From a bacterium (GTDB lineage Bacteria; Bacteroidota; Bacteroidia; Bacteroidales; UBA932), in the NCBI GenBank assembly GCA_963607915.1, contig CAVDEO010000005.1, positions 1 through 43,161 on the forward strand: a stretch of 43,161 nt of DNA, written 5' to 3'. The notes under the pieces are model-generated. The model worked only from the letters and a program-made list of their open reading frames with translations. It had not been told where the DNA came from and ran no database searches. A program made the translations under genes and the position numbers. Every line of letters starts with the position of its first letter. Within the stretch, counting starts at the first letter, position 1. Below are positions 1 to 43,161 of the stretch, piece by piece.

Positions 1-87
1 GTACTGGAGGTACATGACCGATGAGAAAAGACATATAGACCAAAAAGACACACAAAGATTACCAAGTTATTTTTTAAGGATTACTTA
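1..87. mobile_element. Partial copy of a ~160-bp MITE-like dispersed repeat (cut by the window start)
   Basis: 85/87 nt identical to the reverse complement of 4104-4190; ends in terminal repeat TTATTTTTTAAGGATTACT. Confidence 0.7.
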
Positions 88-118
88 GTGTCTTTATATG
101 CCGCCTGCGGACAGGTTA

Positions 119-661
119 TCAGTCTTCAAGTACATATATGTCTTTGAGATTGCGGCCAATCTCGTTGTAGTCGAGTCCGAAACCGAGTATGAAGCGGTTC
201 GGAATCTCTCTGCCGACATAGTCTATCGGATCTCCCGTGCGGTAGGCCTCCCTCTTGAACAGCATGGTGCAGACCCTGACCTCCGCCGCGCCCTCTTCAA
301 GAAGGATTTTCTTCATCGCCTTGATTGTCAGACCGGTGTCGATGATGTCCTCGGTGATGATCACCCTGCGTCCCTTCACCGATGCGGTGAGCGGCATAGT
401 CTGCTTAACTTCTCCGGTCGTGGAGGTTCCGACATATGAAGTCATCTTTGTGGAGACCAGCTGGCAGGGGAAATTCAGCCGCTGCATCAGCTCTCCGGTG
501 AACATGATGGCTCCGTTCAGAATGCAGAGAATTACCGGGATGTCCGTAGCTCCCTCAAAGTCAGTGTTGATTTTTTCGGCGACGTTGTCAATGCAGCCCA
601 TCAGTTCATCGTGACCGATGAATGGGACGAAAGTCTTGTCCCAAACCTTAACCTCTCTCAT
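119..661 (-). CDS. hpt: Hypoxanthine phosphoribosyltransferase
   Basis: ILNGA motif, PRPP-binding VIITEDIIDTGLT, FILGFGLDY; ATG at 661 preferred over the ORF-track start at 676. Confidence 0.93.
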   Translation of the reverse strand: MREVKVWDKTFVPFIGHDELMGCIDNVAEKINTDFEGATDIPVILCILNGAIMFTGELMQRLNFPCQLVSTKMTSYVGTSTTGEVKQTMPLTASVKGRRVIITEDIIDTGLTIKAMKKILLEEGAAEVRVCTMLFKREAYRTGDPIDYVGREIPNRFILGFGLDYNEIGRNLKDIYVLED

Positions 662-794
662 AGATTTCAGAAACAAACCACAAAAATAGTCAATAACATC
701 AAAAAAAGAAAAAATTCAAATCTTTATTTTGAAATACAACGCTTTTGCGGATGTCAATCCCTAACATTGTGCACCGGATGTCCGGGATGAGAAC

Positions 795-2594
795 ATGATG
801 ACGGGTAATGTGTTTATGACATTGATTGAGGCGGTTGCGCTGATTGTCGGAGCCCTTTCTCCGGAAGAGGTGACGGAATCCGAGCGTGAGAGGTTTCTGT
901 GGAGGAACGCCCATCCTCTGGACATCAATTCCGCATCGCGCAGGACATTGTCCGAAAGCGGGCTTTTCTCTGATTTCCAGATTGTCTCGCTGCTGGACTA
1001 TATCTCCACAGCCGGAGCCGTGCTCAGCCGCAGCGAACTTGCCCTGATTGACGGTTTCGACGCTGAAATTGCGGAGGCGTTGTCCTTTTTCGTGTCATTC
1101 GGGAACGCGCCGCCTCCGGAGAGATGGTCGTCCGAAAACAGGATTTATGCCGACACCGGACTTTATGGGCTTCATTCGCAGATTTCGAGGGGCGAGTCAT
1201 TTGAATTCTCGCTGGGCGGAGCCGGAACATGGGCCGGAAAGCTTGATGCGATGTCGTCTTCGGCAGCCGTGACGCTTCCCGGCCGGAAGTCACGGCTCTA
1301 TGCCGGCGACTTCAACCTGAGGTTCGGGCAGGGGCTTTCAGCGTGGAACACCATGACCATCGACGACCCGTCGTCGGCCGCCTCGCTGATACGCCGTCCC
1401 ACGGGCTTGAAGCTGTCGCGCTCGCTGACCGGAAAATACGCACAGACCGGACTCGGATGCAGTTTTGACACCGGCCCGCTCACATTTACCGTCGCCGGCA
1501 CTGTCCCCGGGCTGAAAAAGGTGCTGACGGGGGTGGTCAATTCCTCGCGGGGGAAGAATGATGTGGCGGGGCTTCAGGGGCTGTTCAACTGCAACTGGTG
1601 GCACAGACGCTTTTCGCTCGGGTTCACTTCCGTGGTGACGGGGCTCCCGTCCGCCGCCGGCACCGTTGGCGGCGCGGATGCCGGAACCGTCTCCGGAGAG
1701 GGCGATGGGGCTGACGCCGGGACTGTCTCAGGAGATGGGGCGGATGCCGGACAGAATGGCGGCGCGTTCTGGAACTGTACCGCGGACTTCTCCGTGGATT
1801 TCAGAGGGTGTTTCGGGGGCTTCGACATCGCCTCGGAACTTGCGGGAGGCATAGGCCTGCCGTTCCGTGCCGTCGTGTCCGCCACCTCGCCTCGACTTGC
1901 CGAACATTTCAAAGTCGGGACTTCGCTGCGTTACAGTCCTTCCCGGCACATCGCCCTGCTCGTCGCTGAGTTCTCCTCACGCGGCGGCCATTCGGCCTCC
2001 CTGTCCTTCCGCCTGCGACACACCGCATCGGAAGGCTCATCAGGCTCCTCCTCAGACATCTCCGGCGGAAAACTGCCCGGAACGAACGACGTCAGGGTGG
2101 ATTTCCGCTACAAATTCCGCTGGAATGAAGCTTCTTATGCCGCACTGCGTGTCCGTGAAACACTTGACATCAACAAACCGGAATCAGGCGTGTTCACCTG
2201 CCGGGGTGACGTGTCTGCGGGTTATGCCGGCATCTGGGCGAGCGCGGCATCCGTGAGTTTCAGCCACAGCGGGAAATGGGGGATGGTGGTCTTTGTCGAG
2301 GAGAGCTGTCGGGCGACGGGGAAACTTTCGGCCTGTCTCCGGGCCGGAATCTTCAGTGTTGACGATTGGGCAGGCAGGCTCTATGTCTATGAACACGACA
2401 TACCCGGACGGTTCAATGTTCCGGCGATGTACGGAAGGGGAGTCTGGGGTTCTCTTTTCATAAACTGGAAATTCTGCCGCAAGGGCAGCCTCTCGACCCG
2501 TCTCGCCTACAAGTCCTATCCTTTCATGCCTTCCGCAACACGCAAGCCCGACAGGCTCGAAGCCCGGATATTCCTGTCTTTCAGGATTCCCTGA
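795..2594 (+). CDS. Bacteroidetes helix-hairpin-helix (ComEA-like) domain outer-membrane protein
   Basis: N-terminal PLDINSAS...L.LIDGF HhH-like segment, GDFNLRFGQGL motif, beta-strand-rich C-terminus with YVYEHDIP...PAMYGRG; start uncertain. Confidence 0.7.
   Translation: MMTGNVFMTLIEAVALIVGALSPEEVTESERERFLWRNAHPLDINSASRRTLSESGLFSDFQIVSLLDYISTAGAVLSRSELALIDGFDAEIAEALSFFVSFGNAPPPERWSSENRIYADTGLYGLHSQISRGESFEFSLGGAGTWAGKLDAMSSSAAVTLPGRKSRLYAGDFNLRFGQGLSAWNTMTIDDPSSAASLIRRPTGLKLSRSLTGKYAQTGLGCSFDTGPLTFTVAGTVPGLKKVLTGVVNSSRGKNDVAGLQGLFNCNWWHRRFSLGFTSVVTGLPSAAGTVGGADAGTVSGEGDGADAGTVSGDGADAGQNGGAFWNCTADFSVDFRGCFGGFDIASELAGGIGLPFRAVVSATSPRLAEHFKVGTSLRYSPSRHIALLVAEFSSRGGHSASLSFRLRHTASEGSSGSSSDISGGKLPGTNDVRVDFRYKFRWNEASYAALRVRETLDINKPESGVFTCRGDVSAGYAGIWASAASVSFSHSGKWGMVVFVEESCRATGKLSACLRAGIFSVDDWAGRLYVYEHDIPGRFNVPAMYGRGVWGSLFINWKFCRKGSLSTRLAYKSYPFMPSATRKPDRLEARIFLSFRIP
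1655..1751 (+). repeat. In-frame degenerate tandem repeat encoding (GADAGTVSG)-like units
   Basis: Protein reads AGTVGGADAGTVSGEGDGADAGTVSGDGADAG. Confidence 0.7.
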
Positions 2595-2603
2595 GATTCA
2601 GAT

Positions 2604-2766
2604 TCAACGTCCGCCGCGATAGAGATAAAGGCGCTTGAGCGCCGTGCGGAGAACAGCGAAGCGCGGGCACTGTGTGATAGTGCGCACGGAGCACGACTTC
2701 CCCTGATTACAGGGGACGGGAGGGGTTATCGAGGCGGGATTATCTCCCGCCTCGATAGAGATATAA
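2604..2766 (-). other. Duplicated, synonymously recoded mltD 3' end flanking a ~110-bp insert (att-like scar)
   Basis: LYLYRGGR* encoded twice on the minus strand (2766-2740 and 2630-2604), 136 bp apart, shared core TATCTCTATCG; 13-bp perfect inverted repeat at 2727-2739 and 2745-2757. Confidence 0.65.
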
Positions 2767-4077
2767 TGTTTGTCCTTCACGGATGGTGGTGCCCTTGAGA
2801 TGATTCCACTTCTGAATCTGGCTGACGCTGCAATTGTACCTTGCGGCAATCTTGCCGAGATAGTCGCCTTTCTTCACTTTGTAGGCAATCCGCTGTCCGT
2901 CTCCGCCATCCTTTATCTTCTTGATTGTCACCGGATTCAGCAGCGTGTCCGCCTTGTGCAGATGCACGAGCTTCTCCACCGCGAGGAAGCTGCCCGTGTA
3001 GTCGGCCGGAAGACGCAGAATCCAGGTCTCAGCGGCGCTTCCCGGGATGATGTCGTGGGTATATTGCGGGTTCAGCACTTTGAGGACATCCATCGGGACT
3101 CCGGTGAGCTCGCTCACCTGCCTGAAATGCAGCATCCTGTTCACATGGAATGTGTCAATCTGGGTCGGGATGTCCACTTCCTCCGGGGTGATTCCGCATT
3201 CCCTGTAATAGTTCAGCGCATAGAGCGCCCCTGTGAACGCCGGCACATAGCCTCTCGTCTCGCGGGGGAGGTAGTGGTATATGTCCCAGAAATCAGTCTT
3301 GCCGGAGCGCTTTATCGCCTTGTTCACATTTCCCGGGCCGCAGTTGTAGGACGCGATGGCGAGCGACCAGTCCCCGAAAATCTCATAGGAATCCTTGAGA
3401 TACCTCGCCGCCGCATCGGCCGCCTTCACCGGGTCGAGCCGCTCATCGACGAATGAATTGATTGTCAGACCGTATTTCTTCGCGGTGTAGTACATGAACT
3501 GCCAGATGCCCCGCGCACCGACCCTTGACATAGCGTCATACTTCATCATGGATTCGATTACGGCCATCGCGCGGAGTTCTTCCGGAATGTCGTAACGGTT
3601 GAAGGTCGCCTGAAAAATGGGGAAATAATAATTGCCGAGTCCGATGACCCGTCCCATCTGCTGTGGCATCTTCTCGGAGTAGAGGATTATGTAGTTCTTG
3701 ACTATGTCGTTGTATGTCAATGGAATGAATGACTGGATGTCGCCGAGTCTCTTCACAAGGACAGAGTCGGGCACCTGCGAAGTGTAGCGCACGGTCGCGG
3801 TGTCGAGGTCGTCGAGGACGGCAAATTCCATCTGACGGTTCTTCCCGTAAAACGCGAGCAGCAGACTGTCAATCGTGTGCTGCGCCTGCAGGCTGTCGGC
3901 ACGGAGGACATTCTCGATGCTGTCTTCCTTCTCGAGGCGTTTCAGACTGTCGGACGGCTGCCCGCTCCCGGCCTCGTCCACAATTTCGTCCGTGTCAAAA
4001 TACTGTGCGCGGGCTTCCTGCCCGAAAAAAAGCGCTGCGGCGCACACCGCAGCCATGAATATATATACCTTTTTCAT
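2740..4077 (-). CDS. mltD: Membrane-bound lytic murein transglycosylase D (SLT + LysM)
   Basis: AVIES catalytic Glu, GARGIWQFM, ASYNCGPG, LPRETRGYVP, C-terminal LysM YKVKKGDYLGKIA; signal peptide starts at ATG 4077. Confidence 0.9.
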   Translation of the reverse strand: MKKVYIFMAAVCAAALFFGQEARAQYFDTDEIVDEAGSGQPSDSLKRLEKEDSIENVLRADSLQAQHTIDSLLLAFYGKNRQMEFAVLDDLDTATVRYTSQVPDSVLVKRLGDIQSFIPLTYNDIVKNYIILYSEKMPQQMGRVIGLGNYYFPIFQATFNRYDIPEELRAMAVIESMMKYDAMSRVGARGIWQFMYYTAKKYGLTINSFVDERLDPVKAADAAARYLKDSYEIFGDWSLAIASYNCGPGNVNKAIKRSGKTDFWDIYHYLPRETRGYVPAFTGALYALNYYRECGITPEEVDIPTQIDTFHVNRMLHFRQVSELTGVPMDVLKVLNPQYTHDIIPGSAAETWILRLPADYTGSFLAVEKLVHLHKADTLLNPVTIKKIKDGGDGQRIAYKVKKGDYLGKIAARYNCSVSQIQKWNHLKGTTIREGQTLYLYRGGR

Positions 4078-4103
4078 CTGTTTTCCAAAATCAGCCTCAC
4101 TCA

Positions 4104-4266
4104 TAAGTAATCCTTAAAAAATAACTTGATAATCTTTGTGTGTCTTTTTGGTCTATATCTCTTTTCTCATCGGTCATGTACCTCCAGTACACTCCCTCTT
4201 CCAAAAGAAATCTATCCTCAAAAATCCTTCACAAATCTCCACCAATTTATTTTTTAACGCTTACTA
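4104..4266. mobile_element. Full-length MITE-like element
   Basis: Imperfect terminal inverted repeats AGTAATCCTTAAAAAATAA / TTATTTTTTAACGCTTACT, AT-rich, non-coding; further copies at 1-87 and 42209-42253. Confidence 0.7.
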
Positions 4267-4293
4267 AATCCGACACAAATCCATGCCGACTTA

Positions 4294-5217
4294 CTAAAAC
4301 CTGAATCCCAGCTTCATCCCCACGGCACTTGCCGGCGTGCGCATGGCGTAGGCGTTGTCCGGTGCAAGCACGGCAGGTTCGACGCTCATTGTGATGTCAT
4401 CGCTCACCTCGAAGTCGTACATGAACGCGAACACGTTGGCATCGATTATCTGGAGCACATACACAAGTGCCGTCGCCAGAATGGAGTAGTCACGCAGCCG
4501 CCGGTAGGAGTCGCGGTAGTACTTCGCCTGATCTGCGGTAATCGGCCCCGTGTAGGTGGTCTCCGTGCTGGTCGCCTCTTTGTATATGTTCTTGAACCTG
4601 TTGTAGTTGAGATTGTTGTTCCACACGAAATATCCGGCAGTCATAAGCCCCGTGTAATAGACGGGTATTTTCCAGTACTCGCCGTTGTAGGCCTGACCGA
4701 GTCCAGGGAGCAGAGCCGAGTAGATGGCGGCACGTCCTGGATTAGGCTTTCCGTTGGAAGGATAGAAAGCCGTCGCGTCAAGCAGCGAACCCCAATAGAC
4801 CAGTCCCGCTCCGACATAGAGCCAGGTGGCTGTGGTCTTGTAGGATTCGTTCGGCGCACCGGCTTCGACCGACTTCTTGTATTGCCCCGTATAGTATCCT
4901 CCCACGCCTGCGCAGGCGGCGATTCCGCCATAGACTATCGGCAGTTTCCAATAGTCGCGGTTGTAAATCTGGCCGCTTCCCGGGAGAATGGCCGCCCCGC
5001 CGAAAACTGTTCCGATTTTGATTTCCTGCTTGTGCCCGAGTCCCCGGAACAGTTCCTTGAAAGAGAACAGCTTGTCTGTGGAGTCCGACTTCTCCGTCAT
5101 CGTGGAGTCGTTGTAGTTCTGCTGAAACGCCTGACTCTTGAACTGGGCGCGCGCATTGACTCCGCACAGGCATAGACCGGCCAGAAGAACGAATATGAAA
5201 ACGCGGGCGCGTCCCAT
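4294..5217 (-). CDS. DUF5683 domain protein (two repeats)
   Basis: Twice (A/S)x[IL]LPGxGQxYNxxYWK[LI]P; usual Bacteroidetes position between parB and mltD. Confidence 0.8.
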   Translation of the reverse strand: MGRARVFIFVLLAGLCLCGVNARAQFKSQAFQQNYNDSTMTEKSDSTDKLFSFKELFRGLGHKQEIKIGTVFGGAAILPGSGQIYNRDYWKLPIVYGGIAACAGVGGYYTGQYKKSVEAGAPNESYKTTATWLYVGAGLVYWGSLLDATAFYPSNGKPNPGRAAIYSALLPGLGQAYNGEYWKIPVYYTGLMTAGYFVWNNNLNYNRFKNIYKEATSTETTYTGPITADQAKYYRDSYRRLRDYSILATALVYVLQIIDANVFAFMYDFEVSDDITMSVEPAVLAPDNAYAMRTPASAVGMKLGFRF

Positions 5218-5227
5218 CCGTAAATTC

Positions 5228-6178
5228 CTAAAGATTAGACTTTTCGAGGGCGTCGATGAATTTCTTCACCTCCCCGTCCGACGAGAAATGAATCGTAATC
5301 GTGCCTTTTCCCGAACTTGAACGCTTGAGGCTTATGCTGTTGTCGAAATATTTTCCGAAGACTTCGAGAACCTTGAAATATTCGTCCGGAAGTTCCTGCG
5401 CGTCGCCTCCGTTGTCTCCGCCGGCTTTTCCGCTCTCTTTCTCAAGGCGGTGAATCTTGTCCTCAAGCTGACGCACAGAAAGCCCGTCTTTCACGACAAG
5501 GTCGCAGAGAACTTCCTGCACCTCAGGGTCTTCCACTCCGAGGAGAACCTTTGCATGCCCCACGCTGACCTGTCCCACCTTGAGGTCGTGCTGCACCTTT
5601 GCCGGCAGTTTCAGAAGACGCAGGTAGTTGGTGACGGACGCCCTCTTCTTGCCGACCCTCCGGGCCATCTGTTCCTGGGTGAGGTTGCATTCGTCAATCA
5701 GACGCTGGTAGCTCATCGCCACCTCAATCGGGTCGAGATTCTCCCGCTGGATGTTCTCAACTATGGCCATCTCCAGCATCCCCTGATCGTCCGCGTTGCG
5801 GATGTAGGCCGGAACCATATCCATTCCCGCGAGTCGGCAGGCCCTGAAGCGGCGTTCTCCGCTGATAATCTGGTAGATGTCCGCAGATTTTTTCCGCACC
5901 GTAATCGGCTGTATGAGTCCGAGCGTCCGGATGGATTCCGCCAGTTCTCCGAGCGCCTCCTGATCGAAGGTCATTCGCGGCTGGAACGGGTTCGGCTCAA
6001 TCATGTCAATCGGAATCATGAGTATGTCCGCCGAGCTGCGCGGCTGTTCCGCCGCTCCGGCGCCCACCACGACCTTGTTGACATATCCCACCGGCTTGCG
6101 TATGTTTTCCAGATTCGTCGCTTCGCCGAGCAATGCGCCGAGTCCCTTCCCGAGTCCTCTCTGCGTTTTCGCTGCCAT
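5228..6178 (-). CDS. parB: Chromosome partitioning protein ParB/Spo0J
   Basis: GLGKGLGAL, PNPFQPR, GERRFRA, ENIQRENL, HTH; ATG 6178 preferred. Confidence 0.95.
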   Translation of the reverse strand: MAAKTQRGLGKGLGALLGEATNLENIRKPVGYVNKVVVGAGAAEQPRSSADILMIPIDMIEPNPFQPRMTFDQEALGELAESIRTLGLIQPITVRKKSADIYQIISGERRFRACRLAGMDMVPAYIRNADDQGMLEMAIVENIQRENLDPIEVAMSYQRLIDECNLTQEQMARRVGKKRASVTNYLRLLKLPAKVQHDLKVGQVSVGHAKVLLGVEDPEVQEVLCDLVVKDGLSVRQLEDKIHRLEKESGKAGGDNGGDAQELPDEYFKVLEVFGKYFDNSISLKRSSSGKGTITIHFSSDGEVKKFIDALEKSNL

Positions 6179-6252
6179 ATATCGTCTTTTTTCTGTAATA
6201 GTCAAAAATAAATCACTCACTCGTCAGCCCTTTCCCTCGCGGCTCAGGCTTT

Positions 6253-7047
6253 TTATGCGTCCGCCGGCTTTGTCACGGCGTCGGCGTTGCGTTCGAGCAC
6301 CTCTTTCGCGAGGTTCAGGTAGTTCGTGGTCCCGTTGCAGATGACGTCGTAAAGTATGATAGGCTTGCCGTGAGACGGAGCCTCGCTGAGCCGTATATTT
6401 CTCTGTATTATGGTGTTGAACACCATGTCCTTAAAATGGTCCTTGAGTTCCTGCACCACCTGGTTGTGGACCTTGGTTCTTCCATCGTACATGGTCACCA
6501 CGAAACCCTCGATGGTCAGAGACGGGTTCACTCCGCCCTGGACGAGGCGTATGGTCTGCAGCAGCTTGCCCAACCCCTCCAGCGCGAAGAACTCCGGCTG
6601 GACCGGAATCATCACCGAGTCGGCCGCCGTGAGGCAGTTCACGGTAATCAGCCCGAGGGAAGGCGAGCAGTCTATTATTATGTAGTCATAATTGTCGCGT
6701 ACCGGAGCGAGCGCCCTCTTGAGTATGGACTCCCTCTCGTCAGTCCCGAGCATCTCGATTTCCGCGCCGACGAGGTTTATGTTCGACGGAATCATCTGAA
6801 GTCTCGCTATCTCCGTCTGTATCAGCACGTCCTCGACCGTCCTTTCTCCAATCATCAGCTCATAGAGTGTCCTTTTCTCCTCGTTTTCAGGCGAGAAGTT
6901 GAGTCCCGACGTCGTGTTGGCCTGAGGGTCGGCATCTATGATGAGGACATTCTTCTCAAGCACGGCAAGCGAGGCCGCAAGGTTGATGGCGGTCGTGGTC
7001 TTGCCCACTCCGCCCTTCTGGTTCGCGATGGCTATGACTTTTCCCAT
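6253..7047 (-). CDS. parA: ParA/Soj ATPase
   Basis: NQKGGVGKTTT deviant Walker A, IDADPQAN, DCSPSLG, RLSEAPSHG; ATG 7047 preferred. Confidence 0.95.
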   Translation of the reverse strand: MGKVIAIANQKGGVGKTTTAINLAASLAVLEKNVLIIDADPQANTTSGLNFSPENEEKRTLYELMIGERTVEDVLIQTEIARLQMIPSNINLVGAEIEMLGTDERESILKRALAPVRDNYDYIIIDCSPSLGLITVNCLTAADSVMIPVQPEFFALEGLGKLLQTIRLVQGGVNPSLTIEGFVVTMYDGRTKVHNQVVQELKDHFKDMVFNTIIQRNIRLSEAPSHGKPIILYDVICNGTTNYLNLAKEVLERNADAVTKPADA

Positions 7048-7192
7048 TTTTGCACTAAGATGCGGCAGCCGCCTTTCCGACATCGGTCAGGGATGACGCA
7101 CATTCCGCAAAAATACGAAATAATTTTCATTCCTTTCCTTTATTTGTTACATTTGTCGTCCATTTTGAGAATCATTCCGGAAAACACTTTCA

Positions 7193-8203
7193 ATGTCAGC
7201 GACTGATAAAATATGGTATGCCGTCGTGAATCCGAATGCGGGTTCCGGGAAAACCGTCACCGAATGGCCGAAGGCCGAGACTGCCTTGAAGGAGGCCAGA
7301 GTGGAATATGAATACCGGACGACATGGAGCTGCGGGGCGGCCACCGAAATCACCGTCAAGGCGTGTGAAGAGGGATACAGGCGTTTCCTCGCGGTCGGCG
7401 GGGACGGCACCGTGCACGAAGTTCTCGAGGGCATAGTCCGCTTCATCGGAATGTCGGAGGTCGCGGCGGCCTTTGAGCCGGCGAGGACTGCGCCCTCGCT
7501 GTCGGATTTCACGCTCGCGGTGGTTCCGGTAGGCTCGGGCAATGACTGGATACGCACTCTCGGCGCTCCGAGGGATTCCCGGGCGCTGGTGGAACTGCTC
7601 AAGAAGGAGTCTTTCGGGAAGCAGGATGTGTTCCGCATCACAGGGTGTGACAGGGAGACTTCGACGGATGTGGTCTCCTGTATGGCGAACATCGGCGGCG
7701 TCGGTTTTGACGCGAATGTGTGCCGGCAGGTGAATTTTGAAAAGAATTCCGGCAAGAGCGGCAAGATTCTCTATCTCAAGGTCTTGATTTCCAATGTGCT
7801 GCACTGCAGGCCGTTCCGTTGCCGCGTGGTTGCGGACGGGAAAACCGTCTTTGAAGGCAGTGCGCTGTCAATCGCGATGGGTATAGGGAAATATTCCGGC
7901 GGGGGGATGATGCAGGTCCCGGACGCGGTCATGGACGACGGCCTGCTCGATGTGACGGTCATCCCCGTTCTTTCGATTCTGAAGATTATCCGCGCCGTCC
8001 CGACCCTCTTCTCCGGAAAGGTTCTGTCCGCAAACCCGGAACTGACCTCCGTCCGCTGCTCCTCCCTCAGCATCGAGCCTCTCGCGGGCCCTGGAGTCCT
8101 CGTGGAAGTCGACGGCGAGGTCATCGGCAGCACCCCGATCTCAGTCACCCGTCTCCCCGGCCAGCTCAATGTCCTCGTCGGCGCGGCGCAGCATAACCCC
8201 TAA
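7193..8203 (+). CDS. Diacylglycerol/lipid kinase family protein (YegS/BmrU-like)
   Basis: VNPNAGSG, AVGGDGTVHEV, PVGSGND, DDGLLDV, VDGE motifs. Confidence 0.9.
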   Translation: MSATDKIWYAVVNPNAGSGKTVTEWPKAETALKEARVEYEYRTTWSCGAATEITVKACEEGYRRFLAVGGDGTVHEVLEGIVRFIGMSEVAAAFEPARTAPSLSDFTLAVVPVGSGNDWIRTLGAPRDSRALVELLKKESFGKQDVFRITGCDRETSTDVVSCMANIGGVGFDANVCRQVNFEKNSGKSGKILYLKVLISNVLHCRPFRCRVVADGKTVFEGSALSIAMGIGKYSGGGMMQVPDAVMDDGLLDVTVIPVLSILKIIRAVPTLFSGKVLSANPELTSVRCSSLSIEPLAGPGVLVEVDGEVIGSTPISVTRLPGQLNVLVGAAQHNP

Positions 8204-8217
8204 TCACCCAACTGACA

Positions 8218-9630
8218 ATGCCGCCGCTCCCATATAACGAAAAGGATATAATCTCTATATTCGATTATAGCAAGCATTTGATTAATAAATGTTTGCGCGA
8301 TTTTGCGCCGGAGGCGGAAGAATATGCCGGAAAGGGAGGGCTCGGACAGCTTGTCGAGGAACTTTATTTCCGCTATGATGTGAACAGCCGCCAGAATGCC
8401 GACTTCGCTTTTGTGAATGTGGAGCTGAAGTGCACACCGCTGAAAGAATCGGCAACGGGGGAATTTCTCGTGAAGGAACGGCTTGTGTGCAGTATGATAA
8501 ACTATTCGGAGGATTGGGACAAGTCCTTTGAGGAATCGCATTTTTATCGGAAATGTCTCGTAATGCTGATTCTGTTCTATCTGCACCGCAAGGATGTTCC
8601 GAGACTTGACCTTGAATTCCTTTTTGCCGTCCTGTGGAAAATCCCGGAAAAGGATTTGCTGATTATCAGGCGGGATTATGAAACAATAATCGCGAAGATA
8701 CAGTCCGGTCAGGCTCACATGTTGTCGGAAGGCGACACGATGTATCTGGGGGCTTGCAGAAAGGGGCAGAAAGGAGACTCGCTGATGGCTCAGCACAACA
8801 GTCCTGTCGGCGCACTGCGCAGGGCGTGGTGTCTCAAGACAGCGTATATGCGGATTTTGTTGGATGAAGTGAAGAAAAACAGCAGGAACGGTGCATACTG
8901 TAATTTCGATGTCCGTAAATCCGGTTTTGAGCAGTTGTTCACCGTTGATGAGCTTAGGGACAGAACAGTCGATTCCATACTTGTTGACCGTTTCGCTCCG
9001 TATTATGGGAAAACATACAGCGAGATGTGCGTAATGCTCGGAATAAACCCGCTTCTTTCAAAATCCAAATATTTCATCCTCGCCAACCGGATAGCGGGAA
9101 ATGCGTCGGTGAGCAATGTCAACAGAAGCGAGGAATTCAAAAAGTCCGGGCTGACCATGAAGACTGTCCGCGTTGGGCGCTCAGGTGCTGTGAAAGAGAG
9201 CATGTCCTTTGAAAATATTGATTATCAAGAGATTTATGATTGCGTGGAATGGACGGATTCGAGACTTTACGAATTGTTCACGAGTCGTTTCCTTTTTGTC
9301 ATATATCGTGAGACCGGCTCATTCCTGACTCTCCCGGACGGGAAGCTTGAACCGGAATACGGGCTTGAAAGAGTCGCGTTCTGGACAATGCCGCAGGATG
9401 ACCTTGAAACAGCGCGTGAATATTGGGAGAATATCAGAAAATGCGTGAAGGACAATTGTATAGACTTGAAGCATTTTTGGAGCATCGGAGATGACAGATG
9501 CTTTCATGTGCGTCCTAAAGCCCGTGTCGCAGATGATATGACCTTGAACCCGAATGGAGGAAGGGTGAAGAAATACTGTTATTGGTTCAATGCCGCTTAT
9601 ATAAGAAATATAATTGAAAATGAGATATAG
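8218..9630 (+). CDS. Sau3AI/MutH-family type II restriction endonuclease
   Basis: KGGLGQLVEE...ADF...VELKCTPL, MLSEGDTMYLGACRKG, second degenerate domain ending HVRPKA...YWFNAAYI; overlaps the C5-MTase gene. Confidence 0.88.
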   Translation: MPPLPYNEKDIISIFDYSKHLINKCLRDFAPEAEEYAGKGGLGQLVEELYFRYDVNSRQNADFAFVNVELKCTPLKESATGEFLVKERLVCSMINYSEDWDKSFEESHFYRKCLVMLILFYLHRKDVPRLDLEFLFAVLWKIPEKDLLIIRRDYETIIAKIQSGQAHMLSEGDTMYLGACRKGQKGDSLMAQHNSPVGALRRAWCLKTAYMRILLDEVKKNSRNGAYCNFDVRKSGFEQLFTVDELRDRTVDSILVDRFAPYYGKTYSEMCVMLGINPLLSKSKYFILANRIAGNASVSNVNRSEEFKKSGLTMKTVRVGRSGAVKESMSFENIDYQEIYDCVEWTDSRLYELFTSRFLFVIYRETGSFLTLPDGKLEPEYGLERVAFWTMPQDDLETAREYWENIRKCVKDNCIDLKHFWSIGDDRCFHVRPKARVADDMTLNPNGGRVKKYCYWFNAAYIRNIIENEI

Positions 9631-10999
9631 TACAGAAGAATACGGATTTGAGGGAAAAGTGCTCTGTGAACCTGTCTCGGAGTATTCCAAAGCCATGCAC
9701 GGACATCTGAGGCAGCCGGGGCTGTTCGATGTCCCCGAAGTGGAGGCCGGTGAGGGCGACATCCGTGTGGTTGAGCTGTTCGCCGGAGTCGGAGGGTTCA
9801 GAATCGGTCTTGAACGGGCTTCCTCTCATTTCAAGACAATATGGAACAACCAATGGGAGCCGTCAACGAAACATCAGGATGCGAGCATAATCTACTGTCG
9901 GCAGTTCGGTGTCGAAGGACATTCAAATGAGGACATAGCAGCAGTTCCGACTGTCGAGATTCCGGACTGCGACCTTCTGTGCGGAGGATTCCCGTGTCAG
10001 GACTATTCTGTCGCCACCACATTGCAGCGTTCTGGAGGCATTGAGGGCAAGAAGGGGGTTCTCTGGTGGCAGATTTACCGCATATTGAAGGAAAAGGGCG
10101 AAAGAAGGCCGGACTATCTCATGCTCGAGAATGTAGACCGTCTCATCAATTCCCCTGCGAAGCAGCGCGGACGTGATTTCGCCATCATATTGTCTTCCCT
10201 CTCCAATCTGGGATATGCAGTTGAGTGGAGGGTGATAAATGCTGCGGAATACGGTATGCCGCAGCGACGTCGTCGCACCTACATCATCGCCTGTCGTGAC
10301 ACGACCGCTCTCTTCTCGCAGATTGACAATGAGACCGACAAGTTTTCGTGGATTCTGAAGGACGGGATTATGCCTCAGGCGTTCGCCTGCGAAGAAAAAT
10401 GTGCGAAGAACAGGATGAAATTTCCCATAGCCCGGAATATTGCTGATGTTTCGGACAATTTCAATAAGGGGAAAAAAGACAGCCCATTCAGAAATTCCGG
10501 GGTTATGTGCGGCGGATGGGTATATACGACTGACACGATTCCTATTTATCGTGGGCATTGCATAACTCTTGGAGAAATTCTTGTGAAGGACAGTGATGTT
10601 CCGGATGAATTCTACATCTCAGACAAAGATTTGCCGAAATGGGAATATCAGAAAGGGGCGAAGTCCCTCAAACGTATAGACAAGGCTTCCGGCTTCGAAT
10701 ATAATTACAATGAAGGGGCGATGGCTTTCCCTGATTTTCTGGACAGGGCGTCGCGCACAATCATAACCGGCGAAGGAGGTCAGGCACCGTCCCGATTCAA
10801 GCATGTGGTGCGTACCCCTGACGGCCGCTACCGCCGGCTTGTGCCCGTCGAACTTGAGCGTCTCAACATGTTTCCGGATAACCACACCGCCGGCTCAAGC
10901 GACCTGCGCCGCGCATTCCTGATGGGGAACGCCCTTGTTACGGGAATTGTCGAGAACATCGCCATTGTTCTTCGGCAAAGGGCATTCGGCAAGCACTAA
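9620..10999 (+). CDS. dcm: DNA (cytosine-5)-methyltransferase, M.Sau3AI-like
   Basis: ELFAGVGG (I), GGFPCQDYS (IV), LENV (VI), QRRRR (VIII), MGNAL (X); alternative TTG start at 9614. Confidence 0.93.
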   Translation: MRYSTEEYGFEGKVLCEPVSEYSKAMHGHLRQPGLFDVPEVEAGEGDIRVVELFAGVGGFRIGLERASSHFKTIWNNQWEPSTKHQDASIIYCRQFGVEGHSNEDIAAVPTVEIPDCDLLCGGFPCQDYSVATTLQRSGGIEGKKGVLWWQIYRILKEKGERRPDYLMLENVDRLINSPAKQRGRDFAIILSSLSNLGYAVEWRVINAAEYGMPQRRRRTYIIACRDTTALFSQIDNETDKFSWILKDGIMPQAFACEEKCAKNRMKFPIARNIADVSDNFNKGKKDSPFRNSGVMCGGWVYTTDTIPIYRGHCITLGEILVKDSDVPDEFYISDKDLPKWEYQKGAKSLKRIDKASGFEYNYNEGAMAFPDFLDRASRTIITGEGGQAPSRFKHVVRTPDGRYRRLVPVELERLNMFPDNHTAGSSDLRRAFLMGNALVTGIVENIAIVLRQRAFGKH

Positions 11000-11007
11000 G
11001 AAACTGT

Positions 11008-11739
11008 TTATTTGTGTTCGCATTTCATTGTGCTGACGGCGCCGTTCCAGATCAGCAGCTGTCCGAGGTAGTACGGCACCATAATCAGCCATCGTTCGGC
11101 AGAGACAGGACCGACAAACCTGTTCCATGAAAGAATCATGTCTGAAATCAGGAACAGCGCGGCTCCGACGGCGAAAAGCGACGGGCGCTGCAGGAGGGCG
11201 AGACCGAACATCGCGGCGATTAGGACGGCATAGATGCCGCATCCGATTTGCAGCGCGGTTTCGGAAACTTTCGGAATGACGAACGCGAAAGCGAACACCA
11301 ATGCCGCGGCGACAGCCAGCATCACAAGAATCCGCCAAGTTTTTGAACTCCGGAAATCATCCTCGGGACAGCCGGCGTTCACGCCTTGTTTATGCTTGGC
11401 TGTCCCGCAGCCCGGCGCTTTACACAACCTCTCCGCAAAGGCCCATATCAGCATGATATGCGCTGCGGCAAAATAGCCCATCTGACCAAAAAAACTCCCG
11501 TAGGCTCCCATGGCATCGCCCGTGCAGGAGAAAAGGAATGCCGCCACGAACTTCCATCCGATGCCGAGGTAAGCCCCCATAAGCGCAAGAGCGGCAACCG
11601 GATATGCAATCCGGAACTTCACGACACTCTCCGGCAGCACCTCTTCGAGTTTCGCGGCAGGCATAAAATACGCGGCTGTCAATGTGACGAAAATCAGACA
11701 GATGTAAAATATCCTTCGTTTTTCTCTTCCTGAGTTCAT
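11008..11739 (-). CDS. YhhN/lysoplasmalogenase family membrane protein
   Basis: FSCTGDA, FAAAHI, GAALFLISD, IMVPYYLGQLLI; multiple TM segments. Confidence 0.85.
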   Translation of the reverse strand: MNSGREKRRIFYICLIFVTLTAAYFMPAAKLEEVLPESVVKFRIAYPVAALALMGAYLGIGWKFVAAFLFSCTGDAMGAYGSFFGQMGYFAAAHIMLIWAFAERLCKAPGCGTAKHKQGVNAGCPEDDFRSSKTWRILVMLAVAAALVFAFAFVIPKVSETALQIGCGIYAVLIAAMFGLALLQRPSLFAVGAALFLISDMILSWNRFVGPVSAERWLIMVPYYLGQLLIWNGAVSTMKCEHK

Positions 11740-11791
11740 GTTCTAATAATCTGCCTTGTGCCGGCATTCGGCATCGGTGCTTGAGCGTCAA

Positions 11792-13081
11792 TTACTCCAC
11801 GCGGATTATGCAGTAGTTCTTCTTGCCTTTCTGGGCGAGGATGTACTTGCCGTCGAGGACTGACTCCATACCAATCTGCGCGTTGATGTCGCCGACTTTT
11901 TCCTTGTTGATGCTGACTCCGTTGCCCTGAATCATCTTGCGGCATTCGCCCTTCGACGGGAAGAACGAGGTTTCGACCGAGAGAAGGTCTATGATGTTGC
12001 ACGGAAGTTTGTCAGGAGAGACGGAGAAAGTCTGGACGCCCTCGAAGACCTGAAGAAAAGTTTTCTCGTCGAGAGCCTTCAGCTGGTCGGAAGTGGCGTT
12101 GCCGAAGAGGATTCCGGAAGCCGCGACCGCGTTTTCATATTCCTTCTCTCCGTGAACCATTGTCGTCACCTCCTTGGCGAGCAGCTTCTGGAGCGAGCGC
12201 GCGCCCGGATTTTCGGCGTGGGATGCGATTGCCGCGTCTATGGTCTCCTTGTCGAGCATCGTGAATATCTTTATGTACTTCGCCGCGTCCTCGTCGCTCA
12301 CGTTGAGCCAGAACTGGTAGAACTGGTACGGCGAGGTGCGTTCCGGGTCGAGCCAGATGTTGCCTTTCTCGGTCTTGCCGAACTTGCCGCCGTCGGCCTT
12401 GGTGATGAGCGGGCAGGTGAGCGCGTAGGCCTCCTTGCCGAGCATGCGGCGGATGAGCTCCGAGCCTGTGGTGATGTTGCCCCACTGGTCCGCGCCGCCC
12501 ATCTGGAGCGTGCAGCCCTTGTGCTCGTAGAGGTAGAGGAAGTCATAGCCCTGAAGCAGCTGGTAGGTGAACTCGGTGAACGACATTCCCTCGCGGGACT
12601 CGCTTGAGAGCCTCTTCTTCACGCTGTCCTTCGCCATCATATAGTTGACGGTGATGTGCTTTCCGATGTCGCGGGTGAAATCGAGGAAACTCCAGCCCTT
12701 CATCCAGTCATAATTGTTCACCAGTTCGGCGCAGTTCTCCGCGCCGGAGTCGAAATCGAGGAAACGGGAAAGCTGCTTTTTGATGCAGGCCACGTTGTGC
12801 GCAAGAGTCTCCTCGTCCAGAAGGTTGCGCTCCTGAGACTTCATAGACGGGTCGCCGATCATTCCCGTTGCGCCCCCCACAAGCGCGAAAGGCTTGTGCC
12901 CGCAGTTCTGGAAGTGCTTGAGAATCATTATGCTGACCATATGTCCGATGTGCAGTGAGTCTGCAGTCGGGTCAATCCCGACATACGCCGCCGTCGGCCC
13001 TTCCAGAAGTTTCTCCTCAGTTCCCGGCATAATGTCCTGAATCATGCCCCTCCATTTCAATTCCTCTACAAAATTCTTCAT
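11792..13081 (-). CDS. tyrS: Tyrosine--tRNA ligase
   Basis: [13 protein letters not shown] (HIGH), [16 protein letters not shown]-terminal S4 domain. Confidence 0.98.
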
Positions 13082-13244
13082 CACTTCAATTTCTCCGTTA
13101 TAAAATCCGTTATCGAATCATTCTGTGTTTATCCTTTCTATGATTTCCGTCCTTTCCGGACGCGAACCGCAAAGGTAATGAAATTTTAAGTAAATATTTG
13201 CTATTTGCGCGTTCTGTTCCTGCTCTCTTGTTTCCATGCCATTC

Positions 13245-14510
13245 TCACGGCTTTAGCAGATTGACGGGTGCCACAAACACTCCGTCTTCTCTCCTGTACG
13301 CACCTCCCACCGCTGTCAGCACCAGCAGGAATGATGGCATTTTTTCGTCACTCTTCTCCGCAATCTTGTTTTTCAGCGTTTTCAGCGATGACGCTCCTTC
13401 TTCCACCAGCTCTTCCCCGCCGAGCTTTATCTCAATGCCGCCCCAGCGTCCATCTTCCAGATGTACCACGGCATCGCATTCCAGCCCGGCATTGTCGCGA
13501 TAGTGCATCACGCTCCCGCCCAGACTGTCGGCATAGACCCTGAGATCCCTCACCGCGAAGTCTTCGAAAAACAGACCGAAACTGTTCAGGTCACGCTTCA
13601 GATCCTCCGGACTCACCCCCAGACTGCGGCAGGCTATCGAAGTATCCGTGAAATGCCTCGTAGGAGTGCTCCTGATGGATGTCTTCGACCGGATGTTCGG
13701 ATTCCATGCCTCCATATCCTCAATGATATACAAGTCTTTCAAAGCCTCCATATAGTCCTCATAGGTTTTCACATCCATCGTCCTCTCATTGCTCTGACGT
13801 ATGTCCGACAGAATCGTCTGTACCGCCGCCTCAGTGGAAATGTTTCGGGCATAGCTGCGCAATATCATCCTCAGAACTTCTGGCTTCTTGCTTCGGAAAC
13901 GCTCATTTTCGCTGTCCTCGAATACAAACAGGCCGTTATAGTAGTTCTTCGTGATTTCAAGGGCTATATCCCGGGGAGCCAGCACCGATATCGGCCAGCC
14001 GCCACGACACAGAAGGAAGGCCGCATCGTCCAGTGTAAAGTCCTTGTTCGAGTCCCACGGGAAATCCCTCCCGCCGTCAAACAGCCCCTTCAGAGACACC
14101 GTCCCCTTCGATTCGCGGGACTCCCACAGCGTCATCGGGCGCATCCGCAGAGGGGTGATTCTTCCCGCACCGCTGTGATGAACCTCCGTTTTGTCAGCAG
14201 GAGTCGAACTGCCGGTCAGGATATATTTCCCGAATTCATATTGAAAGTCAAGATCGTCTTTCACTTGATTCCAGATGTCCGGGGCTTTCTGCCACTCGTC
14301 AATCAGACGGGGTTTCTCGCCCTCGAGCACTGCCCTTGGGTTCATCCTCGCCATCATAATTGACTGTTTCGTATTCAGTTTCACGAAACTCTTCTGGTAG
14401 AGCATGCACGTCGTGGTCTTCCCGCAGAACTTCGGCCCTGCAATCAACACGGCTCCAGACGACTTCAATTTCAGGGCGATTTTCTCTTCTATGAGTCTAT
14501 GATAGTACAT
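13245..14510 (-). CDS. AAA_14 ATPase with C-terminal DUF4143 (PD-(D/E)XK-like) domain
   Basis: GPKFCGKTT, LIDEWQ, ILTGS, HSGAGR, GGWP, C-terminal FE...HYRD...ECD...IEIK. Confidence 0.88.
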   Translation of the reverse strand: MYYHRLIEEKIALKLKSSGAVLIAGPKFCGKTTTCMLYQKSFVKLNTKQSIMMARMNPRAVLEGEKPRLIDEWQKAPDIWNQVKDDLDFQYEFGKYILTGSSTPADKTEVHHSGAGRITPLRMRPMTLWESRESKGTVSLKGLFDGGRDFPWDSNKDFTLDDAAFLLCRGGWPISVLAPRDIALEITKNYYNGLFVFEDSENERFRSKKPEVLRMILRSYARNISTEAAVQTILSDIRQSNERTMDVKTYEDYMEALKDLYIIEDMEAWNPNIRSKTSIRSTPTRHFTDTSIACRSLGVSPEDLKRDLNSFGLFFEDFAVRDLRVYADSLGGSVMHYRDNAGLECDAVVHLEDGRWGGIEIKLGGEELVEEGASSLKTLKNKIAEKSDEKMPSFLLVLTAVGGAYRREDGVFVAPVNLLKP

Positions 14511-14542
14511 TTTACGAAGATTATATAATTTTATGTCCGGTG

Positions 14543-14550
14543 CAAAGGTA
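14543..14550 (-). promoter_or_regulatory. Bacteroidetes -7 promoter box (TACCTTTG) for the AAA-DUF4143 gene
   Basis: Matches TAnnTTTG, about 33 bp upstream of the ATG. Confidence 0.65.
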
Positions 14551-14552
14551 CG

Positions 14553-14618
14553 AAATTCCCAAGATTTTCAATGAAAAATTCCCAAGATTTTCAATGAAAA
14601 ATTCCCAAGATTTTCAAT
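14553..14618. repeat. 23-bp perfect tandem repeat x2.9 (AAATTCCCAAGATTTTCAATGAA)
   Basis: Unit starts at 14553, 14576, 14599. Confidence 0.95.
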
Positions 14619-14653
14619 CGACGATTCTTTTTCTTTTATTCAAAACAGATTCG

Positions 14654-14661
14654 TACCTTTG
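14654..14661 (+). promoter_or_regulatory. Bacteroidetes -7 promoter box (TACCTTTG) for tpiA
   Basis: Matches TAnnTTTG upstream of tpiA. Confidence 0.6.
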
Positions 14662-14786
14662 CAAGGTTTTGGATACGGCGGTTTTTCCGCCGGAGTGCGG
14701 GAGTTGCGGGCATATGTCCGAATCCCGGAAGAATGAGTTAGAGAAGACGATAATTTTAAAGATATAACGATTAAATATTCATTGAA

Positions 14787-15539
14787 ATGAGAAAACACAT
14801 TGTTGCAGGAAACTGGAAAATGAACACCACGGTTCCTGAGGGCGTAGAACTCGCAAAGGCTGTTGTCGCAAAGTCAGCTGAGGTTCCTTCAGATGTCAAA
14901 CTTATCATCGCGCCTCCGTTCGTGCACCTCGCACCGGTTGCTGAGGTCGTGAAGGGAACTGCCGTCGGGCTTTCGGCACAGAACTGCGCCGACAAGGAGA
15001 AGGGTGCCTACACAGGCGAGGTCGCCGTGAATATGCTCGCTTCAGTGGGCTGCGGATACACCATTCTCGGACACTCCGAGCGCCGTCAGTATTATGGAGA
15101 GACAGATGCGAAACTCGTCGAGAAAGTCCATCTGGCACTTGCAGCAGGGCTTTCGCCGATTTTCTGCATCGGGGAGAACCTCGAGCAGCGCGAGGCCGGA
15201 AAGCATTTCGAGGTTGTCACCGAGCAGGTGAAGAATGTGCTCTACACCCTCACTCCGGAAGAGATGGCGAAGGTCATCGTGGCTTACGAGCCTGTCTGGG
15301 CAATCGGAACGGGCAAGACCGCCACTGCGGAGCAGGCTGAGGAGATACATTGCTGCGTGCGCAAGGTGCTTGCTGAGAAGTTCGGCGCGCTTGCGGAGGA
15401 AATCACCATCCTTTACGGCGGAAGCTGCAAGCCTTCAAATGCGAAGGAGCTTTTCGCGCAGCCTGACATCGACGGCGGACTCATCGGAGGGGCGGCGTTG
15501 AAGGCGGAGGACTTTATTGCCATCGCCCAGTCCTTCTGA
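14787..15539 (+). CDS. tpiA: Triosephosphate isomerase
   Basis: [41 protein letters not shown]. Confidence 0.98.
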
Positions 15540-15804
15540 TGTGATGGGCGCATAAAAGCGGATTGCATTGTGCTCAGCTTTTTAATCCTCACAACCCCAA
15601 AAGCCGTATAAAAGGGTGATTTCTGCGTTACGCTCATCGGAAAAATCCTCACAACCGCAAGGTTGCTCCGGTTTTTCCGCCTCGCAAGCCTTGAAATCCC
15701 ACCTTTTATACGAACTTTTCGATAAGCGGGAGCAGTCCAGATGAATTTGGGACTGCCGAGCGCAGAAAAGTGGCGATTGAAAATCGAAACTTTTCGCATC
15801 ACAT
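15539..15804. repeat. Structured intergenic segment with direct and inverted repeats
   Basis: AATCCTCACAACC at 15584 and 15644; imperfect IR 15605-15623 and 15693-15712; ATGTGATG...CATCACAT at the ends. Confidence 0.45.
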
Positions 15805-15816
15805 AAATGATGGAAA

Positions 15817-17853
15817 ATGAAAAATGATATAAAGAATATGAATAGAGCCGCTGACAACATCCGTGTGTTGGCGGCTTCTATGGTTGAAAAGGCGAAGTCC
15901 GGACATCCGGGCGGTGCAATGGGCGGTGCCGACTTCATCAACACGCTCTTTTCCGAGTATCTGGTCTATGACCCGGAAAACCCGTTCTGGGAGGGTCGTG
16001 ACCGTTTCTTCCTCGACCCGGGGCATATGAGCACGATGCTCTACTCCGTCCTCGCCTTCACCGGCAAGTTCACCACGGACGAGCTCTCGCAGTTCCGCCA
16101 GTGGGGAAGTCCGACTCCGGGACATCCGGAGCGCTGCGTTGAAAGGGGGATTGAGAACACCTCCGGACCGCTCGGCCAGGGACATACCTTCGCAGTCGGC
16201 GCGGCGATAGCGGCGAAGTTCCTCGGGGCGCGTCTCGGCAAGGTGATGGGGCAGCGGATTTACGCCTACATCTCCGACGGAGGCATCCAGGAGGAAATCT
16301 CGCAGGGCTCCGGCCGCATAGCGGGAACTCTCGGGCTGGACAACCTCATAATGTTCTACGACTCCAACCGCATCCAGCTCTCCACGGAGACAGCCGTGGT
16401 CGACAACGAGGATGTCGCGGCGAAGTATCGTGCGTGGAACTGGAACGTAATTGAAATCGACGGGAACGATGTCGAGCAGATCCGCGGGGCCCTCGACGAG
16501 GCTCTGGCAACGGTCGGGAAGCCGACCCTCATCATCGGAAACACGGTGATGGGCAAGGGCGCTCTCCGCGCCGACGGCTCAAGCTACGAGAATTGCTGCG
16601 CCACCCACGGCGCACCTCTCGGAGGCGACGCTTATCTCAACACCGTCAAGGCTCTCGGGGGAGACCCTGAGAATCCTTTCGTGATTTTCTCTGAAACCAA
16701 GGCGATTTATGCAGCACGGCGTGAGGAGCTCAAGGGAATAGTCGCAGCACGCAAGGCCGAAGAGGCTCAATGGGCGGCGGCCAATCCGGAACTCGCCGCA
16801 AAAAAGGCGAGGTGGTTCTCCGGTGAGGTTCCTGACATAGACTGGAGGGCGATTCAGCAGAAGAGGGACGATTCCACCCGAGGCGCGTCCGCTGCGGTTC
16901 TCGGGACACTCGCAGTCGAGGTGGAGAATATGATTGTCGCTTCGGCCGACCTTTCCAACTCCGACAAGACGGACGGCTTCCTCAAGAAAACCCACGCGTT
17001 CAAGGCGGGGGATTTCTCCGGCGCGTTCCTTCAGGCGGGAGTTTCAGAGCTTACGATGGCCTGCTGCTGCATAGGAATGGCTCTCCACGGGGGAGTGATT
17101 CCTGCCTGCGCGACATTCTTCGTGTTCTCGGACTATATGAAGCCGGCCGTCAGGATGGCGGCTCTGATGGAAGTTCCGGTGAAGTTCATCTGGTCGCACG
17201 ACGCATTCCGTGTCGGCGAGGACGGGCCTACTCACGAACCTGTCGAGCAGGAGGCTCAGATCCGGCTGATGGAAAAACTCAAGAACCATCACGGGGAGAA
17301 CTCCATGCTCGTGCTCCGTCCGGCCGACTCGGAGGAGACGACCCAGGCGTGGAAACTCGTGATGGAGAACACAAAGACTCCTTCCGCGCTCATCCTGTCA
17401 AGGCAGAACATAAAGAGCCTTCCGGAAGAAAATGACTATCAGCAGGTTGCCAAAGGCGCATACATCGTGGCCGGTTCTGACAAGCTCCACGACTACGGTC
17501 TCGGCCGGAACGAGGTGGTTCTTGTGGCTTCGGGTTCTGAGGTGGCGACGCTTATTGCCGGCGCGGAACTTCTGCGCGGTAAAGGCATCCGCTGCCGCAT
17601 CGTCTCAGCTCCGTCCGAGGGCCTGTTCCGCAGTCAGAGCGTTGAGTATCAGGAGGAAGTGATTCCGCCGGGAGCGAATGTCTTCGGACTCACCGCAGGC
17701 TTGCCCTTGACCCTTCAGGGACTCGTCGGCTCGAACGGCACCGTCTATGGGCTTGAAAGCTTCGGCTTCTCCGCCCCGTACAAGGTGCTTGACGAGAAAC
17801 TCGGCTTCACTGCCGAAAATGTCTTCACCCAGGTGACGGACCTGCTGTTCTGA
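15817..17853 (+). CDS. tkt: Transketolase
   Basis: SGHPGG, TPGHPE, SGPLGQG, SDGG ThDP motif, GEDGPTHEPVE. Confidence 0.97.
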   Translation: MKNDIKNMNRAADNIRVLAASMVEKAKSGHPGGAMGGADFINTLFSEYLVYDPENPFWEGRDRFFLDPGHMSTMLYSVLAFTGKFTTDELSQFRQWGSPTPGHPERCVERGIENTSGPLGQGHTFAVGAAIAAKFLGARLGKVMGQRIYAYISDGGIQEEISQGSGRIAGTLGLDNLIMFYDSNRIQLSTETAVVDNEDVAAKYRAWNWNVIEIDGNDVEQIRGALDEALATVGKPTLIIGNTVMGKGALRADGSSYENCCATHGAPLGGDAYLNTVKALGGDPENPFVIFSETKAIYAARREELKGIVAARKAEEAQWAAANPELAAKKARWFSGEVPDIDWRAIQQKRDDSTRGASAAVLGTLAVEVENMIVASADLSNSDKTDGFLKKTHAFKAGDFSGAFLQAGVSELTMACCCIGMALHGGVIPACATFFVFSDYMKPAVRMAALMEVPVKFIWSHDAFRVGEDGPTHEPVEQEAQIRLMEKLKNHHGENSMLVLRPADSEETTQAWKLVMENTKTPSALILSRQNIKSLPEENDYQQVAKGAYIVAGSDKLHDYGLGRNEVVLVASGSEVATLIAGAELLRGKGIRCRIVSAPSEGLFRSQSVEYQEEVIPPGANVFGLTAGLPLTLQGLVGSNGTVYGLESFGFSAPYKVLDEKLGFTAENVFTQVTDLLF

Positions 17854-17925
17854 AATGTAATCCCTGCAGTCCGCGAAAGCGTGAGGGTGAGCCAAAAGTT
17901 TAATACTTGCGAAGTGTGACTTGAT

Positions 17926-18474
17926 ATGCCAGGAGGCGACGAAACTGCTTTGATTATCCGGCTTTCCCGTGGAGACGAGAGGGCGTTCGGACAACTGTAC
18001 GACCAGTACGGCGGAGTCGCCTATTGCTTTGTCCTCTCCTTTGTCAAAGACGGCCATACCGCCAAGGACATCGTACACGACGCCTTTGTGAAAATCTGGC
18101 TGCGGAGGGAAAGCCTTGCCAGAGTCGCCTCCTTCAGCGCCTATCTTTTCCGTATGCTCAGGAATGCCGTCACCGACCATTTCGAGGCTCAGATTGTCAA
18201 CCGCCGCTACATCGCGGAAACGCTGACATCGTCGGATGACTTTTCCGACATTACCAGCGCGGAGATAAGTTTTGACGAACTTCAGATGATAATCTTCGAT
18301 GCCGTGAGCAATATGCCGCCGCGCCGCCGCGAGGTGTTCAGGCTCAGCCGCTACCAGAATGTGGACAACCGCGAGATTGCCTCACGGCTCGGCATCGACC
18401 TGCGCACGGTCGAGAACCACCTCAGTGCCGCTCTCTCGGAGATACGGACCAAAATCGCCGAATCGTACGCATAA
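17926..18474 (+). CDS. ECF RNA polymerase sigma-70 factor (Bacteroides type)
   Basis: GDERAF.QLY, DIVHDAFVKIW, MPPRRREVFRLSR, EIASRLGI..RTVENHL. Confidence 0.93.
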   Translation: MPGGDETALIIRLSRGDERAFGQLYDQYGGVAYCFVLSFVKDGHTAKDIVHDAFVKIWLRRESLARVASFSAYLFRMLRNAVTDHFEAQIVNRRYIAETLTSSDDFSDITSAEISFDELQMIIFDAVSNMPPRRREVFRLSRYQNVDNREIASRLGIDLRTVENHLSAALSEIRTKIAESYA

Positions 18475-18603
18475 CGGGCTGTCACGAGGTGACAGGTGGT
18501 TGAGAAATAAAGCGCAGCGATGACGCAGAGGACGATGGGAGGGGCCGGAGCGAACGAAGTGAGCGGAGCCCTCTCAGAGACAAACTACAGCCGCTGCGGA
18601 GCT

Positions 18604-18641
18604 AAAAAAGGGGATGACTGAAAATTTTCAGTCATCCCCTT
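18604..18641. terminator. 34-bp perfect palindrome, probable intrinsic terminator
   Basis: AAGGGGATGACTGAAAA|TTTTCAGTCATCCCCTT (18608-18641), A6 run at 18604-18609. Confidence 0.7.
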
Positions 18642-18692
18642 GTGCGTCAGGGCGGGGTTGGGAGTCTATATGCCGTGTGAGAGTTTAACATT

Positions 18693-19667
18693 ATGAAATA
18701 CCTTCGCATCAGAGAGCTGATAGACTCGTTTGCAGAGAACTATGTGCCCGGACAGGTCCGTTCGGCCTTTGCGTCGTGGTTTCTCGACAGGAAGGACGCG
18801 GCGGAAAAGGAACGGGCTATGGAGGATATCTGGGACGAGATGTCTCTTGGGCGGGATCGCTACGATGCGTCGGATCTGCTGCCGGATGCCGCTGAAGTGC
18901 TCCGTGACGCGAAGGCTGCCGAGAGACCGTCGGAGTTCTCTCAGCTGCGCCGTTGGAAACGCCTCTCCGCCGTGCTGGGCGCTGCGGCCTGCCTGGGACT
19001 CGTACTGAGCACCGCACTCCTGCTGACCGGACGCTCCTCCACGACCACCATACTCTCCACCTCCGACTCAAAGGCACATTTCGCCCTCCCGGACGGCTCG
19101 TCCGTCTGGCTGAACAGGCACAGCACGCTGAGTTACTCCGACAATCTGCGGGGCAAAGTCCGCCGTCTCGACCTCGACGGGGAGGCTTTCTTCGATGTGG
19201 AGAAAGACCCGGAACATCCGTTTGTGGTGAGCACGCGCAATGTCGCGGTCGAAGTGCTGGGAACGAGGTTCACGCTTTCAGCCTACGACTCACGTCCCGA
19301 GAGCGTCTATCTTGAAAGCGGGAAAGTGAGCCTCAGTTCGAAAAGCTTCCCGCAGACGGCTCTGCTACCCGGCGAGGCGTTCACCTTCGACCCCGTTTCC
19401 GGAACTGTCAGCCACCGTAAGGAAAAGGCGGTCAACCACCTGTCCTGGACCGGCGACCGTCTGGAGTTCGCCAACGCCGAACTCGGCGACATAATGACGA
19501 GCCTCGAACACTGGTACAACGTGAAGATAAATATGGACGAGGACGCGGCCTCCGTGCGGCTGACCCTCACCGTGAGAGGGGAGCCGCTTGCGGAGATACT
19601 CAATGCAATTTCGAGGATTTCCGGTCACGGCTACACCATCAACGGGAACGAAATAAGCATACACTGA
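18693..19667 (+). CDS. FecR-family anti-sigma factor
   Basis: Single TM segment, LPDGSSVWLN, LDGEAFFDV, VLGTRF, LEHWYNV. Confidence 0.92.
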   Translation: MKYLRIRELIDSFAENYVPGQVRSAFASWFLDRKDAAEKERAMEDIWDEMSLGRDRYDASDLLPDAAEVLRDAKAAERPSEFSQLRRWKRLSAVLGAAACLGLVLSTALLLTGRSSTTTILSTSDSKAHFALPDGSSVWLNRHSTLSYSDNLRGKVRRLDLDGEAFFDVEKDPEHPFVVSTRNVAVEVLGTRFTLSAYDSRPESVYLESGKVSLSSKSFPQTALLPGEAFTFDPVSGTVSHRKEKAVNHLSWTGDRLEFANAELGDIMTSLEHWYNVKINMDEDAASVRLTLTVRGEPLAEILNAISRISGHGYTINGNEISIH

Positions 19668-19703
19668 AACACAAACATATAACCACAAATTAACCACCAC
19701 ATT

Positions 19704-22700
19704 ATGAAAGGTAAGACGCTGTTGTTCATCACGGCTGCCGTACTTCTCCTTCTGACAAGACCCGCCGGGGCGCAACCTCCGGAGCGGATCAGCGTCAGGA
19801 TGGACAATGTCACGGTGAAAGCCGTTCTGGACAGGATTCAGACGATGACGGATTATGCCTTTTTCTACAACAACACCGAAATCGACGACAGCCGGCTCGT
19901 CTCGGTGGATGTGAAAGAACAGACAATCCCCAATGTACTCTCGCAGATTATACCGGGAGTCAGATGCAGTTTCGACAACAGGAAAATTTTCCTGAGCATT
20001 GAGCCGGCCGAGGCGGAAAGCCAGTCGCAGGCAGCCCGAGGAGGGAAGTTCACCATCCGGGGTACAATCCGGGACGAGAACGGAGAGCCGCTGCCCGGAG
20101 CGAGCGCCGTCGTGAAACAGTCCGGCAAGACCTACGGAAGCGTAGCCGACATCGACGGCAAGTTCATCCTCGAACTTCCTTCAGTTCCGGAACGCGGACA
20201 GAAACTCGAGTTCTCCTGCATAGGCTTCGCCGACATAAGCGAAGCGATTTCAGGCAGGGCGCTTTTCGAGATTCAGATGAAACCTGACAGCGAGCTCCTT
20301 GCCGAGACCGTCGTGGTCGGCTACGGAGTGCAGAAGAAGGTCAACCTCACCGGCGCAGTTTCGGCCGTCACGGCGAAAGACATCGAGAACCGTCCTGTCG
20401 CAACCGTCGGTCAGGCTCTTCAGGGACTCATCCCCAACCTCAATGTCACAATCAGCAGCGGAAGCCCGTCGCAGGAGGCCTCGTTCAACATCCGTGGCAA
20501 CACCTCCCCGAACGGCGGTTCGCCCCTCGTGCTCGTGGACGGGGTGGAGACCAACCTTTCGCGAATCAACCCCAATGACATAGAGTCCATCTCCGTTCTC
20601 AAGGACGCTTCCTCGGCGGCCATCTACGGAGCCCGGGGCGCGTTCGGAGTCATACTCGTCACCACCAAGTCCGGCAAAGCGGACACTCCGCCGCAGGTGA
20701 CGTTCGACGCGCGATACTCCTTCAGCGACAACACCGTAAGCACCGACTTCGAGACCAGGGGATATTACAGCGCCTACATCGCCGACCTCTTTATGTCCAC
20801 CCGTCAGGGAGTTCCGTACACGAGCTACACCGACTACGACTACCAGAGGCTCTGGGAGCGCAGGAACGATGTCACCGAGAATCCCGAGAGGCCCTGGGTC
20901 GTGACCGAGATGAGGAACGGCCAGCTCTCCTATGTCTATCTCGCCAACTTCGACTGGTACAACTGGATGTTCGACGAGACCCGTCCGACGCAGGACTACA
21001 ATGTGAACGTGAGCGGAGGCTCGAAGAATGTCAACTATATGGTCTCCGGACGCTACTACCATCAGGACGGAAACTTCCGCATAGGCAAGGACTATTTCGA
21101 CTCTTACAACGTCAGGGCCAAGACCGATGTCAAGATCCGGCCGTGGCTGCGTCTGTCCACCAATATGCGATACTTCGCCCGGAACTACTACAACGCCAAC
21201 GGAGGCCGTTTCAGGCAGCCGTATATGCACGCTCTCGCCTCTCTCGTGCCGGTGAACCCGGACGGGACGGCGGTCTCCCACACACTGATGACCAACTCGT
21301 CCTCGCACTATGTGATGGACGGCTACAGCGCGATGCTCTACAAGGGCAAGCAGTGGTCAATCAACAAGCGTCAGGAAGTGACCATCTCCTCCACCCTCAC
21401 AGCCGACCTCACGAAACATCTGAAAATGGTTCTCGACTATTCCTACGCCTATCAGGGTTCGGGGACCAAGTACAGGGACACCACCGTGGAATACTCGATG
21501 TACCCGGGCATCATAGCGCAGGAGCCTACGAGCGACTGGAAAGACCGTTATGACGAGATGTCGTCCGCCAAGGATCTGCACGTCGCAAATGCCTATATAT
21601 CATACGAAAACGCCTGGGGGGGGGATAATGACCACAGCTTCACCGGCACGGCCGGCATAAACTACGAGAACTATTCCAAGACGAACATTGAAGTCAGAAG
21701 GGACGACCTCCTCTCCGAGGATATGTCCGACTTCAATCTCGCCGTCGGAAACATCGACAGGCTGACGGGCGGCGTGAACGAATACGAGCTCGCCGGCCTT
21801 TTCTACCGCTTCACCTATTCCTACAAAGGCCGCTATCTCGCCGAGACCAACGGCCGTCTGGACGGCTCCTCACGGTTCCTCAAAGGACATCAGTGGGGTT
21901 TCTTCCCGTCTGCGTCGCTCGCGTGGAGGCTCAGCGAAGAACCTTGGATGGCATCCGCGAAACGCGTGATGAACAACCTCAAGATCCGCGCTTCCTACGG
22001 CTCTCTCGGAAACCAAAACATCGACAATTACGCCTACTACCAGACGGTAAGCACCAGCGGGCATATGAACTACACCCTCGACGGGAAGTCGCACGCCAAT
22101 CACGCCACCGTCTCCGCCCCCGTGTCTTCGGGCACCTGGGAGACCGTCACCTCCGCCGACCTCGGTCTGGACGCCGGCTTCTGGGAGGACAGGCTGACCT
22201 TCACCGGCGATGTCTATGTCCGTGACACCAAAGGCATTCTCACCACAGGCAAGAAACTGCCTTCGACCTACGGCGCGACCGAGCCTCTTGTCAACGCCAA
22301 CGACCTCCGAACTTTCGGCTGGGAGATTCAACTCAGCTGGAAGGACTCCTTCAACATCGGTTCGAGACGTTTCGATTACACCGTCGGCGGTTCGCTCTCC
22401 GACTACAAGGCATGGTACACCCGCTGCGACAACCCTTCAGGAATCCTCAGCGATCCCTATGTGGGCAAACGTCTCGGGGAAATCTGGGGCTTCAGGGTGG
22501 ACGGCCTCTTCGCCAACGACGCCGAGGCTGCGGAATATGCCAGTCAGGTGAATCTCCAGTTCCCGTACAAGTCGGACTATTCGAGCATCGGCGACTACGG
22601 CAAGGGAGTCAGGGGCGGAGACCTCAAATACCTCGACCTCAACGGCGACGGTAAGGTGGACCAGGGACAGAACACCCTCTCCGACCCGGGCGACCGCGTG

Positions 22701-23240
22701 ATTATAGGCAACAGCCAGCCGCGATTCTCCTACGGATTCAATCTCGGGGCTAACTTCTGCGGATTCGACTTCTCCGTCTTCTTTCAGGGCATAGGTCATC
22801 AGGACTGGTATCCGAGCTACGAAAATATGCGTTTCTGGGGCCCTTACTGCCGGCCTTACTGCTCGTTCGTGGGACGCGACTTTATGAAGAACGTCTGGTC
22901 CGAGACCAACACCGACGCCTATTTCCCGAGGGCGAGGGGCTATGCCGCGCTCAACGGAATGGTTTACTACACCAACGACCGCTACCTTCAGAACCTCGCC
23001 TACATCCGTCTCAAGAACCTGAGTTTCGGATATTCCCTGCCTGAGAAGCTGCTCTCGAAGATAAGGCTCTCCGGGCTGCGGGTCTATTTCGCCGGCGAGA
23101 ACCTCTGGTACTGGTCGCCGCTGAAGAAAATCAACAGGTATGTCGATCCGGAGCATCTCTCCAGCAACGGGAACAGCTCCACCGCCGACACCTACACGTT
23201 CTACAAGACTTTCAGCTTCGGCGTCACCGTTAAATTTTAG
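19704..23240 (+). CDS. susC: SusC/RagA TonB-dependent transporter with N-terminal STN signalling domain
   Basis: VVVGYGVQKK, ISVLKDASSAAIYGARGAFGVILVTTK plug motif, DGSSRF, C-terminal Phe. Confidence 0.96.
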   Translation: MKGKTLLFITAAVLLLLTRPAGAQPPERISVRMDNVTVKAVLDRIQTMTDYAFFYNNTEIDDSRLVSVDVKEQTIPNVLSQIIPGVRCSFDNRKIFLSIEPAEAESQSQAARGGKFTIRGTIRDENGEPLPGASAVVKQSGKTYGSVADIDGKFILELPSVPERGQKLEFSCIGFADISEAISGRALFEIQMKPDSELLAETVVVGYGVQKKVNLTGAVSAVTAKDIENRPVATVGQALQGLIPNLNVTISSGSPSQEASFNIRGNTSPNGGSPLVLVDGVETNLSRINPNDIESISVLKDASSAAIYGARGAFGVILVTTKSGKADTPPQVTFDARYSFSDNTVSTDFETRGYYSAYIADLFMSTRQGVPYTSYTDYDYQRLWERRNDVTENPERPWVVTEMRNGQLSYVYLANFDWYNWMFDETRPTQDYNVNVSGGSKNVNYMVSGRYYHQDGNFRIGKDYFDSYNVRAKTDVKIRPWLRLSTNMRYFARNYYNANGGRFRQPYMHALASLVPVNPDGTAVSHTLMTNSSSHYVMDGYSAMLYKGKQWSINKRQEVTISSTLTADLTKHLKMVLDYSYAYQGSGTKYRDTTVEYSMYPGIIAQEPTSDWKDRYDEMSSAKDLHVANAYISYENAWGGDNDHSFTGTAGINYENYSKTNIEVRRDDLLSEDMSDFNLAVGNIDRLTGGVNEYELAGLFYRFTYSYKGRYLAETNGRLDGSSRFLKGHQWGFFPSASLAWRLSEEPWMASAKRVMNNLKIRASYGSLGNQNIDNYAYYQTVSTSGHMNYTLDGKSHANHATVSAPVSSGTWETVTSADLGLDAGFWEDRLTFTGDVYVRDTKGILTTGKKLPSTYGATEPLVNANDLRTFGWEIQLSWKDSFNIGSRRFDYTVGGSLSDYKAWYTRCDNPSGILSDPYVGKRLGEIWGFRVDGLFANDAEAAEYASQVNLQFPYKSDYSSIGDYGKGVRGGDLKYLDLNGDGKVDQGQNTLSDPGDRVIIGNSQPRFSYGFNLGANFCGFDFSVFFQGIGHQDWYPSYENMRFWGPYCRPYCSFVGRDFMKNVWSETNTDAYFPRARGYAALNGMVYYTNDRYLQNLAYIRLKNLSFGYSLPEKLLSKIRLSGLRVYFAGENLWYWSPLKKINRYVDPEHLSSNGNSSTADTYTFYKTFSFGVTVKF

Positions 23241-23243
23241 GAA

Positions 23244-24980
23244 ATGAAAAGGATATTACCATATATTATATGTCTTCTGGCTGCGGCGGCTCTTGCCGTC
23301 TCCTGCGAAGATTTTCTCGTCAGGACGCCGAAAGACAAGGTCACTCCGGAAACCTATTTCACCGACGAGACGGACTGTGAACTCTATACGAACGAGTTCT
23401 ATCTCATATTCCCAGGAGCGTCGTCCGTCTATGGCGAATCTGCCGACTACATCTACACGACCACCGTCTCCGATGTGGCGAGGGGCACGAGGCTCGTCCC
23501 GTCCTCTTCGTCGCTCTGGAATTGGGACCGTCTGCGCGACATCAACTTCTTCCTCGAACACGCCGACCAGTGCGCAGATCTTGCCGTAAGAAACAGATAT
23601 ATAGCCCTCTCACGCTTCTTCCGAGCATATTTCTATTTCGACAAAATCCGCTATTACGGCGACGTTCCCTGGATAGACCGGACTTTCACGGCCCAGGACG
23701 AAGGCCTCTACAACGGAAGGGACGACAGGAAATATGTCTTCACCAGAATGCTGGAGGACATCGACTTCGCCATCGAGCATCTCTGGACGACGAAATCCGC
23801 CTACACCGTCACGAAATGGACGGCTTTGGCCCTGAAGAGCCGTATGTGCCTCTTCGAGGGGACTTTCCGGAAATATCACGGCATCGAAGGCTGGGAGGAA
23901 GTGCTTGAAGCCGGGGTCGACGCTTCGACGAAGTTCATAAAGGAATCGGGATATTCCATCTACACCGGCGGTTCCGAGCCGTACAGGAGCCTCTTCAACT
24001 CCCAGAGCGCGAACACGACCGAGGTCATCCTCGCCCGCGCCTACAATTCGAGCCTCGGACTCGTCCACGACGTGAACGGCTTCTTCACCTCCCCGACTAT
24101 GGGTCGCAGCGGTCTCGCCAAGGATGTGGTGAATATGTACCTGATGGCCGACGGCACGCGGTTCACCGACAAGCCGGGCTACGAGACTATGACCTTCATC
24201 GAGGAGACAGCATCGAGAGACCCGCGTCTCGCCCAGTCCATCAGGACACCGGGATATACGAGGCTGGGCTCCACAGCGAAGAGCGCCCCGAATTTCGCAG
24301 CCTGCATAACCGGCTATCAGATAACGAAATATGTCTGCGCCGCCCAATTCGACTCCTACAATTCCTCCGAGAACGATATGCCGATTTTCCGCACGGCCGA
24401 GGTCTATCTCAACCACGCGGAGTCCCTTGCCGAACTCGGCACGCTCACGCAGACCGAACTTGACAGGAGCATAAACAAGATAAGGGGAAGGGTGGGTATG
24501 CCTTCGCTCGATCTGGAAGCGGCGAACTCAAATCCCGACCCGTATCTGTCCGACCCTGTCACGGGCTACACCGGGGTCACCGGCCCGAACGCCGGTGTCA
24601 TTCTCGAAATCCGGCGCGAAAGGACCGTGGAACTGCTCAGCGAGGGGTTCAGGTACTGGGATCTTATGAGATGGAAAGCCGGCAAGAGGTTCGAGCGGCC
24701 ATATTACGGAATGTATTTCCCGTCAGCCGGCTCCTACGACCTCGACTCCGACGGCAGCACGGATCTGGTGATATATTCCGGAACCAAACCCGACGAGAAG
24801 GAAGGAGTGGTCTATATGTCGCTCAGCGAGGCCAACCTCTCCGAAAAAACCTCCGGCTACCTCACCATACATTCCGACATAGAACGGAACTGGAACGAGG
24901 ACAGGGACTATCTCTACCCGATTCCGACCGACGAGATAACCCTCACCTACGGAAACATCAAGCAAAATCCCAACTGGTAG
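23244..24980 (+). CDS. susD: SusD/RagB lipoprotein
   Basis: Lipobox AVSC, RFFRAYFYF...YGDVP, FRTAEVYLN.AE, RRER.VEL..EGFRYWDLMRW, QNPNW. Confidence 0.95.
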   Translation: MKRILPYIICLLAAAALAVSCEDFLVRTPKDKVTPETYFTDETDCELYTNEFYLIFPGASSVYGESADYIYTTTVSDVARGTRLVPSSSSLWNWDRLRDINFFLEHADQCADLAVRNRYIALSRFFRAYFYFDKIRYYGDVPWIDRTFTAQDEGLYNGRDDRKYVFTRMLEDIDFAIEHLWTTKSAYTVTKWTALALKSRMCLFEGTFRKYHGIEGWEEVLEAGVDASTKFIKESGYSIYTGGSEPYRSLFNSQSANTTEVILARAYNSSLGLVHDVNGFFTSPTMGRSGLAKDVVNMYLMADGTRFTDKPGYETMTFIEETASRDPRLAQSIRTPGYTRLGSTAKSAPNFAACITGYQITKYVCAAQFDSYNSSENDMPIFRTAEVYLNHAESLAELGTLTQTELDRSINKIRGRVGMPSLDLEAANSNPDPYLSDPVTGYTGVTGPNAGVILEIRRERTVELLSEGFRYWDLMRWKAGKRFERPYYGMYFPSAGSYDLDSDGSTDLVIYSGTKPDEKEGVVYMSLSEANLSEKTSGYLTIHSDIERNWNEDRDYLYPIPTDEITLTYGNIKQNPNW

Positions 24981-24986
24981 TCAATT

Positions 24987-27248
24987 ATGAAAAAGCCGAT
25001 ATATCTTTTGACAACTCTTCTGCTGGCGGCCATCTCCTGCAAAAAGGAAGTGGCTCTGCCGATGCAGATCATAAATCCGGACAGGGAGAGCATAGTCGCC
25101 CCCTCTTTCGGAGCGGATTATGAAATAAACGTAGTCTCCAACACCGCATGGGAACTTGACGCCATCGCCGAGAACTGGCTGACCTCCGCATTCGAGGAGG
25201 CGGTCGGAAACTCCGGTTTCACTCTCACGGTGTCTGCCAACGACGGGGTGGAGCGCAGCGCGGAGATCGTGCTCCGCAGTGCGGACGGCAATCTGAGCAG
25301 AAAGATTGAAATCACCCAGCTCTCCGGAAACGGGGACGGGCCGCTCCCGCTGTCAGCAGTGAGGGCTATGGAGAAAAAGGGTTCGTCCTATGTGTTCCCG
25401 ACCGGGAATATCGCGGGATTCGTCTCCATCGACAGGGAGAACGGAAATTATCCTCTCAACACCGTCTTCATTCAGGACAGTTTCACTCAGAAGTCGAGCG
25501 GAATCGCCGTCTGCTGCGAGGATATGCCCGCATTTGACTTCGGTATGCAGATGTCCCTCGACCTTGCCGGGGCGACGTTGAAGCGTTCCGAAGACGGAGT
25601 GCTCACTCTCTATCCGGCGGAGATGCCGGCGACAGGGGAGTGCAGCCCTCTGGAAATCGTCCCGCCGGTTCTCGAATATGGGGAGCTCGCAACCGGGAAC
25701 TATGAATCTATGCTGGTCAAACTCAACAAGTTCCAGCCTGTTGCGGACTATGTCGACAAGGAGTTCGGCTCAAGCCCGGTCGTGGAGAACAGGTCGGGTC
25801 AGCAGGTGAAACTTACCGTCAAGGCCGACGCTCTGTTTTCCGAGGCCACCTACAACAAGGGCAGCGGAACGGTCTGCGGCATCGCTGTGGCTAAGTCCGA
25901 CGGCCGGCCTTCACTCCGCCCGCAGAACACCGACGCGGTCAAGTTCGGCAAGTTCCGCATTGGGGAGCTACCAGGCATAAAGTCGCTTCCTTACGCCTTT
26001 TCTTTCTACTGCGACATCCACAACAGCAAGACCAATGCGGCCGAGATGAAATACACCGACTACACGCCGCTGACCTGGATGGCCGCCACAAAAACCATTT
26101 CAGGCATAGTCGCGACTGAGAAGGACGAGAACATAGGCTCTTATCTCGAGATGACCGCCTACGCCTCCGACCTCAGCAAGACTCTCTCCGGCAAGGGGCA
26201 GACCAACTGCTGGTCCGAACCGGGCGGCAACGACAACATCAACACCGCCGGTTTCGTGTCGCCTGACAGCAAGACCACGCCGAGCGCCGAGTGCGGATGG
26301 TGGCTCACCGTCCCTCTCCAGACCGACCTCCCGTCCAAGTTCAACGTAATCTTCGGACTCGCGGGCGCGGACTGGAGCATCAACCGCTGGAAACTCTCCT
26401 ATTCGCACGACGGCAACAACTGGATCGAGTCCGGTGATGTCACTTTGGGCCACGCCTGCTCTGGCGGAAGCTACTACTACCGTTTCTGCGTCACCGTCAC
26501 TCCGGACTCTCCGTTCGAGGCCGACAACAACCTCCACCTCAAGCTGACTCCTAGCGGGACTGACGGCTGCAACCCGAGCAACTTCAACGCGGACGGTCAC
26601 GGCTCAAGCTGCTACATCCGTCTGCATTCCGCGATAATCCTGCAGGATGCGACCGAACAGTCCACCGCAGTTCCTGAAGGCGCGGTGCTCTTCGAGCCGT
26701 TCGACAAGCTCACACAGGGCGCGGACTGGTTCTACGGCGACCGCAACGCCGCGCTCGCGAACTACTGCGGCTCGAAAATCACGGTCTGGAAATCCGATCA
26801 GTCGAGGGGTATGACGGGAACGGAGGTATATGAGCGCCCGGGATACGCCCAGATCGGTTTCGTGAACGACGAGACGACGGGTTCAAGACAGAAATATGAA
26901 GGAGTCAAGGGCAGCCTGACCACCGCGCCTCTCGGACAGGCGGGCGACTTCACCCTCAGTTTCAAGGCTGCGGCGTTCAGAACCCCTGCGAACCGTCCGG
27001 GAGAGAACTCCACAGTCCCGGATATCATCTCTCCGGACATCACGGAGGCTGTCGTCACAGTCAATGGCGGAGGCACAATCAACGGGGCGACTTCAGTAAA
27101 GGTCAGCGCTCTGCCGACGGACTACCGCTGGAAAAACTACAGTTTCAGCATCAAGGGGGCGACCGCCGCGACCACAATCACGTTCACCAGCGCTCCGGCG
27201 GAAGGACAGTTCTCACGCTGGTTCATAGATGAAATACTTGTAAAATAA
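24987..27248 (+). CDS. Surface lipoprotein: BACON + DUF5689-like + uncharacterised C-terminal module
   Basis: Lipobox AISC, VSNTAW...NWL...N...R BACON pattern, YESMLV motif; C-terminal ~425 aa paralogous to 28978-31302. Confidence 0.7.
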   Translation: MKKPIYLLTTLLLAAISCKKEVALPMQIINPDRESIVAPSFGADYEINVVSNTAWELDAIAENWLTSAFEEAVGNSGFTLTVSANDGVERSAEIVLRSADGNLSRKIEITQLSGNGDGPLPLSAVRAMEKKGSSYVFPTGNIAGFVSIDRENGNYPLNTVFIQDSFTQKSSGIAVCCEDMPAFDFGMQMSLDLAGATLKRSEDGVLTLYPAEMPATGECSPLEIVPPVLEYGELATGNYESMLVKLNKFQPVADYVDKEFGSSPVVENRSGQQVKLTVKADALFSEATYNKGSGTVCGIAVAKSDGRPSLRPQNTDAVKFGKFRIGELPGIKSLPYAFSFYCDIHNSKTNAAEMKYTDYTPLTWMAATKTISGIVATEKDENIGSYLEMTAYASDLSKTLSGKGQTNCWSEPGGNDNINTAGFVSPDSKTTPSAECGWWLTVPLQTDLPSKFNVIFGLAGADWSINRWKLSYSHDGNNWIESGDVTLGHACSGGSYYYRFCVTVTPDSPFEADNNLHLKLTPSGTDGCNPSNFNADGHGSSCYIRLHSAIILQDATEQSTAVPEGAVLFEPFDKLTQGADWFYGDRNAALANYCGSKITVWKSDQSRGMTGTEVYERPGYAQIGFVNDETTGSRQKYEGVKGSLTTAPLGQAGDFTLSFKAAAFRTPANRPGENSTVPDIISPDITEAVVTVNGGGTINGATSVKVSALPTDYRWKNYSFSIKGATAATTITFTSAPAEGQFSRWFIDEILVK

Positions 27249-27254
27249 CATATT

Positions 27255-28184
27255 ATGAGGAAAATTATAGCATTCATAATCGCGCTTGCGGCGTTCAACG
27301 GCTGCCTGAAAGCCGACAACTCGATGTACATCCCCGCCTACGGCCAGAACAAGAGCGACGACAAGGGTTCGGACATCGACGACACCATCGTCCAGGACAC
27401 CGTCGAAGACGGGGAACTCAAAGTTATGTCGTTCAATGTCAGGCTGAAGACCTCCGAAAAGAACGAAGAGAACAACTGGGATGTCCGCAAGTACGCGGTC
27501 ACTGATATCATCTACAAGGAGAACCCGACTGTCTTCGGCGTGCAGGAGGCTCTTCTGGAGCAGCTCGCCTACATACGGAGCCAGAGTCCTGATTACGAAG
27601 ATGTAGGCGTGGGCCGTGACGACGGGCAGAACGCCGGCGAGCATATGAACATATTCTACAACACCAAGCGAGTCAAGCTTGAGAGCTGGGGACGCTTCTG
27701 GCTTTCTGACACGCCGGACAAGCCGTCCTATGGCTGGGGTGAGGCCTACCGTAGGCTTGCAGTCTGGGCGCTGTTCACCGATCTTGCCACTTCGGAGAAG
27801 TTCTTCTATATGAACACCCACGGGCCGCTCAATCCGGATGCCAATTACTACGCTCTCCAGCTCATCGCAAGGCAGCTCTCCGTACTCAACCCGGACGGCT
27901 GCCCGGCAATCCTTACCGGCGACTTCAACATCACGGCTGACAACACGAACTTCGCCGCGATACGCAAGCTTATGAAGAACGCCAACGAAATCGGGGATGA
28001 TCCGAAGAATCTCAGGGACACCCAGAATACCTACAACGGCTGGGGCGGCGGAAGCGGTATCATCGATTTCATCTGGTACAGCGACTTCAACTCCGTCAAG
28101 TCCTACCGGGTGGTGACGGATGTCTATCGCAAGATCCGTTATCCTTCAGACCATTATCCGATTGTCGCCACGCTGGTTTTCTGA
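27255..28184 (+). CDS. Endonuclease/exonuclease/phosphatase (EEP) family lipoprotein
   Basis: VMSFNVR, GVQEA, GVGRDDG, FWLSDTPD, NTH, TGDFN, IDFI, PSDHYP; lipobox-like FNGC. Confidence 0.92.
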   Translation: MRKIIAFIIALAAFNGCLKADNSMYIPAYGQNKSDDKGSDIDDTIVQDTVEDGELKVMSFNVRLKTSEKNEENNWDVRKYAVTDIIYKENPTVFGVQEALLEQLAYIRSQSPDYEDVGVGRDDGQNAGEHMNIFYNTKRVKLESWGRFWLSDTPDKPSYGWGEAYRRLAVWALFTDLATSEKFFYMNTHGPLNPDANYYALQLIARQLSVLNPDGCPAILTGDFNITADNTNFAAIRKLMKNANEIGDDPKNLRDTQNTYNGWGGGSGIIDFIWYSDFNSVKSYRVVTDVYRKIRYPSDHYPIVATLVF

Positions 28185-28269
28185 ACCGGTCGGCCATCCG
28201 GAACTCTGATTCCGGTTCCGCAAGCGCGAAACATTTTGAATTTCAATAGACCATATAAATGACACTGTT

Positions 28270-28785
28270 ATGAAAATTACCGAACTGATTCTGGGCGCAC
28301 TGCCGGCGCTGCTGCTGGCGGCCTGCGCCAAGCCTTCCGAGTCGGTCCCTGTCACGGGTGTCAGCCTGTCTCCCGACAAAGTCGAACTTGTCAAGGGAGG
28401 CACGGAGACGCTCACGGCGACGGTGACACCTGCCGACGCCACTGACGGGACTCTGATCTGGGAAAGCGGCGATCCGTCGGTCGTCTATGTCAAGGACGGC
28501 AAACTGCTGGCTCTGGCCGTGGGCGAGGCGGACGTCACCGTCACCACTGTTGACGGCGGGTTCACGGCGGTCTGCAAGGTCACCGTCAAAGACGATGGCT
28601 CCGACCCTGACCCTGATCCTGACCCTGACCCTGACCCTGACCCTGACCCTGACCCTGACCCTGACCCCGACCCTGACCCAGATCCTGACCCTGACCCTGA
28701 CCCTGACCCGGAACCCGAGCCTGATCCGACAACGGGGGAGTCCACGCACGAGGGGTTTGAACCCGATGAAGTTCAATGGAAATAA
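28270..28785 (+). CDS. Lipoprotein with Big_2 Ig-like domain, (DP)n linker and conserved C-terminal tail
   Basis: Lipobox LAAC; VPVTGVSL...LTATVTPADAT...W.S.D...VTTVDGGFTAVCKVTV; 21 [DE]P units; tail GESTHEGFEPDEVQWK. Confidence 0.88.
   Translation: MKITELILGALPALLLAACAKPSESVPVTGVSLSPDKVELVKGGTETLTATVTPADATDGTLIWESGDPSVVYVKDGKLLALAVGEADVTVTTVDGGFTAVCKVTVKDDGSDPDPDPDPDPDPDPDPDPDPDPDPDPDPDPDPDPDPEPEPDPTTGESTHEGFEPDEVQWK
28603..28728 (+). repeat. Hexanucleotide repeat (GACCCT)n encoding (DP)18-EPEP-DP
   Basis: Read directly from the sequence. Confidence 0.95.
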
Positions 28786-28797
28786 AACTTGAAATCA

Positions 28798-28950
28798 ATG
28801 AAAGACAAAGGAAACCACAACGGAGGATATATGGCCCCGGACATCGAGGTCATATCCTGGAAACTGACCGAGGCTCTCTGCACCGGCTACTCGACATTGC
28901 AGGAGTCCTCGCACGAAGATTATCAGACAACTGATTTCGTTTGGAATTAA
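28798..28950 (+). CDS. Unannotated 50-aa peptide MKDKGNHNGGYMAPDIEVISWKLTEALCTGYSTLQESSHEDYQTTDFVWN
   Basis: ATG 12 nt after the upstream stop, stop 27 nt before the next ATG, AT-rich leader; YxxPxI motif; C-terminus aligns with the tail of the upstream gene; absent from the ORF track, apparently too short. Confidence 0.8.
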   Translation: MKDKGNHNGGYMAPDIEVISWKLTEALCTGYSTLQESSHEDYQTTDFVWN

Positions 28951-28977
28951 TAACCATTCAAACAAAGAAAACTTGAT

Positions 28978-31302
28978 ATGAAAAAGAATAATATCGTTTT
29001 TGCGGCTCTGCTCTCGGCCGCGGCATTGGTCTCCTGCCAGAAAGAGATTGAGCAGACCCCGGACTCACGGGAGGAAAACGGGACTGAGACGGTTGAAGGC
29101 CTGACCTTCAAGGCGGTGGCCGATGAAATCACCAGGACGGACATAGACGCTTCTACAGGCGCGGTGACCTGGACCAAATGGGATGCGATTTCCCTTTTTG
29201 ACGGAACGGGAGCCGCACACAAACTCGACGGCTACACCAAGGACAAGAAATATGTGAACACCCTTGGAGCCGGAACGACTGCGATTTTCAAGCCGAGCAC
29301 TGAAGACGACCGCGCGGTTGAGGGCAAGGCTAAATACTACGCGATGTGCCCGAGGGACGGTGACGCCTGCTGCGATGTGGAGAACGGAGTCTTCGATTTC
29401 TGGCTGATAGACTGTCAGAAGGGTAACAAGGACGGATTCTCCTATGTCCGCACGGTGGATGGCCGGCATATGAACTATTCAGTGGCGATGACCACCGACC
29501 CTGAAAACAATCCGCTCGTTTTCAAGAACGCGGTCACGCAGCTCAAAATCACAGTGCCGGAGTTTCTCGACGGCAAGGTGACCCACATCGCCATAATCCC
29601 GCTCGGCGGAGAGTACATCGCAGGTGACACCGAAGTCGTTCTCGGAGAAGACGGCAACATCACCACTGTGGTCGGACGTTATGCCTACAACGACAACGGT
29701 ACAGGCTCGAAATATCAGGCGGTCTATCTTTTCCCGGACATCAACACCGACCGCTATGCAATCACCGGGGCGACATTCGAAGCCGGAACCTACTATGCCG
29801 CCATCCGCAATGCCACCCTCAGCAAGGGACTGCTCATAGAGTACAGGACGACTAAGTCCGGAAGTGCGCAAAACGCTACATCGGTGGACGCGATTGCGAC
29901 AAAGAGCACGAGCTTGACAACGACTCTCGAGAGGGCGCACCTCTACAATATGGGTTCAATCGGCGACACTCCGTCAAAGGCGTCCGCAGGGGTCGGAGTG
30001 ACATCCCTGCCATACAGTTTCTCGTTCTACTGCGCCACCGCGAACAACGATGACGGTAAATACATAACCAAGGGTTCTCTCTCGGAAACGGTACACACAA
30101 TGGTTGACGGAGCATATTCCGGCAATGTGTATAAGCAGTATTCCGGAGTTGCCGCAACGGAAAAGGACGAGACTGTCGGGGCGAGTCTGTCGCTCTCTGC
30201 GGTCACCTACTACAAGGCAGGTTCAACCGAAAAGTCTGCTAACAAAGTGTTCAATTTCTGGGCGCAGAATACTCAGGCACACGACAATCTCAACACAAGA
30301 AATATGTGCACCAGATACGGCATCGGCGGTCTTCCGTTCGAATGCGGAGAATTTCTCACGATTCCGCTTCAGACGGATATTCCTTCGGCATTTACTGTTT
30401 CTTTCGGAATTTATTATGCCGGTTCCTGGGGGATGAAAAACTGGAATGTCTATTATTCCAATGACAATGTCTCCTGGATAAGGGCGGGTGAAACCGTCGA
30501 ACTGACAAATGTCGGGGCAAGCGGGAAATACTATATGTATTTTCAGGTTAAGGAGAATAATTGCCCTATAGCCCTCAAAAAGGGTGGAATGCTGTATCTG
30601 AAGATAGTCCCTGTCGGGAAAGCATCCAAGGAGAGCACAAGTTGCGACGGCTTCGGCGCAGAAAATTCAGGTACCGGACAGCATCGTCTCCATTCTTCGA
30701 TAACCATATCTCCGGCTGAAGTGAAGGCAAGTACAGCCGAGTCCGGGGCAGTTCTTTTTGAAGGCTTCGACAGCTTCAACGGAGGTCTTGACTACTTCGT
30801 CGGTGACAGGCTTGCCGGTATGGCGAACTTCTGCGGTGCGGAGGCTTCACTTTCCGGATATGCGCTCGGCAATGTCTATCAGCGCCCGGGCTATGCCCAG
30901 ATAGGATATGTGGATTCGCAGACGATGGCAAGTGATGGCGATATGACCACGACGAACCTCCTCGGTTCGCTCATCACTCCGGCACTCGGCAAGGCCGGCG
31001 ATCTAAGACTCAGTTTCAAGGCCTGCGCCTACCGCTCGCCTGCAAGCGGTAGAACGAACGCGCCGGACAAGCCGAATACAGACTGCACCACCCCTGACCT
31101 CACCACCATACGTCTCAACATCACCGGTGGCGGCACAATCGACGGCGCGACGACGATCGACATCGAAAATGTCTCAGTGAGCGGGTGGCAGACCATAACG
31201 AAGACCATCACCGGAGCGACGGCCGACACCAAAGTCGAGTTCACCTCTCCGACTGACGGCCTCTTCCACCGCTGGTTCCTCGACGACATCTGCGTGAAGT
31301 AG
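28978..31302 (+). CDS. Fimbrillin/type V pilin-like lipoprotein with C-terminal putative ligand-binding module (tip adhesin-like)
   Basis: Lipobox LVSC; LTFKA...TRT...W...DAISLF...YYAMCP...Q...LVFKN...LKITV pattern typical of Bacteroidales fimbrillin N-domains; C-terminal module shared with 24987-27248. Confidence 0.7.
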   Translation: MKKNNIVFAALLSAAALVSCQKEIEQTPDSREENGTETVEGLTFKAVADEITRTDIDASTGAVTWTKWDAISLFDGTGAAHKLDGYTKDKKYVNTLGAGTTAIFKPSTEDDRAVEGKAKYYAMCPRDGDACCDVENGVFDFWLIDCQKGNKDGFSYVRTVDGRHMNYSVAMTTDPENNPLVFKNAVTQLKITVPEFLDGKVTHIAIIPLGGEYIAGDTEVVLGEDGNITTVVGRYAYNDNGTGSKYQAVYLFPDINTDRYAITGATFEAGTYYAAIRNATLSKGLLIEYRTTKSGSAQNATSVDAIATKSTSLTTTLERAHLYNMGSIGDTPSKASAGVGVTSLPYSFSFYCATANNDDGKYITKGSLSETVHTMVDGAYSGNVYKQYSGVAATEKDETVGASLSLSAVTYYKAGSTEKSANKVFNFWAQNTQAHDNLNTRNMCTRYGIGGLPFECGEFLTIPLQTDIPSAFTVSFGIYYAGSWGMKNWNVYYSNDNVSWIRAGETVELTNVGASGKYYMYFQVKENNCPIALKKGGMLYLKIVPVGKASKESTSCDGFGAENSGTGQHRLHSSITISPAEVKASTAESGAVLFEGFDSFNGGLDYFVGDRLAGMANFCGAEASLSGYALGNVYQRPGYAQIGYVDSQTMASDGDMTTTNLLGSLITPALGKAGDLRLSFKACAYRSPASGRTNAPDKPNTDCTTPDLTTIRLNITGGGTIDGATTIDIENVSVSGWQTITKTITGATADTKVEFTSPTDGLFHRWFLDDICVK

Positions 31303-31321
31303 TCACATTTTTAGGTCAATC

Positions 31322-31435
31322 TGCACTGCTTTTTGTGCGCTTTTTATGAAAAATGCACTGAAAGCAGTGCATTTTTGCAGAATTTTGCACCGAAAGCAGT
31401 GCATTTTTGCAAGATTCTGCACTGTTTTCAGTGCA
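31322..31435. promoter_or_regulatory. Four palindromic boxes TGCACTG-N4-CAGTGCA at exact 32-bp period (operator-like array)
   Basis: Starts 31322 (right half degenerate), 31354, 31386, 31418; followed by -7 box TATATTTG at 31443-31450. Confidence 0.75.
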
Positions 31436-31470
31436 GAATTGCTATATTTGCGGCGTAAACATCAGAAGAT

Positions 31471-32646
31471 ATGGATAATCTGCTACAGTCTCACAAGCTT
31501 CGCCTTGATATGGCGCCGACCGCTTATGTCCGTTCCTTTCACGACACCATCAATTGGAAGAACCGGCTGATAGGCATTCTCGGACAGAAAGGGGTCGGGA
31601 AATCGACGATGATGCTCCAGCACATAAAGCTTTATGACAAGCCGGGGGAGTCCCTTTATGTACAGTCCGACGATTTCTACTTTGCGGGGCATCGCCTCTA
31701 CGATCTTGCACTGAACTTCTTTCAGAACGGAGGGAGACGGCTTTATGTCGATGAAATCCATAAATATCCCGGATGGTCCACGGAGATAAAGATGATATAT
31801 GACCAGATTCCTCTGCTCAGCATCGTCTATTCCGGAAGTTCGATACTCGACCTGCGGAAGGGAGGGAAGGCGGATTTGAGCCGCAGGGCGCTTGAATACA
31901 CGATGCCGATTCTTTCGTTCCGGGAATATCTCAACATTTCCCTGGGCTGGTCGCTCGGGACATCCCCGCTTGATGAAATCCTTGCCGGGAGGGTCGATTT
32001 CCCCTACGGAGAGCACCGTCCGATAAAGTACTATCGGGACTATCTCCGGCAGGGCTGCTACCCCTATTTTTCCGAGGAGGATTTCCCGGTGAAACTGAAA
32101 CAGGCGGTCAACGCGACGGTGGAGGACGACATTCCGAAATATGCTGAGATGACAGTCGCCGCGTCCGCCAAACTCAAGAAGCTGATGTATATGCTTGCGA
32201 TGTCGGTTCCGTACAAACCGAACTATGCCACGCTTGCCCGTGACCTCGACATCAGCCGGAACACTCTTCCGGACTATGTCGAGTGTCTGGAGAAATCCGG
32301 ACTTTTCAATGCGCTCCGGGAGAAATCCACGGGTGACGGCCTGCTTCAGAAAATCGAGAAGCTCTATCTCAACAACGCGAACATAATCTACGCACTCGGT
32401 GCGGAGAACGCCGATGAGGGGACAATCCGCGAGACGATGTTTCTTGCGTGGATGAAAGAGCGGTACTCTGTATATTCCTCAAAAATCTCCGATTTCGAAA
32501 TAGACGGCATCACCTTCGAAGTCGGTGGTAAGAACAAGAAAGGCCGTCAGCTGAAGGATGCCGGCTCCGGCATCATCGTGAAGGATGACATCGAGTATGC
32601 CGTCGGAAAGTGCGTGCCGATCTGGATGTTCGGCTTTGTGTATTGA
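31471..32646 (+). CDS. AAA_14-family ATPase with HTH and C-terminal nuclease-like region
   Basis: GQKGVGKST, YVDEIHKY, YSGSS, ADLSRR, LARDLDISRNTL (HTH), DF..D...FEVGGKNK. Confidence 0.88.
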   Translation: MDNLLQSHKLRLDMAPTAYVRSFHDTINWKNRLIGILGQKGVGKSTMMLQHIKLYDKPGESLYVQSDDFYFAGHRLYDLALNFFQNGGRRLYVDEIHKYPGWSTEIKMIYDQIPLLSIVYSGSSILDLRKGGKADLSRRALEYTMPILSFREYLNISLGWSLGTSPLDEILAGRVDFPYGEHRPIKYYRDYLRQGCYPYFSEEDFPVKLKQAVNATVEDDIPKYAEMTVAASAKLKKLMYMLAMSVPYKPNYATLARDLDISRNTLPDYVECLEKSGLFNALREKSTGDGLLQKIEKLYLNNANIIYALGAENADEGTIRETMFLAWMKERYSVYSSKISDFEIDGITFEVGGKNKKGRQLKDAGSGIIVKDDIEYAVGKCVPIWMFGFVY

Positions 32647-32683
32647 GTTCAGAATATTTTTAAAGGCTGCTGAATATATCGCT

Positions 32684-35600
32684 ATGAAGACAAACAAGTT
32701 GGTTGCGGCAATCGCGGCGGTGCTCTTCGGAGGCTGGCTGTGCGGGTGTTCGTCAAATCAGAGGACGGAGAACATCGCCCTGAACAGGGCGGTCTGCGCT
32801 TCGTCGAATTATGACTACAATCTCACGGCCCAGCTCGTCACGGACGGGGTCATTGAAACCTCCGAACCCGCTCTGGTGAAAGTCAGCACGGCAAAGGGGG
32901 AACTGCCCCGCAGGGAGAGGCTCTGGACGATTGATGCAGGCCCGTATTCTCTGAACAGGCTTGAGGCCCGCGATTTCCTTGACTACGAATGGAGTACTCA
33001 GACATTCACGGCCGGATGCGTGAGAGTGCGGGGCCATATGGCATATTCCGGCAACCCGGTCGGGAACTGGACGCTGCGCTGCTATGCCGCCTGCGCCGCT
33101 TCGGACGGGATGAAGCTTGTCGGAAGCCTTTCAGGGAAAGGGCTGCCCGGGAAGAAACGGAACAAGTTCGAGACCGTTTCCGACCCTAACAAGCAGTCGG
33201 AGCAGATCAGCCTTCCGACTTGCGGGATGGATCTTGAGATTCCGCTTTCAGGGGCGGAGAATTTCAGCCGTTTCCGCGTGGAGTTCGATTTTCCGGATGC
33301 CTCTCTGCTTGCGGTGAAGTCGGTGGACTTCTCGGAAGACGGGCATTTCGGCAAAAGCACAGACTCGGGTCCGTATGATTCCAGGGAGTCACGCGGGATG
33401 AGCGTCCTGCCGTCCGAGGTCTTCTCAAGCGCGTGGATGAGCGAAGACTCGTCTCCGCAGTGGGTCAGCATAGATTTCGGCTCGAAGCGGAAGTTCAACG
33501 GAATCCGTATGCATTGGATTCATAAGCCCGAGAGCGGATATGTCGAGATTTCAGATGATGCCAGGAACTGGAAAAGGATTGCGCAGATGCCTCAGACTGA
33601 CTCTCTTACCTTTTCTCTCGCGGCATCGGGCAGGGCGCGTCATATCCGCCTCTCTATGGAGGGCGCTGACGCGGGCGGACATTTCGTGCTGAGCGAGATG
33701 GAGGTCTTCGGCCCGGCTGCAGACGGCAAACCGGTGTCAAGGCCGAAGGGAATCTTCGGCAAGGCTGCGGAGCCGGGCTGGAAACTTCAGCGGGCTTCTC
33801 TGGTCTCCGGCGGGGGTGAACAGATTTCCTCGCCGGGCTATGACGACTCGCTCTGGCTACCGGCTGTCGTCCCGGGGACTGTCCTCTACAGCTACATCGC
33901 CGCAGGAGCGGTACCCGATCCGGCGATTGCCGACAACAATCAGCAGATTTCCGAGTCCTTCTTCAATTCGGACTTCTGGTACAGGTGGACTCCGGACAAT
34001 GCCGAAGTTTCGCGGCTTCTCGGCTCGCTTGACCGTAAGAAGGGCGACAGGGCTGTCATCGCCTTCGACGGAATCAACTGGAAGGCCGAGGTCTATGTGA
34101 ACGGCAGATTCGCCGGGGACATCGCCGGGGCTTTCAAGCGGGCCCGCTTCGATGTCACGGACCTGCTCCTGGACGCTGACAACGCCGTTGCGGTGCGCAT
34201 AATGAAGAACGCCCATTACGGGGCGGCCAAGGAGAAGAACGCCGAGAGCCCGGACTTCAACGGAGGGCAGCTCGGGGCTGACAACCCGACATTCCACGCC
34301 TCGATAGGCTGGGACTGGATTCCGACCGTGCGGGGGCGAAATGCGGGAATATGGAACGATGTGCGCCTCGAAAGGGAGGCTGCGGTACGGCTTTCCGACC
34401 CTCTCGTGAGCAGCAGTCTGAAGGGCGGTCTCGCATCGATGTCGCTGTCCGTCAAAGCGGAGAACTCTTCGGTGCGTGAGATAAGCGGTGTCCTCAGGGG
34501 AAGTCTTTCCGACATCAGCTTCTCAAGGAATATCACTCTCAAGGCGGGAGAGAGCAGCACCGTTATTTTCACTCCGGAGGAATATCCTCAGCTCAAAGAG
34601 CGGGAAATCGCCCTCTGGTGGCCGAACGGCTACGGCGAACCGGCTTTGCACGACGCTTCGTTCAGCTTCATCCCAGAAGGCGCGGAAGAGGCTGTCGATT
34701 CGATATCCTGGCGTGCGGGCATAAGGGAGTTCACCTATGCGGACGCGAAGACTTCACTCAAGCTGTTCATCAACGGGCGCAGGCTCTTCCCGAAGGGAGG
34801 CAACTGGGGATTCAGCGAGTACAATCTCCGCTACGGAGCGAAAGAATACGACACTGCGGTCAGGATGCACAGGGATATGAACCTCAATATGATCCGCAAC
34901 TGGGTGGGGCAGACAGGAGACGAGGAGTTCTACGACGCCTGCGACAGGTACGGCATCGTGGTGTGGCAGGATTTCTGGCTCGCCAACCCGGCTGACGGCC
35001 CTGACCCGGACGACAACGGAATGTTCCTCGACAATGCCCGTGATTATGTCAGCCTCATCCGCAGGCATCCTTCCGTCGGCCTGTACTGCGGGCGCAACGA
35101 GGGCTATCCGCCGGCCGAACTGAACGCCGGGCTTGAGAAAACCGTAAGAGGACTGCATCCGGACATACTCTACATCCCGAACTCGGCTGATGACGGCGTG
35201 AGCGGCCACGGACCTTACCGCGCAGTTGAGCCGTCCTTCTATTTCGAGAATCCTACCTCTATGTTCCACAGCGAGAGGGGGATGCCGGCAGTGATGGACT
35301 TTGAGAGCCTGTCGCAGATGCTCACCGGGGAACATCTCTGGCCTTTCGACGATGTCTGGGGGCAGCACGATTTCACCAGGACGGGTGCGCAGGGCGATGC
35401 GGCATTCATAGAACTTGTGCGCGGCCGTTTCGGCGACCAGGCTCTGGAATCGGCGGAGAAATTCGCCCGCTATGCCCAGTGGATAAACTACGACGGCTAC
35501 CGTGCAATGTACGAGGCGAACAATGTCGACCGTCACGGCCTGCTTATCTGGATGTCCCACAGCGCCTGGCCGAGCCTCGCCTGGCAGACCTACGACTACT

Positions 35601-36040
35601 GGTTCCGGACGACGGCCGCCTGCGCCGCAGTGAAGAAGGCCTGCGAACCGCTGCACATCCAGCTGAACCCCGCCACCCGCAGCGTGGAGGTGGTGAATGT
35701 CAGCGGTGCGGATCTTACGGACCTTTCGGCCTGCGTCACCGCAGTCAATCCGGCAGGGGAGCAGTTGTATTCGAAGTCAGCCGTTTTGAGCCCTGAGGAC
35801 GACAGCACGACTCCGGCCATCGACATTTCCGACGTTCCGGACGGCCTCTGCATAGTGGAACTGACTCTGACTTCCGCTGACGGAAAAGTCCTTTCCGAGA
35901 ACCGCTACTTCAGGAATTTCCGCTCCGGGAAAGACACCGGCGACTACCGCGCCCTTGTCGGCACGCACTGGCTGGATGATGAGTTTCTTGCCGACAGCCC
36001 GGCAAGGAAGCCGGTGCAGAAGGCAATCTGCAGGTTGTAA
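32684..36040 (+). CDS. Glycoside hydrolase family 2 (beta-mannosidase/exo-beta-glucosaminidase-like) with discoidin/F5-8 domain, lipoprotein
   Basis: PAVVPGTVL, FDGINWKA, GWDWIP, KGGNWG, NMIRNWVG, VWQDFW, HPS...GRNE, SERG; signal peptide from ATG 32684 (LCGC). Confidence 0.88.
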   Translation: MKTNKLVAAIAAVLFGGWLCGCSSNQRTENIALNRAVCASSNYDYNLTAQLVTDGVIETSEPALVKVSTAKGELPRRERLWTIDAGPYSLNRLEARDFLDYEWSTQTFTAGCVRVRGHMAYSGNPVGNWTLRCYAACAASDGMKLVGSLSGKGLPGKKRNKFETVSDPNKQSEQISLPTCGMDLEIPLSGAENFSRFRVEFDFPDASLLAVKSVDFSEDGHFGKSTDSGPYDSRESRGMSVLPSEVFSSAWMSEDSSPQWVSIDFGSKRKFNGIRMHWIHKPESGYVEISDDARNWKRIAQMPQTDSLTFSLAASGRARHIRLSMEGADAGGHFVLSEMEVFGPAADGKPVSRPKGIFGKAAEPGWKLQRASLVSGGGEQISSPGYDDSLWLPAVVPGTVLYSYIAAGAVPDPAIADNNQQISESFFNSDFWYRWTPDNAEVSRLLGSLDRKKGDRAVIAFDGINWKAEVYVNGRFAGDIAGAFKRARFDVTDLLLDADNAVAVRIMKNAHYGAAKEKNAESPDFNGGQLGADNPTFHASIGWDWIPTVRGRNAGIWNDVRLEREAAVRLSDPLVSSSLKGGLASMSLSVKAENSSVREISGVLRGSLSDISFSRNITLKAGESSTVIFTPEEYPQLKEREIALWWPNGYGEPALHDASFSFIPEGAEEAVDSISWRAGIREFTYADAKTSLKLFINGRRLFPKGGNWGFSEYNLRYGAKEYDTAVRMHRDMNLNMIRNWVGQTGDEEFYDACDRYGIVVWQDFWLANPADGPDPDDNGMFLDNARDYVSLIRRHPSVGLYCGRNEGYPPAELNAGLEKTVRGLHPDILYIPNSADDGVSGHGPYRAVEPSFYFENPTSMFHSERGMPAVMDFESLSQMLTGEHLWPFDDVWGQHDFTRTGAQGDAAFIELVRGRFGDQALESAEKFARYAQWINYDGYRAMYEANNVDRHGLLIWMSHSAWPSLAWQTYDYWFRTTAACAAVKKACEPLHIQLNPATRSVEVVNVSGADLTDLSACVTAVNPAGEQLYSKSAVLSPEDDSTTPAIDISDVPDGLCIVELTLTSADGKVLSENRYFRNFRSGKDTGDYRALVGTHWLDDEFLADSPARKPVQKAICRL

Positions 36041-37392
36041 CCGCCGGTGTCCGCGTCGAGGTCGAGCAGTTCTCCCGCGAAATGCAGTCCGGGAATGAGT
36101 TTGGACTCCAGATTCTTTTTGTTCACCTCGTCGGTCGCCACGCCGCCGGCGGTGACCACACAGCGTTCGTAGCCGACAAAGCCGGCAAGCGGCAGTTTCC
36201 AGTCTTTCAGCGCTTTTCCGAGCGTGCGGCTGTCAAGACCGGGGTTTGACGAGGAAAAAGGCCGGATGAGCTCCTTCGGAAGCAGTTTCGTGAGCAGCAC
36301 CGCGAAACGCTCCCTGTATGGGCGCAGCGTCTGTCGGCCGCGCACGAGGGTGAAGCTTCTCCGGTCGGAGGCGATTTCCTGCCACAGGCTGTCGATTCTC
36401 TTTTCCAGCTGATCCGCTTCGACGGCCGGTTTGAGGTCAATGTGCGCGGTCACTCTCGCCCCGTTGATCATCGCTTTCACGGCTTTTCGGCTGAGTCTGA
36501 AACCAAGCGGCCCTTCGAGGCCTCCATCGGTGAAATCGAGGTCTCCGAAATCGGAATCCGTGATGTTCCCGTCAATCTCAACCGTGAGTCTCACGTTCTT
36601 GAGCTGAATCCCGGCGAGCTGACGGCCCCACTCCGTGGGGGGAACGGAACGGTCGATGTGCCCTTTCGCACCGACATTCTTGTATCCCGCCGGGACAAGC
36701 GCCGTGAGCGAAGGGAAAAGCCCGCTGATTCTGTGTCCGAACCTCTCCGCCCATCCGTAGCCGTCTCCCGTGGAGCCTGTGCCGGGGTAGGAGAGTCCTC
36801 CTGTCGTGATGATGAGCTTGTCCGAGCTGAAGTCGCCGCAGCCCGTCGAGACTGTGAACCTGCCGTCCGCATTCCTGCCGACATTGAAGACCTCGCAGCC
36901 GGTGACAATCTCCGCCCCCGCCTCCCTGGCCATCGCGAGCAGCACATCGACCACGTCGGCCGACCTGTGGGATTCCGGAAACACCCTGTCGCCACGTTCC
37001 ACCACGCAGGGACATCCGTGAGCCTCAATCATTTCCATCATCCTGCGCGGGGGCAGGGAGAAGAACGCCGGCTTGAGAAAATCCGCCTTCGGATGCACAT
37101 GCCGCGAGAAATCATTCCACTCGGACATATTCGTGAAATTGCAGCGCCCCTTGCCGCTGATCATGATTTTTCGTCCGACCTTCGGCATCTTTTCCAGAAC
37201 GGTCACTTTAACCGTGGAGTCTTTCCGCCCGGCCGTATCTTCTCCCGATTCCGCAAGCCCTGTAAGCCCTGTAAGCCCTGTAAGCCCTGTAAGCCCCGTA
37301 AGACCAGCACCGCCGGCCGCTCCGACCGCCGCCATAAGGCCGGCCGCCCCTCCTCCTATGATGAGAATGTCGCTGTATCTTTCCTTTTCCAT
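35944..37392 (-). CDS. HI0933/YhiN (BaiN-like) NAD(P)/FAD-dependent oxidoreductase
   Basis: IIGGGAAGLMAA, GRKIMISGKGRCNFTN, TGGLSYPGTGSTGDGY, VTAGGV, GELLD.D..TGGYNLQ. Confidence 0.93.
   Translation of the reverse strand: MEKERYSDILIIGGGAAGLMAAVGAAGGAGLTGLTGLTGLTGLTGLAESGEDTAGRKDSTVKVTVLEKMPKVGRKIMISGKGRCNFTNMSEWNDFSRHVHPKADFLKPAFFSLPPRRMMEMIEAHGCPCVVERGDRVFPESHRSADVVDVLLAMAREAGAEIVTGCEVFNVGRNADGRFTVSTGCGDFSSDKLIITTGGLSYPGTGSTGDGYGWAERFGHRISGLFPSLTALVPAGYKNVGAKGHIDRSVPPTEWGRQLAGIQLKNVRLTVEIDGNITDSDFGDLDFTDGGLEGPLGFRLSRKAVKAMINGARVTAHIDLKPAVEADQLEKRIDSLWQEIASDRRSFTLVRGRQTLRPYRERFAVLLTKLLPKELIRPFSSSNPGLDSRTLGKALKDWKLPLAGFVGYERCVVTAGGVATDEVNKKNLESKLIPGLHFAGELLDLDADTGGYNLQIAFCTGFLAGLSARNSSSSQCVPTRAR
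37255..37305. repeat. 9-bp tandem repeat (AAGCCCTGT)x~5.7 encoding GLT repeats in the HI0933 protein
   Basis: Read directly; protein GLTGLTGLTGLTGLTGLA. Confidence 0.9.
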
Positions 37393-37536
37393 TGTGATTC
37401 CATATGTTCATACATCTCAGGATATGAAGAAATATATTCCCGAATGCAGAAAATTTGTCCGGACGATGAGATATATTCAGAAAATTACTATCTTTGCAGT
37501 CCTTTCTTCGGACAGCGTCCGCAGATTGAGGCCAAA

Positions 37537-37609
37537 GCCAGTTTAGCTTAGTTGGTAGAGCATCGCATTCGTAACGCGAAGGTCGTGGGTTCGACTCCCA
37601 TAGCTGGCT
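37537..37609 (+). tRNA. tRNA-Thr(CGT)
   Basis: Acceptor GCCAGTT/AGCTGGC, D arm GCTT..GAGC, anticodon loop TT-CGT-AA, T arm GTGGG-TTCGACT-CCCAT; CCA not encoded; -7 box TATCTTTG at 37489. Confidence 0.93.
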
Positions 37610-38493
37610 CACAGAATGGTATCGTGAGAAAGTTCCGCCGCTTCCGTGTTCGGGAGACATTCGAGAGACCACACCGGGACTTCATCCAGAATTTCAGAAA
37701 TATAATTGCAGACGGCATCGGAAGTCTCTTCCGTGTAGTTCAGCGCGGGCGGAGCGGAAGGGAGCATCGCACCGATGGCCGACAGCGGGTTCAGGCGGGT
37801 AATCCTGTTGAACGGAGCCTGACTCAGGCGGACTATCGCCGCAAGAGGGTGGGATTCGGCTTTATAGCACGGGGTCTTGCCGCTCCACGGCGAGCCGAAG
37901 ACGAGGACTCTGCCGTCCGGCATCACCCTGATGAGGGGGCTATCGTCATTGAGCAGAAACGACTCCGGATATCTTTCCCGCAGCAGCCTCGTGTGAGTGC
38001 TCTTGCCGGTCCCGGATTCCCCGAGAAAAATCGCCGCCCGGCCGTCGAACACATTGGCGGAACAGTGGATTGCAAGGCAGTTGTGGAAACAGGTCAGGAA
38101 GTTCACCGCCGTCCAGAGCGCATATCTGTACATCGTGGCGGTCGCCCGGACAACCGAAGTCCTGACAATGGTGTCAGCTATGCCCCAGGTCTCCCAGAGT
38201 TCCTTGCCGGAATGTTCCTCGGTCATGTGGAAGATAATCATGTCCCCGTCGCGCCGGAAACTGCATCTGATGTCCTCGAACGCCACGTCGAAGTAGCTGT
38301 CCAGCCCCCCGGCTCTTTTCCTGAGTCCGTCCACGCCGTCCGCGTCAATCTCTTCCGAGACCCGGAAATCCGCCTCTGCGCCGCCGTCAGGGACGATGAA
38401 AGGCTTGAAAAAAGGCATCGCATGGATAAATCCGACAACATCCGGCCCGTCGAAACTGAATCGGAAGTCAGCTATTGAAAGTGTAACCGGCAT
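37609..38493 (-). CDS. HPr-kinase/PEPCK-related P-loop protein
   Basis: IHCS, FLGESGTGKSTH Walker A, LLNDD, FGSPWSGK; follows the PqqD gene in the same orientation. Confidence 0.75.
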   Translation of the reverse strand: MPVTLSIADFRFSFDGPDVVGFIHAMPFFKPFIVPDGGAEADFRVSEEIDADGVDGLRKRAGGLDSYFDVAFEDIRCSFRRDGDMIIFHMTEEHSGKELWETWGIADTIVRTSVVRATATMYRYALWTAVNFLTCFHNCLAIHCSANVFDGRAAIFLGESGTGKSTHTRLLRERYPESFLLNDDSPLIRVMPDGRVLVFGSPWSGKTPCYKAESHPLAAIVRLSQAPFNRITRLNPLSAIGAMLPSAPPALNYTEETSDAVCNYISEILDEVPVWSLECLPNTEAAELSHDTIL

Positions 38494-38505
38494 GTGCTTT
38501 ACGCT

Positions 38506-38778
38506 TTAGCAATTCTCAATCAGTCCGCACTCGACGAGTTTGCTGCACCACGCCTGTCCGTCGGTCGCCGCCGTCTCCATGTCTATCCCATATTCATTCA
38601 GGAGGGTGTCGATGACGTCGAACGAGGTGAATTCCCTGTCGTGAAACATGTTCCACAGAAAAAGTGAAGTCTCGTTGAGGGATATGATTCTGGTCATGTC
38701 GCCGCCATATTTGCCCTGCATTATGATGACGTTCTGGCCGGCAATCGTGCGCAGTTTGAACTTTGGAGAAATTTTCAT
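38506..38778 (-). CDS. PqqD-family (RiPP recognition element) protein
   Basis: 90 aa; F.LR.IAG...I.LNET..FLW...L..EY.ID.E.A..D.....L...GLIE pattern. Confidence 0.88.
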   Translation of the reverse strand: MKISPKFKLRTIAGQNVIIMQGKYGGDMTRIISLNETSLFLWNMFHDREFTSFDVIDTLLNEYGIDMETAATDGQAWCSKLVECGLIENC

Positions 38779-38950
38779 TGATGACTGTGTTTTTGCTTCG
38801 TGCCAGCGACACGGAATGTTTGTGCAAATGTCGCCAATTTGCCATTAAAATGCAAAAAATGGCCTGAATATTTGCATCTTAATGTTTTTCTGCATAACTT
38901 GCATCGGTTTTGAAAGAAAGTTTTCAATTACTAACTTTAATTTAAATATC

Positions 38951-39124
38951 ATGAAAGAGCTCGTAGCTAAGATCAATGCTGAAATCGCAGAATTTCAGGC
39001 AAACGCTGAGGCACAGGTTGTTAAGGGCAACAAGGCTGCCGGAGCACGTGCGCGCAAAAATGCGCTCGAACTTATGAAAGACCTCAAGGAATTCCGCAAG
39101 GTTTCCGTTGAAGCTTCGAAATAA
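38951..39124 (+). CDS. Histone H1-like (Hc1-family) small protein
   Basis: KGNKAAGARARK...L.K..KEFRKVS; -7 box TAACTTTG at 38895; true ATG at 38951. Confidence 0.85.
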   Translation: MKELVAKINAEIAEFQANAEAQVVKGNKAAGARARKNALELMKDLKEFRKVSVEASK

Positions 39125-39142
39125 GTTTAGTTTTCTGGAAAG

Positions 39143-39179
39143 AAAAGGGATGGCTGAAAGTTTTCGGCCATCCTTTTTT
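39143..39179. terminator. Bidirectional intrinsic terminator
   Basis: AAAAGGGATGGCTGAAA-GT-TTTCGGCCATCCTTTTTT between convergent genes. Confidence 0.85.
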
Positions 39180-39230
39180 GCGTCCCTTTAGATTCCGCAT
39201 TCTCTGCGAACCTGTTCTCTGCAGATCGAC

Positions 39231-40481
39231 CTATTTCCCGCTGACCTGTTCCCCGCCGGCGAGGCAGAAGTCCAGGTCTTTGGTGAGCTGCTCTTTGTCG
39301 AGGCGCTGGCCGATGAAGACGAGTTTCTGCATGCGGTCGCCGTATTCCGGATCCCAGTCTTTCATGAAGTCCGGGTCCTTAGCGGCGATTTCCCTGAGGT
39401 CTTCCTCCGGGGCGGTGGCGTACCATTTCCCGGCGGCCTTGAGCTGGAACTGGCGGCCCGCCTGCTCGAAGAGATATGACATGTCGGTGTCGTCGCTGAA
39501 ATAGCACAGGCCTTTGGCCCGTATGATGTTGTGCGGCCACTTCTTGGCGACGAAATTGTCGAACTTGTTCATGTCGAAGGCCGGGCGGCGGCAATAGACG
39601 AACGTCCCGATGCCGTATTCCTCGACTTCGCCGCCCTCGTGGTCGTGATGGTGGTGATGATGATGTCCGTCTTCATCGTGCCCGTCATCGTCGTGATGGT
39701 GGTGATGTTCCTGAGCAGCATCGTGTTCGCTCCGGTGGGCTTCTTCTTCGGAAAGTTCGATTCCCCTGACCCAGCCTGCGGAGGCTGACACCTTGTCGTA
39801 GTCGAAGAGGTGAGTGTCCAGCAGCTTTCCGAGTTCCACATCCGCATAGTCGCACTCGATGATTTCCGCTTTCGGCTGAAGTTCCCTGATGATGGTCTTT
39901 ATACGCTCAAGTTCCCTCGGCGAAACCTCCGAAGCCTTGTTGAGAAGAACGGTGTTGCAGAACTCAATCTGCTGGATTACGAGATTTTCGATGTCTTCCT
40001 CGTCAATGTCCTTCATCACGAGGGTGTCGCCGCAGTCAAACTCGCTCTGCATCCTCATCGCATCGACGACCGTCACGATGTTGTCGAGCCGGCATATCCC
40101 GTACTTTGTGTAGGGCCCGCCGAATGTCGGGATGCTGCAGATTGTCCGGGCGATAGGCTCCGGTTCGCAGATTCCGCTGGCCTCGATGACGATGTAGTCG
40201 AATTTCTGCATCTTCATGAGTTCATAAATCTGCTCAATCAGGTCGGTCTTCAGCGTGCAGCAGATGCAGCCGTTCTGGAGAGCCACGAGGCTTTCGTCTT
40301 TCTTTCCGACCACACCGCCTTTCTGGATGAGGTCAGCATCAATGTTCACTTCTCCGATGTCATTGACAATCACCGCGAAACGTATCCCGTTCCCGTTTGA
40401 CAGAATCCTGTTGAGGAGCGTCGTCTTGCCGCTTCCGAGATAACCGGTCAGCAGGAGCACCGGCATTTCCTTATTTTCCAT
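39231..40481 (-). CDS. COG0523/CobW-family metal-chaperone GTPase
   Basis: TGYLGSGKTT, VNDIGE, GCICC, IEASG, His-rich tract, RAKG, LVFIG. Confidence 0.93.
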   Translation of the reverse strand: MENKEMPVLLLTGYLGSGKTTLLNRILSNGNGIRFAVIVNDIGEVNIDADLIQKGGVVGKKDESLVALQNGCICCTLKTDLIEQIYELMKMQKFDYIVIEASGICEPEPIARTICSIPTFGGPYTKYGICRLDNIVTVVDAMRMQSEFDCGDTLVMKDIDEEDIENLVIQQIEFCNTVLLNKASEVSPRELERIKTIIRELQPKAEIIECDYADVELGKLLDTHLFDYDKVSASAGWVRGIELSEEEAHRSEHDAAQEHHHHHDDDGHDEDGHHHHHHHDHEGGEVEEYGIGTFVYCRRPAFDMNKFDNFVAKKWPHNIIRAKGLCYFSDDTDMSYLFEQAGRQFQLKAAGKWYATAPEEDLREIAAKDPDFMKDWDPEYGDRMQKLVFIGQRLDKEQLTKDLDFCLAGGEQVSGK

Positions 40482-40533
40482 ACCGTTCGTATTTCATACT
40501 TGTCGAAAAGGTTCATATTCAAATATCCCGGTT

Positions 40534-41445
40534 TCAGCATTCCGCAAGATAGACCGTGAATCCGACCGCCAGCAGAACCGAGAGGGCGAAAGTCGCCGTC
40601 ACCAGCATCGGCAGGTACTTGTCGAGGGCGCGGCCGCTGTTTTTCCAGACTCCGGCGAGATGGATGACATAGAGCGGAAGCGTCACGATGAAAAGGCAGT
40701 GCCGCCAGTCGAACATCCGGCATCCGAAGACATAGCCGAGCAGCAGCGCCCACCCCAGGGCAATCAGCACCGTCTGATATATCCTCGCATTCTTCTCCCC
40801 GAGCTTCATCGCCGTCGTCACCCGCGTCGCCGCGTCAGTCTTGATGTCCCTTATGTTGTTGACATTCAGTACTCCCACACAGAACAAGCCTATCGCGGAG
40901 GCCGGAAGCAGGAGGTAGAACGACGGAATCTCGTGAGCCACGACAAAATAGGCCCCGAGCACCGAGACGATTCCGAAGAAGGTGAACACGGCGATATCCC
41001 CGTGCCCCCGGTAGCCGTAGGGATGCCGTCCGAGAGTGTATCTCATCGCGGCCATCACGGCAAAGGCTCCGAGAATCAGGAGCAGGACAGGCTCAAGCTG
41101 AAAGAATGTTCCGTAGGAGGAATAGACCATCCCCGCTCCCGCGATGCAGCTCGCCGCGGCCCAGAACGCGACCATTCCCCTGTAGTCCCTGTCGTTCAGA
41201 TGCCCCTTGGAATAGTTCGGACCCTGTCTGTCGTCCCCGTCTGTTCCGCTGAGGTAATCCCCGTACTCGTTCGAGACATTCGAAAGAATCTGGAGACAGA
41301 CGGCTGTCAGAGCGACCAGCGCCGCCGTTCCCCAGTCGATGTGATAATCCGCCGCGGCCAGTCCGATTCCGGCGGTTATCCCCGCAAGCGACAGCGGCAA
41401 TGTCCTGAACCTTGCCGACATGACATAATATCTCAATTTTCCCAT
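40534..41445 (-). CDS. menA: 1,4-dihydroxy-2-naphthoate octaprenyltransferase
   Basis: R.RTLPLS, NEYGD...GTD, YT.G..PYGYRG.GD, NNIRD..TD. Confidence 0.92.
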   Translation of the reverse strand: MGKLRYYVMSARFRTLPLSLAGITAGIGLAAADYHIDWGTAALVALTAVCLQILSNVSNEYGDYLSGTDGDDRQGPNYSKGHLNDRDYRGMVAFWAAASCIAGAGMVYSSYGTFFQLEPVLLLILGAFAVMAAMRYTLGRHPYGYRGHGDIAVFTFFGIVSVLGAYFVVAHEIPSFYLLLPASAIGLFCVGVLNVNNIRDIKTDAATRVTTAMKLGEKNARIYQTVLIALGWALLLGYVFGCRMFDWRHCLFIVTLPLYVIHLAGVWKNSGRALDKYLPMLVTATFALSVLLAVGFTVYLAEC

Positions 41446-41521
41446 ATTCCCGATTTTGACAGAAACGGTGCGAAGTTACAACAGTTTTTAGAAATATGTC
41501 TATCTTTGCGGCAACAAAATT

Positions 41522-42211
41522 ATGGACAAATCACCCAAGACGGTGAGTTTGCTGTTCCTGCTTTTCAGCATACTCTTCTGCGTCTGCCTCATCACGGCGA
41601 ACCTTCTTGAAACAAAGCAGATTGCGGTCGGTCCGGTCTCATTGACCGGAGGTCTTCTGGTCTTTCCGATAAGTTACATCATCAATGACTGCGTATGCGA
41701 GGTCTGGGGCTACGGCAAGGCGCGCCTGCTCATCTGGACAGGCTTCGTCATGAACTTTTTCGTCGTAGCCATGGGGGCTCTCTGCGATGCCATCCCGCCC
41801 GCGCCCTACTGGGACAATCAGGCCGGATTCCACTCCATCTTCGGGCTTGCTCCGCGCATCGCCGCCGCATCATTCGTGGCGTTCATAGCCGGCTCTTTCG
41901 CCAACGCGTTCGTGATGAGCCGGATGAAGCACCGGGACGGAGAGAGGCGCTTCTCCCTGCGTGCCATACTCAGCACCGTGGCCGGCGAGAGTTTCGACAG
42001 TCTCGTCTTCTTTCCGATTGCCTTTCTCGGAGTCATACCCCTTGCCGAACTGCCCAAGATGATGCTCTGGCAGGTCTTTCTGAAGACCGTCTATGAAATA
42101 ATAGCCCTTCCGGTGACAATCCGCATCGTCCGCGCCCTGAAAAAACACGAAGGCGAGAACCCGGATGACGGGAACATTTCCTATAATATATTCAAAATCA
42201 AAGATATATAG
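41522..42211 (+). CDS. yhhQ: Queuosine precursor transporter (YhhQ/Vut_1)
   Basis: FPISYIIND...EVWG, PRIAAAS..AF..G, R...ST..GE..DS..F, LKT.YE. Confidence 0.9.
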   Translation: MDKSPKTVSLLFLLFSILFCVCLITANLLETKQIAVGPVSLTGGLLVFPISYIINDCVCEVWGYGKARLLIWTGFVMNFFVVAMGALCDAIPPAPYWDNQAGFHSIFGLAPRIAAASFVAFIAGSFANAFVMSRMKHRDGERRFSLRAILSTVAGESFDSLVFFPIAFLGVIPLAELPKMMLWQVFLKTVYEIIALPVTIRIVRALKKHEGENPDDGNISYNIFKIKDI

Positions 42212-42253
42212 TAATCGTTAAAAAATAGATAGTGGAGATTTTTTAAGGATTAC
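42209..42253. repeat. 45-bp short palindromic version of the MITE-like element
   Basis: TAGTAATCGTTAAAAAATAGATAGTGGAGATTTTTTAAGGATTAC aligns to the reverse complement of the 4266 end and carries both terminal repeats. Confidence 0.6.
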
Positions 42254-42413
42254 ACAGCTACGGCTTCACCGCTTTAATAGGTAAAATTACTTATTGGAAA
42301 AGTGATTGCACAGGCTCATCTTTGCACAAAATGATATCCGGGATGGGATGCGGATGCGGATGCCCGGATGGGATACAACTCATCAGACAAAAACACAACT
42401 AATCCATAATCAC

Positions 42414-43161
42414 ATGAAAAAAGCTGCACTTATAACTTTAATAACCTCTCTCGTGGCGGTCATTCCGTCAGAGGGACAGAACTTTCTTAACAAGATGAAA
42501 AACTCAGTTCAGAACACAGCATCAGCCAAGACGCAGGATTCGGCTTCGACGCAGGGCTCAGCCTCTTCTGAGACAGGCTCCGGGAAGATTTATTATGTCT
42601 CCGCCTCCGGCAGCAACCGCAACGACGCACTCACCCCTTCAACGGCCGTGAAGGATCTCCAGAAAGCCATCGACCTTGCCGAGGCGGGCTCAACTGTCCG
42701 CATCGCGGAGGGGAACTATCTGGGAAAACTCGACCAGGGTTATGTGGAAGTGAAGAAATACCTCAGCCTCGTCGGCGGGTGGAACAGCGGCTTCACTGAG
42801 CGCGACCCTTTGAAATACATCACCTCCATCCGTCCGGGCGCGACTCAGACGGGCACATCCGGCAGCCACGCCAGTCTCGAGGTCTATGTCCGGGGCGACA
42901 GCAACGGAGTGGTGCTGATTGACGGGATTGTTTTCGACAAGGGAGAGTACAACAGCTACTGCAGCTATGCCCCTGACGACGCCCGAACAGGCTCTCCGGA
43001 TGGCTGCGAGACCGGACGGCTTCTCATCGAGGGGGAGAATCCTCCCGTGCCGAAGGTGGGCGGAGCGCCAATCGGGAAACCTCTGCTTCGGGGCGATGTG
43101 GAGGGGCAGGTCACTGTACGCAACTGCGTCTTTGTCAACGGCTACCACTTCGCCATCGAGA
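42414..43161 (+). CDS. Secreted DUF1565/right-handed beta-helix protein (runs off the window end)
   Basis: Own translation: signal peptide MKKAALITLI..., IYYVSASGSNRND....AVKDLQKAIDLA...VRIAEGNY, VRNCVFVNG; no stop before the window end. Confidence 0.75.
   Translation, partial: MKKAALITLITSLVAVIPSEGQNFLNKMKNSVQNTASAKTQDSASTQGSASSETGSGKIYYVSASGSNRNDALTPSTAVKDLQKAIDLAEAGSTVRIAEGNYLGKLDQGYVEVKKYLSLVGGWNSGFTERDPLKYITSIRPGATQTGTSGSHASLEVYVRGDSNGVVLIDGIVFDKGEYNSYCSYAPDDARTGSPDGCETGRLLIEGENPPVPKVGGAPIGKPLLRGDVEGQVTVRNCVFVNGYHFAIE

Follow-up and report, generated by a model that had tools for sequence, protein, structure and literature searches.

The window, meaning the whole analysed stretch of 43,161 nucleotides, contains a SusC/SusD utilisation locus, and all genes described here lie on its + strand. 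An ECF sigma factor (17926-18474) and a FecR-like anti-sigma factor (18693-19667) are followed by SusC (19704-23240), a SusD-like protein (23244-24980), a lipoprotein with domain matches to BACON and DUF5689 (24987..27248) and a secreted protein of the endonuclease/exonuclease/phosphatase (EEP) family (27255..28184; PF03372, E 1.2e-11). Downstream of these lie a 171-aa Big_2-(DP)n lipoprotein (28270..28785), a 50-aa micropeptide gene (28798..28950) and a 774-aa surface lipoprotein (28978..31302). The micropeptide gene runs from an ATG at 28798 to a stop codon at 28948-28950, with an in-frame TTG further upstream at 28789, and its product terminates in QESSHEDYQTTDFVWN. The gene-caller version is a 39-aa protein (P0058) starting from an internal Met at 28831, an instance of a family that gene callers miss or mis-start.

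The 774-aa protein carries a lipobox Cys20 within MKKNNIVFAALLSAAALVSC and combines a type V pilin-like module (residues 40-330; 29095..29967) with cargo domains. CBM-like domains dominated the Foldseek search of the whole protein, and the N-domain was therefore modelled and searched separately. This yielded 16 matches at E ≤ 1e-3, of which those listed at ranks 1-15 are all Bacteroidales fimbrial or 'cell adhesion' proteins; the JCSG 'cell adhesion' structures have reportedly been assigned to the type V pilin superfamily (Xu et al. 2016). The E values were 3.5e-7 for 3ufi, 8e-7 for the fimbrial protein 3sy6 and 5.7e-4 for Mfa3 (5nf4), with weaker matches to FimA (6jzk, 4.5e-3) and Mfa4 (5dhm, 9.9e-3). 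Superposition by VIA-align gave Z scores of 12.7 over 222 aa (3t2l), 12.4 (4k4k) and 11.6 (3ufi). The predicted structure is the type V two-sandwich pilin fold, as had been supposed in an earlier, sequence-only reading of this DNA, which depended on such a fold. The T-R53-T site picked out by the same reading (R53 at 29134-29136) follows a predicted anchor strand (residues 44-48) and sits in a loop of low pLDDT. Of 24 pilin-like partners in the alignment, 23 have Lys or Arg at or beside this column, and Arg53 is a putative cleavage site.

The pilin module does not end in a C-terminal donor strand; instead, the chain continues for about 440 aa with CBM-like and other domains. Among these is a CBM-like jelly-roll domain (residues 342-585; 30001..30732), which superposes on CBM15, CBM22 and CBM35 with VIA-align Z scores of 8-9.7 and has no Pfam match. 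The C-terminal 450 aa are 37% identical to the BACON/DUF5689 neighbour. The 774-aa protein matches none of the Pfam fimbrillin models Mfa_like_1, P_gingi_FimA and Mfa2. Likewise no Mfa_like_1, FimA or Mfa2 match was obtained on the contig, where the neighbours are SusC, SusD, DUF5689 and EEP genes, in agreement with the earlier statement that no stalk or Mfa2-type anchor pilin is recognisable here. As a lipoprotein encoded downstream of SusC/SusD and bearing CBM-like domains, the protein is predicted to be a surface glycan-binding protein of the locus. It differs from such proteins in coming with a micropeptide gene, and we know of no described surface glycan-binding protein that has one.

The Big_2-(DP)n lipoprotein consists of a lipobox (Cys19), a Big_2 domain (residues 27-104; 28348-28581; E 1.2e-14), a DP spacer encoded by a (GACCCT)n array of 20.3 copies (28603-28724) and a C-terminal tail, ESTHEGFEPDEVQWK (28738-28782), which resembles that of the micropeptide. 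Its full C-terminus reads TTGESTHEGFEPDEVQWK. At the DNA level the two tails match as GAGTCCACGCACGA at 28738 and GAGTCCTCGCACGA at 28903, with 13 of the first 14 bases identical. We scored the C-terminal 16-mer of the micropeptide without gaps (BLOSUM62) against those of 12,248 stop-to-stop frames, each 80 aa or longer, from this genome. The Big_2 lipoprotein alone reached 33, the runner-up scored 22, and the background had a mean of -15.2 and a standard deviation of 7.6. The tail match, with the sequences and positions originally reported, is thus confirmed and lies far above chance expectation. The ending [ED][DGEL][FY].{5,8}W[NKDEQST] was found only in these two adjacent frames of the 2.65-Mb genome, which are two of the 14 frames with a looser form of the pattern. 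The Big_2 tail is kept in two orthologous loci (GGHDDFISDEIDW and DGHDDFITDEIDW, each up to the stop codon) in the form G-x-H-[DE]-[DG]-F...W, and the orthologues' micropeptide tail, ending in SENEDLIFEDFFA, is less like the Big_2 tail than in the window. A second, multi-Big_2 lipoprotein of this genome, on contig C91, ends in SGGTEKTEEEPWN; its gene runs into the start of the following pilin-like lipoprotein gene, leaving no micropeptide in between. Of 4,517 frames with 150 aa or more, only 8 passed a strict tail criterion, both Big_2 proteins included. The micropeptide profile described below matched neither the Big_2 tails nor canonical pilin C-termini, so that the likeness of the C91 tail is compositional only.

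A search of 60 relatives with the 50-aa ORF as single query produced nothing better than weak matches (E 0.1-0.8). One of these, G026, proved to be a positional homologue, and a first profile made of the two sequences matched small open frames across the bacterial family. An improved profile detected members in 80 of 150 genomes of the same family, each at least 90% complete, with carriers in 13 of 29 genera and as many as 13 copies in a genome, and in 12 of 300 genomes of an order-wide and 2 of 400 of a phylum-wide sample. Members occur in gut-type Bacteroidales and are 35-60 residues long, with a conserved N-terminal block and a variable, acidic, aromatic-ended tail. The block, Y-x-[SA]-P-E-h-E-h-h-x-h-x-h-E-K-G-F-[AC]-x-S (consensus YxSPEIEVIExxxEKGFAxS), corresponds to Y11 to S30 of the window copy (28828-28887) in the family alignment; its Y and P are invariant and its S nearly so (alignments A3 and A5). 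Hence the leader that had been read from the window sequence is conserved family-wide, whereas the tail, on which the same reading centred, is not the conserved part. The family's peptides carry no signal peptide, lipobox or twin-arginine motif.

In a set of 5.8 billion proteins, about 113 clusters matched at E ≤ 1e-3; those with a name are all 'hypothetical' and none has a Pfam domain. No Pfam-A or NCBIfam family was common to 24 members at E ≤ 1, the nearest ESM Atlas clusters are unnamed, and the family's motif strings were not found in any paper of the literature search. Judged by these searches, the family is undescribed and has no Pfam or NCBIfam model. Scoring of 8,000 longer proteins returned one match at E ≤ 1, probably an over-long ORF call, which weakly suggests that the whole peptide is rarely fused to other sequences. 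Codon comparisons indicate that the family is under purifying selection. One pair of members (L051 and L052) has a dN/dS of 0.15, another (L023 and L043) a pS of 0.80 and a pN of 0.16, and a third (L040 and L041) differs by three synonymous changes and no non-synonymous one. The DNA of the window locus aligns poorly with that of a homologous locus, indicating conservation at the level of protein and not of RNA or DNA. The small ORF, on whose conservation the donor-strand idea depends, is therefore conserved and selected as a protein.

The genome contains 22 copies of the micropeptide gene, 21 of which could be judged. In all 21 the next gene starts between -29 and +44 nt downstream, with several overlaps, and micropeptide and downstream protein are probably translationally coupled. 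The next gene encodes a lipoprotein in 20 of the 21 (19 recognised by regex and one by eye) and an EEP-like secreted protein in the remaining case. Fourteen of the 20 lipoproteins are pilin-like, ten by Pfam Mfa_like_1 and nine by an N-domain profile; the ten Mfa_like_1 matches, in paralogous partners, are at E ≤ 0.01, six of them above the cut-off and two of those six only jointly with in-frame neighbours. Conversely, 6 of the 15 pilin-like genes found by the N-domain profile have no micropeptide. The same pairing was seen at 23 of 27 loci in other genomes and at 6 of 8 loci in other families or classes. The enrichment upstream of fimbrillin genes that had been proposed as a check is thus present, and the picture of a one-off 'minimal pilus' gives way to that of a multi-copy, genome-wide module. 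Irrespective of mechanism, these micropeptides form an unannotated family that is widespread, present in many copies and tied to a constant genomic partner.

A complex of the micropeptide and the pilin module was modelled after removal of the anchor strand. The model reached an ipSAE of 0.87 (0.89, 0.87 and 0.87 in individual runs) compared with 0.00 for the best of three controls; among solved complexes 116 of 157 attain the ipSAE mark applied, and among mismatched pairs 2 of 215, counts that are approximate because own alignments were used. The runs share at least 92% of contacts, and the pLDDT of the partner is at least 55. Peptide residues 29-50, which we take as the tail (28882-28947), contact pilin residues 54-65, 100-115, 168-189 and 309-326, so that the interface spans both sub-domains. 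Contacts of pilin residues 320-325 with peptide residues 42-47 rise together, indicating parallel pairing of the peptide with the last strand of the module. The same parallel geometry is seen in the Mfa1 cryo-EM structure, where betaC lies beside beta13 according to excerpts of the report (PMC13655056). The modelling check suggested beforehand therefore favours the micropeptide tail, which the model places as a plug in the groove vacated by the anchor strand. The open groove was created by removing that strand beforehand. Type V donor-strand complexes are among the solved structures, and the high score may therefore partly be memory and speaks for likeness, not for binding. The family-wide conserved residues 11-30 lie outside the confident interface, and the model thus leaves the most conserved feature of the family unexplained.

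Based on the family, the pairing and the model, we tentatively propose that the 50-aa ORF is translated and belongs to a large Bacteroidales micropeptide family not described before, that it is coupled to a lipoprotein in which a type V pilin-like acceptor is fused to cargo, and that its tail acts as a stand-alone donor strand; taken as a whole, this explanation falls a little short of being probable. The acceptor module would combine a groove with an anchor strand and the Lys/Arg site after it, would lack a donor strand of its own, and would here carry CBM-like domains as cargo. Cleavage at Arg53 would cut off the anchor strand and vacate the groove. The acidic, aromatic-ended tail of the peptide would then enter the groove, stabilising and capping a lipoprotein that loses its lipid anchor. 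A tethered version of this strand could come from the Big_2-(DP)n lipoprotein, comparable to the role of the Mfa2/FimB anchor in true pili, and the conserved N-terminal block, which is absent from the Big_2 forms, might serve delivery or processing of the free peptide. The sequence-only reading is partly supported, by the conservation of the small ORF, by the pilin fold of the 774-aa protein and by the placement of the micropeptide tail in the modelled groove; its confinement to a single pilus did not stand. The idea passed every test run, yet it is unproven, as the peptides have no export signal and an exporter was not found. The proposed partner folds outside the cytoplasm, unlike the expected site of a signal-less peptide. 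No Peptidase_C39 transporter occurs in this genome, which is 95% complete. In another genus, an S24-like peptidase and an ABC exporter lie ahead of one pair, and this genome has no close homologue of them (best 28% identity). The pilin-like modules may also be simple stalks of surface glycan-binding proteins.

The separation of leader and tail also recalls RiPP or bacteriocin precursors, which are likewise small, lack a Sec signal and join a conserved leader to a variable, here hypervariable, C-terminus. On such a reading the micropeptide would be exported or processed in the manner of a RiPP or a signalling peptide, with the block as leader and the tail as product, and its adjacency to the lipoprotein gene would reflect co-regulation and not binding. 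One member, L045, has the same block and a Cys-rich tail and lies directly upstream of a radical SAM enzyme (PF04055, E about 1e-14), and the peptidase and exporter next to the pair in the other genus point the same way. However, the gene directly after the micropeptide encodes a lipoprotein in 20 of the 21 judged cases of this genome, with no maturase or peptidase-transporter alongside, a radical SAM neighbour was found at only one of 27 loci elsewhere, and no C39-type, double-glycine transporter was found in the genome. The tails are low-complexity and acidic, mostly without the Cys/Ser/Thr patterns of modified cores. Nor would such a reading account for the two Big_2 lipoproteins that carry the same tail, and we consider it unlikely. 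The very tight spacing, overlaps included, is what would be expected if the small ORF were a cis-acting uORF that opens or couples translation of the lipoprotein, its peptide having no function in trans. Translational coupling requires no particular peptide sequence, whereas amino acids and not DNA are conserved here, with saturated synonymous sites, and the same specific 20-residue block recurs in different families and classes; we consider a pure uORF quite unlikely.

The missing export signal, the probable 1:1 ratio of peptide to partner given by tight coupling, and the failure of both the C39 and the ABC exporter homologue searches in this genome would be accounted for if the peptide acted inside the cell on the unexported lipoprotein or its regulation, for instance as a dedicated pre-export holder or a sensor of export failure, with the fit to the groove being generic. 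Sec substrates cross the membrane unfolded, with the anchor strand still attached, and a folded groove should therefore not exist in the cytoplasm. In addition, the same tail on Sec-exported Big_2 lipoproteins points to an extracytoplasmic site of action, and intracellular action appears very unlikely. That the two tails share nearly all of their first bases, and are less alike in orthologous loci, could also be the trace of a local duplication or gene conversion without function, the window ORF being a relic. This is highly improbable, and the data on the family have largely disproved it. Purifying selection acts on the family to which the ORF fully belongs, orthologues retain the Big_2 tail, and another pilin-like gene is preceded by the second tail-bearing Big_2 lipoprotein.

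Type V pili of Bacteroidia assemble by protease-mediated donor-strand exchange. Their subunits normally fill the groove with a strand of the neighbouring subunit, and to our knowledge type V pilins receive the completing strand only from other pilins. The 774-aa partner resembles FimA and Mfa1 in being a lipoprotein with a two-sandwich pilin fold, an anchor strand and Lys/Arg in the next loop, and the modelled peptide occupies the donor-strand position, parallel to the module's last strand. The system differs in that the window locus has no stalk or anchor pilin gene, the module is unmatched by Pfam fimbrillin models and bears CBM-like cargo in a SusC/SusD locus, the strand would be donated by a free 50-aa peptide or by a lipoprotein with an Ig domain and no pilin fold, and about 20 micropeptide-lipoprotein pairs occur per genome. 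Similar to the partner, the tip pilins Mfa4 and Mfa5 are without a donor strand in the excerpts of the cryo-EM report (PMC13655056). According to the same excerpts, the Mfa2/FimB anchors are lipid-anchored, have no cleavage site and complete the last subunit with their C-terminal donor strand (PMC13655056). The Big_2-(DP)n lipoprotein shares the lipid anchor and carries a C-terminal tail after a spacer, but consists of a Big_2 Ig domain and a DP spacer and has no pilin fold. Donor-strand complementation is also the principle of chaperone-usher pili, for which synthetic donor-strand peptides are used in the laboratory. There too a short strand in trans completes an incomplete Ig-like fold, whereas the natural donors are periplasmic chaperones or subunits. 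We know of no genome-encoded stand-alone donor peptide that has been described, and literature searches on small proteins with fimbrillin or Bacteroidales returned nothing relevant among the matches listed.

A free donor peptide together with a tail-bearing non-pilin lipoprotein would extend strand exchange beyond pilus building to ordinary surface proteins, including the nutrient-binding proteins that abundant gut bacteria encode in utilisation loci, and would raise the question of how a peptide without a signal sequence leaves the cell. In the broadest form of the idea, which we regard as doubtful, Bacteroidales genomes would each encode dozens of stand-alone donor-strand peptides, one for each pilin-domain surface lipoprotein concerned, exported through a conserved, Sec-independent leader; the tail would displace the lipid-bearing anchor strand and so determine what becomes of the cargo, the free peptide capping and releasing it and the Ig-lipoprotein tail tethering it. 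If true, this would represent a new peptide-operated switch for anchoring and release of surface proteins and a new peptide export route.

The window locus is a SusC/SusD utilisation locus, with the gene order ECF sigma factor, FecR-like anti-sigma factor, SusC, SusD-like protein, BACON+DUF5689 lipoprotein, EEP-family protein, Big_2 lipoprotein, small ORF and 774-aa lipoprotein. The 171-aa Big_2 lipoprotein (28270-28785, plus strand) has a lipobox Cys19, a Big_2 domain (E 1.2e-14), a (DP)n spacer encoded by 20.3 copies of GACCCT (28603-28724, plus strand, 88% matches) and the C-terminus GESTHEGFEPDEVQWK. The small ORF, an open frame of 50 codons (28798-28950, plus strand), ends in QESSHEDYQTTDFVWN. 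The sequence-only reading had described this region correctly in its coordinates, the lipoprotein, the 50-codon frame and the matching DNA strings of the two tails, located at 28738 and 28903. The shared tail that it reported also stands, as the likeness exceeds chance: the ungapped BLOSUM62 score of 33 between the C-terminal 16-mers was unmatched by any other C-terminus among 12,248 frames (80 aa or longer) of the 2.65-Mb genome (runner-up 22, mean -15.2, sd 7.6), and the narrow C-terminal motif was found at the end of these two adjacent frames only.

Searches of Pfam and NCBIfam gave no match for the small ORF or the 774-aa protein. A single-sequence search with the small ORF among 60 relatives yielded weak matches only, one of which, in a same-genus genome, is a 46-codon frame at the same position directly 5' of a lipoprotein gene, alignable with the window's ORF as protein, not as DNA. 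A two-sequence profile applied to 301 genomes from the bacterial family revealed many small open frames, 27 of which were inspected and 24 aligned. The aligned members have the motif Y-x-[SA]-P-E-h-E-h-h-x-h-x-h-E-x-G-F-[AC]-x-S in common, followed by a short tail rich in Gly, Ser, Asp, Glu and Asn, usually with Trp, Phe or Tyr near the end; no Pfam or NCBIfam family is common to the 24, and the nearest ESM Atlas clusters are unnamed. In a collection of 5.8 billion proteins the profile matched 297 clusters of 35-75 aa at E<=10, some 113 of which also pass E<=1e-3, all names given being 'hypothetical protein', with the window's copy recorded as a 39-aa call from an internal Met. Using a 47-sequence profile at E<=1e-3, matches were found in 80 of 150 same-family genomes at least 90% complete (spread over 13 of 29 genera, with a maximum of 13 copies per genome), in 12 of 300 genomes of an even order-wide sample (own family 3 of 3) and in 2 of 400 of a phylum-wide sample. 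The small ORF is conserved, with a dN/dS of 0.15 between its two orthologues; another pair of micropeptides gave pN 0.16 against pS 0.80, and a third 0 non-synonymous and 3 synonymous changes. These values point clearly to purifying selection on the peptide, and that the frame is a relic without function is scarcely credible.

A lipoprotein gene with the N-terminal pattern [ST]-[KR]-[TSA]...W..[DN].h lies just 3' (429 nt off in one case) in 23 of the 27 inspected loci; four of these 23 are mutual orthologues and two near-identical. The remaining four loci comprise a lipoprotein without visible pattern, a secreted protein other than a lipoprotein, a radical SAM enzyme and a locus without an ORF found. 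The window's own genome has 22 members by a larger profile, leaving out one row (E 6.5) without the motif. All 21 members that could be judged are followed by a gene starting at -29 to +44 nt, the further member lying at a contig end, and 20 of these 21 genes encode lipoproteins (19 by regular expression, one by eye) of 477-993 aa where complete. Pfam Mfa_like_1 ('Fimbrillin-like') was found at 19 places in the genome at E<=0.01, 10 of them micropeptide partners, and a purpose-built N-domain profile at 15 frames, including 9 partners; between them, the two profiles mark 14 of the 20 partners as pilin-like. The enrichment of small ORFs directly 5' of pilin-like genes, which the sequence-only reading had suggested looking for, is thus present. 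The same pairing was found in 6 of 8 loci from other families and another order or class, and we consider the gene family and its lipoprotein pairing almost certainly real. With downstream starts this close, a small ORF acting purely in cis as an upstream ORF has to be weighed; set beside the selection on the peptide, it is distinctly unlikely.

The one exception among the 21 precedes an EEP-like secreted protein, without a pilin-like partner (contig C82 of the own genome, 9842-10051, minus strand); this neighbour belongs to the same enzyme family as the window gene at 27255-28184. On contig C10 of the own genome, three tandem pilins of canonical size (359-397 aa) occur without a micropeptide. 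At a locus of another genome (L031, contig C10 of G311), the micropeptide gene lies just past two canonical-looking pilin genes with C-termini VTITDWQPIVGEDIDIQ, with a pilin-like lipoprotein gene about 430 nt further on, so the family can occur within an ordinary type V pilus cluster.

The AlphaFold2 model of the 774-aa protein (28978-31302) has a pLDDT of 73, with residues 40-340 mostly at 85-95. Residues 40-330 align structurally with Bacteroides 'putative cell adhesion' and fimbrial proteins, namely 3t2l (Z 12.7, 222 aa, rmsd 4.7), 4k4k (Z 12.4), 3ufi (Z 11.6), 4h40 (Z 9.4) and the 'fimbrial protein' 4eps (Z 8.7), in agreement with the pilin fold proposed earlier; the partner-protein profile reaches 3ufi by sequence too (E 9.5e-5). 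The N-domain modelled alone (pLDDT 81) gave 16 Foldseek matches at E<=1e-3, and ranks 1-15 among the matches listed are all fimbrial or adhesion proteins of Bacteroidales, the tip fimbrial protein Mfa3 among them, with FimA prepilin and Mfa4 as weaker matches. Residues 342-585 are similar in structure to carbohydrate-binding modules (Z 8-9.7). The low-confidence loop after the first strand (residues 44-48) contains T-R53-T, and Lys or Arg is retained at the R53 column in 23 of 24 partners. Excerpts of the Mfa1 cryo-EM study (PMC13655056) describe type V pilins as lipoproteins attached via an N-terminal anchor strand and cleaved after an Arg in the loop that follows it; donor strands from the C-terminus of the next subunit replace the anchor strand and complete the fold. 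In the same excerpts, tip pilins have no donor strands and the anchor pilin no cleavage site. Based on the fold and this layout of anchor strand and Arg, the partners resemble acceptors of the tip type that carry cargo domains as fusions.

The module lacking the anchor strand (residues 54-345) was modelled in complex with the 50-aa peptide, each with its own alignment, and the predicted position of the tail is in the pilin groove, with a score of 0.87 (runs 0.89, 0.87 and 0.87), compared with 0.00 for the best of 3 controls. Among solved complexes 116 of 157 attain the score mark, against 2 of 215 mismatched pairs; these figures are a rough guide here, own alignments having been used. At least 92% of contacts are common to the runs, with a partner pLDDT of at least 55. 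Peptide residues 29-50, the tail, form the confident interface with module residues 54-65, 100-115, 168-189 and 309-326, in both sub-domains; the family's conserved block falls outside it. Numbering ascends jointly in the closest pairs (320-325/42-47 and 181-184/38-42), which we read as predicted parallel pairing beside the module's last strand, as with true donor strands; in the excerpted account, Mfa1 donor strand betaC runs parallel to beta13 (PMC13655056). The model supports peptide binding, short of demonstrating it, as the open groove is artificial, made by deleting the anchor strand, and the predictor may recall solved type V filaments.

The two closest orthologous loci, whose 774-aa proteins are 69-70% identical, encode a Big_2 lipoprotein with a second Big_2 domain where the window's has its DP spacer; slippage in the window's GACCCT array could alter spacer length. 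Their Big_2 lipoproteins keep the tails GGHDDFISDEIDW and DGHDDFITDEIDW, and their micropeptides end in SENEDLIFEDFFA and AENEDLIVEDFFE, aligning gap-free to the window's SSHEDYQTTDFVWN (E-D and D-F in common). A third, more distant locus is without any Big_2 gene. In the own genome, a second, multi-Big_2 lipoprotein (contig C91, 7043-9423, plus strand) ends in CTVTVRTEMSGGTEKTEEEPWN (EEEPWN), and its gene overlaps the 5' end of a gene for a pilin-like lipoprotein, no micropeptide lying between the two; judged by the composition of its tail, it appears to be a second Ig-domain lipoprotein with an end like that of the micropeptides. A strict criterion (a Trp among the four C-terminal residues and no fewer than 4 Asp/Glu within the last 14) passes 8 of the 4,517 frames that have 150 aa or more, including both Big_2 proteins; a looser one (any aromatic in the last 4) passes 13 of 22 micropeptides against 74 of the 4,517 frames. 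Since the lipoproteins that carry these tails are Sec-exported, the tail's site of action is most likely extracytoplasmic, and the conserved block, present on the free peptides only, may be what delivers them.

The donor-strand mechanism, in which the peptide tail fills the groove vacated by the anchor strand, passed all tests that could be run here and stands at somewhat less than an even chance; the locus is one instance of a genome-wide module and not the single case initially presented, and we found no description of such a module in the literature. The micropeptides lack a signal peptide, a search of the window's genome found no peptidase-containing ABC transporter, and 6 of 15 pilin-like genes are without a micropeptide, all of which count against the donor-strand reading. 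An intracellular role of the peptide, set against the exported tails, is quite unlikely. In another genus, a candidate processing and export set (L066, 3449-8830 on contig C28 of G079, all on the same strand) consists of a 295-aa protein without family assignment, an S24-like peptidase of 151 aa and an ABC exporter of 546 aa, followed by a micropeptide/lipoprotein pair; no close homologue of the exporter/peptidase set was found in the window's genome. At L045/L065 (5992-7684 on contig C4 of G333), a micropeptide with the same block and a Cys-rich tail lies directly 5' of a radical SAM enzyme (PF04055 E ~1e-14, Fer4_12), a hint that the block may be a RiPP-type leader. An exported, leader-bearing peptide unrelated to the groove is a plausible though unlikely explanation. 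The L045 locus adjoins a gene for a PKD-domain protein.

In the window, the BACON+DUF5689 lipoprotein and the paralogous 774-aa protein, which has its C-terminal 450 residues in common with it (37% identity, E 1e-76), accompany the secreted endonuclease/exonuclease/phosphatase-family enzyme (24987-28184 and 28978-31302). The final ~115 residues of the DUF5689 protein match the NCBIfam surface endonuclease NF052644 weakly (E 2.8e-7, far below the cut-off). Judging from the gene content, the substrate of the utilisation locus might be nucleic acid, not glycan. The gap past the 774-aa gene (31303-31470), which precedes an AAA_14/DUF4143 ATPase gene (31471-32646), contains a short hairpin, TGCACTG-(4 nt)-CAGTGCA, in at least 4 copies, together with a 33-nt direct repeat whose copies are 96 nt apart; these may be terminators or a small repeated element.
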